From the NCBI RefSeq assembly GCF_008000775.2, contig NZ_CP042905.2, positions 2,820,001 to 2,852,000 on the forward strand: a DNA stretch of 32,000 nucleotides, read 5' to 3'. The notes beneath the pieces were generated by a model. The model was not told the origin of the DNA and ran no database searches. It worked only from the letters and a program-made list of their open reading frames with translations. Shown here piece by piece: positions 1-32,000 of the stretch. Positions within the stretch are counted from its first letter, which is position 1. Every line of letters begins with the position of its first letter. The translations under genes were made by a program, and so were the position numbers. The DNA is from Promethearchaeum syntrophicum (GTDB lineage: Archaea; Asgardarchaeota; Lokiarchaeia; Sigyniarchaeales; Promethearchaeaceae).

Positions 1-135
1 CATCTCTAAATCGCGAAGCAATCCAAGAGGATTAAATAATCCAGTTAAATGGGTTGGGCAACTTAAATTGCATTGTCCACAGTTTTTGCATGCAGAAATA
101 TATTCATTAATTGCCGAATTGAATGTAGTAAGCAT
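1..135 (-). CDS. 5' part of a 4Fe-4S cluster-binding protein (HdrC/GlpC-like Fe-S subunit); runs off the left edge
   Basis: Reverse-strand reading from the ATG at 135..133 gives MLTTFNSAINEYISACKNCGQCNLSCPTHLTGLFNPLGLLRDLEM, which contains a canonical CxxCxxCxxxCP ferredoxin-type motif. The frame stays open to the window edge. It is missing from the ORF track only because it is under 60 aa. Confidence 0.5.
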   Translation of the reverse strand, partial: MLTTFNSAINEYISACKNCGQCNLSCPTHLTGLFNPLGLLRDLEM

Positions 136-391
136 TGTGAAATTAAGTAAAATGGGAATACATAAAGGTTATCCTTGCAAAATCACTGAATTAAATTTAT
201 TTCGTAAAATTTTCCCTAATGAAATCAAAAATCTCTATATAATGAATTATAAATAATTATTCCTAATATATGATGAATTTTACTAAAATGAACAAAATTT
301 CACAAAAACAATAAAAAATCCAAAACCTCTTAAAGGAGATTTTCTTAAAAAAAGTTCGACATAAATTCAATCGAAATCATGATGATTTAAC

Positions 392-1078
392 TTGCTAAAT
401 CGAATAGATCTGAAGGGGTTTAAAAAGGTTCAAGATGAATACAGAAAAGATCGCTCTAAATGTAAGAAAACATTGGAAGTTAAAGGAAGATGGAAATTAG
501 ATGTACAATATGGTCCACAATTTGAGATAAAACTGGCCACAGAAAGAGCAGGGATCATTACTGTACAAACTGATGAAACCATCATCCTTGGAGGAGGAGG
601 AACAGCAGTACACCCAGTTCATTATTGTATGGTCGGTTTTTGTGGTTGCTTCTCAGCAGCATTTGCTAAATGGGCAGCAATGGCAGATATAGAATTAAAA
701 AAATTAGACATTAGAATTATTGCAGACATAGATTTAACAACGGGATTTGGAATTGAGGATGGTATTGATGCTGTTAATGATTATAAACTTGAAATATATA
801 TTGAAAGCGATGCAAGTGAAGATGAATTAAATAAAGTTCTGGAGTACACAAAAAAAAGATGTTTTTGTATGTATTGTATCACGACACCAATAGAACCTAA
901 AATTGAGATGATAATAGAAACACCTGAAGAAGAGATAGAAGATGCCGTCTTTATTTGTCCTAATTGTTTCAAGTATACAATGGTATTTTTAGATGATAAC
1001 ACTCAGAAATGTTCGAATTGCAATACTATTGGCTATTTTACTCGACCACCCGAATCAGAAGAATCATCTAAGAAATAA
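392..1078 (+). CDS. OsmC/Ohr-family (peroxiredoxin-like) domain fused to a C-terminal CxxC...CxxC zinc ribbon
   Basis: The central segment GGGGTAVHPVHYCMVGFCGCFSAAF plus the later KKRCFCMYC is typical of the OsmC fold with its conserved cysteines. The C-terminus CPNCFKY...(16 aa)...CSNCN is a zinc-ribbon pattern. The start is TTG because there is no in-frame ATG upstream of the domain. Confidence 0.7.
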   Translation: MLNRIDLKGFKKVQDEYRKDRSKCKKTLEVKGRWKLDVQYGPQFEIKLATERAGIITVQTDETIILGGGGTAVHPVHYCMVGFCGCFSAAFAKWAAMADIELKKLDIRIIADIDLTTGFGIEDGIDAVNDYKLEIYIESDASEDELNKVLEYTKKRCFCMYCITTPIEPKIEMIIETPEEEIEDAVFICPNCFKYTMVFLDDNTQKCSNCNTIGYFTRPPESEESSKK

Positions 1079-1115
1079 AAAAGCACATTAGAAAGGAGCA
1101 TTATAATATCAAGAA

Positions 1116-1334
1116 GTGAAACAAATGAATGAAGAATGGCCTTATGTAACTAATAAAGATCAATACGTTATGGATTTAGAAAAAGATTTAAAGAAAACTA
1201 AGAATCAATTATATCAGACTTTAATAAATGCAAATAAAACAGTTAACGAAATTCAAGAAGTTCAGGAGAAATTGAATCGATGTCAAATTGAAAATGCAAA
1301 ATTAAAGCATCAAATTGAAGATTTATCTAAATAA
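1116..1334 (+). CDS. Small coiled-coil protein immediately upstream of the Rab-like GTPase
   Basis: 72-aa ORF with a heptad-like charged/hydrophobic pattern (LEKDLKKTKNQLYQTLINANKTVNEIQEVQEKLNRCQIENAKLKHQIEDL). It ends 34 nt upstream of the co-directional GTPase gene. The start is GTG at 1116 or ATG at 1125. Confidence 0.45.
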   Translation: MKQMNEEWPYVTNKDQYVMDLEKDLKKTKNQLYQTLINANKTVNEIQEVQEKLNRCQIENAKLKHQIEDLSK

Positions 1335-1368
1335 TTTTAATTGAAAAAAAAGGCATGGTTTAAACCCA

Positions 1369-1920
1369 ATGAATGATACTCAAATAGATTTTATCTTTAA
1401 AATAACAGTAATTGGAGATAGTGGTGTAGGAAAAACATCGTTAATTAAACAATATACTCAGAGTTCATTTGAAAATGATTATATTTCTACAATTGGGGCC
1501 CAATTTTCTATATATAATGAAGAGATAGATGGGGGTAAATTTAAGTTATTTTTATGGGATATCGCTGGTGAAAAGGATTTTAAATTCCTACGCGCTCAGT
1601 TTTATACAAAAAGTAAAGCCGCAATTATTGTTTATTCTCTCGAGGAAAATGATCATGGAAGAAAAAGCTTCAAGCACATAATTGAATGGTATAAGGATAT
1701 TAAAGAATATTGCGGAGAAATTCCCGTTATCATTTTTGCTAATAAAGTTGATTTAATTGATGAAAGAAATTTCGATGATACGGAGGTACAGAAATTAGTT
1801 AAGGAAAATAACTTTTTAGGAATTTATTATACTTCCGCGAAAACTGGTAAGAAGGTAACTGAAGCTTTCCAATACATAATTAAATTTCTTTATAATCAGG
1901 CTAAGAATAAGATTTATTAA
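1369..1920 (+). CDS. Ras-superfamily small GTPase, Rab-like
   Basis: G1 is GDSGVGKTS. Switch I is YISTIGAQF. G3 is WDIAGE, where Rab/Ras has DTAGQ. G4 is NKVD. G5 is TSAKTG. At 183 aa it is a single G domain with no C-terminal Cys prenylation motif. Confidence 0.9.
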   Translation: MNDTQIDFIFKITVIGDSGVGKTSLIKQYTQSSFENDYISTIGAQFSIYNEEIDGGKFKLFLWDIAGEKDFKFLRAQFYTKSKAAIIVYSLEENDHGRKSFKHIIEWYKDIKEYCGEIPVIIFANKVDLIDERNFDDTEVQKLVKENNFLGIYYTSAKTGKKVTEAFQYIIKFLYNQAKNKIY

Positions 1921-1956
1921 AAAATTTTTACAATAATACAAAGGTTTTGAATTAAA

Positions 1957-2202
1957 TTATCTGAATTGCTTTTTTTTCATCGAGAACAGCAGAATGATTG
2001 CACTTCCTGTTCCTATAATTATGCCGATAATTATTAAATACCATTCTAAATTACTGATTAACCAAAAAAATCTGCCGGAAGTCCCATATCCCATCTCGTA
2101 AGCTATATTTTGTAAATATAATCCTAAAGGGAAAGCTAGACACGACACCAGTATTCCAACACAAAGTCCAATGACGGGAAAAGTCAATTTGCTTTCCATC
2201 AT
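1957..2202 (-). CDS. Small integral membrane protein (two predicted TM helices)
   Basis: 81-aa ORF with two long hydrophobic stretches (FPVIGLCVGILVSCLAFPLGLYL and WYLIIIGIIIGTGSAIILLF). No recognisable family. Confidence 0.45.
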   Translation of the reverse strand: MMESKLTFPVIGLCVGILVSCLAFPLGLYLQNIAYEMGYGTSGRFFWLISNLEWYLIIIGIIIGTGSAIILLFSMKKKQFR

Positions 2203-2555
2203 TTTGTGTCTCCGTTCTTTTTTTTTTAATTTAAATTATTAACAAAATTAGTAATATTAAAACTATGGGATAAATTTGAGAGATTTAATGAAATAAAAGA
2301 AGGAGATATTCTCAGTTTGCATTTTCGCAATATTTGGGATATAACTATTCTGCAACGCATTTCGCCTTATCTTCAGTGTTCGGGATGGGAACTGGAGTTT
2401 TTCGAAACCTATGACCGAGAATAATTAATCAAATATTAGAAGAAATATAAAATTTACGGATTTCCAAAATACTTCAAGGAAAGTATATAAAATTTACGAA
2501 TTTGGGAGCAAAATCAAGCGATATTTCAAAAAGGAGAATATTAATAATTAATTTA

Positions 2556-3060
2556 TTTATCTGATTTCAAAAATCCTAAAACTGGATTAATACAATAAGC
2601 TTCATCAATTACCCACGAATGCTTCTGCTAATCACAAGTTTAAGTATTAAGTTTATAAATTTTAGTTCTCGGATGATTTACATTATTTAAATGAAGTTCT
2701 GCAAGTTATAGGGGTATATAGAATAATAAATCAGATTTATGTTTAGTGGGTATTTGCAGATACCTGAAAAGCTTCTAAATTTCAATTCTTAACATAGATT
2801 GAAAAGGGGTTGGATTCAGTTCCATTCGAGTTTTATGTTTTGTATTTCTTTTCATCCCCCTACCCCCAGATAAAAAAAAATTAAAGTTATCAAAGTGTTG
2901 GAGGAGTACATATGTACATTCAGTTTCAATACTTGCATCATTGAGAAATCAAAATAATCTTGATTAAAATTGGATGATTTTGGGAAATTCCCCTTAATCA
3001 CCATTTTAGGCTAGATACTTGGATAACAAATTTCCTGATACCAAGAACTCTCACGGACTG
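2556..3060 (-). pseudogene. Decayed paralog of the 3' half of the tandem Lrp/AsnC-like regulator gene at 3392..4549
   Basis: Collinear nucleotide similarity to 3400-3900. Shared blocks include tgatttcaaa.atcc.aaaact.gattaat, cttcatcaatta, aataataaatcaga, ggattcagttccatt.gagtttt, tacccccagat and agtttcaatac. No ORF of 60 aa or more exists on either strand across 2203-3391, so the reading frame is broken. Confidence 0.6.
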
Positions 3061-3204
3061 AATAAAAAATTTTTGGTAGATGATGTAATAAATTATTTAG
3101 AAAAAGCTATGTACAACCATCACAAAGCGATAAAATTGTTAAAATCTAAACAGTTAAATGAGAAAAAAAACAAATGTAATCTAATTACATAAAAGTGATT
3201 AAAT

Positions 3205-3315
3205 ATGAAATTAAAATTCTGGTTAATTTTGGGGATATCGTACTTATTATTGATGATGCCTGTGTTATTAGCTGTTGCTGGGAGAGAAGATGGCGGCGGC
3301 GGAGTAATTGATTAA
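3205..3315 (+). CDS. Unannotated 36-aa signal-peptide ORF ending in the EDGGGGV motif
   Basis: The ATG at 3205 to the TAA at 3313-3315 translates to MKLKFWLILGISYLLLMMPVLLAVAGREDGGGGVID. It has a basic N-terminus, a hydrophobic core and a small-residue AVAG site. It then carries the same (E/D)DGGGGV motif as the 4675..5082 repeats, written with the same GC-rich GGC/GGC/GGC codons that are otherwise rare in this AT-rich DNA. Confidence 0.5.
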   Translation: MKLKFWLILGISYLLLMMPVLLAVAGREDGGGGVID

Positions 3316-3391
3316 TAATTTTTTACCATTTTTTTTCTATAATCTTATCTAACGATTCTTAAGCAGGTTAATTGTAAAAAGGCTAATAATC

Positions 3392-4549
3392 CTAATTATT
3401 TTTCAAATCCGATTTCAAAGATCCCAAAACTTGATTAATGTAAAAATCTTCATCAATTATCCAATTTTGTGTTTTTTCATCCCAAGCATCGGCGTTGAGT
3501 AAGTATGTTTGAGTTCGTGGAGAATCGATATAATTAATGTGAAGTTCTTGAAGTTTTGGACGTAAGTAAAATAATAAATCAGACATTTGTGAAGTTGGTA
3601 AATGTAGGTACCAATATAGCTTATATCCATCAATTTTTAAAGTAGATAAAAAAGGAATTGGATTCAGTTCCATTAGAGTTTTTATTTTTTGTAATTCTTT
3701 TTCTTCTCCATACCCCCAGATGAGAAAAGTATTTAGAATATCAAAATTTATTGGGTTGATTATTGCACGATGAGTTTCAATACATTCTTCTTTAACCAAT
3801 TTTAATCGCCTACTAAAGGTTGGGTCCGAAATTTCCCATCCTCGTGTCTTTAGTTTAGCGATCATATCAGAATTTTTTCTTCTGGCATTCCAGGATAATT
3901 CTCCAATAATTGCAATATCTTGTTTTTTTATCCAATTTTTAGCACTCCCAGGTATTTCCAATTGTTTTATTGAATGGTTAGATGTTATAGGTGCAGTTCT
4001 ATTATTTTTTTCAAACCAGTCTTCCCAACTAAAATTCCAACTTAGATATTCAGAGTCCCATGCATCAATTTTTATCGTTGAATATACTGATGGTACTGAA
4101 TATTGTAAAATTTTAAAATCATCAATTTGTCCAAAATTTTTCATTTTTTGGAATAAAGTTCGGATCAAATTATCAGAACCAATAGGATTTGTTAATTGAA
4201 TAAGCATTCCATTTACATCCCCATAAGTCCTATTGTAGAACACAATATATGGATGTTCATCACCTAATTTCTTGATTATTTGAAGTTTTTTTTCAGAGTC
4301 TGCTTTTACTATGACATCTACACGTTGTAACCCTAAATTATAGAGATGCGGAAGGCTTTTTACTTGAAAATATGGTATAGAATTTGGTGGTCCTTCTAAT
4401 TTCTTCACAATTCCGAACACAACAGATTTAGATAAATCAGTCATAGAAGCTAGTTCATCATATGTTGCTAAAGGTTTCTCTTCAAGAGCAATAAGTACCC
4501 GCTTTTCACGTATAGACAATTGACTGATTTTGCTTTTCTTTTGTTCCAC
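3392..4549 (-). CDS. Tandem Lrp/AsnC-like transcriptional regulator (two HTH + RAM-like modules)
   Basis: The N-terminal EKRVLIALEEKPLATYDELASMTDLSKSVVFGIVKKLEG is an AsnC-type wHTH. It is followed by LGLQRVDVIVKADSEKKLQIIKKLGDEHPYIVFYNRTYGDVNGMLIQL, a RAM-like ligand-binding pattern. A second, similar module starts around residue 210. The start is GTG, preceded by GAGGGAG. Confidence 0.7.
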   Translation of the reverse strand: MEQKKSKISQLSIREKRVLIALEEKPLATYDELASMTDLSKSVVFGIVKKLEGPPNSIPYFQVKSLPHLYNLGLQRVDVIVKADSEKKLQIIKKLGDEHPYIVFYNRTYGDVNGMLIQLTNPIGSDNLIRTLFQKMKNFGQIDDFKILQYSVPSVYSTIKIDAWDSEYLSWNFSWEDWFEKNNRTAPITSNHSIKQLEIPGSAKNWIKKQDIAIIGELSWNARRKNSDMIAKLKTRGWEISDPTFSRRLKLVKEECIETHRAIINPINFDILNTFLIWGYGEEKELQKIKTLMELNPIPFLSTLKIDGYKLYWYLHLPTSQMSDLLFYLRPKLQELHINYIDSPRTQTYLLNADAWDEKTQNWIIDEDFYINQVLGSLKSDLKNN

Positions 4550-4674
4550 TTTATCTCCCTCTTCCTTGGTTAAAAAATTACCATATTTTGACTTTCAAAA
4601 AAGATAAAAATTTTTTATTAAATTGTTCATGGACATACATATTTTGTTTATGTTTTTAAAACGAAATTTTAACT

Positions 4675-5082
4675 TTAGATTATGAAATTAGGGACGCCGC
4701 CGCCACCGTCATCTTTCGTTACTGATAAATCAATTTGATTTGGGACGCCACCGCCACCATCATCTTTGAATATTAGGTTAATTAAATTTGGAACGCCACC
4801 GCCACCATCATCTTTGATTATTAGGTTAATTAAATTTGGAACGCCACCGCCACCATCATCTTTGAATAATAGGTTAATTAGATTTGGAACGCCACCGCCA
4901 CCATCATCTTTAAATATCAGGAAAATTAGATTATAAGTTCCATTGACCTCTCTATCTTCTTTTATTGAAGTGTTTGTATTGTCAATATTAATTCCATTTA
5001 TTGATACTACCGTTAAAAAGCTAATTGCTGTGACCAGTGACAGCACTAATACGATTTTTGAAATTTTTTTACTTGATCTCAT
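4675..5082 (-). CDS. Secreted or membrane-anchored protein with five tandem 16-aa DDGGGGVPN repeats
   Basis: MRSSKKISKIVLVLSLVTAISFLTVVS is a signal-peptide-like N-terminus. It is followed by 5 x (KDDGGGGVPNLINLIF) and the protein ends ...KDDGGGGVPNFII. It is co-directional with the regulator gene and 125 nt upstream of it. Confidence 0.75.
   Translation of the reverse strand: MRSSKKISKIVLVLSLVTAISFLTVVSINGINIDNTNTSIKEDREVNGTYNLIFLIFKDDGGGGVPNLINLLFKDDGGGGVPNLINLIIKDDGGGGVPNLINLIFKDDGGGGVPNQIDLSVTKDDGGGGVPNFII
4691..4935 (-). repeat. In-frame tandem DNA repeat, period 48 bp (one 51-bp unit), 5 copies
   Basis: The core gg[ga]acgcc[ag]ccgccacc[ag]tcatcttt starts at 4691, 4742, 4790, 4838 and 4886. 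The inter-core segments (ttaggttaattaaattt) are also near-identical in the middle three units. Confidence 0.9.
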
Positions 5083-5729
5083 TTTTAATACCTATTTATA
5101 TTGGAAAGGTTTAAGTATAAAAATTTTTTGTCGATTTTTTCATTTTTACATTATTGTATTCTTATGAAATATATGATGAAAAATAGAAAATCTAAAAAAT
5201 TTTATGAATAATTAATTTAAAATATCAAAATAATAATAGAATTAGATAGATTAGAGAAAACTACTAAATTTTATTTTATTATCTCGATGAATTTTCAAGA
5301 TTAAATATGAAGGGAAATTCTCGTCATTTAAAAACAAAAAAAACAAAACAAATATTTAAATATTCTATGAGCGTTTTATCATTTAGTTAAACAAAACGAA
5401 GGTCATTTAAGTGAATACTTGGAAAGAAGAGATTTCTTTAAACTTTGGGTATAATTCCCGATTACACGAAAGAACGGAAGCAATCCAAGAATATCTTAAG
5501 TCAATATTTATTGCCGTTACAGAAATTGCAGTTTAATCGGGATTAAAAATAGTATTTCGACTCATGACAAAAATCGACAAAAAAATTTTTTAAATGGAAA
5601 AGCAAATTTGGGAAATTAATCGGGTTAATTATATCTTCAGCTTCAATTGATAGGAATAATTGGGAACAAGGAAAAGAAATTGTTGTTATTTGAAATAAAA
5701 TATAAGATAAAACGGGGTGTGTATTAAGC

Positions 5730-6035
5730 GTGAATTTAGGATTTAATAGATCAACCTATCATTCAAGAACAATAAGCGTAATTATTCCCAAGCTTGATAA
5801 ATGTTTAAATGATGGAATTTCTTACATGGAAAAGCACAAACCGACAAAGAATACAGTTCGGACAGTTTTTTTATTTGAGAAAAAATTTGACCTTTTCCGG
5901 GCACAAATTGACAATTATAATATATTACCGATAAACACTCAGAATCTTGAAACGAAATATCGACATCTCAAAGAAAAATGGTTATTAGATTATGAAAGAA
6001 GTCTCAAAAAAAGTAAAGAAACTAACGGAAACTAA
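5730..6035 (+). CDS. Hypothetical protein; possibly the 5' part of a frameshifted gene
   Basis: 101-aa ORF with a GTG start and no recognisable domain. It overlaps the next ORF by 44 nt around an A7 run. Confidence 0.3.
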   Translation: MNLGFNRSTYHSRTISVIIPKLDKCLNDGISYMEKHKPTKNTVRTVFLFEKKFDLFRAQIDNYNILPINTQNLETKYRHLKEKWLLDYERSLKKSKETNGN

Positions 6036-6204
6036 TAAAAAGATCCTGAAAGATCAACCGCAAAATTCCTTCAGTGCAAAGCAGAAGATTAAAATTGAGA
6101 ACGAAAATCAGGAATTATCACCAATTGCACTTATGAGACATCGAATCGAGGAAATGAACAGAAAGCTATTGGAAAAACGCAATCAAGGAAAAATGCATAA
6201 ATAG
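5992..6204 (+). CDS. Hypothetical Lys/Glu-rich protein; possibly the 3' part of a frameshifted gene
   Basis: 70-aa ORF in the +1 frame relative to 5730..6035. No recognisable domain. Confidence 0.3.
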   Translation: MKEVSKKVKKLTETNKKILKDQPQNSFSAKQKIKIENENQELSPIALMRHRIEEMNRKLLEKRNQGKMHK

Positions 6205-6242
6205 CAGAAAAAAATTAGAGATTAACAAGATTTGGTCTAGGG

Positions 6243-6548
6243 TTACCATTGATATTTTTTCAAATTTACCTTAAAATCATTGATAAATTCAATACCCTCC
6301 ATTTCAAGTAATTCCTTTTGGGTGTTTTTACCATCTTCAGATTTCATAGCGATTATGCCTTTGGAGTTTATAACGCGATGCCAAGGAAGATCATATTTTT
6401 GGGAAGATGAATGTAAGATCCAAGATACTTGTCTTGCACTCCTTGGATTTCCAGCGAGAACTGCGATATTACCGTAGGTAGTAACCTTTCCTTTTGGAAT
6501 TTGTTTGATAATTTTAATAACACTATTCGTAAAATCAGATATTGGCAC
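6243..6548 (-). CDS. Alkyltransferase-like protein (ATL): an MGMT/Ogt DNA-binding domain lacking the acceptor cysteine
   Basis: VTTYGNIAVLAGNPRSARQVSWIL...LPWHRVINSKG matches the O6-alkylguanine-DNA alkyltransferase C-terminal domain. The canonical PCHRV is replaced by PWHRV (TGG codon at 6383..6381). The ~100-aa size is typical of ATLs. Confidence 0.85.
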   Translation of the reverse strand: MPISDFTNSVIKIIKQIPKGKVTTYGNIAVLAGNPRSARQVSWILHSSSQKYDLPWHRVINSKGIIAMKSEDGKNTQKELLEMEGIEFINDFKVNLKKYQW

Positions 6549-6600
6549 GAGAATTCTAATTAAATTTTAGTTAAATATTTAATGGGAAAAATGATATGGA

Positions 6601-6611
6601 AAAAAAAAAAA
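6601..6611 (-). terminator. Oligo-T tract (A11 on the + strand) downstream of the acyl-CoA dehydrogenase gene
   Basis: Eleven consecutive A on the + strand read as T11 on the coding strand, 24 nt after the stop codon. Archaeal intrinsic termination commonly uses oligo-T tracts. Confidence 0.4.
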
Positions 6612-6634
6612 GAAAATAGATTCTTGATTCGTTT

Positions 6635-7885
6635 CTATAACAAATTCATCATTTTTTTCAAATTTCCACTCATAATGAGTTTCATAACACCACGAGAACC
6701 ACCGATAACTTCTTGAATATTGGATGCTCCCGTTAAACGTGCGAGTCGAGTATTATCAGTCACAGAGACACCACCCATTAGTTGTTGCGTTTCATAAGCA
6801 CATTCTGCAGCCAGTTTTGCACATAAGAATTTAATTTGGCCAGACCATTGAGCGCTTGCTTTATGAATTTCCTTTGGAACATTTTCGGCTTTTAATACTT
6901 TCTCATCATAGATTTCTGCTATTTTAAATGCTGCCATTGTGGCTGACGAAACACGATAAAGTAAATCTGCGAAAGGATAGGAAACTGCTTGATATTTCAT
7001 AATCGGTTTACCGAATTGATTTCTCATATTAGAATAAATTATCCCATTAATTAAGGCACCCCAGCATATACCAAGATTGGCACCAGTAATGACTAAACGT
7101 TCGGGAACAAGACCATCAAATAAATATCGATATCCCTTTCCAGGTTGTCCTAAAATATATTCTTTAGGAACTTTTGCTGCGTTATAATAGGTTTTTCCAA
7201 TATGCACTCTGTTTACAACATTAATATTTAATCTTTCAGTTGTAATTCCCCAATCTCTTTTTAATATAGCTTGGACCATGGTTCCTCTAGGGTCTCCATT
7301 ATCAACGCAAGCATATCCTAAGAAATAATCCGCTTTTGGGCCATTGGTAGTAAAGATTTTAGTTCCCGTAAATTTATATCCATCCTCAACCACATCAGCA
7401 TGGCATTCCATATTTACTGTGTCTGTTCCATGATTTTCTTCAGTCATGGCAATACAACCAATTTTATTACCCGACCATAGATCATCTTGAACTTTTTGAA
7501 TCTCAGGGGTTGTTCCATGTTGGAATGTAGGATTTCCACATAAAATGCTTGATGCTGTCCTAGCGAGTTCCATTTCAGGATCCATCATACCGTTATTAAT
7601 TGCTAAAAGCATTTCATATTTACAACCTGCATCTGTAAATTCTTTCCATGGATTGAGTCTTTGCATAAATCCTCGTTTTCCATAATGTGGAAATAGTTCA
7701 TATACATCTTTGGCAAAATCAATTTTTGGTTCAAGGTCAATACAAAACTCCTGTATTTCTCTAACAAACGCTTTTTCTTTATCACTTAGAAGTAAATCAA
7801 GCTGCGAGTTAAGGATTTTATATGTATTTGCAAGACTTAATTTTTCTTCAATTTCTGGGGGAATAATTTTTACTTTTTCATTCAT
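6635..7885 (-). CDS. Acyl-CoA dehydrogenase family flavoprotein
   Basis: The architecture is ACAD-like, with GCIAMTEENHGTD (the A-x-TE-x-x-GSD-type motif), the middle beta-domain FTTNGPKADYF, and a C-terminal helical domain ending IQEVIGGSRGV. The ATG at 7885 is preceded by GGAG. The ORF-track TTG at 7924 is a possible alternative start. Confidence 0.88.
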   Translation of the reverse strand: MNEKVKIIPPEIEEKLSLANTYKILNSQLDLLLSDKEKAFVREIQEFCIDLEPKIDFAKDVYELFPHYGKRGFMQRLNPWKEFTDAGCKYEMLLAINNGMMDPEMELARTASSILCGNPTFQHGTTPEIQKVQDDLWSGNKIGCIAMTEENHGTDTVNMECHADVVEDGYKFTGTKIFTTNGPKADYFLGYACVDNGDPRGTMVQAILKRDWGITTERLNINVVNRVHIGKTYYNAAKVPKEYILGQPGKGYRYLFDGLVPERLVITGANLGICWGALINGIIYSNMRNQFGKPIMKYQAVSYPFADLLYRVSSATMAAFKIAEIYDEKVLKAENVPKEIHKASAQWSGQIKFLCAKLAAECAYETQQLMGGVSVTDNTRLARLTGASNIQEVIGGSRGVMKLIMSGNLKKMMNLL

Positions 7886-8015
7886 TTTAAATAAACTCCA
7901 TAAAGATGCCTCAAAAAAAGGCAATATGTCAATTTTTGATTGTTTATTAATAAATATTTTTTAATGATTAATTGGAAATAAGTAGGAAAGAAATTGAAAA
8001 AAAGAAATTTAATAC

Positions 8016-9650
8016 TTAGGATTTTGGATAAATTGGTTTCAAACCTGTTTGGAAATGGCGAAGACTAAGCTCTGCACCTCGTGCTATTCGTACTTTCGGA
8101 ATTTTCTCTTTATTCTTAAATAATTCTGAAATAGCCGCAACAGTATAATCGATATCTGACCTGCTATATGCATTTCTAGGTATCGCAAATCTTACTAAAT
8201 TAAGTATACTCTTTCGTTGTTCTTCACTTCTCTGGTCCCATTCAAAAGCAAAAGGACCGAGTTCACAAGCCCTAATTCCATAATGCTTTAATAATTCTAT
8301 TGTGAAACCAACTCCACCAAAATTTTTAGTTTTCATAGCTGTTCCAATAAAGAACTTATCCATATCAATATAAACTGCATGCCCTCCAGCGGGGAGAATG
8401 ACAGGAATATTATTTTCAGCTAGTCTTTTCGCAAAATATTGAGTTAATCCTATTCTGGACTTAAGATAGGATAATTTAACGACTTCTTGCAACCCTACGG
8501 CAAGTGCCATAATATCACGACCACTTAAACCGCCATATGAATCATTACCAATAGTTACTATCTGTCTTTCCTTAATTCTAATTCCAATATTTTTTCCATT
8601 AATTGAGTATTTTTTAACAAAAACACCATTATCTCGAAGAAAAAGCGCGCCTCCCATGTTTCCAAGACCGTCTTTTTTCAAACTAATAGTAAATCCATCA
8701 ACGTAGGAGAACATTTCTTTTATGATTTCACGAATGGATACATTCTTAAATTCTTCTTCAAATTTCTGAATAAAATAAGCATTTTCAGCAAACCGGCAAG
8801 CATCGAAAAAGTAAGGAATCCCATATTTTGTAGCAATTTCTTTAGCGGCCCGGATATTTGCCATAGATACAGGTTGACCTGCTATTGAATTATTTGTTAT
8901 AGTAATATATATAAGGGGAATACTATCTGGACCTTTTTGATTTATTATTTCTTCCAACTGCTTTATATCCATATTGCCTTTGAATGGATTTCGCAAATCC
9001 ATCTCTTTATATGGAAAGGGTTCGAGTACAACTGATTTATCAAATACATTAATAGGTTCTATATGAACTGCACGAATATTAGCCCCTGTTGTATCAAAAT
9101 GACCATTATTTGGAATATAATATTTACGATTCGGATTAATTTCATGCAGAACTTCGGCCAATGTTGAGAATAATAAATATTCAGAGACTCTTCCCTGAGG
9201 AACGATGAAAGTATTAGGGCGGGATAATTGATGAACTCCTCCATTTACAAATCCCCCTTCAGAGGAGGTTAAATATACTTCATTCATTAGCTTGTTTACA
9301 TTGTCTTCACCGGAAAGAATTAAATTTACTAATTTTTCTGGTTTATCCCCTCTTTCAAAAACATCGCGGAAAGCATCTAGTAATACATAGTACCCTTTAT
9401 TTCGCCCATAAGATTCATCTCCATGCAATAATGCAGCCCATTGGAGATCAGACATTGATGTAGATCCACTATCTGATAAATAGTCTAAGGTTAGGAGATC
9501 TGCTGGAAAGGAAAACATATTATACTCCGTTTCTATCAAAGCACGTTCTCTTTGATCTTCTCGAACATCTTTATAATTGCGAATTACATAAGCCTTATGA
9601 TCTGGAACTGGAACACCTAATTCATTCATTTTTTTCATATATATCATCAT
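8016..9650 (-). CDS. Beta-eliminating lyase, tryptophanase / tyrosine phenol-lyase family (PLP-dependent)
   Basis: The N-terminal DYLSDSGSTSMSDLQWAALLHGDESYGRNKGYYVLLDAFRDVF parallels the TnaA motif DLLTDSGT...MM.GDEAY. ISLKKDGLGNMGGALFLRD corresponds to the PLP-lysine motif S-x-KKD-x-x-x-x-x-GG. Confidence 0.88.
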   Translation of the reverse strand: MMIYMKKMNELGVPVPDHKAYVIRNYKDVREDQRERALIETEYNMFSFPADLLTLDYLSDSGSTSMSDLQWAALLHGDESYGRNKGYYVLLDAFRDVFERGDKPEKLVNLILSGEDNVNKLMNEVYLTSSEGGFVNGGVHQLSRPNTFIVPQGRVSEYLLFSTLAEVLHEINPNRKYYIPNNGHFDTTGANIRAVHIEPINVFDKSVVLEPFPYKEMDLRNPFKGNMDIKQLEEIINQKGPDSIPLIYITITNNSIAGQPVSMANIRAAKEIATKYGIPYFFDACRFAENAYFIQKFEEEFKNVSIREIIKEMFSYVDGFTISLKKDGLGNMGGALFLRDNGVFVKKYSINGKNIGIRIKERQIVTIGNDSYGGLSGRDIMALAVGLQEVVKLSYLKSRIGLTQYFAKRLAENNIPVILPAGGHAVYIDMDKFFIGTAMKTKNFGGVGFTIELLKHYGIRACELGPFAFEWDQRSEEQRKSILNLVRFAIPRNAYSRSDIDYTVAAISELFKNKEKIPKVRIARGAELSLRHFQTGLKPIYPKS

Positions 9651-9748
9651 TTAATTATTACTACAAATTCCAAATAATTTTGATAATTAATACAACCTCG
9701 TCTATTATAAAAATTATTATAAAAATTAGAATCTAATAGTAACTGAGA

Positions 9749-11392
9749 ATGAATAATCTAACAATCACAATTATAATTAATCTTATGGTTTCATTGGTTT
9801 TTATACTATATTCTTTAATACTATATCAATCTCAAAGAAAAAAACAAGAAATTACCGCAGATATTTCAAAAAAAGAGAAGGAATTTCAAACTTTAGATGA
9901 TTACTTCAAAAAGATGGAAGTACTTGTAATTCGAAAAAAAATATCTATGATTGGTCCTCCGAAAAAAGCTCCTCCGATAAAAAAGGAGCGAAGTCCGCTA
10001 GTTATTCAAAAAGATGAGGAATTTATAATTAAAGATGGGGAAAATCTCTTAAATAATCTTGAAAAAGAGTTAAAGGATGCAATGCCAAGAAATGCAATCG
10101 AATATAAAAGAGACTTAAATACCCTATTAGAAGTTATTTCTAGTTTAGAATCTATGGATGCTTCTCATTATGGAGGTTTAACAGAAGAACCAGAAGACAT
10201 GGGGAAGGGAATGCTTTATGATTCAATATCCAGAAAATTAGATAAAATTATTAAAATATATAAATTTGATGAGTTATATTTCATTCAAGCAGAAAAATTG
10301 GAGAATTTCGCATTTAAACAAATAAAAAGATTAGAACATAAAGATTTTGAGAAAACACTTGAGATTATGAAAGAAATTGGAAAAATCAATCAAATTATTG
10401 AAATTGGGCCGCATATCAAGCTGCTAACATTTCATGAAAATCTAAAAGTAAATACTTCTGAAAAAGTTATAATTTCCCTTTATACAGAACATAATCTGTC
10501 AAAAATTGAAGATATTCAAAAAAGAACCTTGTGGAAACCTAGTTTTTTAAATGCTGTTTTACAAAAAATGCAGTCAAAAAAAATATTGGATTTAGATTTG
10601 CAGGAGCAAATAATTAGTATTAAGGGAATAATATCATCATCCGAACGTTTTGAAAGAAATCAAAAATTAGAGGAAATCATTAAAAATAAAATCAAAAAGG
10701 AAAAAGATAGTAAAAAACTCCTGGGTGATCAACAGCAACATAATATTACCTTAAATAGGAAAAAATCACGAATACAGCAAGAAGAATTAAAAGTTCAACA
10801 AACGGAATTACTAGCAGAAGCGAAAAAGGAAGCAAAAAAACTATCAAAAATTCATCGAAAAGAAGCAGAAAAACAATCAAAAATCGAAGATAAAGAAAGA
10901 AAAAAGATATTAATAAGCGAAAAAAGTGTTACTGAAGAGGGAGAAAAAACGAACGAAAATCAAAAATTGGTTAAAGAAATTGAAAAGATTTTCAAAAATA
11001 TTAGTAAAATTACAGGTGGAATTATTACTTTCTCTACCTTGCTTAAAATTCTTAAAAATGGGGCATTTCCTAAATTAAAAAAAAATGAATTGTTAAATTC
11101 TATTAAATTTCTGAAAGAGAAAGAGAGTATTATTGATGAATTATCATTTTCCGGAGTTAAAATTTATAGTTTTGGTGATGCCGTAATTGATGATGACATG
11201 AAACGACTAATAGAACAATTTGTTGAAGATGAAGAATTGAATGAGGAGGAAATAGGAGTTGTTATTGATGATTGGGGTAGTAAAAAGATAAAAAAGGTGA
11301 TTAAAAAATTCGAGGATCAAAACCTTATCAAAAAAGATAAGAAAAATCGCTATTACTTACCGGGGCTAATCAATGCAAAAAAAAAAAAATAA
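9749..11392 (+). CDS. N-terminally membrane-anchored protein with a Lys/Glu-rich coiled coil and several winged-helix-like segments
   Basis: The TM helix is LTITIIINLMVSLVFILYSLILY. A long charged helical region spans residues ~300-400. Repeated helix-turn-helix plus beta-hairpin-like segments include ITFSTLLKILKNGAFPKLKKNELLNSIKFLKEKESIIDELSFSGVKIYSF and the C-terminal KKVIKKFEDQNLIKKDKKNRYYL. Confidence 0.55.
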   Translation: MNNLTITIIINLMVSLVFILYSLILYQSQRKKQEITADISKKEKEFQTLDDYFKKMEVLVIRKKISMIGPPKKAPPIKKERSPLVIQKDEEFIIKDGENLLNNLEKELKDAMPRNAIEYKRDLNTLLEVISSLESMDASHYGGLTEEPEDMGKGMLYDSISRKLDKIIKIYKFDELYFIQAEKLENFAFKQIKRLEHKDFEKTLEIMKEIGKINQIIEIGPHIKLLTFHENLKVNTSEKVIISLYTEHNLSKIEDIQKRTLWKPSFLNAVLQKMQSKKILDLDLQEQIISIKGIISSSERFERNQKLEEIIKNKIKKEKDSKKLLGDQQQHNITLNRKKSRIQQEELKVQQTELLAEAKKEAKKLSKIHRKEAEKQSKIEDKERKKILISEKSVTEEGEKTNENQKLVKEIEKIFKNISKITGGIITFSTLLKILKNGAFPKLKKNELLNSIKFLKEKESIIDELSFSGVKIYSFGDAVIDDDMKRLIEQFVEDEELNEEEIGVVIDDWGSKKIKKVIKKFEDQNLIKKDKKNRYYLPGLINAKKKK

Positions 11393-12053
11393 AAGCACTG
11401 CAAATCCTATTCCTCGAGATATTCTGATTTCTTTACTAAAACAATATTGGAGTAAAACATATATTCAAGATGCAACATTTTCTTTTTTACGCAACATTTC
11501 TAATGACTTCATAGAAGATATTGAAAAAAAATCAAGTTCCAAAAAAGATAAACTTCTAATCGAGATGATTAAAGTCTTAAAAGGAGAACAGAGTCATAAA
11601 GCGTTGGAAGCGTTAACAAATGCATTAATAAAGGTGGATAATTGGAAACCCAGTAAGGACCCAAATTCAAATACAGTTTTTGCTGAAGAGATTTTACTAT
11701 TAATAAAAGATTTAGATCAATCAGGAATTGATATTCTTCTTGACGCGCTAATAGATGATTCAGATTTTGACAATCGATTAACAAAAATTAATGAAAACCC
11801 CAATAATTCGGATAGATTATTACTTGAGCGTTCTCTCTCTAATAAAGATCTTCTAAACTCATTTAAAGTGTTAAAAAATAGAAGATTAAAAGAAGAAATT
11901 ATCAAAAATGGTTATTACGCTCTTGATAAAATTACGGAACGTTTAAAATTTTATCAAACTGGTAGAGTTTATGAAAAATTAATCACGATTTATAAATTAC
12001 TGGAGGAGAAATATTCAATTCAAAAAAAAACGGGGTTTAGAATTTTATTATAG
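11373..12053 (+). CDS. Hypothetical alpha-helical protein, possibly HEAT-like repeats
   Basis: 226-aa ORF whose start lies inside an A13 run overlapping the end of the upstream gene. Helical repeats such as ALEALTNALIKV and GIDILLDALIDD are present. No confident family assignment. Confidence 0.45.
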   Translation: MQKKKNKSTANPIPRDILISLLKQYWSKTYIQDATFSFLRNISNDFIEDIEKKSSSKKDKLLIEMIKVLKGEQSHKALEALTNALIKVDNWKPSKDPNSNTVFAEEILLLIKDLDQSGIDILLDALIDDSDFDNRLTKINENPNNSDRLLLERSLSNKDLLNSFKVLKNRRLKEEIIKNGYYALDKITERLKFYQTGRVYEKLITIYKLLEEKYSIQKKTGFRILL

Positions 12054-12108
12054 AAGATTGTTATTTCAATTTTAGAATAAAAATATAAAATAAAAAAAAT
12101 AAAAAGTA

Positions 12109-13344
12109 CTATTCTTTTATTCCTAAAACAAAATTTGCCAGATTTTTATGAGCATTTTCAATAGAAACTGTTCCTTTTGGAGGGTTTTTAAATCCGTAGG
12201 AAGATATTTCGTCAATGGCTCCTGAAGATCCTTGATGAAGTGCAATTTTGGTTGCTCGAATTACATCAGCCAAAATTGCTCCTCCATTTGGACCATCTTT
12301 AGTCTGAATTTTAAGATCTACTATAATTTCTGAACCCAAAAAACCATTACCAACTATCCATAGCATAGAATTTCTTGAATTTTTCATATGAGGAACATAA
12401 TCAGAAGTTCCTGCTACAATAGGCGCGTTTAGATTCAATGAGGATTTCACTGATTTACTTTTAATTTCGCGTTTAATTCCGCGAGATCGATGAATTGTAT
12501 TTAAAGATTCGGCACCCCCACCGACATCAAGAGCATAGCTTTCCTTTATTTCCACGCCTTGATCTAGCATTTGCTTTAGAATTCTTTTATGAACAATTGT
12601 TGCTCCAAATTGGTCTTGAAGATCATCACCTATTAAAGGTAAACCAGCATCATGGAATTTACGAGCATAATTTTTATCTACTGCAATTTTAGTAGGTGTT
12701 GCATTAATAAATGCACAACCTGCTTGAAGAGATTGTTCCGCATAGAATTTTACTGCTTCATCGGCACCCGAAGGTAATAAGCATAAAACAATTTCTGTTT
12801 CACTAAGTTTTAATTCATTTATAATATTAGCAGAACCTATTTCAGCAGGGGCAATAAGCTTACGGGTCTGATCTATTACTCCATCCAATATATTTCCCAT
12901 TTGGATTTTTACATCTAATATAGGCACTTTAGCTACAATTTCAAGATCATTTTCATTAATTGCTTCACTTAAATCTTTTCCAACTTTTTTTATCGATATA
13001 TCAAAAGCTGATACGATTTCAATATCAGAAATATGATAACCTGCAAATGTTGGATGAAGTAATCCAATATTATTACTGCGGGATTTATAATATTCAATTC
13101 CTTGAATAAGCGATGAAGCCGCATTTCCAACACCCACTATAGCGACTTTTATTTTTTCTGGCATAATTTTCACTTTATTTCGTTTTTTTATTCGAGCTAT
13201 TGTCATTCTACTGATTGAAAAGAATACCATTGTTTCATCATAGGTATGGGTTTCAAGATATCGGAGAACTTCATCGTCTCGAAATTTTTTAGCCACATTA
13301 TTTTTAAAAAGAGATAGAAAAAAAAGCTTATGTGTTACTGACAA
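12109..13344 (-). CDS. ino1: myo-Inositol-1-phosphate (inositol-3-phosphate) synthase with an open ~60-codon N-terminal extension
   Basis: KVAIVGVGNAASSLIQGIEYYK, LPSGADEAVKFYAEQSLQAGCAFINATP, GDDLQDQFGATIVHKRIL and LDVGGGAESLN closely track the prokaryotic Ino1 family (for example the mycobacterial VAIVGVGNCASSLVQGVEYY). The conserved core begins at the ATG at 13164. The upstream in-frame extension to the TTG at 13344 has no stop codon. Confidence 0.9.
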   Translation of the reverse strand: MSVTHKLFFLSLFKNNVAKKFRDDEVLRYLETHTYDETMVFFSISRMTIARIKKRNKVKIMPEKIKVAIVGVGNAASSLIQGIEYYKSRSNNIGLLHPTFAGYHISDIEIVSAFDISIKKVGKDLSEAINENDLEIVAKVPILDVKIQMGNILDGVIDQTRKLIAPAEIGSANIINELKLSETEIVLCLLPSGADEAVKFYAEQSLQAGCAFINATPTKIAVDKNYARKFHDAGLPLIGDDLQDQFGATIVHKRILKQMLDQGVEIKESYALDVGGGAESLNTIHRSRGIKREIKSKSVKSSLNLNAPIVAGTSDYVPHMKNSRNSMLWIVGNGFLGSEIIVDLKIQTKDGPNGGAILADVIRATKIALHQGSSGAIDEISSYGFKNPPKGTVSIENAHKNLANFVLGIKE

Positions 13345-13421
13345 AAAAAAAAGTTACTATTTCTTCATTAGCTGTTACAATTATCAACAAACCTTTTATG
13401 CTTCAAATTAAAAAAAAAAAT

Positions 13422-14342
13422 ATGTCTAATGTGAAAAAAAAAACCCCCCATACCATAAAGACGAAAACTTCAAAGAAAACTTCTTCAAATACCAAAAATA
13501 TTAAGGGAAAAAAAACATCAAAAAAATCAACTAAGAAGAAATCAATCCAATCAAAAAAACCAGCGAAGAAAATGGAAAAATTTATCGAAAATAATCGGGA
13601 AACTTCGAAAAAATTAAAAAGTGAGACAATTTTAAACTCTCAAGTTCAAATTTCAAAAAAAACTCATAGGAAAACTAAAGGACCTAATACCGATAAACTT
13701 AAGACTGAAAATAGGGAAGACTTAGTTGCAAGGCATTTACTTAGATTATATCAATTTATCAAAGAAAATGATCCAATTAATGAACAAGAATTACTCGAAG
13801 AAATGGATAAAGGTACCCCCAACGAAGAATTAAGGCTCAAAATTACCCAATTAGAACTTGAAATTGAATCCATTTATGAAGAAAATCATGCTTTACGACA
13901 AAATGCACTTCAAACACAAATTGAAGCAGAAGATCAAATAGAATCTACTGAATTTGAAAATCGTGAATTAAAAGAAAAAGTGAGAGAGATCAATGATTAT
14001 GTCAAAGCAGAATTAGAAAAAAGAGCTAAAAGATTTGAAATTATAATTGAAGATTTACGAGCCAGATTGCGGGGGGCCTTAGAAAAAAATGAAAAAATTA
14101 CTGAAGTAAGTGAGAAAATTGAATATATGCAACAACAAGTAACTTCCCTTTTTGATCAAAATGACACATTAACGAACAAAAACAACAAATTGGAACAAAA
14201 ATTGGGAAATTTAAATGAAAAATTTGAAGATTCGCAACAAAATAACCTGAGATTGGAATCTAAGAATAAAGAACTCCATAAGAAGGTTGAACTTCAAAAA
14301 TTAGTTATAGATGGTTATAAACGAAAAGAAATGAAACATTAA
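13422..14342 (+). CDS. Lys/Ser/Thr-rich basic tail followed by a long coiled coil
   Basis: MSNVKKKTPHTIKTKTSKKTSSNTKNIKGKKTSKKSTKKKSIQSKKPAKK is followed by ~200 aa of heptad-type sequence (ELRLKITQLELEIESIYEENHALRQN...). The ORF track starts at 13332, but the ATG at 13422 avoids overlapping the divergent ino1 ORF. Confidence 0.55.
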   Translation: MSNVKKKTPHTIKTKTSKKTSSNTKNIKGKKTSKKSTKKKSIQSKKPAKKMEKFIENNRETSKKLKSETILNSQVQISKKTHRKTKGPNTDKLKTENREDLVARHLLRLYQFIKENDPINEQELLEEMDKGTPNEELRLKITQLELEIESIYEENHALRQNALQTQIEAEDQIESTEFENRELKEKVREINDYVKAELEKRAKRFEIIIEDLRARLRGALEKNEKITEVSEKIEYMQQQVTSLFDQNDTLTNKNNKLEQKLGNLNEKFEDSQQNNLRLESKNKELHKKVELQKLVIDGYKRKEMKH

Positions 14343-14357
14343 AAAATAAAATTCCCT

Positions 14358-14933
14358 CTAATCAAATTTTTTTTTCCATTCTTTTATCTTCTTAAGCAAA
14401 TCTAGAATGAATTCTTCTTTCTCCTTCTCCGAAAATTCAGAATCCGGCTTAATTTTTCGCTCAAATGATCCTAACTCAAATAAAATTTTATGCCCACCTG
14501 TCAAAACAAATAAATCTTCTTTGGCTTCTTTAATAACTTGACTTAATTCATGTAATGAAAGATTTTTTTTACTTATCTTCTCTTGACATAATTCTAAGAT
14601 TTGCTGTGGATTTTCAAAAGTTTTCTTGTTTGACATTGTTAATATGCCTTTTGAAGATAATTCTTCCAATTTGGAAGTCAGAATGTTTCCCATTGACTTT
14701 ACTTGTCCCATTTCAGCAAGAATTTCAGATTTAAACTTGTTTTCTTCTTGTAACTGATTTTTAAGGCTTTTAATGTTGATAATTTCTTTTTCAACCTTAT
14801 CAATTTTCTCAGTTAAGATATTTAATGTATGTTTCATTTCACCAATTGATTGGATCAATTCTAACCCAAATTTCTGCAGAATATTCCCAAAACTATCAAT
14901 TTTCTCTTCAAAAGTTTTTTGATTTTCTCCCAT
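14358..14933 (-). CDS. Coiled-coil protein divergent from the longin-GTPase gene
   Basis: 191-aa ORF. The N-terminal two-thirds are heptad-like (LNILTEKIDKVEKEIINIKSLKNQLQEENKFKSEILAEM) and there is a short globular C-terminus. The divergent intergenic region to 14999 is only 65 bp. Confidence 0.5.
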   Translation of the reverse strand: MGENQKTFEEKIDSFGNILQKFGLELIQSIGEMKHTLNILTEKIDKVEKEIINIKSLKNQLQEENKFKSEILAEMGQVKSMGNILTSKLEELSSKGILTMSNKKTFENPQQILELCQEKISKKNLSLHELSQVIKEAKEDLFVLTGGHKILFELGSFERKIKPDSEFSEKEKEEFILDLLKKIKEWKKKFD

Positions 14934-14998
14934 ATTTTCATCAATTCCCTACATGATAGAATTATTTTATTACCATTAAATCATTTTTAAAATTATTA

Positions 14999-15868
14999 AT
15001 GATCAAACATGTGAACATCCTAACCCTTGATGGTAAATCCCTTCTTTTTCGTGAATACGGCGCAACTAAAGTTGATCAAGATTTATTGGCAGGATTCATG
15101 AGTGCATTTAGTGGATTTATGAAAGAAATCTCCCGATCTGAAATAAAATCAACAGTTACAGGTAATTCAAAATTTATTTATAGCTTTACAGATCAGATAA
15201 TGATAGTAATTTGTACAGATATTAAAGATAATGAAGAGGAGATATATCCAATTCTTGAGACAATTTTCTCCCAATTTTTAGAAAAATACAGTGATCTCTT
15301 TAAAAATAATAAATGGGATGGTGAACGGACCATTTTCAAAGAATTCAAAGAGAATGTTGATAAAATCGTGTTAGGACCAATAAAAGTTTCAATTTTAGGA
15401 TACGGTGGTGTTGGAAAAACCACTTTAACCAAACTAATTATCGGGGAAGAAATAAATTTAGAATATGTACCAACAATTACTGCAGATATTGCTACTTTTG
15501 ATAAAATGGGAAAACGCAGTATTGTGTTATGGGATTTTGCGGGCCAAATCCAGTTTACCGATTTATGGGACTCACTTTTAAAAGAAACCAGAATAGTTTT
15601 GTTGGTAACAGATTCATCGTATAAAAACGTTCAAGATACCAAAAAAATCATGGAGAAATTTATTGAAAAGGATTCCAATATGTTAATAATTGGAATAGCA
15701 AATAAACAAGATTTACAAAACAAATTATCAACGAAATTCGTTGAAAAGATTTTGAATGTTCCAACGTTCGGCATGATCGCGATAAATCCGAACTATAGGA
15801 TAATGATTCACGAAATTTTGAACGAATTCATTGAGAAGATTAATAAAATTGATGGATTCATTGATTAA
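14999..15868 (+). CDS. Longin/roadblock-like N-terminal domain fused to a Ras-superfamily small GTPase domain
   Basis: The N-terminus MIKHVNILTLDGKSLLFREYG...LLAGFMSAFSGFMKEIS...IMIVICTD has the alpha/beta regulatory-domain pattern. The G domain has G1 GYGGVGKTT, switch I YVPTITADI, G3 WDFAGQ and G4 NKQD. It is a paralog of 28052..29761. Confidence 0.85.
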   Translation: MIKHVNILTLDGKSLLFREYGATKVDQDLLAGFMSAFSGFMKEISRSEIKSTVTGNSKFIYSFTDQIMIVICTDIKDNEEEIYPILETIFSQFLEKYSDLFKNNKWDGERTIFKEFKENVDKIVLGPIKVSILGYGGVGKTTLTKLIIGEEINLEYVPTITADIATFDKMGKRSIVLWDFAGQIQFTDLWDSLLKETRIVLLVTDSSYKNVQDTKKIMEKFIEKDSNMLIIGIANKQDLQNKLSTKFVEKILNVPTFGMIAINPNYRIMIHEILNEFIEKINKIDGFID

Positions 15869-15898
15869 ACTTAGAATACACAACAATAGTGAATAAAT

Positions 15899-17653
15899 AT
15901 GAAAATTAACTCCCGAATCGAGCTTTTGAATTTAGAATCGAGGAATGGAAAAGAAAAAATTTCATTTCCACCCTTATCAGATGAAGAAATAGAGATTATA
16001 AACCCGATTGTTCCTCCAACCTCAGGAATTAGAATGAAAATTTATGAAAAACAAAATAGTACTTACATAATGACCAAAAGGGCACAATACATGTTTCTCC
16101 GCGTGTTTAAAGCTGTTAGTGAAATAAGTAAAGAAGAAATAAATAAAAAAAATCCAGGGGTTCTTTTAGTTTCTGATGATCGCCCCTCAGCAAATTATCT
16201 TATGGGATATTTTACCAAAATTTTATCTGCTGAAGGTTACCAGATTTACTATCAAAAACCTACAGGTTCAAAAGCAGAATCTGAAGCAAAAAATGCTCCG
16301 TTTTACAGTCGCATGAGTACACCTTATGGAAGTGCCAGTGTACTCTTATATGATGAAATCGACTTAGTAATTGTTCTTACAGCTAGTCATAATGATATTC
16401 TTTGGAATGGTGTTAAATTCTACATTGAACGACCAATGCCAATTAGCGGGAGAATAATGAAGAAAATTTCTAAGAAAGCTCTTGAATTAAGGGAAATTTC
16501 TATGGATTCTGAATTTTCAATAAAATCCATTGATGCAGATAAGAAAAATAATGATTATATAATGAATATTGTTCAAGATATTTTAGATCTCTCGATTTTA
16601 GAGGGCCGAAAAATTATTCTCTGGTCATATATGGGTACTGCACCCGAGATTCAAGCATTATTTAAGCATTTAGGTGTAAATATTATTCTTATTGATGAAC
16701 AAATGGAACCTCCCAATCCAACAGTAAATATCAACCATGAAAAGATTGAAAAATTAATGAAAGAAAAAGATGTAAAAATCGCAATTCTTCTTGATTCAGA
16801 TCGAGATAGACTTGTAATTATTCACCACAATAAAGGAACAGGAGAATTTAAAACGCTTTTACCTAATACACTCTATCCTGCAATGCACAATATTCTAATA
16901 AACAAATTCAATCAAAAAATTATAAATGTGAGAACAATTCCAAGTGATCCTAGAAGTGACAAATACTCAAAATTAAATTTTATTACCGGTGTTGGCTATA
17001 AACATTTAGGTATGGTTTTATATTCCGCGATGGGAAAAAAAATTGAGAGGGATAAATTCCAATCAAGCATCTTATACGTAGAAACGTCTCATGGTTATAA
17101 AAAAATTGAGTCGCCTGAAGATATACAGAAAATAATTCTAGATTCAGATATTACAGGAGATAATATTTTACTTGTGATGTGGGAAGAATCAGGAGGGCAT
17201 ACTATAAATATTCTTCAGATTGCCCAAAATGGCAAAAAAATTACAATTAACCCAAAATATCCGGCCATAGGCGATAAATATCCCGCTGAAGCAATTTTGA
17301 TTATCTCAACGCTTATTGAAATGGGATATGATTTATCTGAATATGTTGATCAGAAAATAACAGGGTCTCGTACAATGATATCCGGTGATGATAAGCGAAA
17401 AATGAAAATAGTTAATACTTTTGCAAAGATGAAAGATCAATCATTAACAATAAATAATAGGAGTTATAAAATCGGTACATTTGAAGAAGTGGAAGGAAAA
17501 ATATCAATTATTCATTTATGGAACGAAAACAGCAACATATATTTTAGACCTTCAGGTACTGGTCCAGGGGTTCGTATTTATTATTTCGGTTCAAAAACTA
17601 ATGCAGAAACTGAGCTATCAGAAGTAAAAGAGAAAATTGAAGATATGTTTTAA
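15899..17653 (+). CDS. Alpha-D-phosphohexomutase (phosphoglucomutase/phosphomannomutase family)
   Basis: All four signature loops are present. The catalytic Ser loop is LTASHNDILWNGVKF. The metal loop is LLDSDRDRL (D-x-D-x-D-R). The sugar loop is WEESGGH. The phosphate loop is RPSGTGPGVRIY. Confidence 0.9.
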   Translation: MKINSRIELLNLESRNGKEKISFPPLSDEEIEIINPIVPPTSGIRMKIYEKQNSTYIMTKRAQYMFLRVFKAVSEISKEEINKKNPGVLLVSDDRPSANYLMGYFTKILSAEGYQIYYQKPTGSKAESEAKNAPFYSRMSTPYGSASVLLYDEIDLVIVLTASHNDILWNGVKFYIERPMPISGRIMKKISKKALELREISMDSEFSIKSIDADKKNNDYIMNIVQDILDLSILEGRKIILWSYMGTAPEIQALFKHLGVNIILIDEQMEPPNPTVNINHEKIEKLMKEKDVKIAILLDSDRDRLVIIHHNKGTGEFKTLLPNTLYPAMHNILINKFNQKIINVRTIPSDPRSDKYSKLNFITGVGYKHLGMVLYSAMGKKIERDKFQSSILYVETSHGYKKIESPEDIQKIILDSDITGDNILLVMWEESGGHTINILQIAQNGKKITINPKYPAIGDKYPAEAILIISTLIEMGYDLSEYVDQKITGSRTMISGDDKRKMKIVNTFAKMKDQSLTINNRSYKIGTFEEVEGKISIIHLWNENSNIYFRPSGTGPGVRIYYFGSKTNAETELSEVKEKIEDMF

Positions 17654-17706
17654 TTATAAAGTTTGAACGAGTTTTGAAATTTGCATATTGTTCAATTTAC
17701 CAGAAG

Positions 17707-18705
17707 TTAAAAAGAATTTAAATCCAATTCATCTTCATCGTCTATTAGAATATCAGATAATTCAATTTCATTCACAATCTCCCTAATATTTTTAGGCATA
17801 CTTTTGAATTCCTCTGGGGAAATGTGAATTATGAGGTTGCTCTCAATTATTTTTTCAAATGATATAGTTTCCATTTCTCGATAATTTTGTTCTTCTTTGG
17901 GTTGTTCAGCTAGAGATTTTTTATTGTCATTTACCTCATCTATGACTTCTTCTTCTTCATCTTCTTCATATATACCCAATTTCTTCTTCAATTGCATATC
18001 ATTGTACAAAAAACATTCAAGAAGATCATCATAGAACATTATTGGAACCACGGCTTTTCGGTAGGTTTTATTTTCTAATTCATTCACAATGTCAAATTCA
18101 ACAATATCGGGAAAATAATGTTCCTTTTTGATTTTATACATTCGATCTTCCTTGATTTTACCCTTATAGTATAATTGAATAGTATTTTCGTCAATTCGTT
18201 TTTGACAGTAATCTATCATTGTCTTAATGTAAAGTAGAAGGGCTTGATCAGAATTTTGGGAATTCAAAAAATCAACATATGCATCCAAATAAGATTTCAG
18301 AATAAAAGTCATATCTCTTGAATAATCAGGAATTTGAGCGATTAGTGGTTTGGATTTCTCCCACCATTTTTGAATTTTGTCTTTAGTTAATTTCCGATGA
18401 ACTAATTCACGATATTTTTTTTTTGCGAAATATACGAGGTTTTGAAAAAAATGAGAATACAATTTATGATAATTATAAGTAATGACTTGCCCATTATATG
18501 TTTTCGAATATACATCTTCAGGAAAAATAGTTAATGTTGGTTCTCCATTGCTGATTTTATCAATTCTCATAGGTAAAGGCATAATAGGGTTTGATAACAT
18601 TTCACTTGGAAAAATATCAATAAAAAAAATCATGGGTGCACCATCACTACTTCGTGAAGGAATCTTTGATGGAATTTTTTTTGACGATGGTAATTTAGAA
18701 AACAT
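17707..18705 (-). CDS. Hypothetical protein with a highly acidic C-terminal third
   Basis: 332-aa ORF with no recognisable family. The C-terminus is EEDEEEEVIDEV... ending DDEDELDLNSF. Confidence 0.5.
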   Translation of the reverse strand: MFSKLPSSKKIPSKIPSRSSDGAPMIFFIDIFPSEMLSNPIMPLPMRIDKISNGEPTLTIFPEDVYSKTYNGQVITYNYHKLYSHFFQNLVYFAKKKYRELVHRKLTKDKIQKWWEKSKPLIAQIPDYSRDMTFILKSYLDAYVDFLNSQNSDQALLLYIKTMIDYCQKRIDENTIQLYYKGKIKEDRMYKIKKEHYFPDIVEFDIVNELENKTYRKAVVPIMFYDDLLECFLYNDMQLKKKLGIYEEDEEEEVIDEVNDNKKSLAEQPKEEQNYREMETISFEKIIESNLIIHISPEEFKSMPKNIREIVNEIELSDILIDDEDELDLNSF

Positions 18706-18920
18706 TCTTAATCTATCTATTATCTCACAGAATAAATTTCTTTCTTTTTTTAATTCTTAAGGTAATATTCCCGAATTACTAAAAATGATCAATTATATGA
18801 TAAACAATAGATGATGTTCCGTTAAAGGAAATTGAATTTTTTAAATTAGTAAAAAATCCATAGAAAATACCCTAAAACTTGTTTTACTTAATGTTTTCTG
18901 ATTAAAATAGAAGAAAAGAA

Positions 18921-20397
18921 CAGTCTTCAAGGTTATAAACTCGACGACAAAAAACGTCCCTAAGTCTAATCTATGAAAACTATAGAAGATATAAAGGGGA
19001 AAGGAGAATATTTATATGATTATTTATGAATATTGCAAGGAGTCGTTCGATTCCCACATCGAAAACCCTTCCTTTCCCTAAAGATATATTTCTCCTAGGA
19101 GAATTTAAATCTTTGGTTAACAGTTTGGTCACTCGATTAGGAATCGCGAAAAGATTTAAGCCCAGGCTTTATTCATATGCAGATTTTGTGTTTGTTAAAT
19201 TTTATGCTCTAACAACTTCAATACCAATCGAAAGAGCTTCAGAACGCCTTAATAAATGGCTGATATTCCAATATTTCAAGAAATACAAGTTAAAACCAAA
19301 AAATTTTCAAGACGGAGTTCGTAAACGGCGCTTAGTACCACATCAAACCGATGTTGATAAATTTTTCAGATTGTTATCTGAAAAAGAAGTCAATATGTTG
19401 TTCGGAAATCTATTAATGAACGTTGTACTGAAGGTTAAAGCTAGATGTATCGGAGGATCAAAACTCAGATTCTTAGTTGACAACACTGAATATGCATATT
19501 ATGGCAAGCCCAACTCGCTTTTTGAAATTGGAACCAATCGAAAACCAGGAACTCGGTTCTGTCGCATGTTTCAAGGGCATGCACTTCACGGATCTGGAAT
19601 GACATTGTTTACTGATTTCTATTTACTTCAAAAAGGGAAATATCGTTGTCTTAACATCCCTCATTCGGTAGAATGGATAAGGTGGTCGGGAATTAATCTT
19701 TCCTATTCTCTCATGGATAGAGAATTTTACCGCGCCGCCTTAATCAAAGATCTTAAAACCTGTAAACTTCCAGTTCTTATTCCCGCGAAGAAATATCCCG
19801 GAATTAAAAGAAAAATCAAAGATTTCTTGCTCGGAATAGGTCCATTGGTATCAGTTTATCACTTTTCACAAACCCAAAAGGTAAAACCATGGCCGAGTTC
19901 GGTTCATGTGAATTTTGTCGTTATTGGCCATAAAAATGTATTAGCAACCGAAATACGGCGCCAATTCAGACAAGGTATTTTAACGTTCGATGAAGCAATA
20001 AAACAGTTAGCAGGGTTCTTTACAACTCTCAAACCTTGGAAAAATCATTCACGATGGGCTAAATGGCTTTCACGAGCATATAAAAAAAGATGGAATGAAG
20101 AGACGGGGTTCAGTAAGTTGAATGATATTCACAAAAGTTTCCGGAATCATTATCCGAATGTGCAATTATCTCAGCTCTATATGAGAGCAATAATTTATAA
20201 CAATTGGCAATATTTCAAAAGAGAAGCAGAAAAATCAGGAATTAAAGCCTCAAAGAGAACTTTAGCTGTGTTTTTAGAGATATTAGAATGGAGGATCTAT
20301 AATCTAATTGAACAATCAGTGAGTTATAATTTAAAATATTTACAGAAAAAAAGAAGGAGGTTATATTTTGAAAGTTAATTTATAACCTTAAAGACTG
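18921..20397 (+). mobile_element. Complete insertion sequence (IS4/IS5-superfamily DDE transposase), 1477 bp
   Basis: The 19-bp terminal inverted repeats are cagtcttcaaggttataaa (18921-18939) and tttataaccttaaagactg (20379-20397), matching 18 of 19 as reverse complements. They bracket a single transposase ORF. A flanking direct repeat aaaagaa occurs at 18914-18920 and 20398-20404. Confidence 0.8.
19026..20378 (+). CDS. DDE transposase (IS4/IS5-like, DDE_Tnp_1 type)
   Basis: The candidate catalytic triad context is LRFLVDNTEYAYYG (D), SLMDREFYRAAL (D) and YKKRWNEETGFSKL (the Y-x2-R-x3-E signature of IS4-type enzymes). Confidence 0.8.
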   Translation: MNIARSRSIPTSKTLPFPKDIFLLGEFKSLVNSLVTRLGIAKRFKPRLYSYADFVFVKFYALTTSIPIERASERLNKWLIFQYFKKYKLKPKNFQDGVRKRRLVPHQTDVDKFFRLLSEKEVNMLFGNLLMNVVLKVKARCIGGSKLRFLVDNTEYAYYGKPNSLFEIGTNRKPGTRFCRMFQGHALHGSGMTLFTDFYLLQKGKYRCLNIPHSVEWIRWSGINLSYSLMDREFYRAALIKDLKTCKLPVLIPAKKYPGIKRKIKDFLLGIGPLVSVYHFSQTQKVKPWPSSVHVNFVVIGHKNVLATEIRRQFRQGILTFDEAIKQLAGFFTTLKPWKNHSRWAKWLSRAYKKRWNEETGFSKLNDIHKSFRNHYPNVQLSQLYMRAIIYNNWQYFKREAEKSGIKASKRTLAVFLEILEWRIYNLIEQSVSYNLKYLQKKRRRLYFES

Positions 20398-20411
20398 AAA
20401 AGAAAAAAAGA

Positions 20412-21434
20412 TTATGCCTTTGATCGGGGATCAAGGGCATCTCGTAGTCCATCCCCTAATAACATAAATCCTAATACGGCTAGCATAACCATAAATCCTG
20501 GCCAGATTGCAGCCCATGGGGCATCCATTAATTTAATTCTGTTAGTATTGATGTCAGCACCCCATTCAACTAACCCAGAGGGTCCAAAGCCAAGAAAAGA
20601 TAAAGCAGCAAAACCAAGAATAGTTCCTCCTAAATCAAAGGTCACCGAAATAATTATCGGAGTCATAGCGTTAGGTAAAATATGTCGAAACATCACTCTA
20701 CCTGGTTTAGCACCAGACACTAATGCCGCTTCAACATATATCTTTTCCTTTTCCTGTAAAACTGAACTGCGAACTAACCTAGAATAAAAGGGTATGCCTA
20801 AAATTCCGAAGACATACATAATCATTTCAATATCTTGTTGCCCAAATGAGGCAATTATCAAAATTAACAAAATTAAGCTTGGAAATGCCATAATAATATC
20901 TGCTGCCCGCATTATTATGGAATCCGTTATTCCTCCGGTATATGCGGAGAATACTCCAATAATTACTCCAATTGTTACACTTATTACAATAGCTCCTAAT
21001 CCAAGCGTCAATGATACCCTTCCTCCCCACATTAATCTTCCAAATACATCCTGACCGAATTCTGTCGTGCCTAAAATGTGTTGCGCATCTGGGGGTTGAT
21101 ATTCTGATCGAGTCATATCAATACCCTGAAGTTCTGTCATTGTATATGGCGAGAGCCAAGCGGCAAAAACTGCAAAAGTAACAATTGCTACTAGTATTAT
21201 TATTCCCACATAAGTTAAAGGAGATTTAATTCTTCGTAATAAACTTCGTTTACTCTTATATTTGTTCAAAACAAACTTTCGTAACTTCAACGTTTCATCA
21301 ATTTCATTTCTTTTAAACAGATATTTTAAATAATGTGGAGTAATTAACTCGCTAAATTGATTTTCAAACGTTAATTCTTTTTCTAAATCAATAGATTCAG
21401 CCTTTTCTATTTCTGCGTATGTAATTTCACTCAT
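20412..21434 (-). CDS. ABC peptide/nickel transporter permease, OppC/DppC-like
   Basis: It has multiple TM helices and the EAA-loop region YVEAALVSGAKPGRVMFRHILPNAMTPIII, which is typical of binding-protein-dependent transport permeases. The N-terminal extension before TM1 matches OppC-type subunits. Confidence 0.88.
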   Translation of the reverse strand: MSEITYAEIEKAESIDLEKELTFENQFSELITPHYLKYLFKRNEIDETLKLRKFVLNKYKSKRSLLRRIKSPLTYVGIIILVAIVTFAVFAAWLSPYTMTELQGIDMTRSEYQPPDAQHILGTTEFGQDVFGRLMWGGRVSLTLGLGAIVISVTIGVIIGVFSAYTGGITDSIIMRAADIIMAFPSLILLILIIASFGQQDIEMIMYVFGILGIPFYSRLVRSSVLQEKEKIYVEAALVSGAKPGRVMFRHILPNAMTPIIISVTFDLGGTILGFAALSFLGFGPSGLVEWGADINTNRIKLMDAPWAAIWPGFMVMLAVLGFMLLGDGLRDALDPRSKA

Positions 21435-21458
21435 AATAATTCATCTTCCTTGTTCATT

Positions 21459-22475
21459 TTAATATCTAATTCGTGGGTCCATTATCCCATAGAGAATATC
21501 GCTAACTAAATTAGCGGTCATAAAGATTCCAGTGGTTAATAGTACGAGAGCATTAATTACAAAATAATCCCGATTTTGTATTGCACCAATCATTAGACTC
21601 CCAAAACCATCAAGGGCAAATGTGGTTTCTGTAAGCACTGCACCACCTAATAATCCCCCTATTCTAATCCCAATTATTGTAATTGTGGGGATCATGGCGT
21701 TTTTCAAAGCGTGTTTATTAATTACATCCTTTTCTTTACATCCCTTTGCTCTTGCTGATCGAATATAATCTAATTCTAAAACTTCAAGCATACTTGATCG
21801 AGTTTGACGAGTAATTGAAGCTAAACCGACAAAAGCTAAACAAAATACAGGTAAAATCATATGCCAGATTATATCCAATAAAATATCGAATCTCCCCATA
21901 AGTATCGAATCTATCGTATGGAACCCAGTTACTTTAATAAGTGCTATATTATAATATGGGGAAATTCCATGGATAGTTGGAAAGAGGCTAAGTTCTAATG
22001 CAAAAAGATATTTCAATACCATCCCTAACCAGAATATTGGAATTGATACACCAAGAAGAGCAATAAAACGTACAATAGTGTCTTTTGGGTTGTTTTTATT
22101 GACTGAAGAAAATACTCCCGCTCTAATTCCAATACTTATTGCAAAAATTTGTGAAAGTACTGCGAGTTCGATTGTTAAAGGGGCTTTTTGCCAGATATAA
22201 GTCCATACTGGAATTCCCTCTGCTAAAGATATTGAATTCCCCCAGTCTCCTTGCAGTATTCTACCTAAATACATCCAAAGTTGAATGTATATGGGTTCAT
22301 TTAACCCAAGTGCATCTTCAGCAATTCCTGCTGTTACATAATTTATCTTCGTTCCCTCTTGGTTAAAAGGACTCCCAGGTAATTGTAAAGATAATACAAA
22401 TGTGAGCAGTAACACTCCAATTAAAATTGGAATCATTGCTAAAATTCTTCTTGTTACATAACTTATTAAACTCAT
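21459..22475 (-). CDS. ABC peptide/nickel transporter permease, OppB/DppB-like
   Basis: The N-terminus SYVTRRILAMIPILIGVLLLTFVL is typical, and the EAA-loop is DYIRSARAKGCKEKDVINKHALKNAMIPTITI. Confidence 0.88.
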   Translation of the reverse strand: MSLISYVTRRILAMIPILIGVLLLTFVLSLQLPGSPFNQEGTKINYVTAGIAEDALGLNEPIYIQLWMYLGRILQGDWGNSISLAEGIPVWTYIWQKAPLTIELAVLSQIFAISIGIRAGVFSSVNKNNPKDTIVRFIALLGVSIPIFWLGMVLKYLFALELSLFPTIHGISPYYNIALIKVTGFHTIDSILMGRFDILLDIIWHMILPVFCLAFVGLASITRQTRSSMLEVLELDYIRSARAKGCKEKDVINKHALKNAMIPTITIIGIRIGGLLGGAVLTETTFALDGFGSLMIGAIQNRDYFVINALVLLTTGIFMTANLVSDILYGIMDPRIRY

Positions 22476-22975
22476 TCTACAATCATCCTCTTCTTTGATC
22501 TATACTCTAACATTTTGATTTTTAAAAAACCTCCTAGAATTGCTGATCCAACTGTAATAATGAGTAGAATAACAATATTTACATATCCTTCCCATGAGAG
22601 GAAATAGTCTCGAAAAGGATATAAAATTCTCCATATCAAATCCACATCAAAATTACCTAATCCGTTAATTAAATGCCATATAATAGAAGAAATTAATATA
22701 AAAGGAACTATTCTTAGGCAATTTTTTACTCCATCTACTAATAAATCTTCAGAAAAAGCAACACCACATAAAATTATTATCAATATAAATATGGTATACC
22801 ATGAACTAGCGCTAAAAAAACTCTTAAAAACAAATAGCACTTTATCGTCGACATCTTTTCCATAAATATTAGCGATGGCCCCAAAAAAGAAAAAATGAAT
22901 CACCAATAAGGAAATAATAAATCTCCCCGTTTTTGTTTTATCTACCATTTTTTTCTTTATATTTGAAGTTTCCAT
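22472..22975 (-). CDS. Polytopic membrane protein translationally coupled to the oppB-like gene
   Basis: 167-aa ORF with four to five hydrophobic helices. Its stop overlaps the oppB-like start by 4 nt (ATGA). No recognisable family. Confidence 0.55.
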   Translation of the reverse strand: METSNIKKKMVDKTKTGRFIISLLVIHFFFFGAIANIYGKDVDDKVLFVFKSFFSASSWYTIFILIIILCGVAFSEDLLVDGVKNCLRIVPFILISSIIWHLINGLGNFDVDLIWRILYPFRDYFLSWEGYVNIVILLIITVGSAILGGFLKIKMLEYRSKKRMIVE

Positions 22976-24012
22976 TTTAATCGCGTAAATCCGTTAATAT
23001 AATTTTAAGACAATTTTTATTCCTATAAAAAATTATGTAAACAAAAAAAATAGATTAAGCAAATCCTCATTTGATTATAAAAATATTTATATATTATTTT
23101 ATATTTAAAAATACTCATTATTGAAAGACATTATACGCGCTATTTTAATTTTAAAATAACCTTTTGTCTTTTTTCTTGACTTTGTCATTAATCTGTTAAT
23201 TTGACTATTCAAATTTTGTACAATTCCGCCTTTTAGTTTATTAAATTGATGGATAGGAAACACTAATTAAAGGATGTGACCTATGGAGATACGATTAGTC
23301 ATCAAATTAAGAGATAATGAAATTTTTCATTTTTTTAGAATCGTTCGAAATACTTATTATCAATATCGAAAATTTCTTTCGATCTCGGAATAGGATAAAA
23401 ACTTCAAGGAGAGAGTTGATCAAGTTCTTAAATTATTGAAATATCCTGCAGTTCTTAAGGTTAAATGGTTCAAGGCACCTGTTTAAAAATCGTCTTTCAC
23501 ATTAAAAAGACAGAATTCAGGGTGAGAAAATATAAAAAATATTTATTTCATATTCGATATTTTCATTCTGAGAAATTTCAAAAAATGATTTATTGGAGAA
23601 TGTTTGGGTATGTTTTGGGATCTTATTTTAATGAACAAAATTATCATTAATAAAAGCATACAAAATTACTATCACTACCAAGAAATATGGATTGAAATTA
23701 TAGATTGTGTATCTCTAAGATTTTAATACTACATTTTAGTTTTTGTTTTACTTAATCAATGCTATTTCGGTCCATATTAGAATTCATAACCATCCATCTA
23801 GTCTGATTAGTTTTTTCATTTGGCAAATCAAAAAATTCATGATTTTTGCTTGAAAAAAAAAATCTTGATGTTTTCAAAGTAAGAACCCTTTTATAAACCT
23901 TCAATCATATTAATAAAAATTTTGAAAATATTTATTAACTAGGTTGATTAAGATTTTATTACCCGATATAAAAAAAAGCGTTTTAATTTATAAAAGGGTA
24001 AAGGTAATAAAA

Positions 24013-25794
24013 ATGAAAAAATCTAAAGTTATAATATCCGTAATTGTGATGTTATCCCTTATGTCTATTTATATACCAAATGTAATGGCTGAAGAAGAAG
24101 ATTCTAAATTCATGCCTTTTACAGTTGGTGTTTCGGATACTCCACAAAATGTTGATCCTGCAAATGCTTATGATAGTGTATCATATGATACATTAAACCA
24201 AGTATATGAAGGATTATACACCTATAACCTTTCTTCTCCTGCAATGGAATCTATTCCGTTGTTGGCTAAAGAAATGGGAAACTGGTCAGCAGATAATTTG
24301 AATTTAACCATTGCTCTTCGAGAAGATGTACTTTTCCATGATAATACTACATTTAATGCAACAGATGTCAAATGGAATTTCGATCGAATTTTCTACTTTG
24401 CCGAAGAACAAAGGAGTGATCCATATACTTTGTATTATAATGGAGAAAAATGGGGCGATGGTACTCCACAACTAATTGTTAATGAAACAATAATTGTAGA
24501 TGAATTTACAATCAAGTTCGTCTTAAATAAAGCATTCGGAATTTGGGATAAAATGTTAGCTTTCACCGGCTCCAGTATAATTAAACCAAATCCTGCATTT
24601 GAAAAAGAATTCTTGACCCTCAGTGATCCAGCAGTCGGAACTGGTCCATTTAAATTAACAGCAGTAGAACCAGACCAATATGTTACAATGGAGAAATTTG
24701 ATGATTATTATAGTGGTCCTGCAAACATTTCTAAAATTTATTACTCAGTAATTAAAGATGGTGAAGTTGCTTCCACAGCAATGTTGAACCATGAATTACA
24801 TTATGGTGGAGTTTTGGCAGAACATTTAGCCGAAGCAGAAGCAGATCCTGATATTACCATTGAACGAGTAAAAACCACTGTTGTATTTTATTTACAATTG
24901 GGGTATCACACACTCCCTCATGCAGTACGTAAAGCAATGCAATTTGGATGGAACTATACTTACTACCTTGAAGAAACCCTCCAAGGTGAAGCTTATGAAT
25001 TACACACACCAATTCCAGATGGAATGGAATTTTACAATCCGGATATTGAAGGATTACCTTATTATAATAAAACAATGGCTCGACAATTCTTGATTGATGA
25101 CCAAAGTGAATTAGAAAACCCTGTCCCTGCTGGTTTGACCGCAACTAGTCCAGATTCAGAATGGGAAGCAGTCGCTACTGGAGATAATCCTCTATTTACA
25201 TCTAACTTCACTCGATATACCTCAACCGGTCTTGAAAAAATTAAGACACAATTAATCGACAACTATGCAGACATTGGTATTAAAGTAGTAGATTGGCATA
25301 TTGGTGATTGGGGTACTTGGACAGAATGGAGTCAAACACCTGGAAACAAAGCTTTATTAGATATTTCAATGGGTGGGTGGGGTCCTGATTATAATGACGC
25401 CATTAACATGATTGAACCTATCTTCAAAACAAATGCAACCTACAATACTGCTCAAATTAATGAAACAGATCTCGATGATTTGATGGACGCAAATTTTGGA
25501 ATAACTGATACAGCTCTACGTCAAGCATCATTCGATGAAATTGTTACTAAACTTATTGTTGATTATGCCCCATGTTTCTATATTTACCAACGTGGTGGAC
25601 GTGAAGTCTATAACAATAAATATGTGAGCAATATCCAAGATATGTTAAACGTATTTGACAACACATATTGGTATAATGTAGAATATATCCCACAACCTGT
25701 TCCTGGAATTCCTGGATTCACTTTAGGATATATGTTAATTGCATGTTTAGGTGCAGTTTCTTTAGTCATTTTTGCCGTAAAGAAACGACATTAA
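24013..25794 (+). CDS. ABC transporter substrate-binding protein, family 5 (OppA/DppA-like), with signal peptide and C-terminal TM anchor
   Basis: NVDPANAYDSVSYDTLNQVYEGLYTY...LLAKEMGNWSADNLNLTIALREDVLFHDNTTFNATDVKWNF matches the SBP_bac_5 pattern. The N-terminal signal is MKKSKVIISVIVMLSLMSIY. The C-terminus is GFTLGYMLIACLGAVSLVIFAVKKRH. Many N-x-S/T sequons are present. The ATG at 24013 is preferred over the TTG at 23944. Confidence 0.88.
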   Translation: MKKSKVIISVIVMLSLMSIYIPNVMAEEEDSKFMPFTVGVSDTPQNVDPANAYDSVSYDTLNQVYEGLYTYNLSSPAMESIPLLAKEMGNWSADNLNLTIALREDVLFHDNTTFNATDVKWNFDRIFYFAEEQRSDPYTLYYNGEKWGDGTPQLIVNETIIVDEFTIKFVLNKAFGIWDKMLAFTGSSIIKPNPAFEKEFLTLSDPAVGTGPFKLTAVEPDQYVTMEKFDDYYSGPANISKIYYSVIKDGEVASTAMLNHELHYGGVLAEHLAEAEADPDITIERVKTTVVFYLQLGYHTLPHAVRKAMQFGWNYTYYLEETLQGEAYELHTPIPDGMEFYNPDIEGLPYYNKTMARQFLIDDQSELENPVPAGLTATSPDSEWEAVATGDNPLFTSNFTRYTSTGLEKIKTQLIDNYADIGIKVVDWHIGDWGTWTEWSQTPGNKALLDISMGGWGPDYNDAINMIEPIFKTNATYNTAQINETDLDDLMDANFGITDTALRQASFDEIVTKLIVDYAPCFYIYQRGGREVYNNKYVSNIQDMLNVFDNTYWYNVEYIPQPVPGIPGFTLGYMLIACLGAVSLVIFAVKKRH

Positions 25795-25807
25795 ATTGAA
25801 TATTAAT

Positions 25808-27739
25808 ATGGTAAGAACAATGCGGAAATTTAAACTAAAAAAAATTTCTGCAAATTTTTTTCTTTTTATTTTCTTAACTTGTTTAATCATTACCCAACTT
25901 GTTTCTTTTTACGGTTTTGAACAAAAAGAGAAAATCCTTCTAGATGTGAATTTTAGTACATTAGATGACACCGGGAATCAAATAGATAATAATTATCAAA
26001 AATCAATCAATATTCATTATCCAAGTAGATATGACTATAGCGATCTAAAATCACCTATAGTTATATTAATTCATGGAGATTTTGTCGATGCCAAAGCATT
26101 TAATTTATTAAAAAAACAATATATCGCCAATGGGTTTATAGTAGTAACACAAGATTTTGATTTTTCAATATCCACTTTCATAGAATTAAATGAAACTATC
26201 AATTATCTTCAGGAAGAACAAAGTCTGGATGGTCATGAAATGGGGGTAGTAGGGCATTCTCATGGGTCACATTTCGCCTTCTTTATGAGTGTTATTCGAT
26301 CAGATGTTATAAAATTTACAATTTGCGCCAATTTTGGGAGCCGATCGCACATCTATAGCGATTTTTATCCATATTATCAAAATTTTATAGTAAATACAAC
26401 TTCTTATGATAATTTTCGGGACTATGAGAGCAATTATCAATTTTCTCTTTCAGAATCGACACCAGCAAATCTCCTTGTGACAACTGATGCATTAGATCCA
26501 AATTATATACATTATAGCCAAATAAACCAAAGTGCTTTGAATTTTTGGAATATTGACCAAGAAAATGTTTCCTATGGAAATTTTGAACTTGGTTCTGCAA
26601 AATTATTCAAATTGTATGAAAGTGGTTTTATACATACATCTGGATTATATCATCCAGCAACCATAGCAAAACAAATTGAATGGATCTCCGATTCTACCGC
26701 TTATGATTATGGGAAAGATCATTCTCAAAATCTATGGGATTTTCGATTGGATATGATTTTAGTTCTTCTAATTATTATTATTAGTATCCAACAATTTAGG
26801 GTAATACTAAATCTGATTTTCCATAATAAACATCTAGTACGTCAAATGAAAAAGGATTTAGGGATATATCAGAAATTATATTATCAGAAATCAGAACTGG
26901 ATCTAATTTTTAAAAGTAAACTAAATTTAAATCAATCAATAGAATCAGATAATGTGGATCCTGCTGATTTTAATCACCTTATAAATTTTCGGATGAAAAT
27001 TAATTTCAAATACACATTAATCATGATAATGACGATCACACTGCTATTAAATGGAATAATTTTATTTTTTAGTCCAGAATTGTCAATTATCTATTACCCT
27101 CCCATTTTTAATTGGATTCCAGAATTGATTTCAAATTTTACCGTTTTTCTTTCAGAAATGCTCTTTTTTGAACCACTTTCTTTCAATTTTATGTATTTTT
27201 GGGTTATTGTGATCATTTTTGTTCGAAGTACTTCGATACCTAGTCTTTTAGAGGTTCAACTTAAGAAATTAAATTGGAAAAGCATCGGTTTGATTATATT
27301 AATTTTCTTTCAATTGTTTGTGAGCTTCTGGTTTCTTTTCTATTTTGCCATATATCAATGGATTGGTTTAAATCCAAATTTGTCAATTTTAAATATTGTA
27401 TTGCGGTATATGGTTATCTTTTATCTAAATCACTTAGCTTGGGAATTTTTTAGTTCAATGAAACAAAAAAGCGAAACGAAATTACAGGAACTTCTCTTGA
27501 TATTTCAAGTATTTTTATTTAATGTTGTCTTGTTTTTTCCAATCTATTTTCCACAGATATCAACTTTATCGATATTTATCAGATATTTTTCCTTGTTTAT
27601 TTTTCCTTTACTATTAATTCCCGTATTCAATACATTATTGTTGTATAAAGGAAAATCTATTAATTTCATCACATTTGTTGATTATTTTATTCTAATATTT
27701 AGAAGAATATTACTCTCCTCTTTTATAATTGTTTTGTAG
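25808..27739 (+). CDS. Alpha/beta-hydrolase domain fused to a large polytopic membrane domain
   Basis: An N-terminal TM helix is followed by VILIHGDFVDAKAF (HG oxyanion-type motif) and the nucleophile elbow VVGHSHGSHFAF (G-x-S-x-G). Roughly eight or more hydrophobic helices follow from residue ~320 to the end. It starts 2-14 nt after the SBP stop (TTG at 25796 or ATG at 25808). Confidence 0.65.
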   Translation: MVRTMRKFKLKKISANFFLFIFLTCLIITQLVSFYGFEQKEKILLDVNFSTLDDTGNQIDNNYQKSINIHYPSRYDYSDLKSPIVILIHGDFVDAKAFNLLKKQYIANGFIVVTQDFDFSISTFIELNETINYLQEEQSLDGHEMGVVGHSHGSHFAFFMSVIRSDVIKFTICANFGSRSHIYSDFYPYYQNFIVNTTSYDNFRDYESNYQFSLSESTPANLLVTTDALDPNYIHYSQINQSALNFWNIDQENVSYGNFELGSAKLFKLYESGFIHTSGLYHPATIAKQIEWISDSTAYDYGKDHSQNLWDFRLDMILVLLIIIISIQQFRVILNLIFHNKHLVRQMKKDLGIYQKLYYQKSELDLIFKSKLNLNQSIESDNVDPADFNHLINFRMKINFKYTLIMIMTITLLLNGIILFFSPELSIIYYPPIFNWIPELISNFTVFLSEMLFFEPLSFNFMYFWVIVIIFVRSTSIPSLLEVQLKKLNWKSIGLIILIFFQLFVSFWFLFYFAIYQWIGLNPNLSILNIVLRYMVIFYLNHLAWEFFSSMKQKSETKLQELLLIFQVFLFNVVLFFPIYFPQISTLSIFIRYFSLFIFPLLLIPVFNTLLLYKGKSINFITFVDYFILIFRRILLSSFIIVL

Positions 27740-28051
27740 TTTATTTTTCATTCATATATTATTTTCTTCTAAAATTTAACCAATTTAGATGAAATTGAGA
27801 AATAAGATAATAAGTTTGATGTTATGATTATTTTATAGAGAGACTATGAATATTATTTGAATGGAATTTCAATTCAGTAAAAAAAAAAACACGAATTTGA
27901 CTATAAACAATCAATTCCAAAAGTTGCTAGAAACAAAATTCATTCTAAGTTAAATTTGAAAAAGAAAAATTGACCCAAGTTTAAATATACATCATGGTAT
28001 TAGTCTGGTAGGATATACTTTTATTTTAAGCATATATCTTGATTCCAAAAT

Positions 28052-29761
28052 TTATTTTATCTCTTTGAGTTCATCCAATTGATTTTCTAACCGAACTTTA
28101 ACAGAATTAAGGCGTTTAGTTTTTTCATCAAAAATTTCATCCGTTATTTCTCCTGTGATATTCTGCATTTCCAAATCAAGCAAGTTCTTGTTGACATTGG
28201 CAATCTTGATTTTTAAATCGGTTCTGACATTTTCCGCTGAAATAGGTGATTCTGATGATGTTGCTTGCGTTTTTTCTAATATTGGTTTTTCAGAAACTTT
28301 TGGATTTGACAAAGCATGAGTCTCGACTTTAGGGGTCTTGCTAGGTAATATTGATTTGGATACACCTACAGATGTTTGTGAAGCAGGGCTATTTGATTTG
28401 TTTGTTTTGGTTTGTAACTTCTTTAGCATTAATCCCAGTTGATCTAACTCTTGATTCGGAGGTGCGGGAGGTTTTTGAACTGGAGGTGTAGAAGGTTGTG
28501 GACCTGGAGGCATAGAAGGTTGTTGAACAGGTGGTTTAGTAGGTTGCTGAACGGGAGGCATAGGAGGTTGTTGAACAGGTGGTTTAGGAGGTTGTTGAAC
28601 AGGTGGTTTAGTAGGTTGCTGAACGGGAGGCATAGGAGGTTGTTCAACTGGAGGCATGGGAGGGGATTGAGCTGACGGCATAGGAGGTGCTTGTACAACA
28701 GGTTGTGAAACAGCAGGTTGAGATTTCTTTAAAATATTCCGAATCTTCTGAGCTTTCTCATGAAAATCTTGACTCACGCGATCATCCCCCAAATCTAAGC
28801 TCAAATCTGCAAGTTCTTCAAATATTGACATAGCTAATTCAAAATTACCATTTTCTAACGCTTCTTCAGCTTCAAGCATTTTTTTATCCCGATCAATTAA
28901 TGGTTTGAGGAGAGGTGAGATTTCACCCGACATCTCTAAAATATCACCGAGAATTGTTATCATTTTATCCCTATTTCCAGGATCTGTTGCAATCATAGAA
29001 TAACATTTCATGCTTAAATGACGCTCGATATCGATGATTGGCATCGCATCAGGTAAATCTTGTTTATTTCCAATAACTGCCGTATGAGCCATGGGAGCTT
29101 CTTTCTTAACTAATTCGATAAAATATTTACTTTTCTCACAATTTTCCAGGGTTGAATCTGTAATTAGGAGAACTGCATCAGATCCTTTAATAAAATTATT
29201 CCAGAGAAAACTAAACTGTTCTTGACCAGCAAAATCCCAAAGATGGAAATGTAATTTTCCAATTTTAATAGTTCCAATGTCTCCTGTAATTGTAGGAATA
29301 TGTTCTATAGGAATATCCTCTGCTGTGATAAGTCGTGTAATAGTTGTCTTCCCTACACCAGAGAAACCAATCAAAGAAATTTTAGGTCGCAAGTTTTTGT
29401 GGATTAATTCAATTGTTGGATCAAAAACTTCAAAGGTATCTTCATCCAGTTTTTCATCAAGTATCTCACCAAACATATCCATAAATTCCTTGCGACATTT
29501 CTGGAGTTCTTTTTTAACGCTATTAAATTTGTCGGAAAGGTCAGAAACAAAGAAGAAAATGGTGTTTTTGTTAGGAACTGAAAGATAAGTTATGCGATAT
29601 TTAAAATAGTCATGGTATTGGATACTTTCTGTAGTCAAATTGGAAGCTTCTTTCGAGATGTGTTTTAAAACTTGCTCGAATGCCTCTTCATCTAGAGCTT
29701 TTCCAAATTCACGATTATAAATGGATTCTCCATCAAGAGTTATAAAGACTTGTCGTAGCAT
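28052..29761 (-). CDS. Multidomain small GTPase: longin/roadblock-like domain, Ras-like G domain, helical region, proline-rich octapeptide repeats, C-terminal coiled coil
   Basis: MLRQVFITLDGESIYNREFG parallels the N-terminus of 14999..15868. G1 is GFSGVGKTT, switch I is HIPTITGDI, G3 is WDFAGQ and G4 is GNKQD. About ten PPxPPVQQ repeats follow, and then LLDLEMQNITGEITDEIFDEKTKRLNSVKVRLENQLDELKEIK. The ATG at 29761 is preferred over the TTG at 29776. Confidence 0.85.
   Translation of the reverse strand: MLRQVFITLDGESIYNREFGKALDEEAFEQVLKHISKEASNLTTESIQYHDYFKYRITYLSVPNKNTIFFFVSDLSDKFNSVKKELQKCRKEFMDMFGEILDEKLDEDTFEVFDPTIELIHKNLRPKISLIGFSGVGKTTITRLITAEDIPIEHIPTITGDIGTIKIGKLHFHLWDFAGQEQFSFLWNNFIKGSDAVLLITDSTLENCEKSKYFIELVKKEAPMAHTAVIGNKQDLPDAMPIIDIERHLSMKCYSMIATDPGNRDKMITILGDILEMSGEISPLLKPLIDRDKKMLEAEEALENGNFELAMSIFEELADLSLDLGDDRVSQDFHEKAQKIRNILKKSQPAVSQPVVQAPPMPSAQSPPMPPVEQPPMPPVQQPTKPPVQQPPKPPVQQPPMPPVQQPTKPPVQQPSMPPGPQPSTPPVQKPPAPPNQELDQLGLMLKKLQTKTNKSNSPASQTSVGVSKSILPSKTPKVETHALSNPKVSEKPILEKTQATSSESPISAENVRTDLKIKIANVNKNLLDLEMQNITGEITDEIFDEKTKRLNSVKVRLENQLDELKEIK
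28457..28723 (-). repeat. In-frame 24-bp (octapeptide PPxPPVQQ) tandem repeat region containing a 72-bp near-perfect internal duplication
   Basis: aggttgttgaacaggtggtttagtaggttgctgaacgggaggcataggaggttgtt occurs at 28517-28572 and again at 28589-28644 (offset 72 bp). The whole region is built from ggagg/ggtgg-ttg units and is locally GC-rich. Confidence 0.85.
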
Positions 29762-29864
29762 TAATGATTTCCTCAAAATTTGTTTATTGTAGCAAAATTT
29801 CTATAATAAATACATGTTTAGTTATCCTAAAAAATTTGAGATAATAACATTAGTTTGGAATTTT

Positions 29865-30380
29865 CTATTTTTTTGACATATAGCGGATTAATTTTTTAAA
29901 AACTGGTAATCGATCTCTTTCCATTTCAATCTCACTTTCTTTAATTAATTTATCGTATTCTTTTTGTAACTTTATTTTAGAAAATTCCGGTTTAGTTCCC
30001 TTTTCTGAGGATTTATCTAAAGTTAAAATTATCCGATTAATGCTTGGAAGATATTGGTTCAGATCTACGGTTTTCTGTACTTTACTCATGAAATATACAT
30101 TTTCTCCGAAGGTAAATATAATATTCTCTCGATCTGATTCTAAAATTAAATTATGGATGTCTTGAGTTTCTAATTCCGAGACGAGTTTCTCTCTTTTTAA
30201 AATCAATTCCCATAAAACTGGAGAGATCAGTTTACCAGGAGTTAATTTTGGGATTTTTGAAGCAAGCACTATACCATATTTATTGATGATAGCTGTATCA
30301 GTACCGATCATTTCGAAAATTTGGTCAACCACTCCATCCCAATTTATTTTATTGTCTGTATTTGGTGGATTTGCACTCAT
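29865..30380 (-). CDS. Roadblock/LC7 (MglB-like) domain protein, first gene of the GTPase operon
   Basis: VVDQIFEMIGTDTAIINKYGIVLASKIP...IHNLILESDRENIIFTFGENVYFMSKV follows the Roadblock/LC7 pattern (alpha, then a beta-hairpin 'G..gA.i.d.dG..lA', then beta-beta-alpha). It is co-directional with the GTPase gene and 103 nt upstream of it. Confidence 0.6.
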   Translation of the reverse strand: MSANPPNTDNKINWDGVVDQIFEMIGTDTAIINKYGIVLASKIPKLTPGKLISPVLWELILKREKLVSELETQDIHNLILESDRENIIFTFGENVYFMSKVQKTVDLNQYLPSINRIILTLDKSSEKGTKPEFSKIKLQKEYDKLIKESEIEMERDRLPVFKKLIRYMSKK

Positions 30381-30676
30381 TTTTTATAATTCCTTTTAAT
30401 TGATTGTATATTTATGATTTAGATGTTAGATATTGTTATGATTTCCTTTATATATATATTATTTTTTTATTGCTAAGTAAGATTAGAACTCCAAGTTTTT
30501 ATAATATCAAGCATGATTTTTTAGGACATTTTTACATTTATATAATTGAGTATATAAAAAATTTGAATTATTAAGGTGAAATAATTAATATAATCATAAA
30601 AATTCTTTATAATTTGAAAAGAAACGATACGAAGTAGAAATTTTAATCTTAAAAAGTTAATCAAAGAGGAAAAAAA

Positions 30677-31813
30677 ATGGGTGATAAAGACTTAGAGAAT
30701 ATTATCTCGAATATTGGACAGGAAGAATTGGCAGTAGCTCAAAAACAGGCTCAAATTGATAGACTTAAACAGCTGATCGTTAAGCAAAAAAATGAGATGG
30801 CAGAACAGCAAAAAATTATCAAAGATTTAAATAATCGCATTCATAATATGTATGATTTACCCGCCGATGTTGAAGAATTAAAAAGAATGGTAGGTGAAAT
30901 GCGTGCAGAAATCAATGATAAGGACTCACAACTTCAAATGGCATATGGAACTGTTGCAGAGCATGAAGCTGAACTGAGAAATCTAAGATTACAGATGGAT
31001 CCACTATCCAAAAATTTAGAGACTTATATTACTCAAGTCGGTGAAATAAAAGCAAAATTGGCAGAGCAAGAAGGCTTGTTAATGCTAAAAGAGAAAGATA
31101 TTCATGAATTAAAAACTAATTTAAGCAATAAACAGATGAATTTCGATAACATGGAAGAAGAATTTGCTAAAAAAGTTCAAGAACGACTAAAAGAATTCAT
31201 GGAAATCGAAGATAATTATCAAAAAAAAATTACAGAGATGCAGGAAGAACTACGCGAAAAAAGTATGACCTCCGACGAAGCACGTGTTAAAATTAAGGCA
31301 GAACTCCAAGAAGATGCTTTAAAAAATCAAACAGAATTTATGGATAAAATCAGAAAATTAGAATCCCAAGTAATGGATAAGGAAATTGAATCCAAAGAAG
31401 CGAAGCAAAAACTGGAAAACTCATTAAATCAAGTACAAGACATCAAACTAAAATTAGATACTCAAGTTGAAAAATATAATCAACTGCAAAAAGAATATTC
31501 TGTAATTAAGGATGAAATGGATACACGTGATGAATTTTATGCCGATTTAAAAGAATTTAAAGAACAGAATTTAGGTGTTTCATCAAATTTTTCCCGATTA
31601 ATGACTCTATTCGAACATGAACCACTCTTTAAAGCTTTTCTCTTAGTAAATGATGTTGGTGAAATGAATGTTGAAGATCTAAAAAATTCGTTGGGTGTGC
31701 CGAGTATAACTACAAAAAAATATGTCGATCAATTTATTAAAGCTGATTTATTTGTGTTAACCGATTCGGGCAAATTGTCACTTAAATATCCGATAAAGGT
31801 GAAGAAAAAGTAA
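30677..31813 (+). CDS. Long coiled-coil protein with a C-terminal winged-helix-like domain
   Basis: About 290 aa are heptad-rich (QKQAQIDRLKQLIVKQKNEMAEQQKIIKDLNNRI...). The C-terminus is MNVEDLKNSLGVPSITTKKYVDQFIKADLFVLTDSGKLSL, a wHTH-like pattern. An AAGAGG motif lies upstream of the ATG. Confidence 0.6.
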   Translation: MGDKDLENIISNIGQEELAVAQKQAQIDRLKQLIVKQKNEMAEQQKIIKDLNNRIHNMYDLPADVEELKRMVGEMRAEINDKDSQLQMAYGTVAEHEAELRNLRLQMDPLSKNLETYITQVGEIKAKLAEQEGLLMLKEKDIHELKTNLSNKQMNFDNMEEEFAKKVQERLKEFMEIEDNYQKKITEMQEELREKSMTSDEARVKIKAELQEDALKNQTEFMDKIRKLESQVMDKEIESKEAKQKLENSLNQVQDIKLKLDTQVEKYNQLQKEYSVIKDEMDTRDEFYADLKEFKEQNLGVSSNFSRLMTLFEHEPLFKAFLLVNDVGEMNVEDLKNSLGVPSITTKKYVDQFIKADLFVLTDSGKLSLKYPIKVKKK

Positions 31814-31822
31814 TTTACTGAA

Positions 31823-31839
31823 TTTTTTTTTTTATTTTT
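31823..31839 (+). terminator. Oligo-T tract (T11 a T5) downstream of 30677..31813
   Basis: The T run begins 10 nt after the stop codon. Oligo-T tracts are the usual archaeal intrinsic termination signal. Confidence 0.45.
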
Positions 31840-32000
31840 AAGGAAGGCTGCTAGGTCTTCTGGTTAAAGTTTATTTTTTTCTTATTTCTGGTTTATATGT
31901 TCATTTTAGAACAAAGAATCTAATCTAAAATTTTTTAAATTAACGAATTTAGAATTAAATATAATCAATTATTTTGATATAAGTTGAGATGAAGGTAATG

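Follow-up and report, generated by a model that had tools for sequence, protein, structure and literature searches.

A Lokiarchaeia-restricted gene pair encoding a putatively exported oligoglycine-proline protein and a tandem Lrp/AsnC-like regulator

The window analyzed here, a stretch of 32,000 nucleotides from Promethearchaeum syntrophicum MK-D1, contains a gene for a 135-residue putatively exported protein with five acidic oligoglycine-proline units and, directly downstream, a gene for a 385-residue protein made of two fused Lrp/AsnC-like modules. This regulator family is restricted to Lokiarchaeia, and its genes are consistently preceded by a gene that encodes the same short motif. Our preferred, still tentative explanation is a Lokiarchaeia-specific two-gene cassette, in which an exported multi-unit peptide precursor is combined with a cytoplasmic DNA-binding protein of the tandem Lrp/AsnC-like type. 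A role of the first protein as a peptide precursor is plausible. The first-pass annotation of this DNA had described four elements, namely the repeat gene, the regulator gene, a second small peptide ORF, and a decayed regulator copy, all of which are present in the sequence.

The repeat-protein gene occupies positions 4675..5082 on the reverse strand. Its translation matches the earlier description of a signal-bearing protein with five motif units: a signal or anchor segment (residues 1–29) and a variable region of about 28 residues precede five tandem units, each consisting of KDDGGGGVPN and a hydrophobic spacer (LINLLF, LINLII, LINLIF, QIDLSVT, FII). At the DNA level the units form a tandem array (4738..4932) of 4.1 copies, with a 48-nt period and 93% matches. 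Translated in all six frames, the window contains the string GGGG seven times, compared to 0.02 times expected from 200 shuffles, and six of these occurrences fall in the 135-residue protein and in the 36-residue ORF described below. The gene apparently lacks an annotation. Its exact product is missing from a collection of 15 billion proteins that does include neighboring MK-D1 proteins, and an exhaustive phmmer search against 1.84 billion representatives returned only Promethearchaeum-like relatives, the remaining matches being unrelated low-complexity repeats. Pfam and NCBIfam contain no family for the repeat protein, the 36-residue ORF, or five of six distant partners described below; the distant partner at locus L010, searched with Pfam only, matches no Pfam family.

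The AF2 model of the repeat protein, computed from an alignment of only five sequences, shows no confident structural-repeat fold (pLDDT 43, pTM 0.22). Residues 5–29 form the sole helix. Residues 29–135 score below 50 in pLDDT, including five short strands that fall on every hydrophobic spacer. Inspection of the sequence led us to reject RTX-type calcium repeats (the spacing is wrong), PGF-CTERM and GlyGly-CTERM sorting signals (the C-terminal TM segment and basic tail are absent), a lipobox (there is no Cys), and a class III (pilin) signal (the K/R–G/A cleavage motif is absent).

The regulator gene (3392..4549, reverse strand) begins 125 nt downstream of the repeat gene and is co-directional with it, as the first-pass annotation had stated. 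NCBI names the product a "MarR family transcriptional regulator" (QEE17239.1). Its proposed double HTH and RAM architecture is borne out by an AF2 model (pLDDT 87.8) with a tandem arrangement of wHTH and beta-alpha-beta-beta-alpha-beta modules: wHTH1 (13–52), RAM-like domain 1 (about 61–157), a Trp-rich linker (164–179), a disordered stretch (188–199), wHTH2 (209–256), and RAM-like domain 2 (257–348). Foldseek identifies the siroheme decarboxylase NirDL (4ch7) as the best full-length structural match (E 4.7e-10, TM 0.47/0.55, identity 11–12%), together with PH0061 (E 1.1e-5) and more than 20 Lrp/AsnC structures; neither model nor search reveals a match to TPR proteins. At the sequence level, Pfam HTH_24 scores above threshold (E 4.8e-7, 29.7 bits against a cut-off of 21.9), and a profile search of PDB sequences finds PH0061 (E 0.004, residues 11–147) and, for wHTH2, the DNA-binding domain of ArgR (E 0.003, residues 209–253). 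The Pfam RAM model (AsnC_trans_reg) gives no match, and the RAM-like domains are assigned by fold. The two halves share no significant sequence similarity (hhalign E 0.15), and an internal duplication is likewise suggested by the predicted fold. Within the family the second recognition helix is basic and nearly invariant (T244, S246, R247, L249, K250), and a cluster of aromatic residues is invariant (W164, W171, F173, W175, W178, F179, W206). Conservation is otherwise even along the protein, and a search for a hypervariable or "pherotype" ligand-binding region found none.

A locus search with a narrow regulator alignment yielded two genome loci and one metagenome locus, and further contexts were obtained from contigs encoding relatives. 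The adjacency proposed in the first pass holds throughout: in 15 of 15 evaluable loci, with regulators that are 37% to 86% identical, a motif-bearing gene lies directly upstream of and co-directional with the regulator gene. All 15 partner proteins have an N-terminal signal or anchor and carry, at their C-terminus or close to it, an acidic oligoglycine-(V/I/L/M)P motif. This motif is the only feature common to otherwise very different proteins. Promethearchaeum orthologs carry one to nine tandem units directly upstream of orthologous regulators; the partner at L003 is a single-unit protein of 73 residues. The multi-unit arrays comprise KDDGGGGIPTVIILA (four copies), KDDGGGGVIDLILQG (six), LREDGGNGVID (eight to nine), KDDGAGGYPSLIDLLVL (seven), and REGGGSGGEPSFIIYL (two). 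Units in this clade begin with [KR][DE][DG]GGxG, are homogenized within each gene, and range from 11 to 17 residues with variation in the spacer only. Other partners comprise 64–65 residues and terminate in GGGGGLP (L014) or PGGGIPGG (L013), or are domain-type proteins of 165–178 residues that terminate in DGGLPFAIVLF, DDGGMPRVEAAVAD, or EGGMPTASFTIK. A profile search of PDB sequences with the domain-type family returned only noise; what follows GG(L/M)P in these proteins may be no more than the final beta-strand of their fold. By a heuristic (not SignalP), every partner has a positively charged N-terminus, a 13–22-residue uncharged hydrophobic stretch, and plausible small-residue signal-peptidase sites. 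Since this stretch measures 19–22 residues in the Promethearchaeum proteins, it may equally be an uncleaved membrane anchor. The first-pass remark that neither partner belongs to a described family still stands, and the literature searched does not mention the pair.

The 150 nt preceding seven orthologous peptide genes were aligned to look at the upstream region. The conserved elements span 5089..5172 in the window (reverse strand) and comprise an SD-like TAAATAGGTA (5089..5097), a BRE/TATA-like A-run with TTTTTATACTTA (5112..5125), and a further conserved block (5156..5172). By conservation and position, they may act as the promoter of the repeat gene. The 125-nt spacer between the two genes (4550..4674, reverse strand) contains T-runs and another element of the A-run/TTTTTATC kind (4603..4616). 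The GTG start of the regulator is preceded by a conserved GAAGAGGGAG (4555..4564), and GAGGGAG is kept upstream of the regulator in L002, L003, and L008. Orthologous spacers measure 65–125 nt. The 7-nt spacer listed for L009 reflects an over-extended annotated start, because tblastn places regulator residue 1 at L009 position 3604, about 97 nt past the end of the peptide gene. Scans of the window for sigma-70 promoters and terminators, and for further occurrences of the conserved upstream block, gave nothing above chance.

The second motif-bearing ORF reported in the first pass is present at 3205..3315 on the forward strand. Its 36 codons translate to MKLK, a 22-residue hydrophobic stretch ending in AVAG, and REDGGGGVID. 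The product carries one unit related to the motif, behind a signal sequence unrelated to that of the repeat protein. The ORF is preceded by an SD-like GTGAT element and is convergent with the regulator gene on the opposite strand. The exact sequence is not in the 15-billion-protein collection. An ortholog in L009 (5170..5280) is located on the far side of the 5S rRNA gene; it shares 24 of 26 signal residues and has a different 10-residue tail (KDDGGGANPF). Counted on the alignment of the two genes, ten codons differ synonymously and two non-synonymously. From this comparison the 36-residue ORF is a separate conserved small gene under purifying selection. In the nearly identical strain L016, the ORF has ACG in place of the ATG start.

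The decayed regulator copy is also real, but shorter than first described. By tblastn the 3′ third of a paralog (residues 246–381) is recognizable on the reverse strand at 2559..2963 (46% identity, E 2e-27, six in-frame stops), and the homology ends at 2963 and not at 3060. This pseudogene is collinear with the spacer and 5S rRNA gene (2307..2422 in the window) of orthologous loci at 74–79% nucleotide identity. Pseudogene and downstream spacer together are 72% identical in DNA to the intact copy. They represent the former 3′ end of the regulator gene, which has kept its syntenic position by the 5S rRNA gene. In a neighbor-joining tree the pseudogene sits on a long branch with L006 as its nearest neighbor (70.9% versus 66–69%); since the tree does not settle the placement, its membership in the "VID" peptide type of the 36-residue ORF is only a hint. 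The first-pass annotation had interpreted these elements as a second copy of the same pairing. All of them exist, but the layout differs from that of the intact pair: the 36-residue ORF runs in the opposite direction, its signal is unrelated, and in L009 it lies past the 5S gene. In place of a duplicated module, we favor a rearrangement remnant next to an independent small gene.

How might the cassette work? We propose that the conserved functional element of the first gene is its acidic oligoglycine-(V/I/L/M)P motif in the C-terminal region, and that the Promethearchaeum clade has kept little of the protein body other than the signal or anchor, a brief variable stretch, and one to nine homogenized units. 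The N-terminal hydrophobic segment would direct the protein through Sec. Outside the cell the array would be cut at the boundaries between hydrophobic spacer and Lys/Arg, releasing peptides of 9–17 residues; the 36-residue gene would give one 10-mer directly after a signal-peptidase cut between AVAG and RE. The regulator would bind the conserved promoter region and set expression of the cassette, possibly in response to a small ligand held between its two RAM-like domains.

Several observations argue for a precursor. The 36-residue gene shows purifying selection despite a mature part of 10 residues, and a chain of this length, or a single unit, cannot be a folded structural protein. Adjacency in 15 of 15 loci, a motif as the only shared feature, and homogenized units that vary in length only in the spacer point in the same direction, as do signal-like N-termini with cleavage candidates and an AF2 fold confined to the N-terminal helix. 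The two wHTH modules with sequence-level similarity to DNA-binding regulators and the promoter-like elements conserved upstream of the peptide gene fit the proposed role of the second protein. Of the conditions that the first-pass annotation had set for refutation, the three examined, namely a lack of conserved adjacency, a lack of signal sequences, and a confident structural-repeat fold, did not apply. On the other side, the units are bounded by a single K/R and contain no recognized processing site, a protease or modification enzyme is not conserved across the nine Promethearchaeum-clade loci (the window, L001–L004, and L006–L009), and the hydrophobic segment of 19–22 residues is a possible uncleaved anchor. 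Furthermore, the domain-type tails may be just the last beta-strand of a fold, the regulator has no variable pocket that tracks the variable peptide residues, and the ATG of the 36-residue gene is lost in the sister strain.

The strongest competing explanation, unlikely in our estimation, is an unprocessed cell-surface protein with a type II anchor and a flexible, acidic, Gly-rich tail of variable length that might bind cations, contact a syntrophic partner, or modulate a membrane sensor; the Lrp-like factor would only regulate it. The hydrophobic stretch, with high hydropathy, is long for a cleaved signal, AF2 predicts disorder, copy number differs between strains as in contingency-type surface proteins, and a processing enzyme is not conserved. 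However, the 36-residue and the 64–65-residue versions would display a tail of only 10–35 residues, conservation is concentrated in one short motif and not in tail length or composition, and hydrophobic spacers such as LINLIF and VIILA would face the solvent. Histidine-kinase or response-regulator genes near many loci would suit a membrane-sensor role, but since two-component genes are probably common in these genomes, their proximity is not an established enrichment.

A more far-reaching form of the precursor explanation, which we consider improbable, would make the cassette the first peptide-based cell-cell signaling system in Archaea. The 9–17-residue peptides from the Sec-exported polyprotein, together with the 10-mer, would be recognized either by the tandem Lrp-like factor encoded next door, once imported, or by sensor kinases encoded near the locus. 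As with pherotypes, strains would come to differ in the sequence and the number of their units.

We regard as quite improbable the special case of the precursor explanation in which DGGGG peptides are re-imported through Opp, as in RRNPP and arbitrium systems, and are bound by the adjacent regulator through its RAM-like domains or Trp-rich linker. A gene for a short, putatively exported pro-peptide beside a cytoplasmic regulator, a presumed mature part at the C-terminus, and the invariant aromatic cluster all agree with such a loop. The first-pass annotation had pointed to an Opp-type importer in the same window. The importer is present, but it lies 15–19 kb away behind unrelated genes and an IS element, which makes the argument weak. 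In the related loci fetched, with flanks of 3–6 kb at most, gene calling gave neither an SBP_bac_5 nor a BPD_transp_1 gene. A proteomics paper (PMC11284389) reports the binding protein of the importer, DSAG12_03090 by accession counting, as the most abundant one in MK-D1 and links it to oligopeptide transport or chemoreception. Against the loop, no region of the regulator varies with the peptide, its fold is not TPR, and several loci carry sensor kinases instead, fitting extracellular sensing. In addition, RAM domains are sensors of amino acids and small ligands.

A self-assembling beta-strand polymer or functional amyloid is very unlikely. In this scheme each unit would contribute, like those of curli CsgA, a hydrophobic strand and a turn rich in Gly, and the C-terminal strand would mediate polymerization of the domain-type relatives. 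AF2 places short strands on every spacer, these are rich in Asn, Ile, and Leu, variable repeat numbers are typical of amyloid subunits, and many partners end in an aromatic or hydrophobic residue. Yet no confident solenoid is predicted (from the five-sequence alignment), the units of L006 (REDGGNGVIDL) leave almost no spacer that could form a strand, some versions have a single unit or only 10 residues, and accessory secretion genes are not conserved. We give little credence to the idea that the 385-residue protein uses its Lrp fold as an enzyme or chaperone, and that its pathway has nothing to do with the gene upstream. NirDL, like the AhbA-AhbB pair, is a known example of two joined Lrp-like modules and the best full-length structural match, but identity is low, the PDB sequence-profile search finds DNA-binding proteins only and not NirDL/AhbAB, HTH_24 scores above threshold, the second recognition helix is basic and conserved, and the window contains no haem-pathway genes. 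Finally, a regulatory leader peptide whose runs of Gly codons sense glycyl-tRNA supply and control the downstream regulator is hardly credible: conservation is highest at the four to five Gly codons in a row, and an Lrp-type gene follows directly after the ORF, but all partners have a conserved signal or anchor, some are domain proteins of 165–178 residues, and the spacers of 65–125 nt contain their own promoter-like element.

Very few relatives of the archaeal ancestor of eukaryotes have been cultured, and MK-D1 is one of them. To our knowledge, no peptide signaling system is known in Archaea, and the literature searched revealed none, so that an Asgard archaeon with a peptide precursor of the polyprotein type would be the first case. 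If true, such a precursor would resemble eukaryotic pro-hormone logic and would bear on how MK-D1 communicates with or attaches to its syntrophic partners. Even on an ordinary reading, a tandem Lrp-like factor and a putatively exported oligoglycine-proline protein make up a new Lokiarchaeia-restricted pair. Both peptide ORFs seem to be missing from the annotation used for proteomics. Since the two genes are probably unannotated, the transcriptome and proteome data of MK-D1 have probably never been searched for them, which makes the question cheaply testable.

The cassette shares features with several known systems. Like the RRNPP and arbitrium systems (Rap-Phr, NprR-NprX, PlcR-PapR, PrgX, AimR-AimP), it places a small putatively exported pro-peptide gene next to a cytoplasmic regulator, with the presumed active part at the C-terminus; the 36-residue ORF has the size and layout of Phr and AimP precursors. 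Because the receptor has a tandem Lrp/AsnC fold by AF2 and Foldseek and not a TPR fold, we rejected membership in this group. Other differences are the archaeal host, partners that may be multi-unit arrays or domain proteins, and the lack of linked Opp genes at the related loci fetched. Multi-core RiPP precursors of the cyanobactin PatE type also combine a conserved N-terminal part with repeated short cores that vary between relatives. In contrast, the N-terminus described here looks like a Sec signal and not like a cytoplasmic leader, and Pfam identifies no tailoring enzyme, dedicated protease, or exporter flanking the cassette in the window, L001, L002, L006, L007, L008, or L009. Yeast MF-alpha1 alpha-factor and neuropeptide precursors are similar in that a signal and a variable pro-region precede near-identical tandem units of varying number, each starting with a basic residue followed by acidic residues. 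In contrast to these precursors, the units are joined by a single K/R followed by D/E and not by dibasic Kex2-type sites, and there is neither homology nor a eukaryotic-type receptor. Genes for subtilisin-family (S8) peptidases lie near only L010 and L011, the two Lokiarchaeum ossiferum paralogs, and not in MK-D1. Lrp/AsnC regulators commonly control adjacent genes. The 385-residue protein resembles these regulators (Pyrococcus PH0061 and PH1519/FL11, E. coli Lrp and AsnC) in the wHTH and RAM-like fold of both halves, in its N-terminal wHTH, and in weak sequence-profile similarity; unlike their single modules of about 150 residues, which assemble as dimers or octamers, it fuses two modules in one chain with a Trp-rich linker.

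The repeat gene (4675..5082, minus strand) encodes a 135-aa protein that begins with MRSSKKISKIVLVLSLVTAISFLTVVSING and continues with five units starting KDDGGGGVPN. At the DNA level, the array has a period of 48 nt with 4.1 copies and 93% matches. The gene for a 385-aa regulator (3392..4549, minus strand) starts 125 nt downstream. When the 32-kb window is translated in all six frames, GGGG turns up seven times, versus 0.02 times expected from 200 shuffles. Since six of these seven occurrences fall in the repeat gene and in a 36-aa ORF (3205..3315, plus strand; MKLKFWLILGISYLLLMMPVLLAVAGREDGGGGVID), we can conclude that the motif common to both is not due to chance. A collection of 15 billion proteins contains neither the 135-aa nor the 36-aa sequence in exact form. 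Because neighboring MK-D1 proteins are present there, both ORFs appear to lack annotation or to be annotated with different boundaries. In an exhaustive search, relatives of the repeat protein were confined to the Promethearchaeum clade. Two related proteins carry parts of it in other contexts: P0044 (293 aa) shares its first 36 residues with the repeat proteins and has an unrelated body, and in P0034 this N-terminus plus a single unit is joined to the C-terminal portion of a response regulator. Both could reflect domain shuffling, deletion or assembly chimeras.

The first-pass annotation had held that a lack of conserved adjacency between genes with this motif and this regulator family in related genomes would refute its idea. 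Such adjacency is conserved: a motif-type partner gene precedes the regulator gene in the same direction in 15 of 15 evaluable loci. Evaluation requires sequence upstream of the regulator; locus L005 begins inside the spacer, and L016 breaks inside the array. All partners contain a positively charged N-terminus, an uncharged hydrophobic stretch of 13–22 residues and, at the C-terminus or close to it, a Gly-run motif. In the Promethearchaeum clade, where the regulators are 67–86% identical, the repeated units are KDDGGGGIPTVIILA (L001, four copies), KDDGGGGVIDLIIQG (L002, three copies), LREDGGNGVID (L006 and L007, eight and nine copies), KDDGGGGVIDLILQG (L008, six copies) and KDDGAGGYPSLIDLLVL (L009, seven copies). 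L003 codes for a 73-aa protein with a single copy of KDDGGGGDPNVIIQSNNIF, P0033, covered at the protein level, contains two copies of REGGGSGGEPSFIIYL, and the L004 partner, of which a contig end leaves the copy number not evaluable, ends in GGGGGLPGQIIQ. More distant paralogous regulators (L010–L015) are 37–46% identical. The partners in L013 (65 aa) and L014 (64 aa) end in EKTVIPGGGIPGG and DKVTGGGGGLP, respectively. Those in L010, L011, L012 and L015 are predicted secreted proteins of 165–178 aa with a conserved domain outside Pfam coverage, and they end in DKSGSSIFGMVRY, EVGGAGLPFAIVLY, ESDDGGMPRVEAAVAD and PEGGMPTASFTIK, respectively. P0051 and P0052, two close relatives of the L011 partner, terminate in REYRDGGLPFAIVLF and AIVMF. 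As judged from sequence, the feature common to all partners is a signal or anchor combined with an acidic oligoglycine-(V/I/L/M)P motif, and the Promethearchaeum partners resemble a form that has lost its body and multiplied its tail. The conserved pairing is robust and undescribed; no account of it was found in the literature searched.

How may this pair work? We propose that the partner is an exported precursor, and that its units, or at least the motif, would act as short peptides instead of as a folded structural repeat. This reading is favored by a predicted mature part as short as 10 residues, by unit lengths (11–17 residues) that vary through the spacer alone, by units that are homogenized within genes and differ between relatives, and by an AF2 model of the repeat protein with a pLDDT of 43 and no confident fold past the N-terminal helix. 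The predicted signal-peptidase site of the 36-aa protein, between AVAG and REDGGGGVID, coincides exactly with the start of a unit, which supports unit boundaries at K/R. The adjacent Lrp-like factor would regulate the cassette. Lrp-type regulators usually control adjacent genes. Upstream of the peptide gene are conserved promoter-like and SD-like elements, and the regulator gene has a second promoter-like element and an SD ahead of it. Nearly as likely, the partner is an unprocessed surface tail, because the Promethearchaeum-clade loci contain no conserved protease and the hydrophobic segment is also long enough for an anchor. Secreted peptidase genes occur near three distant cassettes only, in L010 (5490..9134), L011 (1..1850) and L015 (1025..2086); they comprise an S8 subtilisin-like protein with Big_7 repeats, a C14 caspase-like protein and a weak C13 or caspase-like match. 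A role of the cassette in signaling is plausible but unproven.

The 385-aa protein is identical (100%) to QEE17239.1, named "MarR family transcriptional regulator" by NCBI, and its only Pfam match is HTH_24 (residues 13–52). The earlier description as a double HTH+RAM regulator is borne out by an AF2 model from an 18-sequence alignment (pLDDT 87.8, pTM 0.84). This model contains two successive wHTH and RAM-type units, each with three helices followed by beta-alpha-beta-beta-alpha-beta, joined by a disordered segment (residues 188–199). The two halves share no significant sequence likeness, and each matches many Lrp/AsnC regulators by Foldseek (e.g., PH0061, E 1.1e-5). With E 4.7e-10 and 11% identity, the top full-length Foldseek match is the siroheme decarboxylase NirDL, which likewise consists of two fused Lrp-like modules. 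A sequence-profile search of the PDB returned DNA-binding proteins only, namely PH0061 (residues 11–147) and the ArgR DNA-binding domain (209–253); NirDL was not matched. Given the fold, these exclusively DNA-binding profile matches and the invariant residues of the second recognition helix (T244, S246, R247, L249, K250), we regard the protein as a transcription factor of the tandem Lrp-like type; an enzymatic role is a minor rival. Also invariant among 18 family members are W164, W171, F173, W175, W178, F179 and W206 in the linker, a cluster that could form a binding surface or an inter-module core; a similar element, DAWD...W, is found at the C-terminus. Conservation is even along the protein, with no variable region able to track the peptide variation. 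The 29 family members detected derive, where the source is named, from Promethearchaeota, Lokiarchaeum or Asgard, except for one bin labeled Zixibacteria.

The first-pass annotation had also read the 36-aa ORF and a decayed regulator paralog at 2556-3060 as a second copy of the same module. The decayed fragment is real: 2559..2963 (minus strand) matches regulator residues 246–381 with 46% identity (E 2e-27) and six in-frame stops, and no regulator similarity is detectable within 2964-3060. Directly downstream of the regulator locus is a lone 5S rRNA gene (2307..2422, minus strand; Rfam RF00001, 54.4 bits), which also accounts for a 35-aa "ORF" with the same sequence in the window (2317..2424) and in L003. 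In those Promethearchaeum-clade relatives (among L001–L009) whose contig runs past the regulator stop codon, a short spacer and then the 5S gene come after the 3' end of the intact regulator. The pseudogene is thus the old regulator 3' end remaining at its ancestral position, because pseudogene, spacer and 5S gene are collinear with these loci at 74–79% nucleotide identity, compared to only 72% between the pseudogene and the intact MK-D1 copy. The intact regulator gene and the 36-aa ORF have come to lie upstream of it by rearrangement or replacement. In an unresolved tree, the nearest neighbor of the pseudogene is the L006 regulator; the L006 peptide units (REDGGNGVID) resemble the tail of the 36-aa ORF.

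This ORF is a gene in its own right. The signal sequences of its product and of the repeat protein are unrelated, and in L009 its ortholog is found on the far side of the 5S gene, with the orientation of the regulator. A manual count on the alignment with L009 gave 10 synonymous and 2 non-synonymous changes in the first 26 codons, and the final ten residues differ (REDGGGGVID in MK-D1, KDDGGGANPF in L009). Such a pattern marks a genuine coding gene whose signal is conserved and whose tail evolves fast. In L016, where ACG replaces the start codon, the gene may be in decay. Hence, the shared GGGG motif and the regulator fragment stand, but a duplicated module is largely not supported.

L016, a contig of a near-identical strain taken from another public read set (Logan DRR199588), was compared with window positions 1..4800. 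Overall identity is 98.1%, and the divergence is mosaic, which suggests recombination between strains: OsmC, the 5S gene and the repeat gene are free of differences, divergence amounts to 4–6.5% in a Ras-type GTPase gene (1369..1920) and in the gene for an 81-aa membrane protein (1957..2202), and it reaches 16% in 3316..3391. A perfect 14-bp palindrome (AATATTTAAATATT, 5351..5364) is located directly before a divergent small gene, within a block that hardly differs between the Promethearchaeum loci compared. This gene has a 56-aa ortholog in L003 (2587..2757) and is interrupted in MK-D1 (MSVLSFS and a stop at 5367..5390, then an ORF at 5411..5536). The window has a G+C content of ~30% and contains three Ras/Arf/Roc-type small GTPase genes (1369..1920, 14999..15868 and 28052..29776), two of them with N- or C-terminal extensions. 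Such GTPases are typical eukaryotic-signature proteins of Asgard archaea. Most cassette loci have histidine-kinase, response-regulator or MCP genes in their vicinity.

An Opp importer in the window had been put forward as a link to the cassette. This element is weak and largely not supported: the permease genes (20412..22475) and the binding-protein gene (SBP_bac_5, QEE17258.1; 23944..25794, plus strand) lie 15–19 kb away, separated from the cassette by unrelated genes and a DDE_Tnp_1 transposase gene of an IS element (19026..20378, plus strand) between metabolic genes and the permease genes, and no Opp-type gene was called in any related locus fetched. The SBP_bac_5 protein probably starts at Met24 and has a PGF-CTERM-like terminus (archaeosortase signal; IPGFTLGYMLIACLGAVSLVIFAVKKRH). 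Counting accessions identifies it as DSAG12_03090, which is reported to be the most abundant protein in MK-D1 as well as its main N-glycosylated one and has been linked to oligopeptide transport or chemoreception (PMC11284389).

Membership in three known types of systems fails on one defining feature each. The TPR receptor of RRNPP and arbitrium systems, to which the first-pass annotation had likened the module, is missing here, whereas the cassette layout is alike. Dibasic sites with kexin, which define alpha-factor-type polyproteins, and the tailoring enzymes that define multi-core RiPPs are also missing, whereas the layout of the array resembles both.

Follow-up and report, generated by a model that had tools for sequence, protein, structure and literature searches.

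Do the small GTPases of Asgard archaea have coiled-coil partners encoded beside them, as the layout of one stretch of the Promethearchaeum syntrophicum genome suggests? Asgard archaea have dozens of eukaryote-like small GTPases, almost none of which has been matched to a partner by genome layout (MK-D1 survey, PMC10933270). In the 32,000 nucleotides analysed here (the window), three GTPase genes each have a coiled-coil gene no more than two genes away (Table 1), a recurrence that the original prediction took to suggest functional coupling, while allowing that coiled-coil proteins may simply be common in this genome. The three GTPase genes themselves are real: all match the Pfam Ras/Arf/Roc families above the curated cut-offs. 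We asked whether small-GTPase genes have an excess of coiled-coil neighbours genome-wide, and whether any of the three pairings is conserved in related genomes. Coupling as a general rule finds no support in the first comparison, whereas the second singles out one conserved pair, the 191-aa protein cc191 and the longin-GTPase encoded next to it; the other two pairings are not conserved beyond the window's own family.

Table 1 Features of the window discussed in the text, with positions counted from its first nucleotide.
Feature	Position	Strand	Length	Description and basis
OsmC-like gene	392..1078			Upstream neighbour of cc72
cc72	1116..1334	+	72 aa	Coiled-coil ORF between the OsmC-like gene and the Ras-like GTPase gene
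Ras/Rab-like GTPase	1369..1920	+	183 aa	Pfam Ras, 140 bits
cc306	13422..14342	+	306 aa from ATG, 336 aa from upstream GTG	Translation, heptads
cc191	14358..14933	-	191 aa	Uncharacterised Asgard family; ORF, heptads, AF2 model
Divergent intergenic region	14934..14998	.	65 bp	AT-rich, between cc191 and the longin-GTPase gene
Longin-GTPase	14999..15868	+	289 aa	Pfam, AF2, G motifs
Phosphohexomutase-superfamily gene	15899..17653	+	584 aa	Divergent member; Pfam PGM_PMM_I, PGM_PMM_II; 31 nt 3' of the longin-GTPase gene
Paralogous longin-GTPase	28052..29776	-	574 aa	Proline-rich region, helical tail
Roadblock-like gene	29865..30380	-	171 aa	Between the 574-aa GTPase gene and cc378
cc378	30677..31813	+	378 aa	Long coiled coil; heptads 13-58, 123-207, 218-293

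For the genome-wide comparison, our own 3,736 gene calls were scored with a home-made, self-trained heptad matrix calibrated to a 1% false-positive rate on shuffled proteins. Across the whole P. syntrophicum genome, 10 of the 65 small-GTPase genes lie next to a coiled-coil gene, where 7.0 would be expected (p ~0.16), and no enrichment of this adjacency appears at any of five thresholds (false-positive rates of 5%, 1% and 0.2%; minimum lengths of 50 aa and 80 aa; p 0.18-0.78). The window itself is exceptional: six of its 27 genes encode coiled-coil proteins and three encode GTPases, counts that fall in the top 0.7% and the top 1.9% of blocks, respectively. The idea that small GTPases are coupled to coiled-coil tethers throughout the genome, as in eukaryotes, could draw on this density and on the threefold recurrence; however, the window was selected for its striking look, the genome-wide counts are flat, and two of the three pairings are not conserved outside the window's family. 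We regard such a general coupling as largely refuted and very improbable: the window happens to be rich in both kinds of gene, and the genome follows no general coupling rule. The null result has a practical use, in that coiled-coil neighbours of GTPases should not be taken for tethers before their conservation has been checked.

At the start of the window, the 72-aa coiled coil was correctly placed: by the ORF coordinates it ends 34 nt before the Ras/Rab-like GTPase gene, and the heptad matrix confirms it as a coiled coil. Its orthologues occur in 10 of 61 genomes and lie beside the OsmC-like gene at all nine of nine loci, and the position of the GTPase gene relative to cc72 varies between genomes. 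cc72 keeps closer company with the OsmC-like gene than with the GTPase gene, in a module of patchy distribution that may have been transferred laterally.

The third GTPase is 31% identical to the 289-aa longin-GTPase. The coiled coil attributed to this 574-aa protein stays below the 1% threshold, and what speaks for it is a weak CdvA-like coiled-coil match (E 9e-4). It was also described as facing cc378 across a divergent region of ~300 bp; a region of that size exists and lies between cc378 and the Roadblock-like gene, which intervenes. This 171-aa gene has a weak Robl_LC7 match (E 0.085) and is kept beside the 574-aa GTPase gene in the window's family (f1). The heptad matrix agrees that cc378 is a coiled coil, and the winged helix proposed at its C-terminus finds no match in Pfam. 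cc378 lies near the GTPase-Roadblock pair only in f1; in families f2 and f3 it stands alone.

There remains the middle locus, where the longin-GTPase gene is flanked by cc191 and, beyond it, by cc306. The latter is, as proposed, a basic-tailed coiled coil convergent to cc191 according to its translation, the heptad matrix and the ORF coordinates: a K/S/T-rich basic tail of ~100 aa precedes two coiled-coil segments (heptads 164-225 and 249-323, numbered on the 336-aa frame), and a 15-bp gap separates the two genes. cc306 matches no Pfam or NCBIfam family and has orthologues only in f1. It counts as a neighbour at the level of the family, and nothing observed points to coupling.

The longin-GTPase has a longin domain at ~residues 1-125 followed by an Arf/Rab-like G domain at ~126-289. 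Its motifs GYGGVGKT, PTITADI, WDFAGQ and NKQD do not vary among 16 sequences; it scores 56 bits against Pfam Arf and 52 bits against Ras (Arf, Ras and Roc all exceed their cut-offs) and 64 bits against NCBIfam small_GTP (cut-off 42.5). In the AF2 model (pLDDT 80.7, pTM 0.75) the G domain superposes on Arf1, Arl1, Asgard ArfR1 and Rabs with Z 16-17 and rmsd 2.4-2.8 across ~145-155 residues. By both its motifs and its G-domain fold, the protein is a Ras-superfamily small GTPase. Assignment to the Arf family proper was rejected: the N-terminus is a 125-residue longin rather than an amphipathic helix, G3 is the Rab-like WDFAGQ rather than WDVGGQ, and Arf and Rab structures reach equal Z.

Because the structure-search list for the model was filled by G domains, the longin fold of the N-terminal domain rests on topology and weak profile matches, both of which agree with the fusion proposed earlier. 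The order of elements is beta-beta-alpha-beta-beta-beta-alpha-alpha (DSSP of the AF2 model: E2-9, E14-19, H27-41, E50-54, E57-63, E67-74, H79-102, H111-125), which is that of a longin; a Roadblock domain would read alpha-beta-beta-alpha-beta-beta-beta. Profile searches return weak matches to the longins of delta-COP, VAMP7 and AP2-sigma, with E from 0.018 (delta-COP, PDB) to 0.5. Against Pfam, the window protein matches Fuz_longin_1 (E 0.006) and Longin (E 0.05), as do 9/13 and 7/13 family members, respectively (best 1e-5 to 4e-6), all below the curated cut-offs. The fusion itself is already published: Tran et al. (2024, Commun Biol, PMC10933270) described longin- or Roadblock-fused Arf/Rag-like small GTPases of Asgard archaea, including MK-D1, with the same architecture of an N-terminal longin and then a G domain. 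No coiled-coil partner is named in that work, whereas here the GTPase has a conserved divergent neighbour; nor was cc191 found as a divergent partner elsewhere in the literature searched.

Of 61 genomes from the order Lokiarchaeales, 51 carry one cc191 gene each. Its AF2 model (mean pLDDT 78.9) has a single N-terminal helix spanning residues 3-94 (pLDDT 81-88), followed by a linker that varies and then by residues 109-189, which fold into a C-terminal four-helix bundle. The heptad matrix, at a 1% false-positive rate, finds signal at residues 24-75 and 110-141, which bears out the earlier description of the protein as a coiled coil: its heptads exceed the required 28 residues and go with a long uninterrupted helix. 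The N-terminal helix bears the conserved motif FGxILQxFGLxLIQxxG, and the bundle carries the signature TGGH...W. In the orthologue alignment, F22, G23, I27, G31, L40, T145, G146, G147, H148 and L151 are invariant and W186 is nearly so (at least 90%), a pattern unlike that of a generic coiled coil.

cc191 matches no family in the Pfam copy searched, which lacks PF28175, a family precomputed for some of its orthologues. Foldseek against the PDB returned no match to its fold at E 0.001 or better, the best VIA Z, 9.7, was to unrelated four-helix bundles and no better than the noise that helical proteins give, and no hit of the Atlas structure search exceeded TM 0.42. Neither fold nor family matches link cc191 to a eukaryotic tether, and no GRIP, GRAB or Sec2 domain was matched with Pfam or Foldseek. 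We also considered and rejected an HPt-type four-helix bundle: HPt/CheA-P1 chains score Z 7.6-9.5, within the same noise, and the invariant cc191 histidine lies at a helix start in TGGHKILFE, with no KG after it, whereas HPt domains have a solvent-exposed histidine in an HxxKG motif on helix B. A COG3_N match (E 1.3e-4, on one orthologue) and a weak LegC2/C7 match were put down to coiled-coil noise.

The divergent arrangement of cc191 and the longin-GTPase gene had been read correctly, and the ORF coordinates agree on a gap of 65 bp. Two separate archaeal promoters would not fit into this space, so those of the two genes probably have overlapping elements. The gap measures 64-244 nt in most other genomes and 542 nt in one; the block on the cc191 side has been kept within the genus, and one genome carries a 90-nt insertion on the GTPase side.

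The two genes are divergent neighbours at 19 of 19 loci from three families and likewise in ~15 further genomes. Together with the phosphohexomutase-like gene downstream of the GTPase they form a triple, adjacent in ~34 genomes of three Lokiarchaeales families, a sample in which related genomes are not independent and which amounts effectively to three families and ~15 genera. No break in the adjacency of cc191 and GTPase was seen wherever the flank was sufficient, and the pair is kept at identities down to 53% for the GTPase and ~27% for cc191. Nor was any genome found with just one of the two: four genomes of f4 and five more have neither, and three apparent absences of cc191 are contig-end truncations that cut the GTPase gene. 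Such joint absence is weak evidence of dependence, since a single deletion removes adjacent genes together. In family f3, a second, Ras-like GTPase gene lies on the other side of cc191 at 17 of ~24 loci. GTPase genes of MK-D1 are generally found outside operons with regulators (Tran et al. 2024, PMC10933270), which makes the conserved pair unusual.

The C-terminal bundle of cc191 has a distribution of its own: it forms the end of coiled-coil proteins throughout Asgard archaea and is always C-terminal in its long relatives (n=26). One of these 26 is the metagenomic protein P0133, in which the cc191-type domain is fused to a G domain of the Ras family (188 bits against Pfam Ras); another fusion joins the domain to a TrmB winged-helix and coiled-coil protein. 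Outside Lokiarchaeales, none of 40 loci has a GTPase gene as direct neighbour of the C-domain gene, and the neighbours are housekeeping genes. The domain is thus not GTPase-specific and, outside Lokiarchaeales, not GTPase-linked. In the P. syntrophicum genome, cc191 is the one strong match to an HMM of the domain, and one 581-aa protein matches at E 5e-8; a marginal match to cc72 (E 6e-4) was distrusted. We consider the domain an undescribed, Asgard-wide module ending coiled-coil proteins, and one that deserves a family definition.

The conserved arrangement suggests that cc191 may be a dedicated, co-regulated partner of the longin-GTPase, a reading to which we give an even chance. The triple could instead reflect inherited synteny that nothing has disrupted; cc191 would then belong to a different process altogether, as seems true of its distant relatives. 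This would fit the flat genome-wide counts and the housekeeping neighbourhoods of the distant C-domain genes, and about one-fifth of other adjacent mapped pairs are also still adjacent at this distance (2/9, from only 9 pairs). Against it, gene order around the triple is scrambled: in f3 and f2 genomes, the triple alone is consistently retained out of ~50 window-region genes in the 20-40 kb around the locus. The span of three families at such low identities, the lack of any genome keeping either gene alone and the existence of the P0133 fusion also argue against simple inheritance. Moreover, conserved divergent gene pairs are usually functionally linked, and uncoupled synteny would run against this tendency. 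We therefore hold inherited synteny to be somewhat unlikely.

The triple raises a further alternative. As the phosphohexomutase-like gene is conserved beside the GTPase gene just as cc191 is, the functional unit may not be a switch-effector pair. The 584-aa product contains TASHN (phosphoserine loop), DSDRDR (metal), EESGG (sugar) and RPSGT (phosphate) and scores 43 bits against PGM_PMM_I, above the cut-off, which places it by sequence in the alpha-D-phosphohexomutase superfamily; its 70.7 bits against the NCBIfam archaeal GlmM model fall far below the equivalog cut-off of 439 and mark it as a divergent subfamily. GTPase and enzyme might form an operon controlling the supply of sugar phosphates to envelope or glycan synthesis, leaving cc191 a structural protein of this pathway or a bystander that shares the promoter region. 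The complete set of catalytic motifs favours this, as do the shared direction and 31-nt gap of the two genes, their adjacency in f1, f2 and f3, and the absence of all three genes together from genomes G046 and G059. However, in f4 the enzyme gene stands alone, with neither cc191 nor GTPase gene, so the enzyme does not need the GTPase, and we know of no precedent linking small GTPases to phosphohexomutases. We judge this alternative quite unlikely.

If cc191 is indeed the dedicated partner of the longin-GTPase, it could serve as effector, scaffold or regulator of its nucleotide state. A single short promoter region shared by the two genes would switch both on, and cc191 would dimerise through its 90-residue helix and contact the GTPase through either the glycine-bearing patch of that helix or the TGGH...W bundle. 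On the GTPase side, the fused longin domain would provide a built-in platform.

Several known systems share parts of this design. The MglA-MglB polarity switch of Myxococcus and Thermus, which has coiled-coil or adaptor partners of its own, likewise has a prokaryotic small GTPase encoded beside a dedicated partner gene, and both the Roadblock and the longin fold are platforms for GTPases. MglB, however, is a separate Roadblock protein from the same operon, whereas here the platform is fused to the GTPase, and cc191 is all-helical, lies on the opposite strand and has neither a Roadblock nor a longin fold. In SRX-SRbeta, and where the coat-subunit longins of delta-COP and AP sigma act with Arf1, an Arf-like GTPase cooperates with a longin-type domain, as it may here, but these are separate chains of eukaryotic complexes; the domains are fused in the present protein, whose N-terminal domain matches such longins with weak E-values (0.018 to 0.5), and the cc191/GTPase locus has no coat or SRP component.

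The GRIP-domain golgins that act with Arl1, and the coiled-coil exchange factors Sec2/Rabin8, are also alike in design: a coiled coil of variable length is combined with a small conserved helical C-terminal domain, as in cc191 next to an Arf/Rab-like GTPase. The resemblance is one of analogy, as cc191 has only 191 aa and no sequence or fold match to these proteins, the Rabin8 helix being a generic long-helix match (Z 7.4). By this analogy, cc191 might be a prokaryotic counterpart by design of golgins and Sec2-type factors, a dimer that would bind the GTP form of the longin-GTPase through its conserved terminal domain, and the TGGH...W bundle might be an Asgard-wide cap that recruits long coiled coils to partners or membranes. 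We consider this unlikely; if true, it would mean that switch-plus-tether pairs in Asgard archaea predate eukaryotic organelles. What the locus offers is a pair that is stable over three families and belongs to a lineage some of whose members are in culture, and with it a candidate partner for one of these switch proteins.

The recurrence of coiled-coil neighbours beside the small GTPases of the window had been taken to suggest a functional coupling between the two kinds of protein. The source genome is closed (4.32 Mb, 31% G+C; the window is G000:C1:2820001-2852000), and relatives of the window proteins are named Promethearchaeota or Harpocratesius in source records. Our own gene calls (n=3,736, covering 88% of the genome) include 65 small-GTPase genes, detected with the Pfam Ras and Arf models. 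Coiled coils were predicted with a heptad log-odds matrix trained on strict heptad windows taken from the same genome, with thresholds from shuffled proteins: at a 1% false-positive rate this returned 209 proteins (5.6%), including cc72, cc306, cc191 and cc378, the window's coiled-coil proteins, named by length in amino acids. Genome-wide, a coiled coil directly adjoins 10 of the 65 GTPases against 7.0 expected (p 0.16-0.17) and lies within two genes in 18 cases against 13 expected (p 0.08-0.11); at five other predictor thresholds, adjacency gave p values from 0.18 to 0.78. Of the window's 27 genes, 6 encode coiled coils, which ranks it in the top 0.7% of blocks; its 3 small GTPases place it in the top 1.9%. 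The pattern is therefore real locally and does not generalise, and a general rule of coupling is very improbable. The window is among the genome's richest stretches for both classes, and may mark a place where eukaryote-signature genes cluster.

Coordinates and lengths in the original prediction were correct when the ORFs were re-read, and all three window GTPases pass Pfam cut-offs. The divergent gap between cc191 and the longin-GTPase is 65 bp, the convergent gap between cc306 and cc191 is 15 bp, and 34 nt separate the end of the cc72 ORF from the Ras-like GTPase at 1369. GTPase574, a paralogous longin-GTPase of 574 aa, had been described as facing cc378, but an overlooked Roadblock-like gene sits between them, and they therefore do not face each other.

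Features of the window discussed in the text
Feature	Position	Strand	Remarks
OsmC-like gene + cc72 + Ras-like GTPase module	392-1920		OsmC-like gene 228 aa, C-terminal zinc ribbon
cc306	13422-14342	+	
cc191	14358-14933	-	
longin-GTPase	14999-15868	+	289 aa
phosphohexomutase-like gene	15899-17653	+	584 aa
Roadblock-like gene	29865-30380	-	171 aa; weak Robl_LC7 match; between GTPase574 and cc378

The pairings differ in conservation, and only that of cc191 with the longin-GTPase holds across families. Occurrence of cc306 is limited to f1, the window's own family within Lokiarchaeales. The arrangement of GTPase574, the Roadblock-like gene and cc378 is likewise retained within f1, where the Roadblock-like gene remains adjacent to GTPase574; in families f2 and f3 the cc378 homologue has neither beside it. 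cc72, and with it the module formed by the OsmC-like gene, cc72 and the Ras-like GTPase, is confined to 10 of the order's 61 genomes. cc72 always adjoins the OsmC-like gene, with the Ras-like GTPase nearby at a position that varies between genomes. Between f1 and f3 genus g9 the OsmC-like part of the module is 80-85% identical, compared with 53-56% for the longin-GTPase and 66-68% for a conserved 544-aa protein in the same genomes; this patchy occurrence and elevated identity suggest recent lateral transfer within Lokiarchaeales.

cc191 belongs to a single-copy family present in 51 of the 61 genomes of the order. In all 19 loci with flanking sequence (families f1, f2 and f3), a longin-GTPase orthologue is its divergent neighbour (identities of 54-91% for the GTPase and 29-80% for cc191), and 30 further loci added about 15 genomes with the identical arrangement and no exceptions. 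Immediately 3' of the GTPase, the phosphohexomutase-like gene is present in the 19 loci and conserved in three families. Within the surrounding 20-40 kb (f3, f2 and distant f1 genomes), consistent retention is limited to these three genes; in a small comparison set of 9 other mapped pairs of neighbours, 2 stayed adjacent. In 17 of about 24 f3 loci (L062-L087; also L053, L054 and L055), a second, Ras-like GTPase lies beyond cc191, at the place of cc306 in f1. It shares 27-33% identity with the longin-GTPase's G domain, and its orientation and distance vary.

Genomes lacking cc191 (four of family f4, plus G024, G046, G059, G225 and G289) have no GTPase orthologue, the best matches reaching 29-38% identity or paralog-level profile scores only. 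In G020, G027 and G056, a contig end cuts the GTPase precisely where cc191 would come next, and no genome carrying just one of the two genes was found among those examined. Because the genes are adjacent, joint loss is weak evidence of dependence. Inherited synteny of functionally uncoupled genes is a possible, if less probable, explanation of the arrangement. That the functional unit is instead the GTPase with the phosphohexomutase is unlikely: although the two are contiguous in f1, f2 and f3, in f4 the phosphohexomutase gene stands alone. Its product scores 70.7 bits against archaeal GlmM (cut-off 439) and is remote from every named subfamily, with all catalytic motifs kept.

The longin-GTPase architecture is already known: Tran et al. 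2024 (PMC10933270) described it in MK-D1. In the AF2 model (pLDDT 80.7, pTM 0.75), residues 1-125 are arranged beta-beta-alpha-beta-beta-beta-alpha-alpha, the longin rather than the Roadblock order. The N-terminal-domain profile weakly matches the longins of delta-COP, VAMP7 and AP2-sigma, while Fuz_longin_1 is matched by 9 and Longin by 7 of 13 family members, all under curated cut-offs. Structure alignment of the modelled G domain gave Z 16-17 to Arf1, Arl1, Asgard ArfR1 and Rabs, and GYGGVGKT, WDFAGQ and NKQD are invariant in the family.

The cc191 alignment shows two conserved regions parted by a variable linker: FGxILQxFGLxLIQxxG around residues 22-40, and invariant T145-G146-G147-H148..L151 with a nearly invariant W186. 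The AF2 model (pLDDT 78.9) has a single helix (3-94) and a four-helix bundle (109-189). No Pfam or NCBIfam family fits, fold searches gave no match above helical noise, and neither this conserved partner nor its C-terminal domain family was found in the searchable literature. Searched with a profile, 1.84 billion representatives yielded only 124 proteins. The distant relatives are coiled-coil proteins of 240-560 aa with the same ~85-residue domain at the extreme C-terminus; one, the metagenomic protein P0133, carries it fused to a Ras-family GTPase. Conservation of the divergent arrangement, the shared 65-bp upstream region, the specific conserved surfaces and this single fusion make cc191 a candidate dedicated, co-regulated partner of the longin-GTPase, the best reading and one we hold with moderate confidence. 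It could act as an effector, a scaffold, or an exchange or activating factor, with sequence favouring none of these; resemblance of the pair to golgin or Sec2 systems would be an analogy of design only.

Members of the cc191-type family occur in 134 of 301 genomes across Asgard archaea. Outside Lokiarchaeales, their context is housekeeping genes, and none of 40 loci has a directly adjoining GTPase. The domain also occurs fused to a protein that has a TrmB winged helix and a long coiled coil. Giant Asgard proteins (L109:3790-6777 and L089:6140-9499) combine an N-terminal TrmB winged helix with ~800 residues of coiled coil, that of L109 ending in a cc191-type domain; in Thor-like genomes, a giant protein of this kind is encoded two genes downstream from one with the C-terminal domain, in a fixed context that includes a D-aminoacyl-tRNA deacylase gene. 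The only other clear carrier in the source genome is a 581-aa protein outside the window (G000:C1:1084740-1086485; domain internal at 373-452, E 5e-8), with no GTPase nearby. From the Asgard-wide spread, the loci outside Lokiarchaeales with no adjoining GTPase and the other fusions, it follows that the cc191-type domain serves generally as a cap at the C-terminus of coiled-coil proteins in Asgard archaea, and the GTPase link is confined to the 190-aa Lokiarchaeales subfamily.

Follow-up and report, generated by a model that had tools for sequence, protein, structure and literature searches.

Dimers of Roadblock/longin domains are well known to serve small GTPases as platforms, GAPs or GEFs (PMC10933270), and the longin-type GAP complexes FLCN-FNIP, GATOR1 Nprl2-Nprl3 and C9orf72-SMCR8, for which the GP motif is a marker, act on Rag or Arf GTPases (PMC12290439). 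That GTPases, Roadblock and longin domains have expanded in Asgard archaea, as mentioned in the preliminary description of this locus, is documented (Tran et al. 2024; Liu et al.). Related to this, longin-GTPase fusions are known in these archaea: Tran et al. 2024 list the architectures 'LG', 'LGX' and 'LGR' for MK-D1, and Liu et al. 2020/2021 describe 'Rag family GTPases with fused longin' from Asgard archaea. Besides, an Asgard operon consisting of a LAMTOR1-like Roadblock protein, a Rab-like GTPase and a DENN protein has been proposed to be a GEF/GAP module (Liu et al.).

The locus considered here lies in a window of 32,000 nucleotides (the whole stretch of DNA that was analysed). The two open reading frames reported earlier are present and encode 171 aa and, from the ATG at 29761, 569 aa; both proteins are 100% identical to WP_147664161.1 and WP_147664160.1 of P. 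syntrophicum MK-D1. The GTPase frame can also be read from a TTG start (28052..29776, minus strand, 574 aa), but the ATG is the likely start because orthologues open with M/I-LRQV and a GAGG stands 5' of this codon. WP_147664160.1 is annotated as "ADP-ribosylation factor-like", and it has been listed as architecture 'LGX' (Tran et al. 2024, Supplementary Fig. 6) and placed in a Rag-like/Arf-like structural class (Tran et al. 2024). The preliminary description did not recognise the protein as characterised. This holds for its function but not for its architecture, which is the LGX of Tran et al. 2024; longin-GTPase fusions and Roadblock-GTPase operons had been described as well. The linked Roadblock gene, the C-terminal element, the hairpin after the G domain and the distribution of the family are undescribed in the text and one supplement of Tran et al. 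2024 and in the text of Liu et al., and no earlier report of the strict Roadblock pairing was found. The features of the locus are as follows:

30677..31813 (+), divergent gene of a 378-aa coiled-coil protein (WP_147664162.1)
29865..30380 (-), gene of the Roadblock-fold protein, 171 aa (WP_147664161.1 / DSAG12_03093)
aa 139-170 of the 171-aa protein, extra C-terminal helix, ending in the basic amphipathic stretch VFKKLIRYMSKK
29762..29864 (-), intergenic spacer, 103 nt
29829..29834, 29802..29810 and 29771..29774, spacer elements: T6 run, TATA-like TTTATTATA and GAGG (9 nt 5' of the ATG), respectively
28052..29761 (-), gene of the longin / Arf-like GTPase / tail protein 'LGX', stop codon included, 569 aa (WP_147664160.1)
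29390..29761 (-), longin domain, aa 1-124 (AF2 and Foldseek)
28916..29389 (-), Arf-like G domain, aa 125-282 (Pfam and PDB sequence search)
aa 132-139, 157/159, 175-180 and 232-235, G-domain motifs: P-loop GFSGVGKT, switch I Thr157/159, WDFAGQ and NKQD, respectively
28724..28915 (-), post-G helical hairpin, aa 283-346, SPLLKPL..RD..A..LGDD..F, conserved
28454..28714 (-), proline-rich tandem repeats, aa 350-436, about 10 eight-residue units of PPMPPVQQ type
28412..28450 (-), conserved island in the disordered linker, aa 438-450, ELDQLGLMLKKLQ, occupancy 0.97, identity 0.50
28232..28411 (-), Ser/Thr/Lys/Pro-rich linker, aa 451-510, poorly conserved
28055..28231 (-), C-terminal helix-Gly-helix element, aa 511-569, DLKIK.AN..K..LDLEM.NI.GEI(S/T).E.F..K..RL...QI..L
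14999..15868, 'LG' paralogue, 289 aa, 32% identical to LGX over longin and G domains

The Roadblock-fold protein and the longin and G domains

The 171-aa protein belongs to a family of at least 482 clusters with lengths of 161-177 aa, and its core fold spans aa 14-125. Its Roadblock fold rests on the AlphaFold2 (AF2) topology and on Foldseek and is beyond the reach of Pfam, where Robl_LC7 (PF03259) stays below the 23-bit cut-off (E=0.085, 13 bits). The AF2 model, with pLDDT >90 for aa 11-120, has the topology α-β-β-α-β-β-β-α plus an extra helix (helices 14-25, 54-70 and 107-125; strands 28-33, 37-41, 77-81, 85-91 and 95-102). All of its top 30 Foldseek PDB matches are Roadblock or MglB; the matches include MK-D1 Roadblock3 9jue, 7yh1, Thor RB 7f8m, MglB and LAMTOR2 (E about 1e-5; TMt about 0.76, up to 0.78). 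When the profile of the family is compared with the PDB, it finds 7yh1, a solved Roadblock structure of MK-D1, at E=8.9e-4, and 9jue at E=0.038.

Structural modelling also defines the N-terminus of the GTPase, for which the Pfam / NCBIfam search gave no longin match at threshold. The AF2 model (pLDDT 91.7, pTM 0.86) has the topology β-β-α-β-β-β-α-α, and Foldseek relates it to the VAMP7 longin domain (TMq 0.79), Sec22b, Ykt6, AP sigma subunits, SEDL and TRAPP, with VAMP7, Sec22b and the sigma-adaptins as nearest folds. The longin domain is N-terminal in every one of 92 representatives at 50% identity, and its Arg56, a possible counterpart of the catalytic Arg finger of the GAP longins, is nearly invariant. 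The signature of the GAP longins, a GP motif in the β1-β2 loop, is absent; the loops of the orthologues read LDGE or K.G.E, with no Pro.

The G domain is recognised by sequence search. Pfam assigns aa 128-257 to Arf (1.7e-18; 67.1 bits against a cut-off of 22.3 bits), Roc and Ras, with Gtr1_RagA just short of its 22-bit cut-off (21.1 bits), and the best solved relatives in the PDB are Arf1, Arf6 and Arl8 (E about 1e-14). The P-loop, DxxGQ and NKQD occur in all 120 best homologues, as GYSGVGKT in one and WDNAGQ in one. Thus, the identities proposed at the outset from the sequence letters for these parts (a Roadblock protein, a longin/Roadblock-like domain and a Ras-like G domain with its named motifs) have been borne out. 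Across 79 full-length homologues, mean column identity in the G domain is 0.64-0.98 per 10-aa window, reaching about 0.9 or higher in the P-loop, the two switches and the interswitch. This pattern suggests that several binding surfaces are under constraint. The protein is an Arf-like GTPase rather than a bona fide Arf. The feature that defines Arf proteins is an amphipathic helix at the N-terminus, to which the interswitch toggle is coupled (10.1101/2024.02.28.582541); this helix is absent here, the N-terminus being the 124-aa longin domain with a β-strand from residue 2 (AF2), and the G3 motif is WDFAGQ, not WDVGGQ.

In our judgement, it is somewhat probable that this locus specifies a GTPase together with its own dedicated regulator, after the manner of MglA-MglB or Rag-Ragulator. 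The Roadblock protein would bind the longin-Arf-like GTPase in one of two ways, as a Roadblock dimer or by pairing with the longin domain of the GTPase itself, and the latter pairing would build the usual two-lobed Roadblock/longin platform. In both arrangements, the nucleotide state of the G domain would be set by the Roadblock protein, lying against the switch face. The longin-GTPases of MK-D1 have been predicted to homodimerise via their longin domains (Tran et al. 2024), which would compete with a Roadblock-longin heterodimer. As regards activity, the switch-II Gln (Gln180) is retained and the switch-I Arg is absent from the G domain, so an MglB-like GAP or co-GAP role is judged the most likely. 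A classical arginine finger would be unlikely in such a GAP since the family alignment contains no invariant Arg. The Roadblock protein may instead be a GEF, or serve for anchoring alone.

This last role underlies the most likely of the alternatives, in which the Roadblock protein would be a Ragulator-like adaptor: paired with the longin domain, it would use its amphipathic helix to hold the GTPase on a membrane or another structure, and either factors not linked to the locus or the longin domain in cis would set the nucleotide state. The C-terminal 11-mer of the Roadblock protein is strongly amphipathic (muH 0.84, charge +4), and Lys162 is invariant in the family and Leu164 nearly so (at least 90%). 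Under the dedicated-pair reading too, this helix is a candidate for membrane anchoring or allosteric docking. The GTPase, judged from its sequence and AF2 model, has no N-terminal amphipathic helix, transmembrane segment or lipidation motif of its own. The lack of a conserved Arg in the Roadblock family also speaks for an anchor, and in Ragulator, the Rag C-terminal domains and TRAPP, Roadblock domains as a rule pair with Roadblock domains and longins with longins (PMC10933270). However, the helix is modelled at pLDDT 46-76 only, and MglB, which is a GAP, is among the nearest structural matches. We consider the adaptor reading rather doubtful, with a minor share of the probability.

Linkage and distribution of the gene pair

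Relatives of the GTPase are found in at least 281 species-level genomes, including both cultured Lokiarchaeia (P. syntrophicum and L. ossiferum, the pair of the latter being NEF87_000730/000729). The Hod-, Hermod-, Odin- and Thor-archaeota labels of some MAGs were not used for the distribution over phyla because their loci are near-identical to Promethearchaeota MAG loci. The linkage was followed in the 80 best loci of these 281 genomes, of which 78 were assessable, and a same-strand Roadblock ORF lies directly upstream of the GTPase in 76 of the 78. The exceptions among the 80 are two loci without upstream DNA, one second copy in a genome whose other copy is paired, and a tandem duplication with a decayed Roadblock remnant between the copies, just upstream of the second. 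Reciprocal look-ups from distant members of the Roadblock family found a long GTPase downstream in three of three. Loss of the pair in related genomes had been named beforehand as an outcome that would count against the module; both searches found it conserved.

The dedicated pair has to be weighed here against inherited synteny without direct functional coupling, in which case the Roadblock protein would serve other GTPases or complexes. The adjacency is in part due to shared ancestry, since many of the 80 loci also have common flanks, namely an AbpE-like gene in 64 and an aspartate kinase in 51. Moreover, GTPase genes of MK-D1 generally do not share operons with genes of Roadblock or longin proteins (Tran et al. 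2024), and the spacer of MK-D1 may hold an internal promoter: with 103 nt, a T6 run and a TATA-like box, co-transcription in this organism is not assured. The T6 run, the TATA-like box and the GAGG are conserved across three Promethearchaeum genomes. On the other hand, the pair outlasts the replacement of its flanks, as seen when the window is compared with loci L003 and L085, and in most orthologous loci the gap is tight, with a median of 40 nt and only a GGTGA Shine-Dalgarno-like motif in it. The look-ups and the remnant retained beside the duplicated GTPase point in the same direction, and mere synteny appears improbable.

As a separate observation, most orthologous GTPases appear to initiate at AUU, AUA or AUC after a strong Shine-Dalgarno motif. 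On a much more speculative note, these apparent non-AUG starts hint that translation of the GTPase is controlled in relation to that of the Roadblock protein, and that this control is conserved.

The 378-aa gene adjoins the pair in nine of the 80 loci and in L001, L002 and L085, and is a neighbour only in the closest lineages; its product gives only coiled-coil-type matches, and a C-terminal winged helix suspected by eye found no significant match in Pfam or in the PDB sequence search. Next to the 'LG' paralogue, a 191-aa ORF (14358..14933, minus strand) was considered as a second Roadblock and rejected (BLASTP nil; Roadblock HMM E=0.013; hhalign probability 1.9%).

It is not usually possible to read from an Asgard genome which regulator serves which GTPase, as has been stated explicitly for MK-D1 (Tran et al. 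2024). Asgard archaea have dozens each of small GTPases and Roadblock/longin proteins, among which a near-obligate one-to-one pair is an exception, so this locus offers a rare predictable GTPase/regulator pair. Being near-obligate and widespread, it is a concrete, expressible pair with which the role of an Asgard Roadblock protein (GAP, GEF or anchor) can be tested, and it is equally suited to asking what the cis longin domain contributes and what the conserved tail connects to.

The tail of the GTPase

If the two proteins form a dedicated pair, the rest of the GTPase would be its output and tethering arm, made of a helical hairpin packed after the G domain, a disordered spacer of 64-387 aa and the C-terminal element. 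The hairpin has 14 invariant columns in 20 diverse sequences. It had been called TPR/MIT-like by eye; a strongly conserved helical hairpin it is, and the matches to TPR or MIT are weak, both in Pfam (TPR_8, E=0.16) and when the family profile is compared with the PDB (designed helical repeats 5e-4 to 3e-3, DnaJC3 TPR 0.027, calpain-7 MIT 0.27).

The roughly ten proline repeats noticed earlier are present, encoded by a young 24-nt tandem array (TRF: period 24 nt, 8.2 copies, 79% matches, 28467..28663). The repeat unit, its copy number and the length of the linker vary even among close lineages (PPMPPVQQ, PPAPSVQV, TPPPAPKTSV), and column identity in the linker is 0.18-0.41 among the 79 full-length homologues, except for an island of 0.50 at aa 441-450. 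The segment containing this island (aa 438-450), whose counterpart in the other clade reads L(N/R)PEDFMVK.RPK, is the sole conserved piece of the linker. Variable in length and repeat unit, the linker behaves as a fast-evolving, lineage-specific spacer, and the polyproline track for a proline-binding partner, as first proposed, is not supported. Asgard archaea encode profilins and the Pro enrichment of the linker is itself conserved (12-36% in 97 of 97 homologues examined), but with a repeat that is young and lineage-specific, and a conserved linker element that is not proline-rich, it is very improbable that the repeats are the functional core, with GTP-dependent recruitment of a profilin-, SH3- or WW-like partner. 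Eye-catching as they are, the repeats probably say less about the GTPase than any other part of it.

The C-terminal element is found in nearly all full-length homologues, with one Gly and one Lys invariant. The terminal coiled coil of the preliminary description survives as heptad stretches, but these are two short ones split by the invariant Gly and not a single long coiled coil. In Pfam, the isolated segment matches the CdvA-like coiled coil (PF18822) at E=5.9e-4 and 20.3 bits, the cut-off being 30 bits; among 30 diverse members, 19 match it at E<0.01 (best E 2.4e-6), coiled-coil profiles being prone to chance matches, and five match GvpG. The profile of the element finds only coiled-coil matches at chance level in the PDB. 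A SHOCT identity, considered for the GEI(S/T)xEEF motif, was not adopted (one of 30 members matches, E=0.0016).

In the arm outlined above, the CdvA-like helix-turn-helix may oligomerise or plug into another assembly. At its most speculative, the pair would be a self-contained Asgard switch for tethering and polarity in which the Roadblock/longin platform gates the Arf-like G domain and the long spacer, together with the C-terminal hairpin resembling CdvA and the Vps23 steadiness box, docks the GTPase on an ESCRT- or CdvA-type membrane-remodelling assembly. We give this proposal the slightest chance of all; if true, it would be a prokaryotic precedent for the GTPase-controlled recruitment of membrane-remodelling machinery.

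Comparison with known systems

SR-beta, an Arf-family GTPase, is bound on its switch face by a longin-type fold, the SRX domain of SR-alpha. The protein described here also has a longin fold, fused to an Arf-like G domain, but it has no transmembrane anchor and no SRP-receptor context, and SRX falls outside the top 50 Foldseek matches. The longin-type GAPs share with it a longin domain tied to a Rag- or Arf-type GTPase; they differ in the β1-β2 loop, which reads K/D-G-x-E here without the GP motif, and no chain of FLCN-FNIP, Nprl2-Nprl3 or C9orf72-SMCR8 is in the top 50 Foldseek matches to the longin model.

As for the tail, a CdvA-like domain class related to the ESCRT-I steadiness box has been described (preprint 10.1101/2023.07.25.550441). 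In the 19 members mentioned above, the C-terminal 55-60 aa match PF18822 positions about 50-104, and the element has a helix-loop-helix layout with the invariant Gly, for which the CdvA coiled coil and the Vps23 steadiness box are the nearest known hairpins. The protein of the window reaches about 20 bits against 30 and has neither a PRC barrel nor an ESCRT-III-binding peptide. The LAMTOR1-like/Rab-like/DENN operon is likewise a conserved Asgard neighbourhood joining a Roadblock-superfamily protein to a small GTPase. It differs in that our locus has an Arf-like GTPase with a cis longin domain and no DENN gene, and its Roadblock family is another one, sub-threshold in Pfam.

The Rag/Gtr GTPases with Ragulator/EGO (LAMTOR2/3, Ego3) also combine an Arf/Rag-like G domain with Roadblock-superfamily domains that build a dimeric platform, and LAMTOR and Ego3 chains appear in the Foldseek matches of the Roadblock and longin models. 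Rags, however, carry a C-terminal Roadblock domain and heterodimerise with a second Rag, whereas here the accessory domain is an N-terminal longin, the Roadblock protein is encoded by a separate gene, and the G domain is followed not by a Roadblock domain but by the helical hairpin, the disordered linker and the helical element.

In the MglA-MglB system of Myxococcus xanthus and Thermus thermophilus, as in this locus, the gene of a small Ras-superfamily GTPase adjoins that of a Roadblock-fold protein. The G domain described here is Arf-like and does not have the switch-I Arg of MglA, and the GTPase is extended by a longin domain in cis and by a tail of some 290 aa. Foldseek ranks MglB structures among its best matches to the Roadblock protein. 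MglB carries a C-terminal helix extension that is functional, and the AF2 model of the 171-aa protein shows an extra C-terminal helix as well.

The gene pair, its start codon and its spacer

The gene pair named in the preliminary description was confirmed in the window, which belongs to Promethearchaeum syntrophicum MK-D1 and has a G+C content of about 30%. The two genes and the elements of their spacer are:

28052..29761, (-) strand: 569-aa longin/Arf-like GTPase, 100% identical to WP_147664160.1, annotated as 'ADP-ribosylation factor-like protein'
29865..30380, (-) strand: 171-aa small protein with the same sequence as WP_147664161.1 (DSAG12_03093), which is listed as hypothetical and bears the UniRef name 'Roadblock/LAMTOR2 domain-containing'
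29802..29834, (-) strand: T6 run and TATA-like TTTATTATA in the spacer, kept in three Promethearchaeum genomes

The mechanical ORF call of the GTPase begins at TTG (29776). The ATG at 29761, already assumed in the preliminary description, is the likely start because the orthologues begin with M/I-LRQV and GAGG is found 9 nt 5' of this codon. Related to this, the codon aligned with Met1 (29761..29759) is ATT in 40, ATA in 16 and ATC in 4 loci, that is, in 60 of 76 orthologous loci (L013-L083). In those orthologues GGTGA is conserved 5-6 nt before this codon, its TGA forming an in-frame stop, and the peptide ILRQVYIY is kept ahead of the first canonical start. This arrangement points to non-AUG initiation of the GTPase in the orthologues, whose database gene calls are N-terminally truncated (P-loop at aa 97, 120 or 128, not 132).

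The pair had also been described as an operon. Such an organisation is likely for the family, and the MK-D1 pair is only a putative operon because its spacer is 103 nt long and contains the T6 run and the TATA-like box, which may act as terminator and as internal promoter, respectively.

Other ORFs of the window include a tail-less 289-aa paralogue (14999..15868, (+) strand), 32% identical and with the same longin and Arf-like G domains. It is probably WP_147664152.1, classed as 'LG' by Tran et al., and no Roadblock gene adjoins it. Between this gene and the longin-GTPase gene of the pair is a 450-aa ORF (19026..20378, (+) strand) that encodes a DDE transposase domain (Pfam DDE_Tnp_1, E=1.6e-5). 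Finally, a 378-aa coiled-coil protein (30677..31813, (+) strand) is transcribed divergently from the pair; its gene adjoins the pair in 9 of 80 loci (Promethearchaeum, Lokiarchaeum, Harpocratesius and a few MAGs), sometimes downstream, and its C-terminal ~90 aa gave nothing significant in Pfam or PDB.

Folds of the two proteins

In the N-terminal and G regions of the GTPase, Pfam matches only the G domain (aa 128-257; Arf, 1.7e-18, also Roc and Ras), and the solved relatives nearest to it by sequence are Arf1, Arf6, Arl8 and Arl5 (E ~1e-14). The motifs GFSGVGKT, WDFAGQ and NKQD, which had been named beforehand, are common to all 120 best homologues with two single-residue variants only. Residues 1-126 have no match in Pfam. 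The AlphaFold2 model of this N-terminal domain, built with 46 homologues (pLDDT 91.7, pTM 0.86), has the longin order b-b-a-b-b-b-a-a, and Foldseek against PDB places first the longin domain of VAMP7 (TMq 0.79), Sec22b, Ykt6, adaptor sigma subunits, SEDL and TRAPP subunits, with Roadblock proteins ranking lower; model and matches thus bear out the longin-type domain proposed earlier. HMMER, run in full against 1.84 billion representatives, found the longin domain in 92 clusters, N-terminal in every one. Column identity in the family alignment is 0.64-0.98 for the G domain and 0.43-0.79 for the longin domain.

The 171-aa protein is matched by Robl_LC7 of Pfam at E=0.085 only, and a profile made from 57 family members matches the solved MK-D1 Roadblock 7yh1 (E=8.9e-4). 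Its AlphaFold2 model (pLDDT >90 at residues 11-120) shows all elements of the Roadblock fold in order (a-b-b-a-b-b-b-a) and, behind them, one more helix at residues 139-170, and Foldseek retrieves MK-D1 Roadblock3 (9jue), MK-D1 Roadblock (7yh1), Thor Roadblock (7f8m), Thermus and Myxococcus MglB, LAMTOR2 and dynein LC7, all in agreement with the Roadblock/LC7 likeness first suggested. The final dozen residues, VFKKLIRYMSKK, are basic and strongly amphipathic. The family comprises at least 482 clusters, whose lengths are uniform (161-177 aa). Lys162 is invariant in the family and Leu164 nearly so.

The tail of the GTPase

The G domain is followed by a helical hairpin (aa 283-346; SPLLKPL..RD...LGDD..F) with 14 columns invariant in 20 diverse sequences and a column identity of 0.63-0.87. 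The TPR/MIT likeness supposed for this helical segment in the preliminary description found weak matches only. Residues 350-436 consist of ~10 proline repeats of 8 residues, encoded by a 24-nt tandem array, and belong to a linker with one conserved part:

28412..28450, (-) strand (aa 438-450): island ELDQLGLMLKKLQ, leucine-rich and not proline-rich

Measured from the hairpin to the C-terminal element, the linker spans 64-387 aa (median 247) in 97 homologues, with 12-36% proline and few hydrophobic residues. The repeat unit differs by lineage (PPMPPVQQ in MK-D1, PPAPSVQV in L. ossiferum, TPPPAPKTSV in Harpocratesius), and column identity outside the island is 0.18-0.41. Because length and units vary, identity is low and the sole conserved island is not proline-rich, the repeats look like an extensible spacer rather than the polyproline docking track for a specific partner postulated before. 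The island, at whose position the other clade has L(N/R)PEDFMVK.RPK..VVPKDAK, may be a short linear motif for binding.

The last ~59 residues are kept across the family. This element, previously taken for a terminal coiled coil, does contain heptads, in two short stretches separated by an invariant Gly, and the term helix-turn-helix element suits it better than long coiled coil. The CdvA-like coiled-coil model of Pfam is matched by 19 of 30 diverse members at E<0.01; the MK-D1 element scores ~20 bits, under the gathering score.

Conservation of the pairing and its possible meaning

In the protein collection the GTPase has over 1,100 relatives, and when one genome for each GTDB species was scanned with a pattern, 281 genomes had a relative. 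A Roadblock ORF, detected with the Roadblock-family HMM, is the immediate upstream neighbour in 76 of the best 80 loci from these genomes, always on the GTPase strand, with a median of 40 nt between its stop codon and the codon aligned with Met1. As to the four exceptions, two lack upstream DNA, one is the unpaired copy of a MAG with a further, paired GTPase copy, and in L072 (1114..4881) the GTPase gene is tandemly duplicated with a stop-ridden, degraded Roadblock remnant between the copies. Conversely, the long GTPase was downstream in all three look-ups begun from distant Roadblock members. The gene pair is thus conserved in related genomes, and it is kept in L. ossiferum, Harpocratesius and more distant MAGs despite different other neighbours. 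Part of the pairing is nevertheless shared synteny, since further flanking genes recur in 50-64 loci. Several MAGs labelled Hodarchaeota, Odinarchaeota or Hermodarchaeota (loci L018, L022, L024, L027, L030, L036 and others) carry loci whose sequence and layout nearly match those found in Promethearchaeota MAGs, and the phylum labels of these records look unreliable.

The AlphaFold2 survey of all 74 MK-D1 small GTPases (Tran et al. 2024) entered the 569-aa protein as 'LGX' in a Rag-like/Arf-like class and noted longin or Roadblock domains fused to GTPases; its authors state that operons joining GTPase genes to Roadblock or longin genes are generally absent. Liu et al. described longin-GTPase fusions and a different operon (Roadblock, Rab-like and DENN), and Zhu et al. 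(2025) mentioned longin N-termini among Asgard Arf-like proteins. Our literature search found no description of the Roadblock/longin-GTPase gene pair, and the accessions are not named in the paper texts. The main value of the finding is a predictable cognate pair.

Taken as a whole, the preliminary interpretation is supported for the folds and the linkage and not supported for the proline docking track. We favour a role of the Roadblock protein in regulating the nucleotide state of the GTPase. Gln180 is kept in the G domain; a switch-I Arg is absent from it, as are the GP motif of longin-type GAPs from the longin domain and an invariant Arg from the Roadblock family. The Roadblock protein could be a GAP of the positioning (MglB-like) type, a GEF or an anchor. 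The platform touching the switch face would be a Roadblock dimer, or Roadblock together with the cis longin domain of the GTPase, and at a distance the tail would position the switch or make it oligomerise. By analogy with the MglA-MglB and Rag-Ragulator systems, the Roadblock protein would most likely be the dedicated partner of the longin/Arf-like GTPase.
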